A stretch of DNA of 63,938 nt, counting the filler, from Vezdaea acicularis (Eukaryota), in the NCBI GenBank assembly GCA_026025075.1. It is 3 parts of 3 records of this genome, joined end to end, with 100 filler letters (N's around TTAATTAATTAA, not from the genome) between each part and the next. Parts side by side here need not be neighbours in the genome. Positions count along the whole stretch, not along the records: positions 28,938 to 57,767 come from JAPEUI010000169.1; 2 more parts are not named here. One strand, given 5' to 3'. The translations under genes were made by a program, and so were the position numbers. The notes under the pieces were generated by a model. The model ran no database searches. It had not been told where the DNA came from and was given only the letters and a program-made list of their open reading frames with translations. Below, piece after piece: positions 1 to 63,938 of this stretch. Numbering within the stretch: the stretch's first letter is position 1; the number at the start of each line of letters is the position of its first letter.

Positions 1-240
1 ATGAGGATGGTGCCGTTGTAGATGGTGATGGTAATGGTGATGGTACTGTTGATAGCAATGATGACGGTGCTGATGATAGTGATGATGGCAATGCTAACGA
101 TGATGGTGGTGATGATGGTGATACTGTGATGGCGATGATGGCGAATGTGATAGTGAAAATGGCGATGGTGATATTGATGATAATGGTGACGATGCCGATG
201 ATACCGACGCCGATGGTAATGACAACAATGACGATGCTGT
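1..240. repeat. GAT/GGT/GAC trinucleotide-rich low-complexity tract
   Basis: Runs such as gatggtgatggtaatggtgatggt; the Asp/Gly-coding register shifts frame near position 125, so an intact CDS is not supported. Confidence 0.7.
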
Positions 241-717
241 CCCCACTTCTCCTGCATACTCATACTTCTCCTGCTGTCCTCTGTATACTCCTGATACTCC
301 TGCTGTCCTCTTCAAACTCCTGCTGTCCTCTGCATGCTCCTAGATACTCCTGCTTACACCCCCAACCTCTACTAGACCTGCTTCCTCCCGCATACTCCTC
401 TACTTACGCCCGCTATCCCCCACGAAGCAAAACGCCCCTCAAGAAATGGCTGACTCGACTGACAACTCCTGACAAATGATTGCGCTGTTCGTGTAAGTGG
501 GCGTACCTGCCACCGTACCGTGCTCTGCTGTGCTGTACTCTGCTCAAACCCCGCTGGACTCCGCTATACTCCGCTGTCCCATACTCTGCTGCAGTCTCTT
601 CTGCTGTCCCCTAATCCACGGTACTGGGCTCTGCCGTGCTGGACTCTCCTTTGCCATCCTCCGCTCTATCATACCGCATAGTACCTCCCACACCACCTAG
701 TCTTCAATCAACTCCGC

Positions 718-2499
718 TCAGCGCCCCTCGCGATCAGAGGGCCAGCCGCGATTATAACGCTCCGGGGCGTAAGGGTCATACGTATCGCGCTGCTGCGGCG
801 GCGGCGGCGGCTGTTGCTGCTGTACTTGCTGTACTTGCTGCTGTTGATGTTGCTGCTGCTGCTGCACTTGTTGATGATGCTGCTGCTGTACCTCCCGCAC
901 CGTTTGCGCCGTCCCGCCGCCACCAATACCACCCGGGACATTTCTGCTGCCGGCAGCAGAAGGGAGGTGAGGTGGTTGGTGCGGATGCGGATATGCTTGC
1001 TGCGGATGCTGTGGATGCTGCTGGTGGGGAGGGGCGGTGGAATAAGCAATCGACGCATGCCCGGCAGTGGTCCCGTTCCTGGTGATAGGGGCCAATGCCG
1101 AATCGGGCGCATACGTACTGACAGCGCGTCCCCCCTGAGGTCCCCGCTCGACCCCGAACGATTGTGGCTGCTGCTGCTGCTGCTCCAACGGCGACTGCGA
1201 CTGCTGAAGGTACGACGAGCTCTGTGCTCTTCCAAGCGGAGTCGCACCGCCCGACGCGCGGTGCACGCGCAGCTGGCGGGGCGAAGGTGGTCGTGGGTCC
1301 AGAAACGCAGGACCCAGCTTCTCCACAACAATACGACGAAAGTGGTCGCGCTCGAGCTGGTAGTGATCGCGCTCCTCAGTCAGATCGCGGGCCTCCTGCT
1401 CAAGCTTCGAGATGGTCGACGAGGCCTCGCGCTCCTTCTCCTTGCGGCGCTGGCGAAACCGCGCCGACGCCCCCGCGTTGCGCTTGCGCTTGTCGTCCGC
1501 CATCTTCGATGCCGCCTGCACGTCCACCGGGATCTGCATCGGCCCCTGGTCTGTGTTCAGCGTCATCATCTGGTAGTTGCTCTGCGCCGTTGTGCTGGAA
1601 GGGAGCCCGTAGCCCTGCAGATGCACCGGCGGGTTGCCCGAGGCATCGTAGGGGGAAGCGTTGTAGCTGCGTGACTGCGGCTGGGATGCCATGGGCCCGT
1701 ACTTTGGCGCAGGGGAGGTCTGGCTCTGCTGGCTAAAGGACGAGTAGGACACGCTCGGGCTCACGCTCTCGGACGTCGCGCCCGGCAAGGCGCTGCTGCT
1801 CGCGCGCCGCGGTGGTACGGGAGCAGCTTGGACGCTTGTATATGGGGAGCTCGGGTGCCGGAAGCCTGGTGGTATAGGAGGAACAGCCATGGTGGAGGGA
1901 GCCGGATTCGACGATAGCTGAGCACGACCCGGGGCAGGTCCAAGAGGTGACTGCAAGGGAGAGAAGCTGCCGCCGCCTCCACTTGCAACACGGCCAAGGC
2001 TGGACATCCTGTACGCGGGGGACTTTGGCGTCAGGATCCGTCTGGAAGCTTGGGACACAGACCTCGGGGGGGGAGGCCCCGCCATGTCCGACGTGCCCTG
2101 CGGCTCCAAGGGCCGCTGGTATGGGGAATGCGGTCGAGAGGGAGGGCCATATTGGTGGTGTTTGGCCGGAGGCGGACTGTCAAGGTGTGCTGCACTCCGT
2201 CGACGTCCGTAGGGCTCATCGGACGTTTCCCGCGTGGGATTGAGGATCGTATGGACGTCGAGCGCTCGAGAGGGTCTTTGTCGAGGAACAGAGAGCCCCT
2301 CTGGGCCCTGCTTGCTGCTCGGCGGTTGGGGAAGTAGCGGCGGAAGTCTCGAGGTGTGATGGGCACCGGACGGGGGCCCCTCTTCCGCTTTGAAGGCAGG
2401 TGCATTGGTCGAGGGGCGTGCACTCTCGGGCTGTATATAGACGTGTGCTTCGGCGGTGGAGACTGCTTCTGGACCTGACGCAGCTGGCTGCTGCGACAT
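718..2499 (-). CDS. bZIP transcription factor, Pro/Ser-rich with C-terminal polyQ
   Basis: Basic region and zipper DKRKRNAGASARFRQRRKEKEREASSTISKLEQEARDLTEERDHY, preceded by MMTLNTDQGPMQIPVDVQAASK. First in-frame ATG is at 2499; the frame stays open to about 2778, so the 5' end is uncertain. Confidence 0.85.
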   Translation of the reverse strand: MSQQPAASGPEAVSTAEAHVYIQPESARPSTNAPAFKAEEGPPSGAHHTSRLPPLLPQPPSSKQGPEGLSVPRQRPSRALDVHTILNPTRETSDEPYGRRRSAAHLDSPPPAKHHQYGPPSRPHSPYQRPLEPQGTSDMAGPPPPRSVSQASRRILTPKSPAYRMSSLGRVASGGGGSFSPLQSPLGPAPGRAQLSSNPAPSTMAVPPIPPGFRHPSSPYTSVQAAPVPPRRASSSALPGATSESVSPSVSYSSFSQQSQTSPAPKYGPMASQPQSRSYNASPYDASGNPPVHLQGYGLPSSTTAQSNYQMMTLNTDQGPMQIPVDVQAASKMADDKRKRNAGASARFRQRRKEKEREASSTISKLEQEARDLTEERDHYQLERDHFRRIVVEKLGPAFLDPRPPSPRQLRVHRASGGATPLGRAQSSSYLQQSQSPLEQQQQQPQSFGVERGPQGGRAVSTYAPDSALAPITRNGTTAGHASIAYSTAPPHQQHPQHPQQAYPHPHQPPHLPSAAGSRNVPGGIGGGGTAQTVREVQQQHHQQVQQQQQHQQQQVQQVQQQQPPPPPQQRDTYDPYAPERYNRGWPSDREGR

Positions 2500-5445
2500 A
2501 GAAGCTTGGGCCCTGCTGTGTGAAGCGTCTCGCGAGTTGGGACATGGGCGTTTCCTCGGTGCTTCCCCCGGCCAGCCCGTCGGGTGCTCTGCTGGCGGAG
2601 GGAGACTCTCGCGGATGCGGAGGAGAATCTTCCCAAGGTCCTTGTGCGTGCGCTGGGCGTGGATCTCGGAGGGCGAATAAGGTCCTGGGTAAGGACACGG
2701 ACCTATGGCGGACTGTGTAGCCACCTGTGACGCGGCCACCGTGACGACTGACGGGGGACGAGCAACCTCGTCCCTATATCAGGAAGAGAAAGGTACTTTC
2801 CAGTCTGTAACTGCAAGCTTCCGCCAACAGATGACAGGGCCGTTCGACACCGATCATAAAGCTCTCCAGAGAGCTGTACCGGTGGGAAGGACGGAGGGCA
2901 GAGGAGCTATGCTGGCAAGGAGACAGAGCTGGTGCTCGCGTCGAGGTGCGTCATGGAGAAAGCAAGCAAGTCGGAGAGATGATGGAGCCCAACGACTGAG
3001 CAGAACGAGCGAAGAAGCACTGCCCGCGACGACGGGGGGGGAGGGTAATGAAGGTACTCTGGCATTCATAAGTAAGGGCGGTCAGGCAGTCAGACCGTGG
3101 TAGGGCCTGCTCATGACCGCAGAGCGCGCGGACACTAAGAGCGTCACCGAGCTCTCGCGCGGTCTCTCTCCCCTTCAGTCTGTCGCTCGCTCGCCCGCTG
3201 TCTCTCTCTTGCTCTCGACCTTCTCCTCGCGACTCGAGGCTAGGGCGACGCCGTTCCGTCCCCCGAGGCAGGGCTCCGTCTCGAATGACAGTCGATCCGG
3301 GAGCTTCTAGTCGCGAGCTCTGCCCTTTGCACAAGCACCCTAGCTTGGGCCTAGTCGCCATGATCCAGATATGGGTCAGGGATTGGCAGTCAGGCTCGGG
3401 GCCGATGCAGCGCGATGCTGCGCGATGCAGCTTGGGGCGGACCCGTGGGCGTTCCCCTGTTGTCTTGCTCACGGCCCAACGAGCAGCGCGCGGAAGGCGG
3501 GTGTCGACGCCCTAAGCCTAAGCAGACGCCGGTGTGGGAACCGCGGCCGTGGGATCTTAGGGCCCCCCCCCCCTTCACCTCGAAAGAACCCGGATGCACG
3601 TTTCTGTTGTTGCGCTGTCAAGACCGCGGAGCTTGCTGCCGTTGAGAATATAAGGCGGAGGCGTTGCGTCGATGGCGGCGGAGGGGCGATGGTTGCGAAC
3701 AAGAAAACATCCGAGACCGCAACGCCCTTTCCCCCATCATCTCTCCCCTCTCAAGAACCATCGATCAATTAGCTCTCGAACACGGTTTGAAGCCGGACTG
3801 GTGGCCGGACGAGTGCGAGAGCAGACGAAGAAGCACAAGTGAATCATATCCCCTCACGCCAATCACGACAATTCGAGCCCACACATGACCCCTTCTTAGC
3901 TTCTCTCCTGGCGAAGCTCCGTCGAGCGCTGGAGATTGAACAGTGCCCAGATCCGGCGAGGCAATTCCGCTGCCATCAATAGAACTCCACTCGGTCCAAC
4001 TCCCTCCCCTCCCTCCCCTCCTGCTCATCTCCAGCATCTTCGAAACCCGTTCCAGTCAGAGCTTCTCGGCGTCGCCATCTCCGGCTCTGCATCTCTTGCT
4101 GTGAGCCCGTCATCTCTGCAGCCCAACGACAGAGGCCTAGTCAACATTCGGAATCGACCGTATCCCTGCGCCGTCAAAGGGAGGCTTGCAGCGGCGACGA
4201 TTACGACAGGTGCTGTACTAAGACTGACTGAACGAGATGGACACCATTCGCCTTGTCCACCTTCCCATCATTTCATCGAGCGGCGATACGATACTCAGAC
4301 ACGCATCGGCCTATTGCGTGCGGCGCCTCTCTCAAGCGTGCTGATCCGGTTCCATAGACGCAAGCGATGGATGTGATCTACTTGCCTCAAAAGCGTGCTG
4401 CGACGACGAGAGCCAGTCGTCAGTGAGGTCGCTGCCCCCCCCCCATCGACCAAACCCCCTCCCCTTAACCTGTGCCGCATGCAAGTGATTCAGCATGAAT
4501 AGTTTGCAGGAGGCGGGCCTGTCTGTTGGCTCCGCCAGTTTCGGAAAGTTATTGAGGGTGGAGTCACGTCAGGGTGCAGCGGCCGTCGGAAACGAGGATG
4601 CCATGCCACCGCCGCCGCCAAAATCGACGTCAAACCCCGTAGCGTTCGCCCATTTCACCCCCATTCTCGATGATCTATTGAGGGGGGCGCCCTAGCAAAA
4701 AAGAAAGGGCACAGGTTAGTGAAGAAGCCAGTGGTGATCATGAAACAACAAGCCGAAGGTGCCAAGCGACGGCGCGCTCGTGGTCGAAGCCCCAGCCCTC
4801 ATCTGCTCGCAGCTAGACCCGGACAAGTGCCGAAAGAGGCTTTCGAGCAGCAGCAGCGTCGCTCGCTTGCAGGTCGCTAGAATACTGAGATGCATCTCGT
4901 CGTCCGAGTGCTGCACTCAGTCGTAAGGGTATGCTGCTGTACGCTATAGGACTGGGTGACTTTTGACGTGAGAGTGCGAGTTCTCTCCGAATGACCCTTG
5001 TGCGTGGAGGGCGGAACCCTCCCAGACGGAACATCCGTTCGCCCACGCGTCGCTCCCCCATCATTCGGCCCCAGCAGGGGTGGGGGGGAGGACATCGTTC
5101 AATCATCCGATACGCCGCTTCCTGCGCACGACGAAGCTTCTGCGGCCGAGGAAGGCGCGGGCCGCAGATCCAGTGGCTCGCGGGTTTGTGCGACGGAGAA
5201 AAGAGGCAGGGGGCCCCCTACCCCATGTGGTGTGTGAGCAGAGGAGGGAAGAAGCCTTTCGGGGTGCTGGGTCGGAGGCGGGTGCGTCCATGCTCGTCGC
5301 GGATGCTCCCTTCGTTCGGACGGTGGTGGTGGTGAAATGGATGTTCGGGACGGTATTGCATGGCTGCTGGGCCCTAAAGAGGCTTCTCCGAGGTGAGACT
5401 TCGAGATGTCCTATGGCGTGCGCGCGAGATTGCGACGTTGGAGAC

Positions 5446-5465
5446 ATACACACACACACACACAC
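5446..5465. repeat. (CA)n microsatellite
   Basis: acacacacacacacacacac seen directly. Confidence 0.85.
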
Positions 5466-8400
5466 GCATTCTCGCATGCGCGTACAGTGTCTCTCTCCCT
5501 TCCCTGCCTGTCGCGCTTTCCCTTCTCGTGCGCCCACACACATCCACCGCTCGTGCCTTCCCCTCGCGCCCCGGCCGCCAGGGCCCTCCTACCCCTTTCG
5601 CACTCGGCCTAGCTCGCACCGTGGGGGCGGCTTGGGACCACTAAGCGGCCCAGCGAGGCGGTCCCGAGAAACGCCCAGATGGAGGGAGCGAGCGTGCGAC
5701 AGCCGATCCCGGTCGCCCTCCTCCCTCTGCCTCGCCGTCATCTCCATCATCTCCATCATCTCCACCGCTTCCGTCGCAACGAGCGATCACTCAATCACCC
5801 ATCGGGAAGTGGCCAAGCGCCCCTTCCCCCTCACCCCTTCCCCCTTCGTGAGAGGGAAGGCACGACCGGGTCCCCCCCTGCTGCAGCATATCTAGTGCGT
5901 GCATAGCTACGTGCATAAGTTGCTTGCGTGCATATCTCGACCGAGCACGAGCTTCGTCAATGCGGCGAGTGGACGAGCGTGGAGCCCGTGTGCGAGCTGA
6001 TAATCGTAACAAGTAACGGCGGGAGAGAGGCAGGAGAGCTGAAGGGAATACCATCACGTCCGGACCGCACGACAGCGTCCGGACGGGAGCTGCACCGGAC
6101 GAACGCGGGCGCGGGCCGTGGCTAGTGAGCTCCACTCGGCGGCCCCCTCGGCGGCGACTGCGCGGCGACTCTTTTCCGCGGTCCACGCGAACAACTGCAT
6201 CTCCGCATCGTTGTCGTCGCCATCGCCGCGCCCGCGCACTCTCCCCCCCCCACTGCCGTAGTGTCGTCCGCTGCACGTCGGAAGGCCTGGAAGGGATTGG
6301 TGTCTTGCGATGACGACCGACGTGGCATCATGGCAAAAGTCCCAGAGTCCCGCGGGCTCGAGCCGCAGACGAATAAAGCGTCTCCCTCGGGGCGGGGAAA
6401 ATATCCCCAAATAACCGCTTCTGCACCGCTGCATCTGCGGACGCATCTCGCCATCGCCCTTCCGCGCGGCGCTCCGCCTATGGGGCCACTCGCGCGCCTG
6501 CATCGCCCCCCCATTCGCCGATGCCTCCCCCCTCGCCTCGCATCCAGGACCCTGCAACCGTCGGCAACGTCTGCAACCCCAACGAGCAGCCCGCATCGAT
6601 TGCAGGTCATGTGGTCGCGCCTCGACGACGTTGACTGGCCCTCGCCTCGCACACGGCCGGGCGATCGTCCAGCCTCTCACCGCTCGCCCATTCAAACGTC
6701 CAGAGCCAACAACGATCACGGCCGACCGCCTCATCCGGACGTCGGGGGCGATGCACGAGAAGAAGCAGAGCGAAAGCCGAGTCCGTTGCTCGCCGACAGG
6801 AGCAGCCCGGTCCGGGTCGTTGGGGTCGCCATACGTCGTGCACCGCGGCGTCCATTCGAGGGCGTCTTGGAACACTTGTCTCAATGACGGTTCGCTGGAC
6901 TGCTCCGCATTCGTCGAGTCTCGTACTTCGTAAACGACTACCACAGTAGTACGGTAACACGGACGGCGGCTGCCGGCGCGCAGTGCTTATCATACACGTC
7001 TACTGGTCAAGCGCGGCTTCTGCCGTTGGCAATAGAGTTTCCTTGCACGACAGAGGAACCCCTCCCTCCCCAAGTGTGTTGATTCTCCTTCTCCCGATAC
7101 CTTCCACGTAGGCGAGCATTTGTCGATGATGTGACTGCGCTCCGAAGCGGAGATAGATTGGAGATGGTTCGGTGGATATGGAATCCAGGTTGGCACCATA
7201 TCATTGAGTGGCGGGCGTGCAGGGCCCCGGAGACCCCCTCCGCTGTTGATTGACGCGTGGTGGATGCTGCCCAATATGACCTGCGACTATCTGCAAGTCC
7301 TCGCTCATGCGGCGATGGCAAGCGTCAAGCCGCTTATCTGCTTATAATTGGAAGCTGGATGATCCACAACTTCGCTCCCCATACCCGTCTTTGTCGCAGA
7401 GCTTGCTCCAATGACCACCGATCTTCTCCGTCGTTCCCAGTCCAAGTCGAAGCTGCGTTCATAATGCGTCCCTAGCCTAGCAAGCCTCACACAGGCGTGT
7501 AATCGAGAGGCCTGTTGGGTTGCTTCACTCGCGCTTTCCGATGGGCAACAGCAAAAACCAGGTGCTTCGAGAAGATTGACCGAAACCACCTCCCCAGGAC
7601 ATGCCGCCCTCGTAAACTAGTCCCTTTCATCAACTCGTGCTCAAGGGTACGTTGCCGATACCGCGACCGCACCGCCCCGTCAAATAGCATTAGACGGCAA
7701 TAGCGTGTCGCCGGTGCCGGACCGTGCAGCCGCTACAAGGCACTTGTTGCGTTATGCAACTCTGGCGATATCACCTAATGCTTCATCGTTGTTGGAGGCG
7801 TCACCATCCCCCTTGCTGGTCCATCCCGAATGAACGAGACGGCGAGACGGCGGTACGCCTCCGTCGCCGTGGACCGATAATAATATTCCCGGATTCATCT
7901 CGATGAAAACTCGGAACCGGCCCTGGACCCGCGGATACAATAGCGCGCGCCACCTGCCAGGTCCATGGAACGCGAAGGAATGAAAGCCACGAAATGCATC
8001 GAGATAAGCTCAACGCTCAGCATTTCAACGGATGAGGGAACTACTAGTTGCAAGTTTTTTCCCCAAGGCTTTCGATCATCGAGTATGGATCGGGTGGTCC
8101 TCATTAAGATGACTTCATCAATCCGGCTCAAAAGGATTGACCTCCATGACGGTTTGAGTCTCGCACCTCAGCCAACCGATTTCAAGCCTGGCTCATGATG
8201 AGGCGTCCCTAGATCGGTTCCAGTCCCGTTGTTGCGATTCCCTCGGATGCCGACTTGGACCCCAAAGACGTAACCGCCGTAATTGACAAAGCCAGGGAAC
8301 TCGTTCGGATCAGTCTCCCTTATCGCTACCAAGATTCCTTCACCCACGAAACGTGTCCGTAGCGAGATTTCGCCAATGACCATTTCTTTCCGGAAATACG

Positions 8401-10127
8401 AATGATCTTTGCCGCCAGCATGAGGAACTGACCAGATCTAACCCCTACCGTCCGTAGCAAACCTATCCCGTACGGCTTCGCCATCGTCAATAGCGAAGAA
8501 ACGGTCGTCGCTTCGAGACTGATCCATTCATAGATTCATAGTTGTATGCACAAAACATACGAGTCCTTCGGGTCCATGAGATACATCGTGCTGTCGTTGC
8601 TTCGCTACTCAATTATCATATCTCGCGTATTCCAGAGGCCCGGGCCCGCTAACAAACTCACGCGGGACGATTGCGGGAAGGAATATGCCATTCGGGATGG
8701 TCACCTCGTCAGCTATGCGGTGAATAGTGAGTGGTCAAATCAGGAGCGAGACAAAGGACGATCCTAGTTAAACTGCACGCATCAGGATCGCAGTCCTCGC
8801 ATGGTGTTGGTACTTACCTTCAGCTTTAAGTTCACGACCTTTACCGAAAGGGTTCACGGCACCAGCCCCAGAAGCAACCTTAGCTTTTGACTACACTTTG
8901 GTGCAATGAACATGCCGCTATCAAATACGAGGTCGGAAAGTCTCCTACCGCATCCTAGAGCCTTGTCAGCATTGTTAATTAGCCGTCATGCTTTGTTAGC
9001 AAGGCCCTACCTCTCCTAGCCTTCCGCGTCCCGCTCCTTCTAAACTCTCTTCACACGTTGGATAGCCCAACTAGTGTGTTGGACATGGCAAAGCCTACGT
9101 TTGCAGCTAGTATTACCTCATTTGACCCTTCAATGTTTGTTGTAGGGCAGTGAAAAGGGGGCCAAATCAGTGAGTATCACGTGCGGGAAGCGGTTTTCCG
9201 CACCCAATAGGACCATCAAGCTGACAAGTCTTCAAAGAAGTTTTCTTCCCCGAAGCTTAAAATGCCGTGCAATTGGCCCAGAAGGATGTTAATGAAGAGA
9301 AGCACATGAGTATCCTCACCGCAGAGAGATTTTCCACTCAAGGTGAACCTCTCGTCGTGACAAGGCTGGGAAAACAGGTTGCCTTCGAGAGCAGGGTAAG
9401 ACGAGGTCTAATGACCTTTAAATTGACCAGTTTAATAGTCCTATCATAGAAATCTGTCGTACTGTCATGAATTGGATGTTGAATGAAGATCTGTTCTTCA
9501 GGAATGGCATGTCCCAGCAGAGTTTGAAACGATCAGAAATGTGGGTGGCGGAGATGTCAAAATCAGGAAGGGTTCCGGAGGGGCACCCGCTCCTTCCCGA
9601 TTGAGCAAGCCAACATTCCAATCACCAGGGCTCAGATAGAAGCCCCAATAAAATGATGTATAATTCTATGTGATTATTTCCCCTGGAGTGACAATGAAAT
9701 TGATAATATGAGTAATTGAAATTAATAAAATGTTGGTCCTTTCGCCCAGACTAGGCCATCTAAGACCCGTGCGCTATTGCAAAAATACATTATCCACTAA
9801 TTAGAGCAATGTTTCGACTCCCAGAAACCAGCTAATGCAACGTGTCCTTTGAAGCAATGTGAGCTGTCTGCGTAAGGAGATATTTTTCAAGCTTGAGAAG
9901 AGGCACACAAAAGAACGTCCTCCTTTCTAGTGGCTGTTTTGGTCTCTCGATATTTCGGCTATCAACCACCACCGTGAGCCACTCCTTTGCGAACGAAAGC
10001 GAACGTTTTTCATGTAGCTTTGGAAAGACAGTGGACCTGATCAATTTCTGGAAACCTGCACATATGTTCGCTTTCCCATTGCAATACGTACATGCAGTCG
10101 CTAGGAAAAGAGAGTTAATTTAACGCT

Positions 10128-10555
10128 ATGGCCGAAGAACCCAGGTTACCAAAGAGGCACACTCCCAGTGCCCCTAAACAAACCCTCATGGCAGACAGAT
10201 TGAGGAAAGCAAACGCTGCAGCCGTGGGAAGTATCAGTGAGCGGGCTGGCGCCCATGGAAAGCTGCCAGCAGGTTATGCCGGGACTGCTAGGAAGTAGGG
10301 GTCAAACAAAAGCTTTTATATGTCGAGCCAGGAAGCTAATATGTTTGTGTTTCAGGATCACATACGTCATTGTAGCGTTGCCAATAGCCATTGTCACCAG
10401 CTGGGTTTTATACGATCGATGTAAGATAACTCGAGAGTTCCCGGGAAGCATGAATGGGGCGCGCTAATCATGATCTCACAGTGGTGTTGGGGACGGAGAG
10501 GAAGGTTCTCGTCCGACCACCGCCTGATACGGCAGCCTCAAAGGAGAATGAATGA
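10128..10555 (+). CDS. Small single-pass membrane protein (~100 aa, 3 exons), not captured whole by the ORF track
   Basis: Manual splicing (gtaggg..ttcag; gtaaga..ctaat..cacag) gives MAEEPRLPKR...GYAGTARKITYVIVALPIAIVTSWVLYDRLVLGTERKVLVRPPPDTAASKENE*; both introns keep frame; one TM helix. Confidence 0.75.
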
Positions 10556-11070
10556 GCGCCTGGGCAAAAGTCCACCCCTCCGCTCTATCATGCCTACAAA
10601 TATACATCCCCTTGGTATTGGGAAGATGACCTTTGCACTAGAGGATACTCAATTAAGAGTGGCCGCCCAAGGCGCACTTACGGTGACTTTGTGGACTCCT
10701 CTCGACGAGAGCTCGTCGTACCGTGGACTACGAGACGTATCGCAACCATTTGACGTGGCTGATGACTACGACAAGGAACTTAGGCCAATACCGAGTACGG
10801 GGCTTCGATCTTGCTCTGGTCTTCCGGATTATCCTCGCATGCTGACGTTCGATCCACTGGAATTTCTGGTGTACATTACGAAAATGTTTCCAGGCCAGTG
10901 GCTCACGGAGTAAATGTCATTGCATATGATTGCGAAGGCAAACACTCTTTGGTCAATCATGGACGGGATATTCACCTGCGAAATCTGCATGTCTGTGAAT
11001 TCAATTTACGGTGTCCATATTTTCACCATCAACTGGACCGGAAGCTGTAAAAAGTATTCAATCATCAGTC

Positions 11071-11538
11071 ATGTCTCAGAAGCCACTCCCTCCGCCACCA
11101 ACTCTCTTGACGACTTCACTTTCCTTTTTTGACAATGTAAAACAACGCGATATTCACAAGGCCCTCCCCCCAACACCCTCTTCAACGCCAGTTCCCTCGC
11201 CACCAGCAGGCCCAACACGCCTTTCACCCACACCATCTCCTTGCTCTTCAAGGTATTCGCTTTCGGACATGCCGCTCCTACCAGACCCCGCTCCCACTCC
11301 CGCACCAGAGGGCTGGACAGCGCGACACGATTTTCAGTTAAAGGTAGCCATGTACTACCGATATGCAAGACCACTACTCAGTGCGGACGAAGTTGTAGAG
11401 AGGCTTAGGGCCGGAAAGGGTCTGTTCGTTAAGGAAGCCGAGGGTCCTAGTATCCGTACGACAGTCGAATGGGTACAGCGACGATTCGACTGGCTTATGG
11501 GGCTTGAGAGACTAAGACGAGAGGGCTGGAATATGTGA
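11071..11538 (+). CDS. Hypothetical protein, Pro-rich N-terminus and short helical C-terminal domain
   Basis: 155-codon ORF from ATG 11071; C-terminal part WTARHDFQLK...TVEWVQRRFDWL looks folded; no family recognised. Confidence 0.5.
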   Translation: MSQKPLPPPPTLLTTSLSFFDNVKQRDIHKALPPTPSSTPVPSPPAGPTRLSPTPSPCSSRYSLSDMPLLPDPAPTPAPEGWTARHDFQLKVAMYYRYARPLLSADEVVERLRAGKGLFVKEAEGPSIRTTVEWVQRRFDWLMGLERLRREGWNM

Positions 11539-11891
11539 AGCAGGGAAATATGTTTGGATTATTTGCCTTTACGATATTGGGGGATGATGGATTATATACA
11601 GACGAGCCTAGAGGGATAGAAACCAAAAAACTCATTCTTCCACCCATACATATCATAGTCGATGTTACATAGAATCGACGGCTGGCCTACCATGCACCCC
11701 GCATCCCATGCCCGAGTCCACCATATCCCTCCCTTTAATTCATGCACCCATGTTTTAGCCGTATTGACGCCCAATCAGAAATCTCCAGAACCTAGGCGGT
11801 CTGCCTTCCAATGGCGACACACCATGCGCGCCCTTTCGCCGTTGACATACGCCATCTATGCAGCGAGCCAAAACCAATCGTCCTCCAACAA

Positions 11892-13821
11892 TCATCTCTC
11901 TTTTCCCTTGATCTTTTTCGTCGGCGGTTTCCCAAACGCGTTCCTCTTCTCCTCCTCAGATGAATCGTCCTTGCTCCTCTTCGGGATAGGGTATGAGAAA
12001 CGCCTTGCCCCAAGCGCGAAGTGAGCTAGTCCAGGTGCTGGAAGTTTGCTGCGAGCGTGTCCGGAGGCACTGGTGACGCTTGACTCCCTATCGCTCATTT
12101 CAACGTCTCTGACCCCATTCGTTTTAGACTTCGAACTAATACCGCTCTTGCCTCGTAAAGGCTTGTTCATAGCGCCTGTGTTGCCGAAGCTCTTTGCCAC
12201 GACAGGGTTTGTCCCCGGAGCTTCACCAAACTGCCAAGCAACCCCGTTTTCGGCACCGTCCGCAGCTCTTGAGCGACTGTGAACCGAAAGACGATGGTAG
12301 AGCTGACTTGTAGCATGACTTTGCGCTGCGGGGATGACGGTGTTGATAGACACGCCACTCGAGGTGAGCAAGGATGACAAGGCTGAAGTGCTTGATGAAT
12401 TCCCATATGGGTCTGCGACAGAAGTGATGACTGGGGCGTACGGATCGACACCGTTGACGCCGTGTGTAGTTCCATTGGATGCTGAGCCATTCGGCTTTTC
12501 GGACATGGTGACATCTCCATTCTGCGATTTCGAGAGCTGAGCAATGAACTTTTGCAGCGTGGCAGAGACATCATCGTCATGCTGCTGTCCCGTGTCCGCG
12601 GCGGACTGTACAAGGCTTTCCAGTTCCGATGCAGTTGGGGGCGCGTCTTCGTCGTCTTCGTCGTCGAGCGTGCCGCCATTCGCCATTCGTAGAATCGCGT
12701 CGATCTGTTGTTGGTCAAGATTTAGTTGACCTTCACCTTCATCACGATCGGTGTCATTTTTTGCTTCTTTATCTACAGGTCCAGAGCCGTTAATGGCAGT
12801 GAAGCCATTGGTCTGACCATTTGCCATATCTTGATGTGGTTTGTCAGATATGTTGTTGATCTGTTTGAGCATTGCACTTGCAGCGTTGAGTGTTTTGACT
12901 AATTCTTCGGGCCGATCTTCCATTTCGGGAGTAAACACATGCTCATTGCTTGAGCGCGTCGAAACCCCTTGCTCGTTCACTTCCTCATCAACACTCATTG
13001 CATCAAGTTCATCTTGCTCGGAAATGCCGAGGATTGCGTTGATACCCTGCATAATCTCTGGATTACTTGCCATCGTACGCAGAGCTTCAGTAAATGGTCG
13101 CGAGTCAATTGCACCACGCTCGAGTGCTGTCTTCAATGCGCTGGCAGCGTCACTGTTTGGACCTTCATCTCCGTTCCCTACACCAAGGAGCGCATTCGCG
13201 AGCAGAAGACCTGCGGCGTTGATATCTTCGGATTGACCATCGATTGCTGACCCGAATAATCGATTGCCGATTTCAGGTTGGAAAGGAAAGCCACGAATCC
13301 GATCTCTTGTCTCACGTTTGGCTCGACGTTTGTCAAACTCAGCCTCACACCAAGCTATCATTTGAGGCGAGCTTCCATTTGGAAACAGCTTTTTGGCGCG
13401 TTTTGTTATACGGCAACGAAGATCGTTGTCCTTATCTGAGAAAATAATAAGTTTGGGGGTTGGGGTCTATCAGATATGAGATTTCAAAAAACTAGAAATT
13501 GAAGCTGGCCCTAAAGCCCTAGGGCTTCAATTAAACGCGAAAATAACAAAAGAACCCTGAATGTATAAACATACTTCTCTCAACATTACTTTCTCTCCAG
13601 CGCTTTTTCCGCTCTCTGTTTTCTTCTCGGACACGTTCTCGCTCTGCTGCGAGAAGTGGATCCTCTTTCCCGTCTGGGCGACGACTGTACAGAGTAGATG
13701 GATGACTGAGATGACTATCAGACCCTATGCGCCCCAAGTGATCATCATGGAAATTGCTGATCTGCCGGGCGACCCAGAGAGCAAGCTCGGTAGGATCTGA
13801 AGGAGTGTTGCTCAGATCCAT
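11892..13821 (-). CDS. DUF3020-like domain protein (2 exons)
   Basis: Intron 13436-13574 (gtatgt..cag) joins ERERVREENRERKKRWRESNVER to NKDNDLRCRITKRAKKLF...WCEAEFDKRRAKR, the pattern I associate with fungal DUF3020. Confidence 0.8.
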
Positions 13822-14029
13822 GCTCAAATTTGAATTTTGAAGAACATCTCTTTTGTCGAAGGTTTCGCCCGCATATGTCTTTAGGGCATCACGTGTTGGC
13901 GGGTTGGCGCTGTTAGGTTAGGTTCGGCTCGCTCTTGGCATCAGGGAGCTCCCAGACTAAACACGTTTCCTCGTCGCTTCAGAAGTTTGGACAATCTTGA
14001 GCCGTAAAACTTACCACCAAGACGTCACA

Positions 14030-15125
14030 ATGCGACTCTTACGGAGCATTCTACCTTCGCTTGTCGTGGCGGGGTCTATTGTGGTGGAGGCAGCATCATC
14101 GTGGAGCTTTGATGATGCTACTGTGTCAGTCTCTGGCAAAGGCGCTGCGGGCAGCGGCTTCAAAGAAAAGTATAGAATCCCGATCTAAAAAGACAATCTT
14201 TGCATTGCCTAAGAAAGAACGCTTGGCCGTTGTAAATTTCAAACTGACTCTTATTTTCTGTCTAGACTCAACGCCAAAGCTTCCCTTTCTGGCCCGGTCT
14301 CACTGGATCCGTCATCTACCCTTAAGATAATACTCACAACTACTGAAGATCGCAAACCCAAAAGACCACACCAAGCTTTTCTTCTGATTCAAGAGACCGA
14401 GTCTGGGCTCGAGACAGCTTACCCGTTCTCTGTCAAAGAAAGCGGTAAAGGGAAAGTTGAGCTTGTATGTCAGCGGTACCTGAATACAATTCTTCCATAT
14501 TAACACATGTATAGTCCCAAAAAGAGCTGCCCCAGCAGCTTCTCACTGCGCCCTCTCCTTTAGCAGCAACGATAGTCATTGGCTCATTCGGGACTGCCGT
14601 GGGACACAGCTCTAAGGTCTTTGACTTAGAGCTCACACACGACCCATCTACTCCCCTCAAACCAGTCGACAAGCCATTACGCTATGGCAAGCTGCCGGAA
14701 ATCCACCATATATTCCGCGCGGACCCAAAAAGCCCACCTAAGATCATCTCCTTATTCTTCACTCTCGCAGTGCTTGCCAGTGTACCTCTGCTGCTAGGTG
14801 TCGTAAGTGCCCCAGGTTTCTCTACCTCTCGGCTTCGTCTTTCCATTTAGGGTTACTTGAATCAAAGCTGACAACCTGCTTTTAGTGGCTTGTGCTCTCT
14901 GCTAACATCTCTGCTCTTCCTACCGCGCTCTCTAGTGCTCCGGTCGCGCACATCCTCTTTCTCGGATCCCTGCTATCCCTTGAGGGAATCTTCTTCCTTT
15001 ATTACACATCATGGAACCTGTTTCAAACCCTTCCGGCTGCTGCAGTCGCTGGCTCCATTGCATTCGTTAGCGGATCTCGAGCACTTAGCGAAGTCCAAGC
15101 ACGTCGGTTAAAAGGAGAATGGTAG
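14030..15125 (+). CDS. SWP1: Oligosaccharyltransferase subunit ribophorin II / Swp1 (4 exons)
   Basis: Signal peptide, WSFDDATVSV, RPHQAFLL, RYGKLPEIHHIFRADPKSPPKIISLFF, three C-terminal TM segments, ending GSRALSEVQARR. Confidence 0.92.
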
Positions 15126-15369
15126 AACATTTTAGGCGCAATAGGTTTTAAAAAAAAGTATGTAAGATAGTCAGCGTGTTGCATATATCTTTCAATCCTG
15201 GCGGTTTTGCCGTGACTCCACACGCCAATTTGTTTGGCTGTCATTTACCCTAAGCTCTCACTTTCCATGCTTTCTTGTGAATCAAGTCGATGCAGCTGAT
15301 CTGACTTGTCTTGAACTGCGTCTAAATAAACTTTCTTAACAAACTTGCGCTTTATGCCTCAATGAAAAC

Positions 15370-16007
15370 CTATGCTCCACCCACTACTCTCCCCCCTAAC
15401 TTGTCCACAATACCCCTTCTCAGGCCCAGATCACGCTCAATGCTTTCCGCACTCATTCTGTTCTCATCTCTCATCGAGATGATCTGCCGTATCGTAACGG
15501 CATCCAGATATCTCCTCCCCTGATAACCCTTCCTTCCCAACATCAAGAATTCCTCTTCGGCTTCCGTGTTGATTCTTGAGCGAGCGGACAGCACGTCTAA
15601 TGCTGCATTGTGTAGAATTTGAGGAGCGGGGTTGGATGTCGCCATTGAGGGGTTTGTACTGGGCGAATTTGAGGAGTGGGAGGGTTGGCCGAAGGAGGAA
15701 TCAACAGCGCCGAGACTGCGGAGAGATGCAGCGAATGTGGGATCTTGGCCATCCATTGAGATTGCTACGCTGTATCAGCAGTTGCTTCCATTGTTTCGTA
15801 GTGGAGAGGGAGAGTTGTCGTACAGGAATCCTTCGATTCACTGGCCAGTGGCCTCTCGCGAGCTTTTTGTGCATTCCGAATGGCGCTATCCGCTGCTGGG
15901 GCTGCCGGACTTGTAGAAGTCGGATTCGACAATGGGGAAGTGTGCGTGGGATATTTGCGTGGCATCTGTTTAGCAGTCCGGGCTGCTTTGGAGCTCGAGG
16001 CGCCCAT
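15370..16007 (-). CDS. Conserved fungal protein with N-myristoylation-like start and C-terminal helix-turn-helix-like segment (2 exons)
   Basis: MGASSSKAAR..RKYP exon spliced (gtacga..ctgat..tag) to DGQDPTFAASLRSLGAV...RRYLDAVTIRQIISMRD...IERDLGLRRGIVDKLG. Confidence 0.75.
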
Positions 16008-16212
16008 GTTGAAGGAACAGGATAGGCCGCTTTTGCTGTTGATGCAGGAGGAGACATTTGTCGGCGGTTGATGACGGAGATGGACGGGATGTTCCGCGCT
16101 CAACCCCGGAGCGGAACTTCGGAAAAATTTAGCGGATCGGCGGAAAGGCATAAACGCGACATCACGCGGAACGAGATCCTAAGATGGTCTGCCATTTATA
16201 CAGTCTATTTCC

Positions 16213-17390
16213 TCACCATGCAGAATGACCGCCATCCATTCTGAGATCCGAACCGGTCATGAAGCTACTTGCATCACTGATCAAGAAGACCGCGGCCCCG
16301 CGATACTCTTCCGGCTTCGACAATTTTCCAAGCATATTCTGCGTGGGCCAATCCTCTCGCCTCTCAGGATATCTCTTGAAGAGTTCTTCCACCATAGCCG
16401 TTACGATATAGCCAGGCGAGATAGTGTTCACTCGGATGCCATAAGTGCCCCATTCCGAGGCCAGATTTCGAGCAAGCTGCAAGACGCCGGCTTTAGATGC
16501 GTTGTATGCTGGACATATGAGTCCCTAATCCCGTTATCAGTGCTTTATGGTTCACTGTGTAAGAGAAACATTTGGAGAATGCTGCTCCTCACCCTATTCG
16601 CAATTGTTGCGCTCATACTCGCAATCATGGCAATACTTCCTCCATTTCCAAATCGAATCATCTGCTTGGCCGCCGCCTGCGCGGTCATGAAAACACCAGT
16701 AATGTTTACCTCAAACATCGTATTTGCATCTTTAGCCGTGTACTCTAGTGCCGGAGTCTCTTGCTGAATTCCTGCTGCCGCGACGAGCCCATCAAGCCGC
16801 TCATGCTCATTTCCAATTGCTTCAACGATCTTATTGAGCTCGGGGACGTCCCGCACGTCAATTCGCCGGTAGTGAAGGCTTGTACCTAGCTCCTTTTGAG
16901 CGCGTTCTTGTACTCTGTGAAAGTCGGCGGAGGGTTCGGGGAGCCGGTCAAGAGCGTAAACTGTTGTTGGGGAAACGTCAAAACCTTGTTCCTGCTATGC
17001 CGTAGCATGCCTGGTACGATCTGAACTCTGATGCACAGGGTCTGCAGAAGTCGCCCTCTATCACATACCTGTGGCGCCAGCTTCCAATAATGCCTCTGCC
17101 TGAGTAAGACCTAGCCCGCGTGCTGCGCCAGAGACGAGAACCACCTTGCCCGCTAGATTGAACTCGGGCAAGCGTTTTGTCGTGCCTAGGAAGACGGGAG
17201 GAGTTTCTCCAGCATCCAGGCTGGAGTGTTCTGTAGAAGGGGGATTGGGTGGACCGCTGGTCGACTTCGATGGCGTATTGAGAGCTTGTAACGAGGAGAA
17301 CGTGCGAATCCTTAGGAGAGGAATTGGCACGAGCTTCGTACCTCTTGTACGTAACGCTGCGTGAGGTAGTCTTCGCAAGGCAGCGGCCAT
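16213..17390 (-). CDS. Short-chain dehydrogenase/reductase, D-arabinitol 2-dehydrogenase-like (3 exons), with mitochondrial-type presequence
   Basis: SGAARGLG cofactor motif, LVAAAGIQQ, IASMSATIANR, catalytic YNASK, RVNTISPGYIVT, TGSDLRMDGG; GT-AG introns join the ORF-track pieces. Confidence 0.9.
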
Positions 17391-17712
17391 TTCCGGGAAA
17401 GGAAAGGAGATTGGATTGCACAGGCTGAGGGAGTGCGACCTTTCCCTCTAGGTCAGATATTCTAATGATCTGGTATCGGATTACTGAGGAGGCGCTGCAT
17501 AAAGGTTCCACAAGCTACATGGCGCGGGGTGGAAAACTGCCCCTCGCTTCGCGCCTTCGGTTGAGGAAGGAAGTCAGCGGCAAAACTTTTGGGACTTCCG
17601 TGGAACCGTAATTACCAAGCAAATAACAAATAACAGGGTACGCAAGGATGTGCATATCTTCCAAACCCGATGCTGGATATTCTGCTCTCAAAGGATCTCT
17701 CTGGCCTAATAG

Positions 17713-19425
17713 ATGACCATGGCAGCTTTCACGCAGGCCCCTCCAGTTCTCTCTACGCCCGACTCTCGGATTTTCGAGGAGCCTACTCCAGTAATCGTTA
17801 ATAGGCTAGGCAATGAACGCCTTCCAAATGATGAGCTGAGAGAGAGGTATGAGGTTGAGCGGACTGCAAAGGAGATATGTGAGCACGAGTGGGGGAGAAT
17901 TGCACTTCAGTTTCCGGATGAGATGCTGAGGGATGGACCAAGGGTTTTTGAGAGTCTACGGCAGGAGCTGTATAAACTGGACAATGATATACGCGCCGTT
18001 CAGGAGGCCGTGAGTGACATGATTACCGACACGGCGAAGGCCAATACCCTTGATGAAGGACTCAATAAGCCGTCCAGGCTGGAGCGGAAGCTATACATTC
18101 TGGCAGATACTTCGTATGGAGCTTGCTGCGTGGACGAGATTGCCGCAGAACATGTCAGCGCTGATGTAGTTGTGCATTACGGCCGGGCTTGTCTCTCTCC
18201 GACTTCGCGACTACCGGTCATACATGTCTTCACCTCTCAGCCGCTTGACACCATTGAGGTCGTACAAGCCTTTAAGAACACCTTTCCAGGACATGCCGAG
18301 AAGGTAATACTTATGGCTGACGTCACATACTCAAGCCATATGTCCGCAATCTACGAGGCCGTAATTCAAGAAGGCTATACTGCTGTTTTCTCAACCTCCA
18401 TAGTCCACAATCCCTCATCACCGCTTCCTAACCGGACACTACCACAAGAAGTGGCGGGAGATGAGACCTCGTTGGAGGACTATCATCTCTTTCATATCTC
18501 AGAACCACCAGCGAGTCTGCTCTTGACCATTTCTTCAAGAGTAAAGTCTATTCATATATTTCCAACACATAATACCACTGTTGCATCACGAACACTAGAG
18601 GTGTCAACGGCAATGACGTTGCGCCGGCGCTACGCTCTCCTTACATCGCTCTCGACTGCGTCGATATTTGGCATTCTCATAAACACACTATCTGTGAAGA
18701 ACTACCTCCACATCGTTGATCACGTCAAAGCGCAAATTGCTGCTGCCGGAAAGAAGAGCTATACCTTCGTGGTCGGAAAGGTTAATGCGGCGAAGGTTGC
18801 AAATTTCAGTGAGGTAGGGGGGTGGGTCGTCATTGGCTGCTGGGAAAGCAGCTTGATTGAGAGCAAGGACTTTTGGAAACCGATCATCACACCATTCGAG
18901 CTTGGCTTGGCGCTGCAGGATGATAGGAGTCGGGTGTGGACTGGGGAATGGAAGAGTGACTTCAACGATATATTGAGGACTGAAGGAGAAAACCAGGAGC
19001 ATGCGCTGGCAGTTGATGCTGCATCTAATCTAGAAGAAACTCCGCATGATATTGCATCATTGGAGATAGATTCGGAAACAGAGTCGGCTCCGCCCGAGTT
19101 TGATCTGCGCACGGGCCGTTACGTCTCGCACTCGAGGCCTATGCGGCTCAACGCGCCTGTTCCAACTGCTTCAACAGGAAGCAAAGAACCCAATTCTACT
19201 GCTCTCATCAACCGTACTAACGGAGACTTGACCACCATAGGCGGTGAGGTATCTCCCGCAGCCGAATACCTGCGCTCGAAAAGGACATGGAAGGGCCTTG
19301 GAAGCGACTTTGAGATCGCATACGAGGATGGTGTTGACGGTCAAAGAGCGGGCGCGCAGATCGAAGAGGGTAGAGCTGGTGTTGCTAAGGGATACACAGC
19401 CGGTCATAGCAGCGCCAAGTCCTGA
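17713..19425 (+). CDS. DPH2: Diphthamide biosynthesis protein 2
   Basis: RIALQFPDEML, YILADTSYGACCVDEIAAEHV.ADVVVHYGRACLSP, VGKVNAAKVANF, PIITPFEL, RTWKGLGSD, IEEGRAGVAKGY. Confidence 0.95.
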   Translation: MTMAAFTQAPPVLSTPDSRIFEEPTPVIVNRLGNERLPNDELRERYEVERTAKEICEHEWGRIALQFPDEMLRDGPRVFESLRQELYKLDNDIRAVQEAVSDMITDTAKANTLDEGLNKPSRLERKLYILADTSYGACCVDEIAAEHVSADVVVHYGRACLSPTSRLPVIHVFTSQPLDTIEVVQAFKNTFPGHAEKVILMADVTYSSHMSAIYEAVIQEGYTAVFSTSIVHNPSSPLPNRTLPQEVAGDETSLEDYHLFHISEPPASLLLTISSRVKSIHIFPTHNTTVASRTLEVSTAMTLRRRYALLTSLSTASIFGILINTLSVKNYLHIVDHVKAQIAAAGKKSYTFVVGKVNAAKVANFSEVGGWVVIGCWESSLIESKDFWKPIITPFELGLALQDDRSRVWTGEWKSDFNDILRTEGENQEHALAVDAASNLEETPHDIASLEIDSETESAPPEFDLRTGRYVSHSRPMRLNAPVPTASTGSKEPNSTALINRTNGDLTTIGGEVSPAAEYLRSKRTWKGLGSDFEIAYEDGVDGQRAGAQIEEGRAGVAKGYTAGHSSAKS

Positions 19426-20706
19426 AAGAATGGTGACACGACACCGACTCAAGAACTGTTGTGGCCCATGGGCAAAGTACGAAGCGCGATGACTCTATAG
19501 AGGTCCTAGCTTCACGCCTGATGCTATTTAAGTTTGGCAGGTCTGTTCAGAGTCCCACTGCAGTATTCTTATAAGTTAGACATTGCTGCATCTACCACTC
19601 TCATCGACCATTGCCCTCATCACCGCAATGTACAGTCGTTCTGTACCTCTGCCATACGCTCTTCTCGGATGAAGCTTCGAGGCTTATAGAGACGGGAAAG
19701 GAGCGGAAAGCCCATATGAGGCTCATGAGTGACGCGGGGGGCTGCACGCTGCTGTTTACTGAGGCGGTTTCGACGGTCCATGACTGCTTTGGTGGCTTAA
19801 GAGCACTATGCGTGAGGATTTCCAAGGTCGATAGCATCTTAATCTCGTCGATGGTATCAGAGGTCAAGAGGCTCATGAACTCCTGGGCGGCAAGCATGGG
19901 GTTTAGGTTGTGGACGTCCACTCTGGGTAAATGGGGTATGTTTTCTTTAGATTTCCAGTCTCACTATAGCATATAACGTGGTGTACTAATCTATCATCTA
20001 GTATAACATGCCAGGAGAATGTTCGGAGTATGCATCTAGAGGATTGTGCGGCTACAGGGCGACCTATAACAGAGCATCTTCGAGTTATTTTATGGGTTGG
20101 TGTTAAGAAGGCGCGCCTCCAATATCATTGGTCCGAGGGCATGTTACCAACACAGGATTCGTATTTTCACTCTTGGCTTTAGAGAAACTAACTGCGAGTT
20201 AGCCCTAAGTCTGAATGATATACCATCTCTGTTCATAGTGTTTTCTCGAAGTCAATCAAAGTTGGATATTACATATGGCCAGAGCATGCGGTAAAAGTGC
20301 GGTGTGCAATGGTATGCACGTTTGCGTTGTTGCTGAGTTCTGGTGCCAGCCTACGTGCTAGCACATCAGACCCTTAATATGCACGTCTGTGTGGCACAAT
20401 GAGCTGTTCCAATGATAATCTCATTTGACCTTCGCAAAACGCTTAGGGGTCTCGTGCCTTCTCTACAGTGAGGCAAGGGTCCGTCTGTGAGCGCTCGCTT
20501 CGGTAAACTTCGGCCACGACTTCCCTGTCCCGCACGAACACTCAAGGGATTCAAGCAAGAAGCTATGACTCCTGCGGCCTGCCCACAAGGGCTGCGTTGC
20601 TCCAAACAACACACAAAAGACCATGTATTATTTCTCATGTCTGCGCGATCAAGGCTGGGTTCCTTTCAATTTACAAAAGTTTGAATTCTGAGAACAAACA
20701 CTTAAC

Positions 20707-22881
20707 ATGTCACTCGTACCATACCCTTCCCAAGATCGTCAAATCGTGCTGTAAGTAGCTCTGCCCGGCTCCGCTCACCTCACTGCACCGTTCTACTCAA
20801 GCCTTTTGTCCCCCTTGTGTTCTTCAAGCTATTTCTAATTGGTACCTTACCTATGTAGCCGACATAATGATTCCGTCGTTGTGTTCGATGCACAGTCGCG
20901 ACAGCTTATACTGCGAGATGCCGCAAACGAAGTCGAAGTAACAACCTGTCCGTACTGCCACCAACTGCTACGAGACGACTCTGCAAGCAATGACCACACC
21001 CGTCGACCCAGCACGGCGGATGCTGACCCTTCATTTGTGAATCCAGAATACTTCCGTATGCTGCATGGGAGTAATGTGGGTTCTGCTGAGTCGTCTCGTC
21101 CGGCTTCCCCCAGACGACGTTGGGCTCCTCAAATAGAGCTGGGAGAGAGTTCATCAACGGTGTCACAACCTCGGAGTGGTGAATCCACTGAGAACTCTAC
21201 AGACCCCGAGAAGAGTCCTCATGGGATATCGGCTGCGGCGTTTTCACAAGACTATTTCAAGAAATTCTTTGTCGTCGAGGGAGAGCTCGGTCGTGGCGGC
21301 AAAGGAGTTGTCTTTCTGGTCAAGCATGTTCTGGACAACGTCTCACTAGGGCAGTTCGCGTGCAAACGAGTCCCAGTGGGAGACGACCATCAATGGCTAG
21401 AGAAAGTCTTGATTGAGGTTCAGCTGCTACAAAACCTCTCCCATCAGAACCTGGTTTCGTACAGACACGTTTGGCTTGAGGACGTCAAACTGACAAACTT
21501 TGGGCCAAGTGTGCCATGCGCCTTTATTTTGCAACAGTTCTGTAACGCAGGGGACTTGCAGCAGTACATAATCTCACCAATTCAAACCACGGCAACGGCT
21601 GAACAGCTCAAGAATCGCATGCGCCGTCGATCAAAAGGGGATCCGGAACCCCCTCTGAATTTGCAAGCACCGCGCAAGCTCAAGTTCGATGACATCTACC
21701 TTTTCTTCAGTGACATCACTGAGGGGCTGAACCACCTCCACACAAATGGCTACATACACCGTGACTTGAAACCGTCAAACTGCCTCCTCCACAAGACCGG
21801 TGACAAGATGCGCGTGCTAGTCAGCGATTTTGGTGAAGTTCAGCTCGAGAACAAGAGCCGGCGCTCCTCTGGCGCCACTGGCACAATCTCCTACTGCGCT
21901 CCCGAAGTGCTGCAGCGTTCGTCCCCTGACGGGCCCTTTGGTAACTTCACCAACAAATCCGACGTCTTCTCCCTTGGCATGATCCTATACTTCATGTGCT
22001 TCGGTAGGCTGCCTTATCCCTCCTCTGACAGCGTCCATGAAGAGAACGAAGATATCGAACAATTGCGTGCCGAGATCTCCGCCTGGCGCGGCATCGATGA
22101 GGCGGCGGGCGTGCACTCAGGGCTGGAAATCAAGATGTACAAGTTCTTGAAGCGCTTGCTGTCGCTCAACCCGGCCGAGCGCCCGTCCGCGGAGGATATA
22201 CTGCTCGGGCTCAAGTCCGGCGGCATCGGTGATTCCTCCCTGCCAGGTCCTTCGGGTAGCGTCCTCGAGGAGATACGCTCAGATAGTCCGCGTCCTGAAA
22301 AGACACCCACCCGCCGCTCTGGCGGTGGCGGCGGAGTGACTTCAAGCCTTACCCGTGCTCCGCCGCCTAGGTTGCGGCCACAGAGCATGTCTAGATCCTC
22401 CTCACAGCAAAGCGCACCTGTCCCGATCCCGTCCCCGCCACTCTCCGCCTCTTCCGTCTCCTCTTCGCTCATCATCCACCCCAGCCGACCACTCTCTTCT
22501 CATTCGCAGAAACAGAAACTGTTGCCTCCCGCCCCTTCACCAACGTCCATGCTACCGCGGCTGCTACGCCGACAGCCTCTTGTGTCTAGACGGGAGGCGG
22601 TGCTGCTACTGCGCATAGCAATTTTTGTGGTTAAGCTTGCCTCGCTGATGCAGGGGTGTTCGCCAGCAGCTGTGAACCCATGGGTAGGGTGGCCCCTTGT
22701 ACTCGTGGCGGCAGGGGAGATGGTTGGATTGGCGGGTGATAGAGGCTTGTGGGAAGGCTGGGGGATCAGGGCGGTGCTGTTGAGTCTGCACCTGGGGATG
22801 CTGGGGGCAGCGCAGTGGTGGGGAGCGCTTTGCGTGCGTGGGAGGAGGCGGGAGGAGCTAGGGCAATTGGGAGAGTGGTGA
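20707..22881 (+). CDS. IKS1: IKS1-family Ser/Thr protein kinase with C-terminal hydrophobic segments (2 exons)
   Basis: Exon 1 MSLVPYPSQDRQIVL (gtaagt donor) joined to RHNDSVVVFD; CPYC; LGRGGKGVV, FACKRVPVGDDHQWLEKVLIEV, HRDLKPSN, SDFGE, TGTISYCAPE. Confidence 0.9.
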
Positions 22882-23851
22882 AATAATGTTGCTGCTAAGA
22901 TGAAGGAGAGTGTACCATAGGAGAGACTGAAGGAACATGGGTGGAGGACCACCACCGGGTTTGTACTCTAAGCTGGAAGCTCCACTCGAGCTATACTGGC
23001 CGTCCCTGAGGAGATGGCTGGCTGAAAGGATATGTTCGAACCTTGCTACTACCCCAAACATTTACATAATCAAACATCCGACATCTAGTGCATTAACTTA
23101 CACCAGCCAATCCCAACATCTGAACACGGCCCACCGTTTGCATTTCGATCCTCCACCCCTCCGCCCCACCTCAGCATGAAGCGCGCTACAGTAACTTATG
23201 TGCCAGTCCCAGCATTTTTCGGGAGACTTCGGCGGTTCGAGCGAGAGAGAGAGAGCGGGGCTGCGAATAGCCGCCCCAGCCATGCACTCATCCATGCCAA
23301 CTCTTCATGCGGCTCGCCGCTCGAGCATTGCAGACTGACCAATCAGCGTGAGGGAGTGGCCCCAGCCTTGTGTAACCACACCGTCTTGTCGGGGTGGTGA
23401 TTCGCTTGGTGTCTCTCTGTGTCTATGTCTTTCTGTCTTTGCGTCTTTGCGTCTTTGCGTCATGCCTACGGCTGATCACTTGCTGGCTCGGAGCTTGGAT
23501 TCTCTCGACCCCGCTTTGAGAGAAGAGGGGGTGGGGGGGTATTTAGGTGGAGGATGTTCCGCTGGTGAGACGGCTTTTGGTCTGTTTTCTTTGTTAGGCG
23601 CTGCCTAGAATCTTGTTGATCGTTCTTGTGGATACGTCTTCCGGTTCAGTTCAAAGCCTTTTATTGCAAAGTCTTGACTTAGAGGCAAAGGATACCTCTT
23701 TACTATACTACCACGGTATATAGCTTCCTAATCGGCCAATCCCTCCCTCTCTCAGACCTCACCACTCACGTCCTCAACCTCTTTCCCCTTCGACCACCTC
23801 AAGTCGAGCATTCAAATTCAACCATACCTTTTCACCGTCCTCCAATCGACG

Positions 23852-24100
23852 ATGAAGCTCACTCTCTCCCCCTTCCTCGCGGGCCTGGCTCTCAGCCCTT
23901 TAGTAGCGGCAGGACCCATTGGATACGCCGTCTGCCAAGGCGGGTGCGCAAGTGTCGTGATGGCTTGTTATGCAGCGGGCGGGGCCACCTGGGGCGCTAC
24001 GCTTGGAGCAACCGCGCCGGCGACTATTGTGGCGTGTAACAGTGCTTATGGGACTTGTCAGGCTGCTTGTGCGGCGGTTTTGTTGGTGCCGTTGCCGTGA
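23852..24100 (+). CDS. Small secreted cysteine-rich protein (82 aa), resembling the 'zygote-specific protein'-like family
   Basis: Signal peptide, then GPIGYAVCQGGCASVVMACYAAGG...ACNSAYGTCQAAC (6 Cys); TATA-like ggtatatag and a CT-rich leader upstream. Confidence 0.85.
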   Translation: MKLTLSPFLAGLALSPLVAAGPIGYAVCQGGCASVVMACYAAGGATWGATLGATAPATIVACNSAYGTCQAACAAVLLVPLP

Positions 24101-24305
24101 ATAGGGGTAAGTGTCTCTTTATTTATTGGAGGGGGGGTTGCTGAGTCGGGAATAGGGTGTAGAGTTGGTAGGTGTGGAGAAGGTGATGGGAGAAGGAGGA
24201 AGCGGATTAGATTGACGGCGAGCATATTTGACGCGAGATCGAGGTACACAAGATGCATTGAAACGCTTTTGTAGGGGAATGAAAAGGGTATCCGCCGCAA
24301 TCCAA

Positions 24306-25631
24306 TCAATCTAGATCGTCGAAACCCAAGACTTGCTTCACGTCCGGCTTTGCCTTGCCTTTCCGCCGTTTCTTTTTTTTCAGCCGCTGCTGCTTCTCCT
24401 CTCCGCTGGACGCTTCTCCATTCTCCTCTGACTTCTCCCCTTGGTCTGAGTCCGAATCGCTATCTATCCCTCTTTTTGTCCCGTTTGGCCTGCTCCTTTC
24501 TGCTATTATTGCCTCTGTCCAGATCTTCACGATTGATCCGCCTCCACTGATCAATCTCCCGTCCACATCCACGCCCAACCCCACCACACTATCCACATCC
24601 GCGTGTCGCAGCGTCACGAACAGCCCGTCGTATCCCCCTAACCCCACTATTTTCACGGCCCCATCCCCCATCCCCGCCGCTAAGAGTCTTCCGCTTCCCT
24701 TTATGCCTCCAATCCCATCAGGTAAGAGCGTCATGCAATCCAAGCTCTCTCCTCCTCCAATGCCGGTGTCCACAATTATCCGCCCCCCTTGATCATCCCA
24801 CTGTCCCCTCTCCCAAGTTGTAATTACGCCCCCGGCTCCCCCAACATACACTTTCTCCCTCCCATTCTCAGCCCTGCCTCTTTTCCTAGCCGGTAAGCCG
24901 GTAACAAGCACGGAGCTTAGCAGTTCCTCCTCCTGGTCCTCGCTCCTGCTCAGCACGCCCTTCCTCAGATCCGTGACCGCGAGTGTGCTGCCGCCGGTGG
25001 TCACCCACTGCTTGGGAAATCCGCTCGTGCTGCTCTCGCCAGGCGGGAGGGCGGTTAAGGAGGAGACGTAGTCTGTGTGTGGGTGGTATGTTTGTGATGG
25101 TTTGGAGGAGAGTGTGGAGTGCGTAGTACGCAGGTCGTAGATGTGTAAAGCAGAGGAGTCGGTTGCTAGGAGGAGGGCGGTGGGCGTCAGAGCATGGATG
25201 AGGGAGGGCGGGTCAGGTTGAGTATTAGGGCTGGGGATAAGTATTTTGGACGTTACACGTCCGGTCTCGGTGGAAGCTGCTTTTAGGATGGAGTCTGTGC
25301 CAGCAGAGAAGAGTGCTATAGTAGAGTAAGAAACGTTTGAAAGTCTTGGCAGCAGCATCTATAGAGGTTCGAAGCAGTACATACTCTCACCATCCGAGCT
25401 CCATGCTAGGCTCCGACAGCTCCCCTTGTGCCTTCGCGTCCTCCAGCACGTCTCTATCTCTCCGCAACCAGTATCGGCCTCACTTGAGTCTCCATTGTGC
25501 GTGACCGGAGGCAAGCGTAGGGTTTGAACATGTCCGCTTGTTAGCCCGACGGCTAGGAGGCGCTCTGTTGGGTGGATTGCCTGAGCGAAGAGGTCAGAGG
25601 TGAGGGGAAAGGCACAGATAGAATCGAACAT
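24306..25631 (-). CDS. JIP5: WD40-repeat protein JIP5/WDR55 (2 exons)
   Basis: [60 protein letters not shown], acidic/basic tail ending FDDLD; intron gtatgt..tag restores frame. Confidence 0.9.
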
Positions 25632-26730
25632 TTAAACGAGAGAATGTGGGTGAGTTGGTGAAACTCAATGGGCATAGCAGCAGGAATAAGCTTGAACTTT
25701 GAAGGTCAAAAATGAACGCGCTTGCGGAAGAGCTCCAAGCGGAAAATTCCGTTTGCTGGCCTTGGACGACAAGTCACATGAAATCAAGCTTAATTACACA
25801 GATTATCACCTTAACTTGTTTCTAAACTTACGAGTCTGACCTTCAATTGCTCTTATGATGTTAGTTTCACTTAGCTTGAAAGAGGAAAGACGCTGTTCTC
25901 GGGGGTTTCGCCGAAAGTCCGAAAGGCTGAACGAAAATCCGAAAGAGCCTAGAGGCGATCGGCAAAGCTGGCCTCCGCTGGTGGACCACCGTATATAGAC
26001 ATGCTAAACCCCCACGGCCTGGGGAGACACCTTGGCGAACTGAAATCCAGACCCATCCCTGCTATCTCCATTCCTCTCTGATTGGATTTATGGGACTCGC
26101 TGTGCTCTGGCGCATTAAGAGATTCTGGTCACAGACCGTTTGGCCGTCGAACACCTAAAATACGTCATCTAGCCTGGCGATTGGGTCTGATCGTTATTTA
26201 TCGCATCCCACTTCGTGGGGTTCGTTCCTGGAACGCATTCACTCTTCCACCTTCCGCAAGCCGCAGTCTGACTACTACATACGGACCGACCGCGCTTACT
26301 TGATAGGTCTAATAGACTTTGTATCAGTGTCTATTGTGCGTAGGCTTTGACGCTGGCCCCATCAAGCGCTGACTACCTGCTTCACTCGCCTTCCCTCAAC
26401 GACTCTGACCAGTCGGAATATACCCCTCATCAAAATATTCCACGCCCTTCTTTGGAGACGACGACTTTGCGATCCTTCGTCGAGGCCCGTTTCCTTTGTT
26501 TCCTTTCGACGCTCTTTGAACCGCCCTAAGGACGACGACTATCACTGACGTACTCATTTTCAAGAACCTCTTGCTTCGTTTGACTGACTCTGTCTAACGT
26601 ATCTGAGTAGAAAGGCGCTGAATAAGATTCCCTTCAACGCTCTTCTTATCCTCAGCGACAGAAAGGGTCAGGCGCGACTCTCAAAGCTGCAAGACGCAGC
26701 ACGTTCAAGCTGAAGCGGTTCTTTGGGAGG

Positions 26731-28455
26731 ATGGGAAATACCCCATCCAAAAAGAGCGGAGGTGATGCGCCACGAGATGGCTCCGTAACACCCTCAGAAC
26801 GCCGCTCTGCGGAAGATCTGGAATCGTATCCGTCCTTCAGCAAGTCAGATACGAAGGAGTCAGCCCGCTCTTTCCGTGGTGCAATTCGATCTAAGATACC
26901 AAATTCCATAAAAACGGATAGTCCTAGGAATAGCATGCAGGGGCTGGTCAATCCAAGCCCTGGCAATGGAGGTGTAGATAAGTCTGATGCGGCTTCAGTG
27001 AAGTCTGCTGCAAGCGGTAAATCTGGGACGTCAAGAAATAGCAGAGCGCTATCCACCGCCTCGGAGACAGCAATGGCCAACTCCCTAACGGATCCACAAC
27101 CACCACCCTCTCCAACACAATCGGCCTCGCTCGGACGAGGCCATCAATCCGTTAGTTCGGCCCAACGGAGTGGAGAAGTTGATCACGTCTCTGATATGCC
27201 GCCAGCGGCTGGAGTTGCGCATCGCGAGCATATCTTACCAGCGGGAGAGTCTATTTTGGTCAAAACCGCCGATAATATGAACGTCATGTCCAAAGATTTG
27301 CCCAACGTGCTCGCTGATGATGCCACTGCCGCAAGCTCTCCGTCGATGGGCATGGGGACTCCAACTTCACTTGACCTTGACGACATGATTAGCCGCCTCC
27401 TTGACGCTGGATATGCTGGAAAGGTTACGAAGGCCGTATGTCTGAAGAACGCAGAGATTACCGCAATATGTACAGCTGCCCGTGAAGTTTTCCTTTCGCA
27501 ACCTGCTCTCCTCGAACTGTCTCCACCTGTCAAGATAGTGGGGGACGTCCATGGCCAATACACCGATCTCATTCGAATGTTTGAGATGTGTGGCTTCCCT
27601 CCTACTTCAAATTATCTTTTCCTTGGTGATTATGTTGATCGTGGAAAGCAGAGCCTAGAAACCATTCTCCTACTAATGTGTTACAAGTTGAAGTTTCCCG
27701 AGAACTTCTTCCTGCTTCGGGGCAATCACGAATGCGCCAACGTCACAAGAGTATATGGTTTCTATGACGAGTGTAAAAGGAGATGCAACATCAAGGTCTG
27801 GAAGAATTTTGTCGATACCTTCAACTGTCTTCCCATTGCCGCTATTGTTGCTGGAAAGATCTTCTGCGTTCATGGAGGCCTCAGCCCATCACTGCAACAC
27901 ATGGATGATATCCGGCAGATTGCACGTCCGACGGATGTCCCGGACTATGGCCTCCTCAATGACCTTCTATGGAGCGATCCCGCAGATATGGATTCTGACT
28001 GGGAAGCCAATGAGCGGGGGGTCAGTTACTGCTTCGGAAAGAAGGTGATAATGCAATTTCTGCAACGGCATGACTTTGATCTTGTCTGTAGGGCTCATAT
28101 GGTCGTCGAAGATGGTTACGAGTTCTTCAATGATCGAATACTAGTGACTGTGTTCTCTGCCCCTAATGTAAGGCCTCTCTCTTTGTACCAGCGACAGCTG
28201 CTGACCCAACTGATAGTATTGTGGCGAGTTTGATAACTGGGGTGCTGTCATGTCCGTTTCAGGGGAGTTATTGTGTAGCTTTGAACTACTGAAACCTCTT
28301 GACTCTAGCGCTCTCAAGAGCCACATCAAGAAAGGTCGTAACAAGAGGAACAGCATGTTGAATAGCCCTGTAAGTTACACACCCTCGAGGTGCTTTTACC
28401 GACACTAATTTTTCGCCCCCAATAGCCTGCAAGCCACCCTGCGCAAAGCTACTAG
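26731..28455 (+). CDS. PPZ1: PPZ-type Ser/Thr protein phosphatase (3 exons)
   Basis: MGNTPSK myristoylation-type start, long Ser-rich N-terminus, PPP motifs GDVHGQ, GDYVDRG, RGNHE, SAPN|YCGEFDN; last exon PASHPAQSY*. Confidence 0.9.
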
Positions 28456-28837
28456 CCCTGCACGTAGCATCGATGATTGATGAGCAGTCGAGCAGGGGAT
28501 TAGGCAGAAGCCTCCCAGATGCTGGCGGATATCTTTGTCAATTACAGCTTGAAGCTGGGATTGAGGGGTCAGCTGTATGCACGCTTCCAGCATTGCAGTA
28601 GTACTGACACCAGGCCAGTAAAGTTCTGTCTCAAGCAGAGTAGCGGGGTGCGAATCAATAAATCCCGCTACGATGCAATGTCTTGAGAGAAGAAGTATGT
28701 CTTGTGACGCCGTTAGTAATTGACATATCGATCCCTGGCAGCTAGGACGAGATGGTGGAAGTATTTCTATTCGGGGGGGGGGGGGGCAAGCTTTTTACTG
28801 TTGTCAAGATTTTACTGCTGTGCAGTCAAGTGGGCTG

Positions 28838-28937
28838 NNNNNNNNNNNNNNNNNNNNNNNNNNNNNNNNNNNNNNNNNNNNTTAATTAATTAANNNNNNN
28901 NNNNNNNNNNNNNNNNNNNNNNNNNNNNNNNNNNNNN
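28838..28937. other. Assembly gap with artificial linker
   Basis: 44 N + TTAATTAATTAA + 44 N, exactly 100 bp; identical to the second gap. Confidence 0.97.
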
Positions 28938-29138
28938 GGTGGCTGATCTCAGCTTACTGGACTTGGTTCGATATGGGAGTAGGGTTGGTATTGTATATCT
29001 CTTGAGGCTTTCTTCCGTTGTCTGGCTGATATTCAAAACGCTTTGCAAAGTGGAGTATTTTTTTTAAAATACTCTCTCACCTGGCTCTCTGCGGAAAGCT
29101 CAATAGCCCTTTACTCTTCTCCTTTTCATTCGGCCATC

Positions 29139-30905
29139 ATGAAGCTCCCTGTGGCGTTCTCCTTCTTTGCTATTGCCCAATGGATAGCTTCCGTACAGGC
29201 CGTGCCCGCAACTCCTGAAGGCAGCTTCAGCGCCCTGTACGGCCGAGGTAACAACCTCGTGAACTGCCTAAACCACAAAAACGTCCCCATCCAACTCCTC
29301 TCCGACCCCGAATTCGCCGATCTCGCAAGACCCTACAACCTACGCCTAGCATACACGCCCGCCGCCATCGCCGTACCGACCACAAACCAACACGTCCAGG
29401 ACGCCGTCCGCTGCGCCAACGAACACAGCTACAAAGTCCAAGCGAAGAGCGGTGGCCATTCTTACGCGTCGTATAGCTCTGGAGGCCAGAATGGTAGTTT
29501 GATAGTCGATTTGCAGAGTTATCAGAATATCTCGGTGGATGCGACGACGTTTGTAGCTACGGTTGGCGGGGGAGTACGGTTGGGGAATCTGGCGTTGGCG
29601 ATCTATAATCAGAGTCAACGCGCTTTGCCTCATGGTACCTGTCCAGGGTATGTGTGCGAGTTGAACGTCCCGTCTTTGTTGAGCGAGCTGACGGTTCTGG
29701 CTGTAGCGTAGGTATAGGTGGACATGCCTCGCATGGAGGCTACGGATTTGATTCTCGTCTCTGGGGCTTGACGCTCGACACGGTAGTTGGCCTGGATGTC
29801 GTGCTGGCCAATGGCAGTTTCGTCCATGCCTCTGCGGAGGAGAACACAGATCTGTACTTTGTATGTCCTACCTGCCCTCTATTCAGAGCCACGAAAGTCA
29901 TGCGTTAACAAGCTCGTAGGCTCTGCGAGGGGCGGCGGACAGCTTCGGTATCATCACGACCTTTTACTTTCAGACGCTGCCAGCCCCGGACTCGGTCATT
30001 AACTTTGCTTTCGCGATTCCCGACTTTCTGCAGACAAAGGAACTCGCTGCGCAGTACTTCCTCCATTTGCAAGCTTTTGCGTTGAATGCGTCGGTGGTAG
30101 ACCGGAAGTTGACGTTTGGCATGTATATGGATGCGAGCTCGTATTCAATCGCTGGTAATTATTTCGGTTCGTTGGATGATTTCAATAATAAGGTAGGTCT
30201 TTGTCCTCGACGGCCTGTTAAGGGGTAATGTTGACATGGAGTGTTGTTAGATCAAACCGGAACTGCTGCGCACTCTACCAACACCAAAGACCGAGAGCGT
30301 GCAGTCTCTAGGCTGGATCCCGAACTTGGTAGTCTTCTCGAACCAAGCAAGCTTATCAGAGCCGCTGACGGGGTACAATGCCCACGACACCTTCGTGAGC
30401 CCACCACCCTGCCACCATTGGTTTGACCCTACTGACAGCCTTCCAGTACGCCAAGAGCATCGAGACGCAAGAGAGCGCTCCATTGACGCAAGCGGCCATG
30501 GAAGCCTTCTTCGGCTACCTTCTCACCACAGGGAAGAGCGCTCCCTTCGGATGGTTCTCCATCATCAACCTCTACGGCGGCCCCGACTCCCAGATAAATG
30601 CGAAACCAGAGTCGTTTGCCGCATACTCGCATCGGTCGGGTCTGTGGGTATTCCAAAATTATGGTTTCGATACCGCGTATACACCTGATATCACGACGTT
30701 TGTGGATAATATGAACTCTATCCTAGAGTCCGCACAGCCCAATGGCGATTTTGTGGGCTACCTCAATTATGTAGATCCGGAGTTGACGGCAGCGGAGGCC
30801 CATGCGGAGTATTATGGCGCTGATCTCTATGCGAGGTTGTTGGCTATCAAGAACGTTGTGGACCCCCTGCACACGTTCTGGAATCCCCAGTCTGTCGGCA
30901 ATTGA
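29139..30905 (+). CDS. Secreted FAD-linked BBE-like oxidase, glucooligosaccharide oxidase-like (CAZy AA7), 5 exons
   Basis: Signal peptide; PYNLRL, KSGGHSY and HGTCPG (His and Cys that bind FAD covalently in GOOX), VGIGGHASHGGYG, ALRGAADSFGI, YLNYVDP...RLLAIKNVVDP. Confidence 0.92.
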
Positions 30906-31004
30906 TCAGATATAGTGCTCTGCCGATATGAGAAAGCATAACTAGAAGAGAGCTCTGAGATTCTGCTTCTGAATTGATGTTTTTGTGACGTTGAACCTTG
31001 GGAT

Positions 31005-31910
31005 TCATAAGCTTTCCACTCCCTTTTGCAGAAGAAGTTGGCGATTCTTCTCCCATTCTAGCCAAGCGATCCCCTGCAGCATACAGTCCGCCAGATCGTC
31101 CAGTTTCGTAGTATCTCCTGGCTCCTCTCCTTTCTTCCTCCTACCCTTCCCCTGCCACTTCCTCAAGAAAGCATCGCCCATCTCCTTAGCCTCCACCGTC
31201 TGCAAATTCACCACATCCCCGCTCTCCATCCACCTCCCGACAACATCAACCTTCAACTTCTTGTTCTTGGCCTTCGCCCCTTTTCCCCTCGCGCGCTCCT
31301 GGTCTTCTATCCAGAAAGACGAGACCTTGGCCGGAAGGACGCTCTGTACCGTGCCACTCCACCGCTGCTCCGCTTTGAGCGTATGCAACACAGCGTATAG
31401 CATTCCTTCAAACATGTTGACTCGTACCGTCCACTCCTGAATCGCCGATGACGACGATGAACGATAGCGTTGCCGTTCAATCAGCACGTGCGTGGGACTC
31501 CGCCGCAGGACGTCTTGCACGAGGAACTCGTATGCGAGCTTCGAGTACTGAGAGGGCTCGAAACTCTCTTTGGCTGGGGCGCCGGTGGCGGATACTATGG
31601 GTTTAGGCGCCACGGATACGCGCTGCCAGGCTGATATGGCGGTCTTGGAGGGTCGCTTGGGTGTCGGCGAGGGTATCTCAAGCATGCAGTAGGCTAGGTT
31701 ACGGATGCCCATGTCAATGCTCAGGATGCGGGAGGGGCCGTTCTTAACGGTGCTGTTAGCAGCAACATTGGGCACGATTGGGCTGACCTCGTCGATGAGT
31801 CTTGCGGCGAGGGCACTCTTGGTTCCGCTTGAGTTGACGCCGCATTTGATGGCGATGTGCTTGAGTTGTGCAAGTTTTAGTGTTTGCAGGGAGCGGAGAG
31901 TAGAGGCCAT
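31005..31910 (-). CDS. CCE1: Mitochondrial Holliday-junction resolvase Ydc2/Cce1
   Basis: N-terminal SAP-like motif LKLAQLKHIAIKCGVNSSGTKSAL; RuvC-like ILSIDMGIRNLAYC, VLIERQRYR, KLDDLADC. Confidence 0.9.
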   Translation of the reverse strand: MASTLRSLQTLKLAQLKHIAIKCGVNSSGTKSALAARLIDEVSPIVPNVAANSTVKNGPSRILSIDMGIRNLAYCMLEIPSPTPKRPSKTAISAWQRVSVAPKPIVSATGAPAKESFEPSQYSKLAYEFLVQDVLRRSPTHVLIERQRYRSSSSSAIQEWTVRVNMFEGMLYAVLHTLKAEQRWSGTVQSVLPAKVSSFWIEDQERARGKGAKAKNKKLKVDVVGRWMESGDVVNLQTVEAKEMGDAFLRKWQGKGRRKKGEEPGDTTKLDDLADCMLQGIAWLEWEKNRQLLLQKGVESL

Positions 31911-32283
31911 TCGGGGACCTCCGAGCAATTGGGGAGGCGCTTAGGTGCTCTCCGGGTGCTCATCGTGCTGTCACGCACGTTGGCGGACTTGGGGTTTGGT
32001 TTTCGGGTTCATGGTTGCGTGATGTCAAGGGAGACGCGACGGTTCTCGCGTCGTGTGAAAAGTCCTCACCCAAATGCCGCGGTCTGATCTACGGTAGCGA
32101 GATGGATAGATGGAAGATGCCGTCACGACATGCTTTAATTGTGTCATTACAGAACCCTGATGGAATGGTGCACGGGATTCTAAGGGCACTACACAGATCC
32201 AAGTTCCTATCACGGTACAGGGCTACGAACTCTGAAGGATAGCTCATTCCAAATCCGTAAGTTGCTTAGCAATGCGTAGTTAA

Positions 32284-33985
<1,702 letters not shown>

Positions 33986-34484
33986 AGGGGGAAAGGGGGG
34001 GCCGTGGATTGAGGGGGTGGGGGGGAAGGCAGGCCTGGGGGGTCGTGCTTGTGCGTAGACGGAATTACTCAGATAGGGGCCCGGAGTGGGGGGATTGGGG
34101 TCTTTCTATCACAAGTCCCATCCATTGTGATATCTGCATTACTCTACGCTGTGCTATAGTAGTATTACAATGGTCTACTGTGACTTGATAGAGCTTGGCC
34201 AGGAAATTTCACGCATAAAGTCCACATAGACACACTTGCCAAACACATGTTCGACGGATCATCGAAATGTTACGACACCATGTCCACTTGCAAGAAGGAT
34301 AGTAGGATATAGGAGGCCGAAAATTATTATCGACTAGTATACACCCTCCCCTTCGTCCACCAACGTAGCCCCTCAAGCCAAGCCGGCCCTTCCGTCCACG
34401 TGCCGCACGAAAGGTGCCAAAGCTCGAGCGCGAAGTTGCTGAGTCAACGAGGTCATGCAAAGGAAAACACCAGTCTCAGCTCCT

Positions 34485-34836
34485 CTACGCAGTGGGGTTC
34501 GGGTTCATCTGTAACGTGCGTCAGACCATGGCTCCATCAAAAACCTGGGCGCCGCGAGAGAAAGAGGAAAGAATGTTCTTACCTTCCGCTTGCCACCAGT
34601 CATAGTCACATTCACGAAGCGGCGCGTATATGTGATACGTTTCTTCGCGCGGCCCTTGGGAGTTTTCTTCTTTTCTTGCGGTTCGACCTGTTTTGTTCAC
34701 ATCAATATCTCAGTCAGGCGTCGACGGCGGCGAGCGGGAAAGCACGGGGTTTTCTGCTTGGTGAGTTCATCCATACCTTTGGTGTCTGTGACTTTACTTT
34801 GCCCGCGCGGGCGAGCGAGCCGTGGACTTTACCCAT
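34485..34836 (-). CDS. RPS30: 40S ribosomal protein S30 (eS30), 3 exons; absent from the ORF track
   Basis: Exons 34836-34777, 34687-34583 and 34508-34485 give [62 protein letters not shown]. Confidence 0.97.
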
Positions 34837-35441
34837 TTGGGGTGAGTTGGTGAGGTGGGTTGATGAGCTTTGCTTTGCTCTGTGAGGGGTCGAGAGTCAG
34901 TTTGGAAGTGCAGTGGAGCGTAGTCGTTTGGATTCGTTTGGAGTTATGGGGATGTGGCGGGATCGAAGGGAGATGGATGAAGGCACTTACGGGTCTGGTG
35001 GGTAGAGTCGAGATAGGTAGGTTGATGTCGCTTGTGGTCGTTGCTGATGATGAGTCTACAAGAAAGGAAAGATTTGAGTGGCGAGGTTAGCGAGGAAGGG
35101 CTGCTACCCTGCGCCCGCGTGCGCCGAGCAGTGGCTCCAGTTTGGTATGAAGTAAAGCTTGCTAATCTCTTTTACAGTCACTCATGATAATATCAGGAGT
35201 TTAACATGTTGGCTGTATCAAGTTTGTAGTTATGACGGTGTAGTAAATTCAGTTGCAAAATCACGTGGAGATAAGATGTCCACTATCTAGATCCTCGGCG
35301 GGTGGGAAGTCGATGATGCGGGCTACTGCCAACCTCAACTACTCCACGGTCTACCTGCCACGAGCCCATACTTACTCTTCCCAACCCTAAATAACTCTCT
35401 TCAGCTCACTCACTCACCCCAACCACCAACCTCAAATCAAC

Positions 35442-36170
35442 ATGCTCCTCGCACTCCTCCCTCTCCTTTCCCTCCTCCACCCCGCCCTCACCTCACCCCT
35501 CCCCCTTCCCAATGACCTCAGCAACACCAACATCCCCAGCATCCACGACTCCGCCATCCTCGCCCGACGCATCATGAACCTCACCCCCCTCGGCACCCTC
35601 TCTAGCATCTTCCCCCCCTCCTCCTCTCCCCGGGGCACCCTCCTCTCCACGCCGCCCTCCAGCGTCTCCGGCGCCCCGATCGGCCTCCCCGAATACCTAG
35701 CCGACTGCGAACCCCACACCAACAACCCAACCCTGCTCGCCATGCCCATAGCAACCTACTACAAAAACGCCGTCGCGGGCTCCAACCTCTCTCTCAGTCT
35801 ACGCTGGCACCCGCCCCATCCCCCCTCCAACGATCCCTTCCTGGCTGGACCGGCGGCAATGCCGCGGTTTGCGCTGATAGGCTATTTAGAGCGCTTGTCG
35901 GAGGATGAAACAAGGAGGGGGGGCGTAAGGGAGTGTTTCACGGCAAGCCATCCGGATGCTAAGGCGTGGGTCCCCGGGAACGATATTCATGTTAGTGAGT
36001 GGGCGCGTTTTGTCGTAAGGGAGGTTTACTGGTTCGGGGGGTATGGCGATCGGGCGTATATCGGGTGGATCTCGGGGGAGGAGTGGAATGGGGTGACGAG
36101 GGAGGAATGGGAGGCGGCGAGACTGCCGGGAGAAGTTCCAGCAGTGGGGATGGGAGAGGAAGAATTGTAG
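35442..36170 (+). CDS. CREG-like / pyridoxamine-oxidase-like split-barrel protein with signal peptide
   Basis: Hydrophobic leader; SAILARRI..GTLSSIFP, PIGLPEYLADCE, PRFALIGYLE, CF..HPDAKAWVPGN.IH, VYWFGGYGDRAYIGWI. Confidence 0.85.
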   Translation: MLLALLPLLSLLHPALTSPLPLPNDLSNTNIPSIHDSAILARRIMNLTPLGTLSSIFPPSSSPRGTLLSTPPSSVSGAPIGLPEYLADCEPHTNNPTLLAMPIATYYKNAVAGSNLSLSLRWHPPHPPSNDPFLAGPAAMPRFALIGYLERLSEDETRRGGVRECFTASHPDAKAWVPGNDIHVSEWARFVVREVYWFGGYGDRAYIGWISGEEWNGVTREEWEAARLPGEVPAVGMGEEEL

Positions 36171-36276
36171 ATAAAGGATAGTTAATGTATATGGAAAATG
36201 AAACGCCGGAAGGACTTTTGAAATACGCCAAGAGTCCGGGTTAGAGAAAGCTAAATGACCGCTACGCCAATATATG

Positions 36277-39225
36277 TTATGATAAATCCATAGCCCCCGG
36301 GTCGTCCAAGTCCAGCCCATCGAAAATGCTATCCCCGTTTCCCACAGCACCACCAATCACATCATTGATGTTCGCATCGACTCCCACGCCCACCAGGTCG
36401 ACGTTGCTGACCATATTACCCACTTCGACCGCAGCAACATCCATGTTGACTTGGTCGATCAAAGCACTATTAGCCATTGCAAGCTGGCCATTGCCCGACT
36501 GTGCGTCCACCCTTCTACTCAGTCGAACCAGAACCTCAACTCGCAACGGATCTTGCGTGAGAGAATTCGGCGCTTCTTCCAGCTCAAGGCTCAAAGCCTG
36601 TCGTATCGTCATCCGCCCTTGACTATGGTGCCCTGCGTTCGGGGCGCAGACGAACGAGATCGCAATGTCGAGAGCTAAATCCGGGGCAGCTCCAGATTGG
36701 TATTGCTCTTTCAGCTCCGACACGAGCGTATGGAGCACAGGCTTAGCTCCAAGGATCTGCAGCGCGAGGAGGAATTGTCGGTGCGTATAAGGGGTTGGCG
36801 TCATGCTGATATTCGCGGTCGAGCTCCATAGCACAAACGACTGAAACGTGTTCCGAAGGCTCATGGCGAGGCCGCCGCCGTGCGTAGCAGTCCAAGATTC
36901 TGCTTCCGATAGTGAGGAGGCTGGGGTCCGGCTGAATGTTGCATGGGTCTGGAGGACAGCGATCAAAGCTGCCACGTCGCTGCTTAGTGATTTATGGCGT
37001 TGCATTGGTCGTAGCGCTCGTTCGAGGGGTTTTGCGATGATTGATATGATGGCGCTATGCATGGTCTGTGCTTCTCCGGATATTGATCGAGGCGTAATCA
37101 ACATCTTTATGATCTGCATGGCCGTATTCATATCATCTTGGACATCCTGAGCTTCCCAGATGAATCTTGTCATCCATATCATGGCGGTGACAAGTGAGGG
37201 AAGGAGGAACGTCTCGAGGAGGTAATCCAGCGCTCCCTTCAGCGAATCCGGCTCCATAACCTTCGCTTTACACGCGATGATGCTCTGGTGAAAGATCGTA
37301 GGGACGAGCAGATAGAATTGTTGTGGAGGGCAGGCGGACATGACTTCATCGGTGATCTCTTCGACTTCGAATAGCCCATGGATCCAAACACCAAGATGCT
37401 TTTTCTGCTCATCACTCAGAGCGTCGACTTGATAGCTTGCATAGCCTCTATTCAATAGACGGGTGATGAATGAATCGGGATTATCCACCCCGAGATCAGC
37501 TGGCGTGAGGTCGTAGCGATGAACAAAAGCGAGCAAGAGCAGTAAAATGCCACCAAATTCTTCGTATACCGGCTGGTACTCGCCTTGATCCTCTTCGTAC
37601 CGCCATTCGTCCAGCAGCCGACAGATAGGATAGAGAATTGTCTCAGCCGAATTGAACAGGAGCATAACGTCGAGTGCGGAAGGCTTACGTGCAAGCGCGA
37701 AGCATAAAGATTTCAGTGACATTGTATCCTTCAGATCGCCGGTACAGAGCTGTTGGATAACTTGCGTGACAGTATTAGCAATAGCCCCTGAGTTTCCTGT
37801 AGTATCTTCGAGCTCTCCAACCAAGCTCTCCAACTTTCCCGGCTCGACCAAACATCGATTCAGGAGTTCTTTTTCAGTGTATCGGCCCACAGATGGTAGT
37901 GTTTGCATAGGCTCTTCTCCTAGCAATTGCTCAATGCTGCTTTCAGCCACGAGGCCATGAAGACAGCAAGCAAAGAGAAAGTCCTGACGGGTATCAGGAA
38001 TTATGTTCGAGTCTGTCAAATCGAACATTGATGAAAGCGAGGGGAATGCGTCCGGGTCTACCGATTTCATGGCTTGAGAAATGCATAGCTCAGCTGTCAG
38101 TGGTGGGAACAAAGAGCCTGCTAGCACCGTTAGAATCTTCGGGACCTTATTGATCAAGAATGAGCGAAGTAGGCTGCGAGTGGCTCCAGATTCGTTGCGC
38201 TGCGTTGCATTAGTTAGAATGTCGAAAGACGCCGTTATTAGATCAACGATAGATGCAGGAACATCGCCCCTGTAGCGAGCGTTGAGGTAGTTCAGCACCA
38301 TCTGGTCGTCCATCAAGGGCTGTCCAACTAGCGCGGCATTCAGGAAGATGTATAATCCAGCCCTGGAGGTGACATACGGTCCATCAATGATGTTAAGGCT
38401 GTTGAGCCAGTTTTGGTCAAACCCATTAGCATTGATGCCTCCCAAAATGTCATGCATCCCGTTTGTTTTTATTTGACCTTCGTCAAAGACTTGGTAGTTT
38501 CGCTGAAAGTTATCAAGGCGATCACCAATCTGGTGATGTGTTTGAGAGATAAAAGGTATGTACAATGAGAGCGTCCGAGCAAAGCTCTGGCGAATCTTCT
38601 TCGGGCAAGAACCATTGAGCACAGCAATGACTTTCGGGTTCTCCGCCACCGTCACCAGAAGCATTCCAAGGGACTCTCGGATTGCAAGCGCTTCCGGACG
38701 GGGGTTTGCAGATTGCCCATCCATGCTCTGCATCATCTCGTCCGTTGCGCTCGTAGTCATCACCACGGACATCCATCTTGAAATCACGTCGATAACTTCC
38801 CAAGTTTCTACTTTGCTCTTGGGCCTACGATTAGTGGTGAACGCTTTTGATAGCCGAAGGAAGATGATCTCTTCAAGCTCTGGGGAATTGTAAGACTTGG
38901 TTACCCCATGTGCATCCTCATTTTGAAGATTGTTGACATCTGTTCTTGCAGGGGAACATCTCGATGTCTTTAAAAGTGCCCGGAGGATGTCAGGCACGTC
39001 AACGACGCCAATCTCAAGGAGCTTGATTGCGTATTGAATGACCTTTGGGTCCGCGTTAATCCCCTTTTTCCATCTTGGCTTAAGAAGCAAGCGCGCGATA
39101 TCTTGTCTTTCGGCCGGATAGCGCTGGATTAAATGGTTTGCGTAAATTGTGAACTTTTCTACCTCCAGGCGTTCAATTAAGCAACGGTCAAAAAAGGCGC
39201 TCCACTGTTTGACGTCCGCGTCCAT
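36277..39225 (-). CDS. NUT1: Mediator complex subunit Med5 (Nut1)
   Basis: 982-aa helical ORF; SRAGLYIFLNA, DLITASFDILTNA, RSFLINKVP, RQDFLFACCLHGL, WRYEEDQGEYQPVYEEFGGILLL, FLLPSLV. Confidence 0.9.
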   Translation of the reverse strand: MDADVKQWSAFFDRCLIERLEVEKFTIYANHLIQRYPAERQDIARLLLKPRWKKGINADPKVIQYAIKLLEIGVVDVPDILRALLKTSRCSPARTDVNNLQNEDAHGVTKSYNSPELEEIIFLRLSKAFTTNRRPKSKVETWEVIDVISRWMSVVMTTSATDEMMQSMDGQSANPRPEALAIRESLGMLLVTVAENPKVIAVLNGSCPKKIRQSFARTLSLYIPFISQTHHQIGDRLDNFQRNYQVFDEGQIKTNGMHDILGGINANGFDQNWLNSLNIIDGPYVTSRAGLYIFLNAALVGQPLMDDQMVLNYLNARYRGDVPASIVDLITASFDILTNATQRNESGATRSLLRSFLINKVPKILTVLAGSLFPPLTAELCISQAMKSVDPDAFPSLSSMFDLTDSNIIPDTRQDFLFACCLHGLVAESSIEQLLGEEPMQTLPSVGRYTEKELLNRCLVEPGKLESLVGELEDTTGNSGAIANTVTQVIQQLCTGDLKDTMSLKSLCFALARKPSALDVMLLFNSAETILYPICRLLDEWRYEEDQGEYQPVYEEFGGILLLLLAFVHRYDLTPADLGVDNPDSFITRLLNRGYASYQVDALSDEQKKHLGVWIHGLFEVEEITDEVMSACPPQQFYLLVPTIFHQSIIACKAKVMEPDSLKGALDYLLETFLLPSLVTAMIWMTRFIWEAQDVQDDMNTAMQIIKMLITPRSISGEAQTMHSAIISIIAKPLERALRPMQRHKSLSSDVAALIAVLQTHATFSRTPASSLSEAESWTATHGGGLAMSLRNTFQSFVLWSSTANISMTPTPYTHRQFLLALQILGAKPVLHTLVSELKEQYQSGAAPDLALDIAISFVCAPNAGHHSQGRMTIRQALSLELEEAPNSLTQDPLRVEVLVRLSRRVDAQSGNGQLAMANSALIDQVNMDVAAVEVGNMVSNVDLVGVGVDANINDVIGGAVGNGDSIFDGLDLDDPGAMDLS

Positions 39226-39861
39226 CGAATATGGTTAGAAAGGATATTGGCGGCGACTACGGCTCCTGCAAGGCTAAGTAGATTAGACAGTCATAACATA
39301 TAAAGATATAAGATTAGTAAAAAGATGCAGACAGAAAAAGGAAATCATTCTGGACTTTATTCACTTGAGAATTCCTCAAGCGTATACAGTGGAGTTCGAG
39401 CTTGATGGGAGCTCGGTCCACAGCTTAGGCGAGCTAGTTGGGGTTTTCCAACAGTCGGTAGCCAATAGACTACAGCAGGGCCTCGAGGGATTTCTAATTC
39501 TTTTAAGAGAGCTTGATTTTAAAGATATCCCCTCCTTTGCCACAAAAACCCGTGATGTATACAGTTCTACCGAAGGTATCAAAGGTATAATAGGGGAACA
39601 TCCCTGCGAAGCCACTATCGCTTCATATGCTGCAAGGCTAAAGGATGGAATGCGTTGGAACGAGAAAGCCCAATATATTCACCACCAGCAGTTGTATTCA
39701 TCACTACTATGTGCCTCCCAGCGATGATGGAGCATTAGGCCATACCCATGTTATAAGTTAACCGTGCCCTTGCCCCCTTTTGAATATCCTTTCCGGAACA
39801 TACGCCAGCAATACCATCCGTCGCATGATTGTATAATCTTTCATGTAAACCCCGAAGCACC

Positions 39862-40548
39862 TTACCTTCCGTCAGAACTTGGATCTTGCATCTCGTTCGG
39901 TGCTCGCGATCCCACCATCCAGTCCTCCATCGCTAGCCATTCGCTCCAGGTTTTCTCCGCCGCCTCAATCTCCGCGTCGACGGGACCCTGCAAGGGCCTC
40001 AGGAAAGGTACTGTCTCATGGGAAGACATGTCGTAGTCCTTCTTGACCGACGCCCAGCCCCCACTCTTCGCTGCGAAGAGATAATTTCTTCTCTCCTGCT
40101 CGTGTAGTGGACCCACACCTTTTGCCCAGTCGTCCCCAAAGAATCTAGCGGGTATTAGTGCCTTGAACGGCCGTAGAGAGGAGGTAGCAGCTTCGTACCC
40201 ATGAAGGACTCCTGGAAAGTCCATACCGGTAGCCACTAATCGCCGCAGAAACGGAATCAACGAGACAAAGGGGGTGGGTGTGCTCATGCTCGGGCCGAGC
40301 CGCTGGGACGAATTATGAGACACATAATACATGACTGGCGTGGGGGAGCTCTGGCATGGAAGAGCTATGTTGATGAAGGCGGCCACGGCGCGGACCAGCT
40401 CACTATGCTGCGCATGATCCAGGAAATAGCGCTGGCAGCTTTGGTACTGCGGATACCATTCGAAGAGATCAAATTGCGGATTCGTGGTTTGTGATGCAGC
40501 CGTTGGGCCGGAGTTCGGAAAGACTTCAGGGTTCGAAGGGAAGTCCAT
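39862..40548 (-). CDS. Conserved uncharacterised ascomycete protein (2 exons)
   Basis: FDLFEWYP.YQSCQRYFLDHAQH, VSLIPFLRRLVATG.D, HG|FFGDDW..GVGPLHEQERRNYLFAAKS, WSEWLAMEDW; 54-nt intron 40145-40198. Confidence 0.85.
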   Translation of the reverse strand: MDFPSNPEVFPNSGPTAASQTTNPQFDLFEWYPQYQSCQRYFLDHAQHSELVRAVAAFINIALPCQSSPTPVMYYVSHNSSQRLGPSMSTPTPFVSLIPFLRRLVATGMDFPGVLHGYEAATSSLRPFKALIPARFFGDDWAKGVGPLHEQERRNYLFAAKSGGWASVKKDYDMSSHETVPFLRPLQGPVDAEIEAAEKTWSEWLAMEDWMVGSRAPNEMQDPSSDGR

Positions 40549-42293
40549 TGGGACAGGGCGTCAAGGAAGAGTCGAGACCTGCGTCCAGAGCCTGTGGAAT
40601 GAGGCAAAAGCCAAGGTGACGAGGCATGATGGGCGGAAAAAGAAGGGACGGGGCGTCCGGACGAGTTCGCAGGCAGGCGTCCCTCGCTAGTCTGGACGAC
40701 GACGAGGCAGGGATCCCTCCTCTCAAGATCTGCAGCGTGGCCATGAGCCCCTTCGAATCGAGCGTAACCAGCGTGCTATTTCCGGCGGGCGTCGGCGCGA
40801 ATCCACGAGCGATGCTGAGGCTGATGAGAAGAGACGACGCGGTACGTCCACCTCTTGCGAAGGGACTGGCATCGCACACCCGTGTTTGTCGTCTGGTGCT
40901 TCCCAATGACGACAGCCGAGCGCCGAAGACGGTCGTGCCGGCCAGCTGGGGCACCGAGAGAGGGAAGATGTCGACCCACGAAATCTCGAAATGCTTTTCT
41001 GCCGGGTCCGCCGCGAGCCACGGATCCCACCCAATTACTTCCGCTCCGGCTCCGAGCTTTTCGCCTTTTCTCCGAGAACCCCACGCCTGGCTCCTCCGGC
41101 CGAACCCTGCATCGCTCTCCCACGCCCGCGAAGACCCTGCCGGTCTGGGGTGCAGATGTTGCAGCGTCGAGAAAGAAGGCAAAAAGAAAGACCGAAGTTC
41201 ATCACGCGACGCGCCATTCTTGCGGAAAAGGAATGTTGCTGTTAGCACCGACGACGATGCTCCACCTGCCAGCGAAAATTTTGCATTGGACGACGGCCGT
41301 AGTCCCATTGCATGATTTGAGAAAGCAATGCGGCTGATGGGGTACTTGTTTCCCCATCTGACTTGTGAAGTTGCCACAAACACGAAGGCAGGCGGAGGCA
41401 CCGAGTTACACGCAGTCAGTGCTTGCAACGTTTTTCCGGCCTCGACCCATATGTCTCTTCATGTTCGGTATCGAGGGACGAATGGGACGTCAGTCGAAAT
41501 GGAAGAATGCACGCGGTGAAGAGGCGCCGATCTGGCCGCAGAGCTTGAGCCTTAATTCTTAGCCTCACACTTGGCCGCGGGTCCGTCGCCAAGGGCTGCT
41601 GCGGCCTACTGCACGACTCACCAGGCGCCATCCGCGTCCCCCCCAATCACCGCATCCCGATAAGACAATTCGGGAATTGGTGACGAATTACTTCGTTCAA
41701 TCTTCTCCTTCTGCCTCCCGCCAGAGCTTGAAGTCGTCTGCACAAAAAATTTAATGGGTTGCATCTCCAGCAACGCGGTAAGCATTTCCGGCGCGTGTGC
41801 TCTGCCCCCCAGTACATACCCCTCCATGACCTGGGAGCTGGAGGCCATTTCTATTCGGAAAAGAAAACTCGGGTGATTCCGCGCGAGGGTAGATCCGATG
41901 TATCTTGACTCTATTCGGCGGAGGGGGAGAGGGAAAAAGAGAAAAAGGGAAAGAGGAGACCAGCGTCAGTGTCACGAATGCCGATCCTATGTTCTCCGAT
42001 ATGGCGTTCGATAGCTCGATCGATGCTCAACCCCACCACGAGCTTCCTCCGTAGCCCGCAGCTTGTCGTTGCTTTTGTCTTCTCCTCTTCTTCATTCTGT
42101 TCTCAGCTATAAAGGCAGAGCATTTGATCCCCTCCCTGTCTCCGGCCATCTCCTCTACTTGAGCCTGCCGTCAAATCAACAGAAAACCCACAGTTCAATC
42201 TACGTTCATCAGGCGGTTGACCTGTAAGCTCGCTCCGGCTCATCCCGACCTTCTCATCTCATATTTGCATTTACATTGAAGTCCACATTGAAA

Positions 42294-43949
<1,656 letters not shown>

Positions 43950-44261
43950 TTGCGGGCATGGGAATCGAGCGTACAGTACATGCAATATAGCGAGGCAGGA
44001 TAAATATGAAATCCGAACAACCCCCCTCCCCTTTTTCCACTGAATCCACACTTTTTCTCACAAATCTCAATCAAGGCGTTGGTGACTTTGCATGACGGCA
44101 TTTGGTGAAATCTTTATTGGACTATAAACCCAAATTTCTTCTAGCATATCCTACGTGTGAAGAAATATGAATTAGACGATGCCAGACCACCCGGACTCGA
44201 CTAGCTTGCAGCACTGTAAACGTACTCAAGTCATCTGAACAAAACCTCCTGTAATGAACGA

Positions 44262-44497
44262 TTCCCTGCTTCATCGCCAGTGCTATGATAGCCCCTGATC
44301 CCTTCCTCGCTATTCCAATCTTGACGAAACGCATGCTAAATGTGGTTCTCCAACCACCTCTATCAAATGACCGAAAACTTCCCGCTTCATCGCCAGTGCC
44401 GCGCTAACCCTAGTCTCTCCTCGCTATTCCAATCTCGACCAAAATACATGCTAAAACGTGTTTCTCCAGCTAACTCTATCAAACGACCGAAATTTCC
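44262..44497. repeat. Degenerate two-copy tandem repeat, unit ~117 bp
   Basis: Blocks gcttcatcgccagtgc, tcctcgctattccaatct, catgctaaa and ctctatcaaa.gaccgaaa recur in order from ~44262 and ~44379. Confidence 0.9.
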
Positions 44498-44650
44498 ATC
44501 CAATAGGCTACCGAGCAACGCTCACGAAGAAAAACATTCTATGGAAAGATCACTCTACCAACCAATTTCCCCAGTATAAATATACCCTCTCTTTCTCCCC
44601 CTCCACTTCCTCCACTTAGACCCAACCAGCAAACCTCCTATTTCCTCCTT

Positions 44651-45788
44651 TTAGATCCACCTAGCAACCCTCCTAAACGCTCTCGCGACCCAGGTCGCCA
44701 ACCGCCGAAAGCTCAGCATCGCAGAACCAAGCACGGTGCTCAGGAGCTGAAAGCCGACGTATGCGACGAGACAAATGAAGAGGCTCAGAAGGATGCAGGA
44801 GAGGAGGGTGGTCCATGGAAAGCTGTGGAGGGCGTGGAGGACATGTAGGGCTGCCCAGTGGCACTTCTTCGCTGTTCGCGCGGTGCGAGACTTGGCGTCT
44901 GGCGTAGGGGCGGGGGCGGGGAGGAGGTGGCCTCTGTGGCCCGCTTGGGAGTTAGATGGTGGGGTTCGTGGTGAGTAGGGGAGGTGGTGCTGGTTGTCTG
45001 AGTCTGGGGAGGCGGGGCTGCGGGAGAGAAGAGGGGTAGACTCTCCGAAGGGACTGTTTGGCTGGACTTGCGATGCGGTTAGGCTGAAGATGTGGTCCTG
45101 GAGCGCTCGCTCGTGGATGGAGATGCTGGGTCGGAGGGAAGTTGCTACGGAGATGGGATCGGGGGTTGTCGGCTTATCAATCGCTTCCTCCGCCTCTTTC
45201 AGGGTAGGTCTGCTGCCCTGCGAAGGCTGACCGAGACGGTAAATATCGATAGCATGGGATTGACAGATTTGCCGAAGACGTTGCATCGACTTCCTCGTCA
45301 GGCGATACGTTTTTGCCTCGTGCTCTTGATCGTATGGGCGCAGCATGGAGATATGGAGCTTTTCTGGACTCTCTACTCTTACCCACGAGTCTTTGCGAAG
45401 TAGGCAGGATTTGTGGTCCAGGTGGAGGTCCCCTGTGTCGTCGCGTCTGATGCTAACACGCCTACTCCATTGACATAGTAAGTCGAAGGGATCCTGCTCG
45501 CGGATATCCCTACTCGTTAGCTAGGCAGAATACATGTCAGCTTCTGATATCTTGATAGCTAAAAAACTCTAGGAAACATAGACTTACGGTGAAAACGTAC
45601 ACAGCATCTGCTTTAGGGTTGGGGAGAACTAGTACAGGATGGCCGAAATACGCTTTTTCTTTATTTTGAAGACCATAAGCTATCAGAAGCTCAGGGTCAA
45701 TCCGGTTCTTCTTCTTGACCCAAAGAATGCAGCGTGCCTCTAAGTCGGCCTCCGTCAATGCAGCACCCGTATCGTATTGACTTGTCAT
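44651..45788 (-). CDS. Hypothetical 356-aa protein: N-terminal domain with PemK/MazF-like motif spacing, disordered linker, C-terminal TM helix (2 exons)
   Basis: Exon 1 45788-45588, intron gtaagt..tag, exon 2 45520-44651 in frame and stop-free; GHPVLVL...VYVFTLTS...LRKDSWVRV; hydrophobic LLSCILLSLFICLVAYVGFQLL. Confidence 0.75.
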
Positions 45789-47089
45789 TGGTGAGGATTA
45801 TAAGCACATTAAGAAGGACAGAAAGAGCTGAGTCTTGCCAAGTGCAAGATCTCTACCGCGCAAGAGTCGAGAGCGAAGCCAGAGCATTTAAAGGCTCTGC
45901 AAACCAGCCCTTCAAGCATGGCGAGCTCAAAGGATGTCGCTGGTCTACCCACACCCAGCCTTGGTTCATGCATGTTTCCGTGTAACGCATGGTAAAGAGC
46001 CCGTGATCCAAACGTCCAGATCTTTCAACCAATGGCTCTCGATCAATTTCATCGCCCACATCGCTTGTCGGGTCGAGGTAGGCGTCGCTCCGCCTTGCTC
46101 CTTCAATGGGAGGGCTTCCTACCCGTCGATTAAGCGCCGACCGCGACGACCGCCCATTCACTGACGAAGACTGTGGCTTGGCACAAGGCCATTGCAAGGC
46201 TCACCGAGTAGGTCCGAGACAACAGAGCAAAAGTACAAGGCAACAGCCATCGCAAAGGCCAAATGGATGGAATTGTAACGGATAAATAGCAGAGTCGAAG
46301 GATTCTGCATGGCCTCAGGACTTCCAAGGAGAATTTCATGGATGACTGGGTTGAGTGGGCAGAAAGTAGTAGAGCCGCCGGATGAAGGCCTCGATTGTTC
46401 GTCTCATGCTGCTCTCATCATCCTTTGCTATGTCCTATGGCTGTGGCTTTAATGATGTCGAGGCTCAGGCAAGGTCAATGCTGTTGCCAGACGCTGAGGC
46501 CGCCGTTTGTCCATTGGGTTTAAACAGGCGAGGCCCACAACACCGGGTTCTCAATGACCGAGTCCAAGCGAAAGGTGCCTTGAGATCATCTCCCCGCTTT
46601 CTGCGCGCGCAGCCCTCCATAGCATTCGCACCCACCGAACCCTTCCCTCGGCCCACCCTCGGTATTGTAGCGGGGGTTTCCCAAGGCGGTCGGCCCACGG
46701 GACGCCGAACTACAGGGCTCAGGGCTTGCACTAACCAATATACCTTACGTCGGCGACGCCACAGACCCGTTGCTTTGCCCAATGGATCGATCGTTGCTTC
46801 GACGCCGAATTACCGCCGGCCTCCCCACTATACGGGACTGTGGGGTTAGACCGTCATTACGCACCCTTGGCCAGTCCCAACGACTTGGTCAGCTTTGGCC
46901 ACACGGAAACTCCACATCTTCAACATCAGTCTGGAAGAAGGATGTCCTCTTCTCATCGATGTAATACACGCCGCCGCCCCCCTCATCACCTTCGATAGCG
47001 CTTTGCGCTCTACACGCGCGCTGCCATTGATGGTATTCCCTTGTGCGTGCCTCTCCGCGTGAGGTACGCTTCCACACCAAAAGACCGTA

Positions 47090-49876
47090 ATGACTGCCTC
47101 CGATACATCGACGCAGAGTCGAAGTACGGCTGTGCTTGCCGTGACAGCAGTGGTCGTTGCTGTTTCATTCCTTTCTGTATCGTTACGACTTGTAACGCGT
47201 ATTGGTATTGTCCATCGGTTCTCCTGGGATGACGTCTTCATTGTACCGGCATGGGTATGCTTTCGCCTGCAGTGCTTGCACAGCAATTTCTGACATTGTT
47301 CTAGCTGATCGCATTTGGACTATCGTTCTCAATATGCTATGGGACGTCGCGGGGACTTGGAAAACATGAAGTGGATATACCGATAGAATGGGAAGGTTCC
47401 CTAAAGAGATCGGAGTATGCGTTCAGCGTCTTATATGCAGGTACCCGTCTCCGCAGATTGTGTCACCATGCTAATCGACACCAGAACCCTGCCCTCATGG
47501 CGACAAAGACATCCATCCTAATATTCTACCTCAACCAACTCGCCAAGACCGCCAGAGTATTTAGATGGTGCTCATTCGCGACGCTCATTGTGGTGAACGC
47601 TGCCGGTGTAGCTTTGACATTGCTAAATATCTTTCAATGCCGCCCCATTGGAGCAGTATTCGCAAACCCGCTCCCCGATTCTGCAAAATGTGTCGATATT
47701 GTCGGCCTCTACCTCGCCTCCGCCCCAGTCAACATCATTACCGATCTTGCTATATTGTTTCTACCCATGCCAATTCTCACAAGCCTTAGACTGCCAAAGA
47801 AGCAAAAGACCATATTAGTGTTTACTTTTGGTAGGCGCTCACTAAGGGAATGCTCCGACTTCAACTAATGATCTTACCAAGCTTTGGGTGGCTTCGTCAC
47901 CATTGTTGATGTTGTGCGAATTGCATACCTTCAGCAAGCAGCCCTCCAACGACTTACGGACTACGGCACGGGAACAAAACAAGGCTCAAGGATTGCAGGT
48001 GGAAGTGACTTTCCGTGTATGTCTTCTCTCGTCCATACCATCGTGGATACTAACAATCATAGGGTACGCGTCCCTTTCATTCATGTGGACGGCTGTAGAA
48101 GTCAACGTTGGTATTGTGTGTGCCTGTATCCCAACATTGAAACCTCTTGTTTCGCGGGTAATGCCGAGTATGCTTCATGATCGGATGAGTAACCACATTG
48201 GCTCGCTCCCGATCGCGTCAAGAGCTACTGAACGGACAGACCAGCCTCTAAATGGCAGAGCTCGGATATCATCATCTTCCGAGGCGCAAGGCGAAAAAGC
48301 TTCTCCCTCCAGCGAGCCATACACTCGTGGGGGCGATATGGACATGATAGACTTCTTGACCACTCCCGAAACAGCGGAGTCTGCCGTTAGAAATCACTCG
48401 AGCACCACAGCAGCGACACGCCAGACACACCAGCAAGAAACTTTCTTCGACTTTGTCGATATGCAAAACCGAAAGTCCATGGTCAAAATGACGACACGAG
48501 AGGCCTTAGTGCCGTTAGCCCTTGTCACGATACTCTTCTTCCTCTGGGGTTTCGCGTATGGCCTTTTAGACGTTCTCAATTCGCAGTTTCAACTCGTAGT
48601 TAAGATGAGTGCAGGTCAATCAACGGCTTTGCACAGTTCCTATTACGCCGGCTACTTTGTGGCTTCTCTCACATTTGCCAGGGCCATCTTCCGGGCGTGG
48701 GGCTTCAAAGCTACGTTCATAACCGGCTTGTGTGTGTACGGCTGTGGTACCCTTATCTTCTGGCCCTCTTCAGTCCTGACGTCCTTCCCCGCTTTCCTGG
48801 TATCCAATCTGATAGTGGGAATGGGGCTTGGCACTCTCGAAGTCGCCGCCAACCCTTTCATCGCGCTCTGCGGGCCAGCTCAATACGCCGAGGTGCGGCT
48901 CCTCGCATCACAAGGCGTCCAAGCTATTGCCACCGTCGTCTCGCCCATCCTTGCCAAGAGGGTCCTCTTCAAAAGTGTCCTCAATGCACCTTCCCTCATC
49001 GATGTGCAATGGGCATACCTCGGCATCGCGCTCTTTGTCGTCCTCCTCGCTGTCGCCTTCCACTATCTTCCACTACCCGAAGCCTCAGACAATGACCTCG
49101 AGGACGAGCGGTACTAAAACTATTCCGTCAATTCAAGGCCAGTCTTTGGAGCACCCGTGATCTTCATCACACTGGCCCTCGGCGTCTTCTCGCAATTCTG
49201 CTATGTCGGCAGCCAGGAAGGAATCTCCATCGCTTTCCAGCCCTACGCCCAATCCATCCGGCCCGGAACCTCATCCACCACAGCCTTCAACTATCAGGCC
49301 ATAGGCCACTCCGCTTTCGCCATCAGCCGCTTCCTAACCGCCGCTCTATGCCTCCTCGTCCTCCCCCGCTCCGCCCTACTCGTCTCCTACATCGGCTCGA
49401 TCATCACCTCGGCCCTCCTCATCCGCCTCAAAGGCAACGCCGGCATCGCCCTCCTCGTCCTCGCCGCCTTCTTCGAAGCCCCCATCTTCCCCATCATCTT
49501 CGCCTTGTGCCTGCGCGGCCTCGGCCGCCATACCAAGTCCGCTTCCGCTTTCCTAACTGCCTGCGTCAGCGGCGGCGCTATTGTTCCTGCTATCATGCTC
49601 CCCGTCTCGAGCGCGGGCCGTATCCCCACCGCTATGGCTGTCCCCCTCGCCTTTTTCGCCGCGGGGCTCTTGTTCCCGCTTTATCTCCTACTCGTCCCCG
49701 CCGCGAAGGCGCAGGTGGATCCTGTCCTACTCTTTGCGAGAAACGGGAGGGGGGGCAGGCCAGGTCGGCCTGTTAAGCGGCAGAGCGATGTGTGGAAGCG
49801 CGAGAAGGCCGCGAGTGTGGGCAGGGAGGAACCTACAGTTGAACATATCGAGGGTGCGGCGAGCGCAGGCGCGTAG
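47090..49876 (+). CDS. Fusion of a PTH11-like (fungal rhodopsin-type) 7-TM domain with a FucP-type MFS sugar transporter; in-frame TAA at 49115-49117 (possible pseudogene allele)
   Basis: LRLVTR..WDD, G.GLGKH, KTSILIFY, FQCRPI, NIITDLAILFLPMP, WTAVEVNVGIVCACIPTLKPL, then in the same exon LFFLWGFAYGLLDVLN, LEVAANPFI; after the TAA, same frame, FSQFCYVGSQE, PIFPIIFA, SGGAIVP. Confidence 0.85.
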
Positions 49877-50738
49877 TGTCGTATCGTGTCGTGTAGAGTA
49901 TTATAGAGCATAGGTGGGGTCCTTTAACTTATTGCTGCGTTTGAGCGAGGCGTTGATCGAGTGGACACTTTGATATTTTGAGTCTTTGGAGGGAGGCATG
50001 GATGGAAAGTCGAAGGATATCACTTTTGAAGCTTGCGTGGGTCTCACGATACTGTAGTTTGACCTCTTGTGTAAAGAGAACAGGAAAACGTGTATATATA
50101 TACTAACCTCTGGATATCCGCAATTGAACCGTCTTTATTCACATATTTACCAAATGGACGCCCTGATACTGCGATTCAGTTGCGTAGCTACACATACAGG
50201 TGTATGGTCGGAGAAGGCGATGGCATCCTCATCATGCGTCCATAATTTCCATAACACTTCACAGTCAATTCCGTATGATCAAACTTGTGAATACCAGCCA
50301 GAGTTGCATGATTAAATACGCCGAAGACGCGTCTAGCTACCCGCCCGAGCACTTCTATCCGTGAGATGCAAAAGAAATGGAAGGAAGCCATATCCCATCT
50401 AATCGGAAGGCCCCTCCAAACGCCTAAACCGAAGTCCTGCGTTTCGCCATCGCGGCAAACGCACTCGGTTATGCAGGTAAAAAAGAAAGGTAGCAAGGTA
50501 CAATTAGGCTGGATAGTGGGACAAGAGGATGAAGGGTTCCAAAGACCATAATCTATGCCATACTGCGCCGTGGACCTGTGATGCTGATGCTTCAATGACG
50601 GGAAGAAGAGGTAGGAAAAGGAAAGGAAACGAGAGGATCCTGGGTTCTATGTGCAAACAAAAATAGAAATACTCTATCCGTCATCTTGGTCCGCCTCTCA
50701 GCCGTGGTGTCATAACCTCATGTAGCGTCGCGGGGTAG

Positions 50739-53574
50739 TTACCGCGCAGTGCCCAGTCGTTGTTCTTCGCTCTCGATCAAGCTTGGAGGTGATGGGCTAG
50801 AAGCACCTGTCTTCTCGTCCCGACGAGCTCTCGAACCGGGGCGTGGGCTAGAGACGCGTGACGAGTTCACCACTTGGCTCAGGCCGGTCCCTGATGTGCT
50901 TGCCTCAAGCCCCATAGGAGCGAGAGGAGTGGCCGAGTTATGCTGACTAGAGTATCTTAGATGGTCAGACTCCGGCCGATCTGAGAATGGGTTGTTGCTG
51001 AAGTCGCGACTACTCCAGCTCGCACGATGCACTCGACCCCCCCATGGAACAGTCGTGTAGGACATCATGCTGTTCCCGCCAATACTGTTACTCCGACTTG
51101 CGCGCGCTGAGCCAGGATGGAAAGAGAGCTTCGATGCATTCGGGTTACCCAGTTCACTGACCAAATCTGGATCTTCATCCTCGATCTTAGGACATCTACG
51201 GACAGATGAGACGTTAAAGTATGGCTCAACGGGAGCCGCTGGAGCTGCTGGTGGTGGTGGCGGTAGATCGGCCGCAGCTTGAGCGACATGGGTGAGGTAC
51301 TTCCCGCGAGCTTTGACCAGCTTTTCAGGTTTAAATTCCGTGCGGTTTCGCGTGATTGACATATAGCTGGAGATTGCTCCCACCGCAATCGCGACCATCA
51401 GAGCAATTGTGAGCACGGACTGTATGACGATTATGACGATACCAATTGCAGTAGTCGTGATGCGGCCGATGTTGAACCGTACATCAAATGCGGCAGAAAG
51501 AGCTGTTGTGGTTACTTTACTGAAGCCGAGGAGGTAAACCATAATAGCGTTCAGTCGTGCCCCTTCGAAAGGCTTCATTTTGATGGTGAATATTAGGGCA
51601 ATTATCTCAACAATTAACAGGCCAAAGACCTGAATCATTGGATGGCCAATTGCTCCACCATAAAGGCAAGCTCGTACGAACTCGTATACAATCCAGAGAG
51701 CAAAAAACCACCATCGAGTACGTCTAAATCGGGCGGCCAACCATCCGAACTTCTTTATATAGATTTCGTCTTCATGGACAGTCATCCGCGAGGGATCGTG
51801 GTCGACGTAGTAGATTCTGAACCAGGGGAGAGAAGCGACGAAGGTTTTATCGCCCTGCTTTTCAACATGCTGACTCTCTCGTGATACAGAGAACCAGGGA
51901 AGATGCTTCAAAAGCTTCTTTCCTTCAAAGTTGAGGCGATCTGGATCAGACTGATAATGGCCGAATCTGAGCCGATAGAAGCACGCGTACCCAGCCATCC
52001 CGATCATGCTCACGAAGAAAGCCAGGAACACAATTACGGCGACTGCTGTGACTCCAGCAGAGCCCTTTGAGGAGAGCTGGTAAGTCGACAAGAGCATCAT
52101 CATGAAAAATCCAATCAGACAGGTTCGAAGTACCGCAAGTAGTATATAACCTCGCCAATGAGAGCGGAAATAGGTGAGACGATCTGATCTGATGAACTTG
52201 AACCGGCTGAGTGCTTCGAGGGCGACTTTGAAGGCTACAACGCTGACGATGACGATCGAAAGCACAACCAGAAACCAAAGTAATCCAGTCATGAATGCAT
52301 TCGATGATGGTATGCTTTCTTCGGATAAGACGCCGCCAAATCCCGACCAGTTGCCAGGTAAGGGCATACCGGGCTTGACGGGCGTTCCATACCAATCGTA
52401 TCCGTCAGTCTTGTTGATCAAAGATCTCTTGCTCAGCGCACTTTCCAAGCTTCGTGAAGCAATTCGGATTGGAGAATCTACCGCGGTCTCCCTTCGGAAT
52501 ATAGACATGAGCGACCGACTATAGATCCCGCGAAGCGAATAACCTCCACCTAAGCTATTCCCAATGGTTGCAGCGTCTCCAACGGAACTGGTATTTCCCC
52601 GGTTACTTCCTAGGAACTGGTTGATGGAGTTTTGCATACTTTCGGTATATATCATCCCACCAGCCCATGCATAGTTGCTCCAGAATGCCGCGAGGACGCT
52701 CGGCCAATTGAGTGAAAGAGTCCCAGTAAAGAAGATGTGTTGGAAGACGGAGAATACGACGAACACTGACAAGGAGTGAGCGTAATGGCTACGCATGGTG
52801 GGAATGTGATCTCCATAAACAGCAGTAGCGAAGGAAGCCACGATGGCGACGACTGTGAAGATCCCCAGGATACTACCCACAGCCTCGGGGTGTGAGAATG
52901 TGGCCCCATTTGTCATCACCGTTGAGTAACAACCAATCTCAGATTGCGTTGAATTGGCAAAAATGCGTAGGATGGCTTCGCCTTCAAAGTCGGGAATTCC
53001 AAGCGCTATTGGAGGTATACCCGCTACATCTACCGGTGCAACGGGAATAATGCCATTGGCTTCGATTGGGACCGATCTGTTCATAGGGCACAGACTTGCG
53101 ATGTTCGCGTTACAGGGGTCGAAAGTCAGGTCGAACCTACTCTCTCCGTCTAAGAGTACGTTAGCATTTCAGAAAGGAGGGTAGAGGTAGAGTTCTGCGC
53201 ACAGGCATAAACCCCGATAAACACTACAGGACGAATTAGCTTCGAGCGTGAAGGCGTTAGATTTTAGAGCACATACTCATCAACGACTCATTACGGACAT
53301 TCGTATTCCCCTGCATGTGGAATAGGACCGTCATATTATCCTTGTAGTAGGCCGCGTCAAACCGAGTGACATTGATGAGGCTAGATCCCAAGCAATCGCC
53401 GAAATTACCGGTATACAGAGCCGGCTTTCTCGAGTCTGGCACATATGCCGAGTTACCATCGCCATCCTGTATCTGAATAAACGTCTGGTTGCCTTTCGCT
53501 ATCGAAGGTTGAACGAGGGTGCCCAAAGAGAAAAGAAAGACCAAAAAGGTTCCGAACGAAGGAAATCTCGCCAT
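50739..53574 (-). CDS. FLC/TRP-like flavin-carrier or calcium-channel family protein (ML-like domain + TRP domain), 3 exons
   Basis: Signal peptide; PALYTGNFGDC, FDAAYYKDNMTV, 21-nt middle exon (FIGVYA), FDPC, IPDFEGEAILRIF, LSLNWPSVLAAFWSN, KFGWLAARFRRTRWWF, many TM helices. Confidence 0.88.
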
Positions 53575-56111
53575 CTCAGCACGCCTGCCCCGCCGATGCA
53601 AATCCTGCACGAAAAGCTCTCCGGATTAGAATTATGGAGAGTTCGTGGTGGAGGTCAGTCAGACCCGTCGTCTGGGTGGTGACGACTTAGATTCTCAACT
53701 ACCGCTTCACTCTAGGCAAAGCCAAAGCCGGCGTTGTTTCGAGGCAGCCAGATGGGATCTTCAAAGAAATCTGCAAAGATAGTTGTGCTGAACGTTCGAC
53801 CGATCGGCAAATCTATCTTTTGCAGTTGTATGAAGTGTGGTGGCCTCAATTGAGCGTGTGTGTTCTCGCTCCTTTCCTTGGTCGTCGTCGGCTTCGTCAC
53901 CGCGTATCAGTCGCCGCGAAGTTGCAGAGAACGGCAAACCAGCTGGACATTCTCTGATTGCAAGGTGAAGTGAGTGAAAGAGGAGATACTGGGCCGAAAA
54001 GAGGAGGGCTCCAGAGTAGGTTAACGAGAGTGGTGGTGCCGTAGCTCGCAGTCCGTCATGAGCCGTATGGAAGCAGGTAAGAAGCAGCGGCCGGGCAGAG
54101 GTGTGGCCGAACGCACAAAGCGAAGCAGCAGCGACGACGCAAAACAAGCTTCACAGGTTCCTGCTCTGCGCTGCTTCCACTCACGGCTAGGCGCAAATTG
54201 CGTGGCTTGATGCCGGTCGTGCCTGCTGGAAGCACCTCGCTAAGGGCCGGCGGTGGCTGCCAGTTCCAATCAATCCCACCCCTTGTCCGTTCTGTGGTGG
54301 TATCGTCCCCTTCCGCTAAGATCCGCCAAGCAAAAAAGCTCGACAGCTCGAGCGCTAGAGACAGCCCGCGGATTTCACGAACAGCGACGACGGAGCTTCG
54401 TCATCATCCGCTCCGTGCACGCTGAGACGCCGACAAGAGTCACCAAACCGGGAAGCTGCCAAACAACAAGAGAGCGTCATCACCGACCGCCTCCCTCACC
54501 GCGGCGATCTGGATATGTCCAATTAATGCAAGCTGCGGCTATATTGCTTGGCCGACCAGCGTAACGCAGGGGCCTCATCGAAGAATGTCCAGCGGTGGCC
54601 CCTTCGCTCGCTCCTCCAGCAAGGAGAGACCTTCTCCCATCACAAGTACTGACGGCACAAGACTCAGGATTTGATGGAGTGCAACGTGATATCTGACACG
54701 GCGTCATCGCGCTCTTCACGAACGGACATCGTCTGAGATAAGACTTCACGCCAAACATCAAAAGGTGTGGACAAGTTTACCGTATCGCTCGGTCCGGCGC
54801 CGAAAGTGTCCGCCAAGCGCGGGATGTCCTGATGTCGCTGATTGTCGCACCTCCACTGGCAGCATGAGGCACCACCGTCTCACTCTGGCGAGGGCGCCTG
54901 CATACGAGCTGCTGCAACTCCGAGATTGATGTCCAAACACCCATGATCTCTGGAGAAGTGTGCGCGTGATGGCGTTGCGATAGCCAGCGCGGCGCTCAGT
55001 CCATTGCCACTGTCCCCGTCTCTCTGTGCAGACAAACTCAGGACGTTCTGGTCGAGCTCTCATCCCAGCAGTGGCTGGTGCATCCCGTCCAAACGCACAT
55101 CGTCGCTGATCTCCGGAGCGGCACGGAACCCAATGTCGCTGAGCGGTCGCGCTTGGGAGCTCTCCCTCACGGCTCACCGTTGCCACTTCCCATCTTGGCT
55201 AAAAAGGCGAGACGAACCTGCAGCACTCCGGATGATTGGCGGCCGCCGGCTGGCCAAATGAAGCGGAACCGCATCGTGGATCGTCACGATTCCATCTGCT
55301 CCCCTCAAACATCGTGACTTCGGGCCCAAATGCCTCACAACAAAGACTCACAAAAAAAAGAGCATCAACAAAAAAACTCTCTCGATTGCGCAATGTAGGT
55401 CCGTGATCCCATGCTAGTTGAGACACTTTTTCTTGCCAGGCGGGCAAGTGCTCAGGCCGACCCAAATCCTTCCCCTGCAGCAAGTGCCCGTCGCTGGTCG
55501 GCGCCCACGTGTCTCCAGCCGTCCTAAATTTAGGCCGCTACTTCAATAACTCAGCACACGACCAGGTGGGTTGACAAAACAGTCAGGTCGGATCCTGCGG
55601 CGGTACCGTGCTACGACATGTCTCATACTGGTACGAGCTCGGCATCGACCTCGCTTGCATGGCCGTCAAGCCGTCAACAGTGTGAAAATCGGGCCTCTTG
55701 CCCAATCAGACGGTCCAATCAATGGCAAGGTCTACATCTGCCATGATTAATGCACACAATTATGCCTGATTTTATCTGTAGAGCTGAGACTTTAGACATA
55801 TATTTTTGAGCGTCGTTGTTTCTGTTCAAACGGTTTCGCGGATTTTGAAAGCGCTTCGAGGCGAGATCGAACGCCCGATCCGGCAATAGTCGAGCTACAT
55901 CTGTTATTCAGGAAAAAGAATACCTGCGAAGGATTCAATGGGCGCCCAGATCAATATGTGGTCATACTCTATAAAGCGATATAGCAGTCAAATCACGCAT
56001 CAGAGTCCGGAGAACATGCATCAGCCCGTACTATAAATTCAAATGATCAAGCTGATGATCTGTTATTAAGCTGTCTCGCGCACATCCCCCTATCTACAAA
56101 AAGCAACAACC

Positions 56112-57076
56112 CTACGCCACAGCCGCCGTTTCAGGAAACGTGCAAAGAACATTATACAACGCAAAATTGCGACAATAGGGTGAAGTCGTCGAGCCATTCA
56201 AGAAAACATCCCACACCGCGCCCGAGAACAGATTGCAGACGGTGCTGCTGTCGGGATTGGTGCCGAATTGGTAGGTATGGCAGTTTGATGTGGCCACGCA
56301 CTCGGTAGAACAGCTTTGTGTGCTGTTGACTGTGCCTATATTCGATGCCAAGAGCTGGTCCGCGCTGCTGCAGCCGGGAACATCGCAGTAGATGTAGGGG
56401 CCCGGGGCGGTGGCGGTTTCGGTCGGGCCGGTGAGGCTGGTGGTCGTTATGGTGGTGAGCACGCTTGATGGTGGGAGTGTAGTCTGGATTGGGAACCTGG
56501 ACTTAGTAAAGGGGTAGGATATTAGAAGGTGAAGCTGCGCTTACAGTGACGGTGGTGGAGGGGGTCGGCGGAGAAGATAATGTCACGAGGCAAGAACAGG
56601 CGCTGCTAACCCGACTTGCAGGATAGGTCGCAGATATGAAAGTTGGGTAGGGCCCATCTCGTTTCTTGAACGTGTTGATCGCCGTTGGGTAATCTGTCGA
56701 TGTCGTCGTAACGGTGGTCGATAAAACGCTATCCCATGATACCGTCAGCGCGTTATGTCCCCCGCCACATACAACGGATATTGATGAGCACTTACGTGAT
56801 ATCCGTCTCGACGACTATGACAGGGGAGGGTGTTTGGGTATAAGTGGCCGTGGCGGTCGTTATGCTAGGCTGAATGTATGTAGAGCAGAAAGCGCTGGCA
56901 CTGCCACGGTACTCTGGACTCTCTAGGCGGCGTAAAAGATTGTCTGCGTTGCATGTCGAGCGCTTGAATACTGGCGCAGAAGGGCAGATGCCGTTCAAGC
57001 AGCCTTGCGCCGTGAATGGAGCTGCAGAAGCCAAGCCTGAAGTTATGGCTACAGCTGCGACAAGTTTACGGAGCAT
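56112..57076 (-). CDS. Secreted Thr-rich protein with C-terminal Cys-rich PAN/apple-like module (3 exons)
   Basis: Signal peptide MLRKLVAAVAITSGLASA; CNADNLLR..ASAFCSTY; exon 2 FKKRD..SRVSSACSC; exon 3 CSTECVATSNCHTYQF..CNLF; both introns GT-AG and frame-preserving. Confidence 0.8.
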
Positions 57077-57767
57077 TGTGAAAGAAGGGCGCAATCGGAG
57101 AGACCACTATCAGAGATATAAGAGATGTGCCAATCTTCGAATTCAAAGGATAAGAACGCCTTTGAATGATTGGCCCGACCTTTCAGATGGACTTGACGAT
57201 GCAAGGAATAAATGCACTGGCTCCCATAAGACTCTTTATAACGCTTAGCCAACCCTTTCAACTAAGCAGCGGTGAGGGAAGAAGACATGGTTGTTAAGCT
57301 TAAGATTACATCCGGGAACATCGCTGTGACCCGTGACGAGCAGCTTGAATCCCTTCCAGAAAGGATGCTTAACCAATGCAGGGCTTAGACTCCATCGTCG
57401 TGAGAGCCTAACAAAACGAGCGAGGAGCGAAGCCCTGCTACAAAGTATAACAGGGAATGATTGCTTTAAAAGGATACGGGGGTCCCCCTCTTCTCGATAG
57501 GCTGGTGTGAAAAGACCATTCGGGCATGGAAGTGTAAGCCTTCTGGAATGCCTTGGTCACAGTCGAGCCGCTTTCTGCAGCCAGAAGCAAGGGCATGGAT
57601 ACTGACATGTAAGGACGCGTCTCTCACAGGATCATCGATTTACGCTGGGTGTTTCTCGAATGTCTCGTATTTTGTCCCAGAAGATACCTGCAGCGGTCTC
57701 GTACCTTTGTTCCTGCGGGTTCCCAGGACAGGCGTGTTATCGTCGCTGGATTCAGCCTATTATCCCA

Positions 57768-57867
57768 NNNNNNNNNNNNNNNNNNNNNNNNNNNNNNNNN
57801 NNNNNNNNNNNTTAATTAATTAANNNNNNNNNNNNNNNNNNNNNNNNNNNNNNNNNNNNNNNNNNNN
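57768..57867. other. Assembly gap with artificial linker
   Basis: 44 N + TTAATTAATTAA + 44 N. Confidence 0.97.
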
Positions 57868-58892
57868 GCAACCGCAAGGGCGAGGGCGAATGGATGGCGT
57901 TGGAGGCGGCCGCTGCGCTGGCCTCAGTCATCGGCCTTTGTCACTTGTTTCAGTTTCATCGCTCTCCGCCGCCTTCTCTTGCATCATCTTAGTTGGTTCG
58001 CGTACCTGCAGAAGTCGTGGTGCTTGCTCGTGCCTGCTCGTGCCTGTCTGTCCTCCAGACCACTCAAGTGAAATGTCCTGTGTGGGTGCGGTGTGTTCTG
58101 TCCGCAGTCCGCAGTTCCGCTTGGCAGACTAGGCTAGGGCAGGGCCCGGACCATGAGCTCGCGGCAGGGATCGCTGCACCCACCATTTTCCGCCCTCACC
58201 CATCCACGCCCTTTCATCGCCGGCCCTCCCAATAGGCGCGAGGGCACGAACTCTCTCTCACTGGCCCGAAGTGAAGACGAGAAAAGAGTTGTTGGTCGCG
58301 ATCCAACCCATCCGCCTTTTCTCCTCCACCGCCTTACCCGTCCGCCCTCTTGCTCTCATCTCTTCTCTCCCTTCCATCTCCTCCCTTCACCTTTCACCCT
58401 CATCATCTCCGACACCAAGACCTACGGCTGGCCCACATACTCCGGCTGCCGCTCTTTAATACCGCCCTTTCTCGGATTGCGATTGCTCCCTGTCCTTAAT
58501 TATCCCCCCCCCCCCTTCTCCGAACGATCCATCCCTCGCCGGTGGGTCGGGACGACGCAGGCTTCGCTCGGACATTGGGGGCTGAGATCTGACGCATCGA
58601 ATCGCATCGTACGGTAATTTTGTACTTATTATCTGCCAGACGATCATACTACCGCCGAGCGATTGGGCTTGTCGCCGGGAGACGCCGACCTCTCTGCGTT
58701 TGATCAACCCTCGCCGCATTCGACATCTCCGTTCTGTGTCAGGTTGCGCTCCGCCCCGCTGGGAATTTGTCTTTGTACGACGGTGAAAGAAATAGCGGCC
58801 CTACTGCGCATTGCTGCATAGAACCTTGAATCTGCCCAGGGGTGGGCGGCGTTTTCCAGTATTATAATAAGACCAACATCACTGGGGAAGCT

Positions 58893-61800
58893 ATGTCACA
58901 GGTTCACCAACACTCAAGCGAGCTGGACTCACGAGAGGCCGACAAATTCTACTCGGAGGACCGACGTGCAGCAGGCCAAGACGTCCGACAGTCGTCAAAC
59001 AGTGACAACTCATCGAGAGAGCAGGCATCTCATAACGACTACCTTTCACAACGGTCTCAGCGCAAGCCAAATCCCAGTCCTCTGCAGACCATCGAGAGTT
59101 CGCACTCGCCCTCAAATACGAGCACGAGCTCGACCTCCGACGCCGTACAGAACCACTCTTTCCCTAAGCCGCCTGGCAGCAATAAATTCTCCTCGAGGGC
59201 CATCTATCTCAGCAATTCCAGTGGCCAGGATCAACCTCGTTCCCCGCGCGAACGGCTGGATGCTCTCCTGGCTTCAGAGAGCTCTCACTACGACGTACCG
59301 GCGCCGTTGAAGGCTTCGAAGCCTGCCGCTGACAAACGGCAATTTTCCGACAGCACTTCTTCATCGGCGACTCCTTCGCATGGGCAATCACGTAACGTCT
59401 CGTCCCCTATCCCTTCATCAGCAAAAGAGTCCGACTCCCCGCCAAGCCCTTCGTTCAACATGACTGCCGCCGACATGCCTCCGCCTAGTCTCCCTGCCAC
59501 CCGATCCGTACCTCGCAACTCCTCCATGGACTCCGCGATATCAACTTCATCCTCTCATGGTGTGAAGAGCTCGCAGGACCTCGGAGCGTCTCCAGCAGAT
59601 GTCGCCAAGGTCATCGCGGCCGCTGGTTCGGCGGACGCTGCATTGACGCAACTGCTCAAAGACAGAATCACGATGAAGAAAGAGAATGCACAGCTCTGGC
59701 GACTGGTCGAGAAGCAGCGCACGATGATGTTGGGTCTGAACAAAGACTTGGAACGAGCCTACAAGGACAGGGATCGGTACCGCAAAAAGCTGAAGGAGCA
59801 TTTGGCTCAGGAACCGCCTATGACATCCGTCCCAGGTCAAGGCGACGGAATGGAAGACGGTGCATTTACCGAGGGGATCGCGAACGAAAAATCAGCCGAG
59901 GATAATCCGGCTGCTCGGAGAGCGGCTTCCAATGTCGTACCACTGTCTCATGGCAATCTTGGCGATTTTTTGCAAGGGTCCACAACACCCACGGAACCGC
60001 CTCCAGATATCACGAATCTACAGAAAGAGAGAAGCGTCCCGCACGTGTCCGCCAGGTCTGAGGCTCAGGCGAAGTCTGCGCCCTCGGCGAAGAACCGTGA
60101 CATGACAATCGATGTCGAGAAGAGTGAGCGGATCGGCCCTCGTCTGAAGCCTCTCGGAAGTGCGCAGAGCGCCAAAGGGGGAAGTGCGTCTTCCCCCAAG
60201 AGCTTTGCTGCAGCACGCGCGGCAACCTCTCATCATGCCAATAGCTCGATTTCATCCCAACTTTCTGGTGCCGTGCCCTCGCCACCACCACGAAAACCAC
60301 CGCCAGCTCCTCTAAATCTGCCCTCATCCGCCAAATCTCCCCCACCGCCGTCATCTGCAAAGCCCGCACTTGAAGACTCCGACTCCGAATATGATGTTGA
60401 CGAAGTTGCCGAGATTCCTGAATCCTCGTTCGAGCGTGGCCGGAGGAAAACCCGGGAAGAAGATGATAGGCTTCGCGAATTAGCCCTGCTCAGGGAACAG
60501 GAAGCTCGGAGCCGTTCAAAGAAAGAGAAGAAGAGCAAGTCGAAGTCTGCTACTCCAAAGTCAAAGGATGTGACGCCTGTCGAGCTGCAATCGCTCCCAG
60601 CAGAACTCCCGGTTAAGAAGCACGCGGTCCCCATCGCGCCTCCAGCAAACTTGGGGAAACTGGGCCCAGAGGTCTCTCTTGCTTCGGTCCTAAGCAAGAG
60701 CTCAAAGGCGAATCCGATGACCGCCCAGAGATTTATTGACGCCCCACAGATGAGTCCTGGATTGCCGATGAGCCCTCGTCCAGGTGACAGGGCTCTCAAT
60801 TCTCCCATGCCACGTATGCCAAAGCAAGGCATCAATATAAGCAATCTGGCCTCCCCACCCTTATCGCCGCCGAGTAATTTACACCCAGGTGGTGGACCGC
60901 TTTCACCGCGGGGCCCCCAGCAGCCGTTCCCTCTGCCTCCTAACACTCCCATGTCCATGGCGTCCCCAGGAATGTATCGCCCTGAGGTGCCACCCCCATC
61001 GAACCAGAACCTCGGCCATGACCTCCCTAATATCCTCAATGCCCAATTCAGGCCGATCTACCAAGGCCTCAAATCCGATCAGTACCCGGATCTGTTACTC
61101 CCTCCCAATGCCCTCCCCTCCGTTGCCGTGAAAGTTTCCTCCTCTCGCCTAAAGCCATCCCGAGCCAGCTTCATCGTAGGAAGGCCGAAGCCCGCTGAAG
61201 AGGAGAATGTGTTCACTCTTGGTGTCTATGCTCGCTCTGACAAGAAGGAGCTCTGGAGAGTTGAGAAAGACATCATGTCGTTACCTCAACTGGATCAACA
61301 ACTCAGGCAAGTGGCCAACCTCTCGGCCAAGTTGCCCGAACGAAATCTGTTCAATGGCCACGCTCCAGCTAAGATCGATGCGCGGCGTGCGGCATTGGAT
61401 CAGTACTTTGATGCCATCTTGGAGACTCATTTGGACGAGAAGGCCGCTCTCTATGTATGCCACTTCCTCTCGACCGATGCGATTGAGCCGCAAGTAGAGT
61501 TCGCGGGCGGTGCTGTAGAATCGGTTAGCGAAGACACGTCGTCATCGATCAGGCAAAGCAGCAAGCGGACGAAAGAGGGCTACCTTACCAAGAAGGGCAA
61601 GAACTTCGGGGGGTGGAAAGCCCGCTACTTCTACCTCGACGGCCCGCTGCTGAGGTACTACGAGGGTCAGGGAGGACCACATCTCGGAACCATCAAGCTC
61701 CAGAATGCTCAAATCGGCCGAGTGTCCGATCAGATGGCAAATGGCTCTCCGCCAAGGCCGGGCGATGATCTCGACGATCAATTCAGGCATGCTTTTCTGA

Positions 61801-63469
61801 TTCTGGAGCCAAAGAGAAAGGACTCAAACAGCCTGGTCCGACATGTCCTGTGCGCAGAGAATGACGCCGAGCGTGACGAATGGGTCGACGCCCTCGTACA
61901 GTACATCGACTACCATTCTTCTGAAGAGGAAGACTCCCCTTCGAGTGTGAAGCCGCATCACCGGGAAACTTCCAAGAGCAACGGACTCAGCAACCTCAAA
62001 TTATTTGGCAGAAAGGGGAGCAAAGACCTGGACAGCCCAAGATCTCCAAAACCAGAAGCGGAGAGTCTGCGTGGTCTTAGCTATGATGAGGCGGTCCAAG
62101 CCGAGGCACCAAAGACTGGCGGTATAACATCAGCCAAGCGTAATGAAGAGACTCCATCACCACCTGCGATATCTGGCCCCACGAATGGTGCAAAGATTGA
62201 AGATGCTGAGGCCTGGGGTAACAAGACGCCTCTCGAGAAGAAAGATCACAAGAAGCGTGGACTATGGGGGTTGAGAGGCCGCCCGTCCTCCGAGATGCAT
62301 GTGCAATCAGCTGGAGGATCGCAATCAAGCCTCGGTCAATCTACGAATTCTGAGCGCCCTGGCCCTGTCTTGGCGGTCTTTGGTGCTCCATTAGGAGAAG
62401 CTTCTGAACACTGCAGACCATACGGCGTTGATACTTATCTTCCTGCTGTGGTGTATCGCTCAATCGAGTATCTCGAAGCTAAGAACGCCTCCTCTGAAGA
62501 GGGTATCTTTAGGCTCAGTGGCTCGAACACCCTCATCAAATCGCTCCGGGAGCGATTCAACACGGAGGGCGACGTTAACTTGGTTGCTGAGGATCACTAC
62601 ACTGATGTACACGCAGTTGCATCACTACTGAAGCTTTACTTGCGCGAGCTTCCGTCTACAATTCTCACTCGAGAACTCCATCTCGACTTCCTACACGTCC
62701 TTGAGCTTAGCGACAGAGACACCAAACTGGCCACTCTCAACACGCTGGTCCATCGTCTTCCAAAAGCCAATTGGTGGCTCCTTCGTGCCCTCTCTGCATT
62801 CCTGCTGAGCATCATCAACAACAGTAATGTCAACAAGATGACCGATCGCAACGTTGGCATCGTCTTCTCGCCTACTCTCAACATCCCTCAACCCGTCTTC
62901 TCCTTGTTCCTCACGGACTTCTCATCCATCTTTGGCCAAGACCCGGATGACTTTATCCCTTCGCCTGACGCAGATGTCTCGCCAACTCCCTCGCCGCTTA
63001 CACCCGAAGATATCCGTTCTCCTCGCAAGCAGATGTTCCAGGAACTCCCAACTCCAATGCTGCCTCCAACACCTATGAACTTTCCAACGTCTCCACGGTA
63101 TATCCCCAAGGAAGGACTTTTACAGAGCCCGAGTCCCTATCAGACGGGATTCATTCCTCTGCAGCCGAGTTACAAACAGCCTGGAGGGTATGTGAGGCAG
63201 GCTCCGATCACTCAAGTATCATCCAATGGCCCCGAATATGGCAGCCTGAACGGCGCACTAGCTCCATCCACAGAGCAGCAGCCGATGAGCAAGGCAAAGA
63301 GAAGAGAGAGCTCCATGCTCATGCTGGCGCTGGGCGGACAGCGGAAGGGGGGCATGCCCCAGCTCGCGGAAGGCCAAGGTAAGATATCACCTGATGTTAC
63401 ATCTTCAACTCTCAATATATACTAACGGGATTCCCAGAATCCGCTGCTAATGACATTGGTTTCCACTGA
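58893..63469 (+). CDS. BEM3: Rho GTPase-activating protein with coiled-coil, PX, PH and RhoGAP domains (Bem3-like), 2 exons
   Basis: ENAQLWRLVEKQR coil; PX-like LWRVEKD..LP..F.GHAPAKIDARRAAL; PH KEGYLTKKGKNFGGWKARYF; GAP EEGIFRLSGS, VASLLKLYLRELP, NKMT.RNVGIVFSPTL; final intron gtaaga..ctaac..cag then ESAANDIGFH*. Confidence 0.9.
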
Positions 63470-63938
63470 GACCACACGTTTCGGCACAAGCCGACTTCAT
63501 TTCTTGTACATATGCATTTTGAGCCGCCACGAGCGACGTTCACATCACATCGTTCTTCATACTCCAGCATTTCTTCTCAGCAGCCCCCAACTTTGTTTTA
63601 TAAGCAGAAGCATCCACGGCGACGAAAAATACCGCGTTCCGCACCTCATAATGGTGTTTTTCCTTTGTTCTCCACCTTTTGTAAGGCGGGAAAAGGGAGG
63701 GCTAAAGACATTCGATATAATGCCTACCATCTACCGCCCTTTGCTTGCACCATAGAATCGCCAACACCTTTCTTCATGTACGCCCTTGGTGATTTCCAGC
63801 TCTTTTTTTTTTCCACATTCTATTGATCATCTCCTCTTTGATTGGAAACGTGCGTGCTTGAGGTTCTGCGAGCGATGATACCTGGGCGGGCCCTGCACTG
63901 CTTTTACGCTTGTAACCTCATCTTGACCTGGCCTGACC

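Follow-up and report, generated by a model that had tools for sequence, protein, structure and literature searches.

A conserved fungal fusion of a PTH11-like seven-helix domain and a FucP-family permease, interrupted by a stop codon in the assembled copy of Vezdaea acicularis

A locus of Vezdaea acicularis (assembly GCA_026025075.1) joins a receptor-like domain and a transporter domain in one gene. The locus lies in the part taken from JAPEUI010000169.1 of a stretch of 63,938 nucleotides, filler included, which was analysed as a whole and is called the window here. It very probably belongs to a group of conserved but uncharacterised fungal orthologues whose product is a polypeptide of ~860 aa, consisting of a seven-transmembrane (7-TM) domain, a linker, and a 12-helix major facilitator superfamily (MFS) domain, with a stop codon private to this copy. 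That degree of confidence covers the anatomy and the private stop jointly and excludes the mechanism.

The start ATG is at 47090 and the terminal TAG at 49874-49876, both read from the window sequence on the + strand. Five exons connect them, and comparison of this model with orthologues left all four junctions gap-free:

47090..47254, + strand: exon 1, from the first in-frame ATG after a stop; it encodes a brief N-terminal segment on the outer side, TM1, and the beginning of TM2 (7-TM domain), and its donor is GTATGC at 47255
47255..47304, + strand: intron 1, 50 nt, GT..AG, with a CTGAC branch-like site; the junction fits orthologues
47305..47436, + strand: exon 2, ending in ...YAFSVLY, placed by the PF20684 match on 47305-47829 and the orthologue junction check
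47437..47484, + strand: intron 2, phase 0, 48 nt long; the donor is GC (GCAGGT...CACCAG), and a CTAAT inside it resembles a branch site
47485..47830, + strand: exon 3, from NPALMATKTS... to TM5 and into TM6, with a Cys pair in an outside loop, placed by PF20684 and orthologue alignment
47831..47881, + strand: intron 3, 51 nt, GTAGGC..AAG, from sequence reading and the orthologue junction
47882..48016, + strand: exon 4, with TM6 (DVVRIAYLQ) and the loop before TM7, from sequence reading and the orthologue junction
48017..48062, + strand: intron 4, 46 nt, GTATGT..CTAAC..TAG, from sequence reading and the orthologue junction
48063..49876, + strand: exon 5, with TM7, the linker, the entire MFS domain, the C-terminal tail, and the TAG, broken by an in-frame TAA at 49115

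The GC donor of intron 2 is non-canonical and was counted against this reading of the locus. Retention of this intron would keep the frame and add 16 aa. An intron with a GT donor occupies the same codon boundary in 10 related loci and is absent in 3, and a contig from a related DNA run (X3) that covers 47328-47478 is identical to the window.

The last receptor-like helix (WTAVEVNVGIVCACIPTLKPL) and the first permease helix (LFFLWGFAYGLLDVLN) both lie in the stop-free frame 47846..49117 on the + strand, within one exon as the first-pass annotation had stated. This one open frame holds the last PF20684 helix, the linker, and the first six helices of the FucP-family MFS domain, and it shares its frame with the open reading frame (ORF) at 49118..49876. 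If two adjacent genes had been read as one by a gene or assembly model, the same appearance could result, but nothing in its favour was found: no stop separates the domains in the window or in 24 of the 25 related metagenomic loci, unspliced metagenomic ORF calls span both domains, and the fusion is kept in more than 100 named species. In three of the metagenomic relatives (L016, L017, and L022) the whole protein is a single intron-less ORF from its Met. The reading as two separate genes is refuted at the DNA level, and an artefact of this kind is now scarcely credible, as had been argued from the uninterrupted exon in the window.

Profile support is present for both domains, far beyond chance. 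PF20684 matches 47305-47829 (exons 2 and 3 read through intron 2) with 107.5 bits and E 9.7e-31, where the gathering cut-off is 27, and matches the last helix in exon 5 with 31.4 bits and E 1.7e-07, which bears out the PTH11-like assignment; orthologues match profile positions 1-237 with E values of the 1e-58 class. Seven long helices are present in orthologue models, and the hydropathy peaks of the window agree with them, TM3 being below the threshold used. When predicted alone, the 7-TM domain reaches pLDDT 90.3 and pTM 0.88, and its best structural match is Ste2, the class D GPCR that serves as pheromone receptor in S. cerevisiae (7ad3_B; Z 17.1, rmsd 4.1, 250 of 298 residues superposed). 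Further structural matches are mostly GPCRs, but also include de novo GPCR-like folds, an adiponectin receptor, and microbial rhodopsins, while Foldseek matches are weak (E ~1e-3) and almost all to GPCRs. The likeness to GPCRs is at the level of the fold, with identities of 7-15%; for Ste2 the identity is 7%, with no relationship at the level of sequence, and the shared fold is silent on the ligand and G-protein coupling of the 7-TM domain. The N-terminal CFEM domain that marks PTH11 proper (M. oryzae Pth11 type) was not found, as exon 1 (55 aa) has no Pfam match and none is among the Pfam domains of the listed homologues. The N-terminus before helix 1 is ~10 aa long and outside, and the Cys pair encoded in exon 3 is invariant in both family alignments examined. 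The domain is thus predicted to have a GPCR-type fold without CFEM, with its N-terminus outside and its C-terminus inside. Identity to seven orthologues is 47-71% for the 7-TM domain and 41-64% for the MFS domain; judged by these values, conservation of the 7-TM domain equals or exceeds that of the MFS domain.

The transporter half and the equivalents of two FucP residues are placed as follows:

48497..49678, + strand: FucP-family (FHS) MFS permease domain, 12 helices, from the match to 3o7q and TIGR00885 matches in both halves
48569..48571, + strand: GAC, equivalent of FucP Asp46, kept in the window copy (3o7q alignment)
48839..48841, + strand: GAA, equivalent of FucP Glu135, kept in the window copy (3o7q alignment)

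A phmmer search relates this domain to Escherichia coli FucP (3o7q) with E 5.7e-42 over FucP residues 22-429. TIGR00885 gives 108.9 and 65.7 bits for the two window halves, and two intact relatives reach 173.2 bits (P0001) and 168.2 bits (P0002), below the equivalog cut-off of 280.4. The proposed FucP-type permease therefore holds at the level of the family and not as an equivalog; on these scores the domain is a relative of FHS/FucP proteins (TIGR00885, PRK10133) rather than an L-fucose permease. Because it falls below every curated NCBIfam cut-off, the term "sugar" is taken from family membership. The MFS_1 profile (PF07690) gives 33.3 bits for the N-terminal half of the window domain alone, with a gathering cut-off of 33.4, and no match for the C-terminal half; with whole orthologues, 47 of 54 listed representatives have a match that passes E 1e-5, and the majority of these also exceed 33.4 bits. 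The full-length orthologue model has 7 + 12 helices (6 + 6 in the MFS domain; pLDDT 72.5), and in Foldseek it returned only MFS transporters, with FucP at ranks 1-2 and TM scores of 0.78-0.80 on the target.

In FucP, according to the passages seen of PMC3824880, Asp46 serves proton coupling, and Asp46 and Glu135 together serve proton coupling and substrate recognition. These residues were counted in 52 fused proteins, hand-picked from listed homologues and cluster representatives and therefore not a random sample. The equivalent of Asp46 is D in 22 of the 52 and replaced in 30, the equivalent of Glu135 is E in 49, and the equivalent of Asn162 is Gln in 47. The fused family thus shares with E. 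coli FucP (3o7q/3o7p) the 12 helices, the aligned length, the top Foldseek rank, and positions equivalent to Asp46 and Glu135, but differs from it in the frequent replacement of Asp46, in the Gln at Asn162, and in the N-terminal 7-TM domain and linker, which are absent from the bacterial FucP rows in the searches. The equivalent of Asp46 is kept in four of five standalone homologues. Replacement of Asp46 while Glu135 is kept hints at a sensing role.

Whether orthologues keep both halves had been proposed as a check, and both Pfam domains are present in all 120 of the best homologues among the matches listed. Listed representatives of 50%-identity clusters that are at least 700 aa long (n = 54) include 45 with both domains, six with PF20684 only, two with MFS only, and one odd case; in the six with PF20684 only, the MFS half is nonetheless matched by phmmer. 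Named ascomycete carriers belong to five classes, the Lecanoromycetes, Dothideomycetes, Eurotiomycetes, Leotiomycetes, and Sordariomycetes (Neurospora, Fusarium, Podospora). The fused gene also occurs outside the ascomycetes in Tremellales (Saitozyma podzolica and one Tremellales metagenome-assembled genome), so the placement of PTH11-like proteins in Pezizomycotina is too narrow for this fusion. Standalone FucP-like proteins of 455-515 aa are found in Agaricomycetes and Drechslerella, and fused and standalone MFS domains are split in a tree with weak support (69/90). The first-pass statement that similar architectures exist among automatically annotated fungal proteins proved correct, as such proteins are among the homologues. 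No functional study was known beforehand, and neither such a study nor a description of the fusion was found in the literature searched, a search that stopped short of subscription journals and supplements; supplementary GPCR lists may include members. The fusion is absent from the passages seen of a 2026 GPCR review (PMC13308352) and from those of a Peltigera preprint, in which "fusion" and "fused" have 0 occurrences. On sequence comparison, then, the fusion is real, widely conserved across fungi, and previously undescribed in the literature searched.

The window copy itself departs from this pattern at one codon:

49115..49117, + strand: premature TAA, in frame, in the cytoplasmic loop at the centre of the MFS domain, after helix 6 and before helix 7

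The TAA is residue 611 of the 863-codon model, the base after it is A (49118), and the frame is identical on both sides. The first-pass proposal of a ~19-TM protein over 47090-49876 stands as to the fusion of both domains but not as to the window copy, which as assembled does not encode 19 TM. An uninterrupted frame after splicing is not found in this copy. Splicing around the stop offers no escape: every in-frame GT/GC..AG pair of at least 40 nt around 49115 would remove conserved helices, none of them leaving the conserved helix 7 intact, and the only tight GT..AG pair, 49111-49137, is too short (27 nt) and would remove the conserved SVNS stretch. The codon at 49115 is CAA or CAG (Gln) in all four related DNA runs aligned, and Gln is also found at this position in the 98% identical relative P0001. 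All 24 evaluable related loci have a sense codon there, with the frame open for at least 54 codons further. Run X2 holds the strain nearest to the window, and there the codon is CAA: one X2 contig of 219 nt departs from the window at a single position, which the X2 counts at 49115 and 49117 identify as T>C at 49115. By these comparisons, one C-to-T change has turned CAA into TAA in the central loop of the MFS domain of the window copy. The protein encoded by the assembled sequence would stop after 7 + 6 helices, and this copy may yield no working product.

Since no intron removes the stop and relatives have a sense codon, the TAA must be a newly arisen nonsense allele or else a mistake in the assembly. 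There is a real possibility, somewhat short of an even chance, that it is real and fixed and that what is left here of the conserved fusion gene is decaying, as suggested by the in-frame TAA followed by A, the lack of a Met soon downstream from which the C-terminal half could restart, and the GC donor of intron 2. However, the sequence after the stop is fully open, without a frameshift, and 98% identical to P0001, the closest strain has CAA, and the GC donor also occurs in a population with the Gln codon (X3). Any inactivation would on these grounds be very recent at most. The TAA may also be a base-calling error, and the two explanations, a very recent loss-of-function allele and a wrong base in the assembly, are about equally probable. 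In either case the premature stop is a point for annotators to flag.

Between the two membrane domains lies the linker, for which ~125 hydrophilic residues had been estimated and 119, rich in Ser, Thr, and Arg, were found:

48140..48496, + strand: cytoplasmic linker, 119 aa, from hydropathy and composition
48350..48373, + strand: linker motif 1, DFLTTPET, family pattern [DEQN]-F-[LMI]-[TS]-[TS]-P-[DE]
48440..48463, + strand: linker motif 2, TFFDFVDM, family pattern F-[DG]-F-V-N-[ML], directly before MFS helix 1

Identity to orthologues is only 18-40% in the linker, and the orthologue model gives pLDDT values below 35 for the corresponding stretch. Across the family the linker is ~100-130 aa long and is predicted to be disordered and cytoplasmic; FLTTP[DE] and F[DG]FVN[ML] are its two short motifs that are conserved. 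Regular expressions did not delimit the linker in 17 of the 52 sequences, and motif counts were taken from alignment columns: the F and P of motif 1 are present in 38 and 47 of the 52 family members, and the central F of motif 2 in 50. In the 35 sequences with a pattern-delimited linker, motif 1 has 0 occurrences in the 26,549 residues outside it. The full motif 2 was not found in five standalone homologues examined, of which Drechslerella has only an NFVQL remnant.

If the permease half were also made alone, from an internal promoter or start in the large exon, then the fusion would be only one of two isoforms. A Met in ...KSMVKM... just upstream of MFS helix 1 is nearly invariant in the family alignment, and standalone FucP-like proteins occur in Agaricomycetes and Drechslerella. 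However, the linker motifs upstream of this candidate start are conserved, which places the fused reading under selection, and metagenomic ORFs of ~460-560 aa may be no more than pieces of a fused gene; the clusters of P0156 and P0214 contain members of 957 and 918 aa. A second product is accordingly improbable. A fused but non-signalling protein deserves more weight, although it too is somewhat unlikely. Here the 7-TM domain would be a membrane module for folding, sorting, or oligomerisation of the permease or for lipid or partner binding, and the protein would be a plain transporter with an N-terminal extension. Most PF20684 proteins are without demonstrated G-protein coupling, which is documented for a few members only in the review passages (PMC13308352), the conservation of the 7-TM domain is unusual for a fast-evolving family and would be expected of a structural partner, and the outside N-terminus offers no CFEM or other ligand-binding ectodomain. 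On the other side, the fold is nearest to true GPCRs, with Ste2 at the top, the long disordered linker and the short motifs conserved in it suggest a regulatory more than a structural part, and most lineages have lost the proton-coupling Asp, a poor fit to a plain active symporter.

A signalling role in cis is a tentative possibility, put forward from the architecture and the loss of Asp46. The MFS domain would bind, and in some lineages transport, a sugar; its conformational state would be relayed in cis to the GPCR-like domain, or in reverse; the linker motifs would be putative regulatory or adaptor sites; and the fused protein would act as a hard-wired nutrient sensor-transporter ("transceptor"). 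A stronger form, which is rather doubtful, would make the family an undescribed class of nutrient receptor, in which the FucP-like domain is mainly a sugar-binding sensor that has lost the proton-coupling Asp in most lineages and its inward/outward switching is read directly by the attached GPCR-fold domain. The linker motifs would then recruit signalling or endocytic partners, and the receptor would have been kept as a conserved orthologue by most filamentous ascomycetes, lichen fungi among them, and by some Tremellales.

PTH11 and PTH11-like proteins form class XIV of fungal GPCRs, with or without CFEM. The fused family resembles them in its strong PF20684 match, seven helices, outside-loop Cys pair, and GPCR-type fold, but it is without CFEM and the C-terminal tail of its 7-TM domain runs into a transporter. 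It is also kept 1:1 across classes, while the PTH11-like family is otherwise fast-evolving and lineage-expanded according to the passages seen of PMC13308352. A rare slow-evolving, one-to-one member would be a good entry point to the function of the PF20684 fold.

Fungal sugar sensing has been told as two separate stories, one of GPCRs and one of transceptors, and the fusion family joins both folds in one chain. Yeast Snf3 and Rgt2 are transporter-like nutrient sensors. Use of a transporter fold for sensing is likewise described for yeast Gap1 and Pho84 and for N. crassa CDT-1/2 and RCO-3, and in the passages seen none of these is described as covalently fused to a GPCR-fold domain (PMC3824880, PMC12892961). 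The loss of a coupling residue in many fused members recalls non-transporting sensors, but known transceptors use their own tails or separate partners for signalling. Crosstalk of GPCR and transceptor sugar sensing is openly speculated about in the passages seen of PMC12892961. As the fusion is kept from lichens to Neurospora, Podospora, and Fusarium, the crosstalk question should be testable by ordinary genetics in model fungi. In plant AtRGS1 and oomycete GPCR-PIPK, a 7-TM protein is joined to an effector domain. Fungal 7TM-RGS receptors, listed as class VI in the passages seen of PMC13308352, similarly have a 7-TM domain followed in cis by a module that faces the cytoplasm; the module fused here differs from all of these in being a 12-helix membrane transporter rather than a soluble enzyme or regulator.

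The fusion gene on the plus strand was read from the sequence as a model of five exons and 863 codons, listed here with its one non-canonical intron:

47090-47254, plus strand: exon 1
47305-47436, plus strand: exon 2
47437-47484, plus strand: intron 2, with a GC donor (GCAGGT)
47485-47830, plus strand: exon 3
47882-48016, plus strand: exon 4
48063-49876, plus strand: exon 5

All four exon junctions are gap-free when the spliced product is aligned with orthologues. The first-pass annotation placed the last receptor-like helix, a hydrophilic linker and the first permease helix in one exon, and all three do lie in a single stop-free frame, 47846..49117 (+), which holds both peptides that it quoted. 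Its assignment of a PTH11-like seven-transmembrane (7-TM) domain is borne out by the Pfam scan, in which PF20684 (Fung_rhodopsin) matches exons 2-3 (47305-47829, intron 2 read through) with E 9.7e-31 and has its last helix at the start of that frame, with the MFS_1 match farther along. The linker separating the 7-TM part from the permease has 119 hydrophilic residues. The description of the permease as FucP-type holds at the family level, with a match to E. coli FucP (3o7q; E 5.7e-42, FucP residues 22-429) and profile matches of each permease half to the fucP equivalog model TIGR00885, but not at the equivalog level, where intact relatives reach 168-173 bits and the cut-off lies at 280.4; by sequence the permease is classed as an FHS-family member and not as a fucose-permease equivalog. 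Among 25 related metagenomic loci, 10 have a GT-donor intron at exactly the phase-0 codon boundary of intron 2 and 3 have none, the remaining 12 falling outside the search pattern or lacking the region. The GC donor also occurs outside this assembly, since a contig from X3, one of four related DNA runs compared with the window, is identical to it over 47328-47478. If retained, intron 2 would keep the frame and add 16 residues within a conserved helix region.

Reading of the whole gene is not uninterrupted, as the first-pass annotation overlooked an in-frame TAA at 49115-49117. This single codon parts ORFs 47846..49117 and 49118..49876 of one frame, and lies in the MFS central cytoplasmic loop at residue 611 of the 863-codon model. 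Removal of the TAA by an intron of at least 40 nt would cost the conserved seventh MFS helix in every in-frame option, while the sole tight GT..AG pair around it, 27 nt apart, would remove residues conserved in orthologues. Logan contigs of the four DNA runs, aligned to the region, have C rather than T at 49115 in all four. Two contigs cover the site in run X2, and the 219-nt one matches the window at every letter but one, which the X2 counts at 49115 and 49117 identify as T>C at 49115. The homologue P0001 (98% identity) reads Gln at the stop site, and in all of the loci with sequence past the junction (24 of the 25 metagenomic ones) the frame stays open for at least 54 codons more, compared with 3 codons in the window. 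Since relatives read on and the sequence downstream of the TAA has stayed open and almost the same as in P0001, the stop is private to this assembly. It would be, at about even odds, a nonsense allele of very recent date or an error in the base call; the assembly's own source is not among the four runs, the best of which shares 0.77 of sampled words.

The fusion itself is real and conserved. Searching with the junction plus permease gave 2036 matches at E ≤1e-5 from 8000 scored candidates, and the best 120 listed all have both PF20684 and PF07690, are 655-929 aa long, and show 46-59% identity except for P0001 at 98%. When 1.84 billion cluster representatives were searched index-free with the 350-aa junction exon, 2878 matched at E ≤1e-3 (169 at E ≤1e-30); domains were scanned in the 54 representatives of at least 700 aa among 150 listed, and both were found in 45, PF20684 alone in 6 (yet phmmer matched their MFS half), Aa_trans with PF20684 in 1, and MFS_1 only in 2. 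Orthologues therefore keep both halves, a check that the first-pass annotation had proposed. Its view that the fusion is not a gene-model artefact is likewise upheld at the DNA level: L016, L017 and L022 each encode the entire fused protein from Met in one intron-less ORF (979, 870, and 913 aa), which gives the fused protein without any splicing assumption, and the junction stretch is stop-free in 24/25 loci, the three stops in L020 probably reflecting a match that joins frames. In L001 and L004-L007 the open frame ends 54-55 codons past the junction match, just beyond a CYVG.QE motif, pointing to an additional intron in MFS helix 7/8 not present in the window. The cluster representative P0243 (784 aa) has Aa_trans (PF01490) in its N-terminal part, followed by the last portion of PF20684 and then by the beginning of the linker and MFS; this could reflect either a merged gene call or a separate fusion.

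Carriers include many lichen-forming Lecanoromycetes, Polychaeton, Pseudogymnoascus, Tricladium, Microsporum, Penicillium, Chaetomium, Niveomyces, Neurospora, Podospora, Fusarium, Purpureocillium, Diaporthe, and others. PTH11-like proteins are generally attributed to Pezizomycotina. The fusion also occurs beyond Ascomycota, and so outside that group, in the basidiomycete yeasts Saitozyma podzolica (P0288, 918 aa) and a Tremellales sp. MAG (P0155, 854 aa). Standalone FucP-like proteins of 455-515 aa are found in Mycena, Pholiota, Ramaria, and Drechslerella. When 19 MFS domains were placed in a tree, the 5 standalone and 14 fused sequences fell on opposite sides of a weakly supported split (69/90); the Tremellales pair takes no well-defined position among ascomycete sequences, and ancient origin and transfer are not separated in this tree. 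Family members appear in public databases under automatic names, among them "L-fucose permease," "Rhodopsin domain-containing protein," and "MFS general substrate transporter."

In the AlphaFold model of the orthologue P0002 (33 sequences; mean pLDDT 72.5, pTM 0.68), seven long helices are followed by a linker (residues 293-391) whose pLDDT stays below 35 and then by 6 + 6 helices. Two features, an arginine-rich loop following helix 1 and KPL..R following helix 7, suggest that the 7-TM part is N-out and C-in, which matches the cytoplasmic MFS N-terminus and makes 19 helices topologically consistent. Identity to seven orthologues is 47-71% for the 7-TM domain versus 41-64% for the permease, so by this comparison the former is at least as conserved. 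Linker identity to orthologues is only 18-40%, with two motifs: [DEQN]-F-[LMI]-[TS]-[TS]-P-[DE] (F in 38/52 proteins, P in 47/52) and F-[DG]-F-V-N-[ML] (central F in 50/52). The full second motif is absent from the five standalone homologues, of which Drechslerella has just an NFVQL remnant. The 7-TM domain of L022 folded alone (55-row alignment) reached pLDDT 90.3 and pTM 0.88. Foldseek against the PDB gave weak matches only (best E 1.3e-3, TM ~0.5), nearly all to GPCRs, while a Foldseek-independent search ranked the yeast class D GPCR Ste2 top (Z 17.1, rmsd 4.1, 250 residues), above designed GPCR-like folds, TAS2R14, an adiponectin receptor, rhodopsins of microbial type, and numerous receptors of class A (Z 12-15.7). 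Helical bundles commonly score about Z 13 in this search according to the tool's note, so Ste2 alone is clearly above background. The modelled domain has a predicted GPCR-type fold, which carries no information on coupling.

An excerpt of PMC3824880, citing Dang et al., assigns FucP Asp46 and Glu135 roles in proton coupling and substrate recognition, and the window copy has equivalents of both. Site counts come from 52 fused proteins hand-picked from search matches, not a random sample. The Glu135 equivalent is kept in 49/52 and the Asn162 equivalent is Gln in 47/52, while the Asp46 equivalent (alignment column at P0002 residue 425) is D in 22/52, with N, S, G, F, or another residue in the other 30/52: Asn in Sordariomycetes, Microsporum, and Pseudogymnoascus, Ser in Teloschistales and Lasallia, and Gly in Tremellales. 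Because this Asp is replaced in most fused proteins and kept in 4/5 standalone homologues, many fused members may not be proton symporters. At the FucP Asn156 position, the window (48893-48901) has RLL where the family has RLN; window and P0001 share Leu, found in 9 other members, with Asn in 34/52.

The analysis shows a single conserved polypeptide with a GPCR-fold domain, a motif-bearing disordered linker, and a FucP-like domain. The MFS domain would bind a putative sugar, probably transporting it where the Asp is kept, and the 7-TM and MFS modules would be functionally coupled. The loss of Asp is the one sequence-level hint for a sensing role, and the transceptor proposed in the first-pass annotation is a possible, tentative reading. 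A plain accessory role of the 7-TM domain for the permease is only slightly less probable, and an additional standalone permease isoform from the locus is a less likely possibility. The neighborhood in the window holds nothing bearing on fusion function. One Flc/TRP-like gene converges on the fusion gene:

50739-53168, minus strand: TRP/Flc-type channel gene, 809-aa frame (Pfam TRP E 9.5e-119; TRP_N/ML-like E 3.6e-20)

ORFs at about 42448-43900 (+), in two or three frames, have translations that, read by eye, resemble a putative NADP-specific glutamate dehydrogenase split by introns.

Full-text searches of openly accessible articles, supplementary gene lists aside, yielded no account of a PF20684-MFS fusion, and the accessible portions of a 2026 GPCR review (PMC13308352) and a Peltigera preprint do not mention it. 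The closest known systems include E. coli FucP for the permease, PTH11-like class XIV receptors, although the fusion protein has no CFEM, the transceptors of yeast and Neurospora, and fusions of 7-TM proteins with soluble effector domains.
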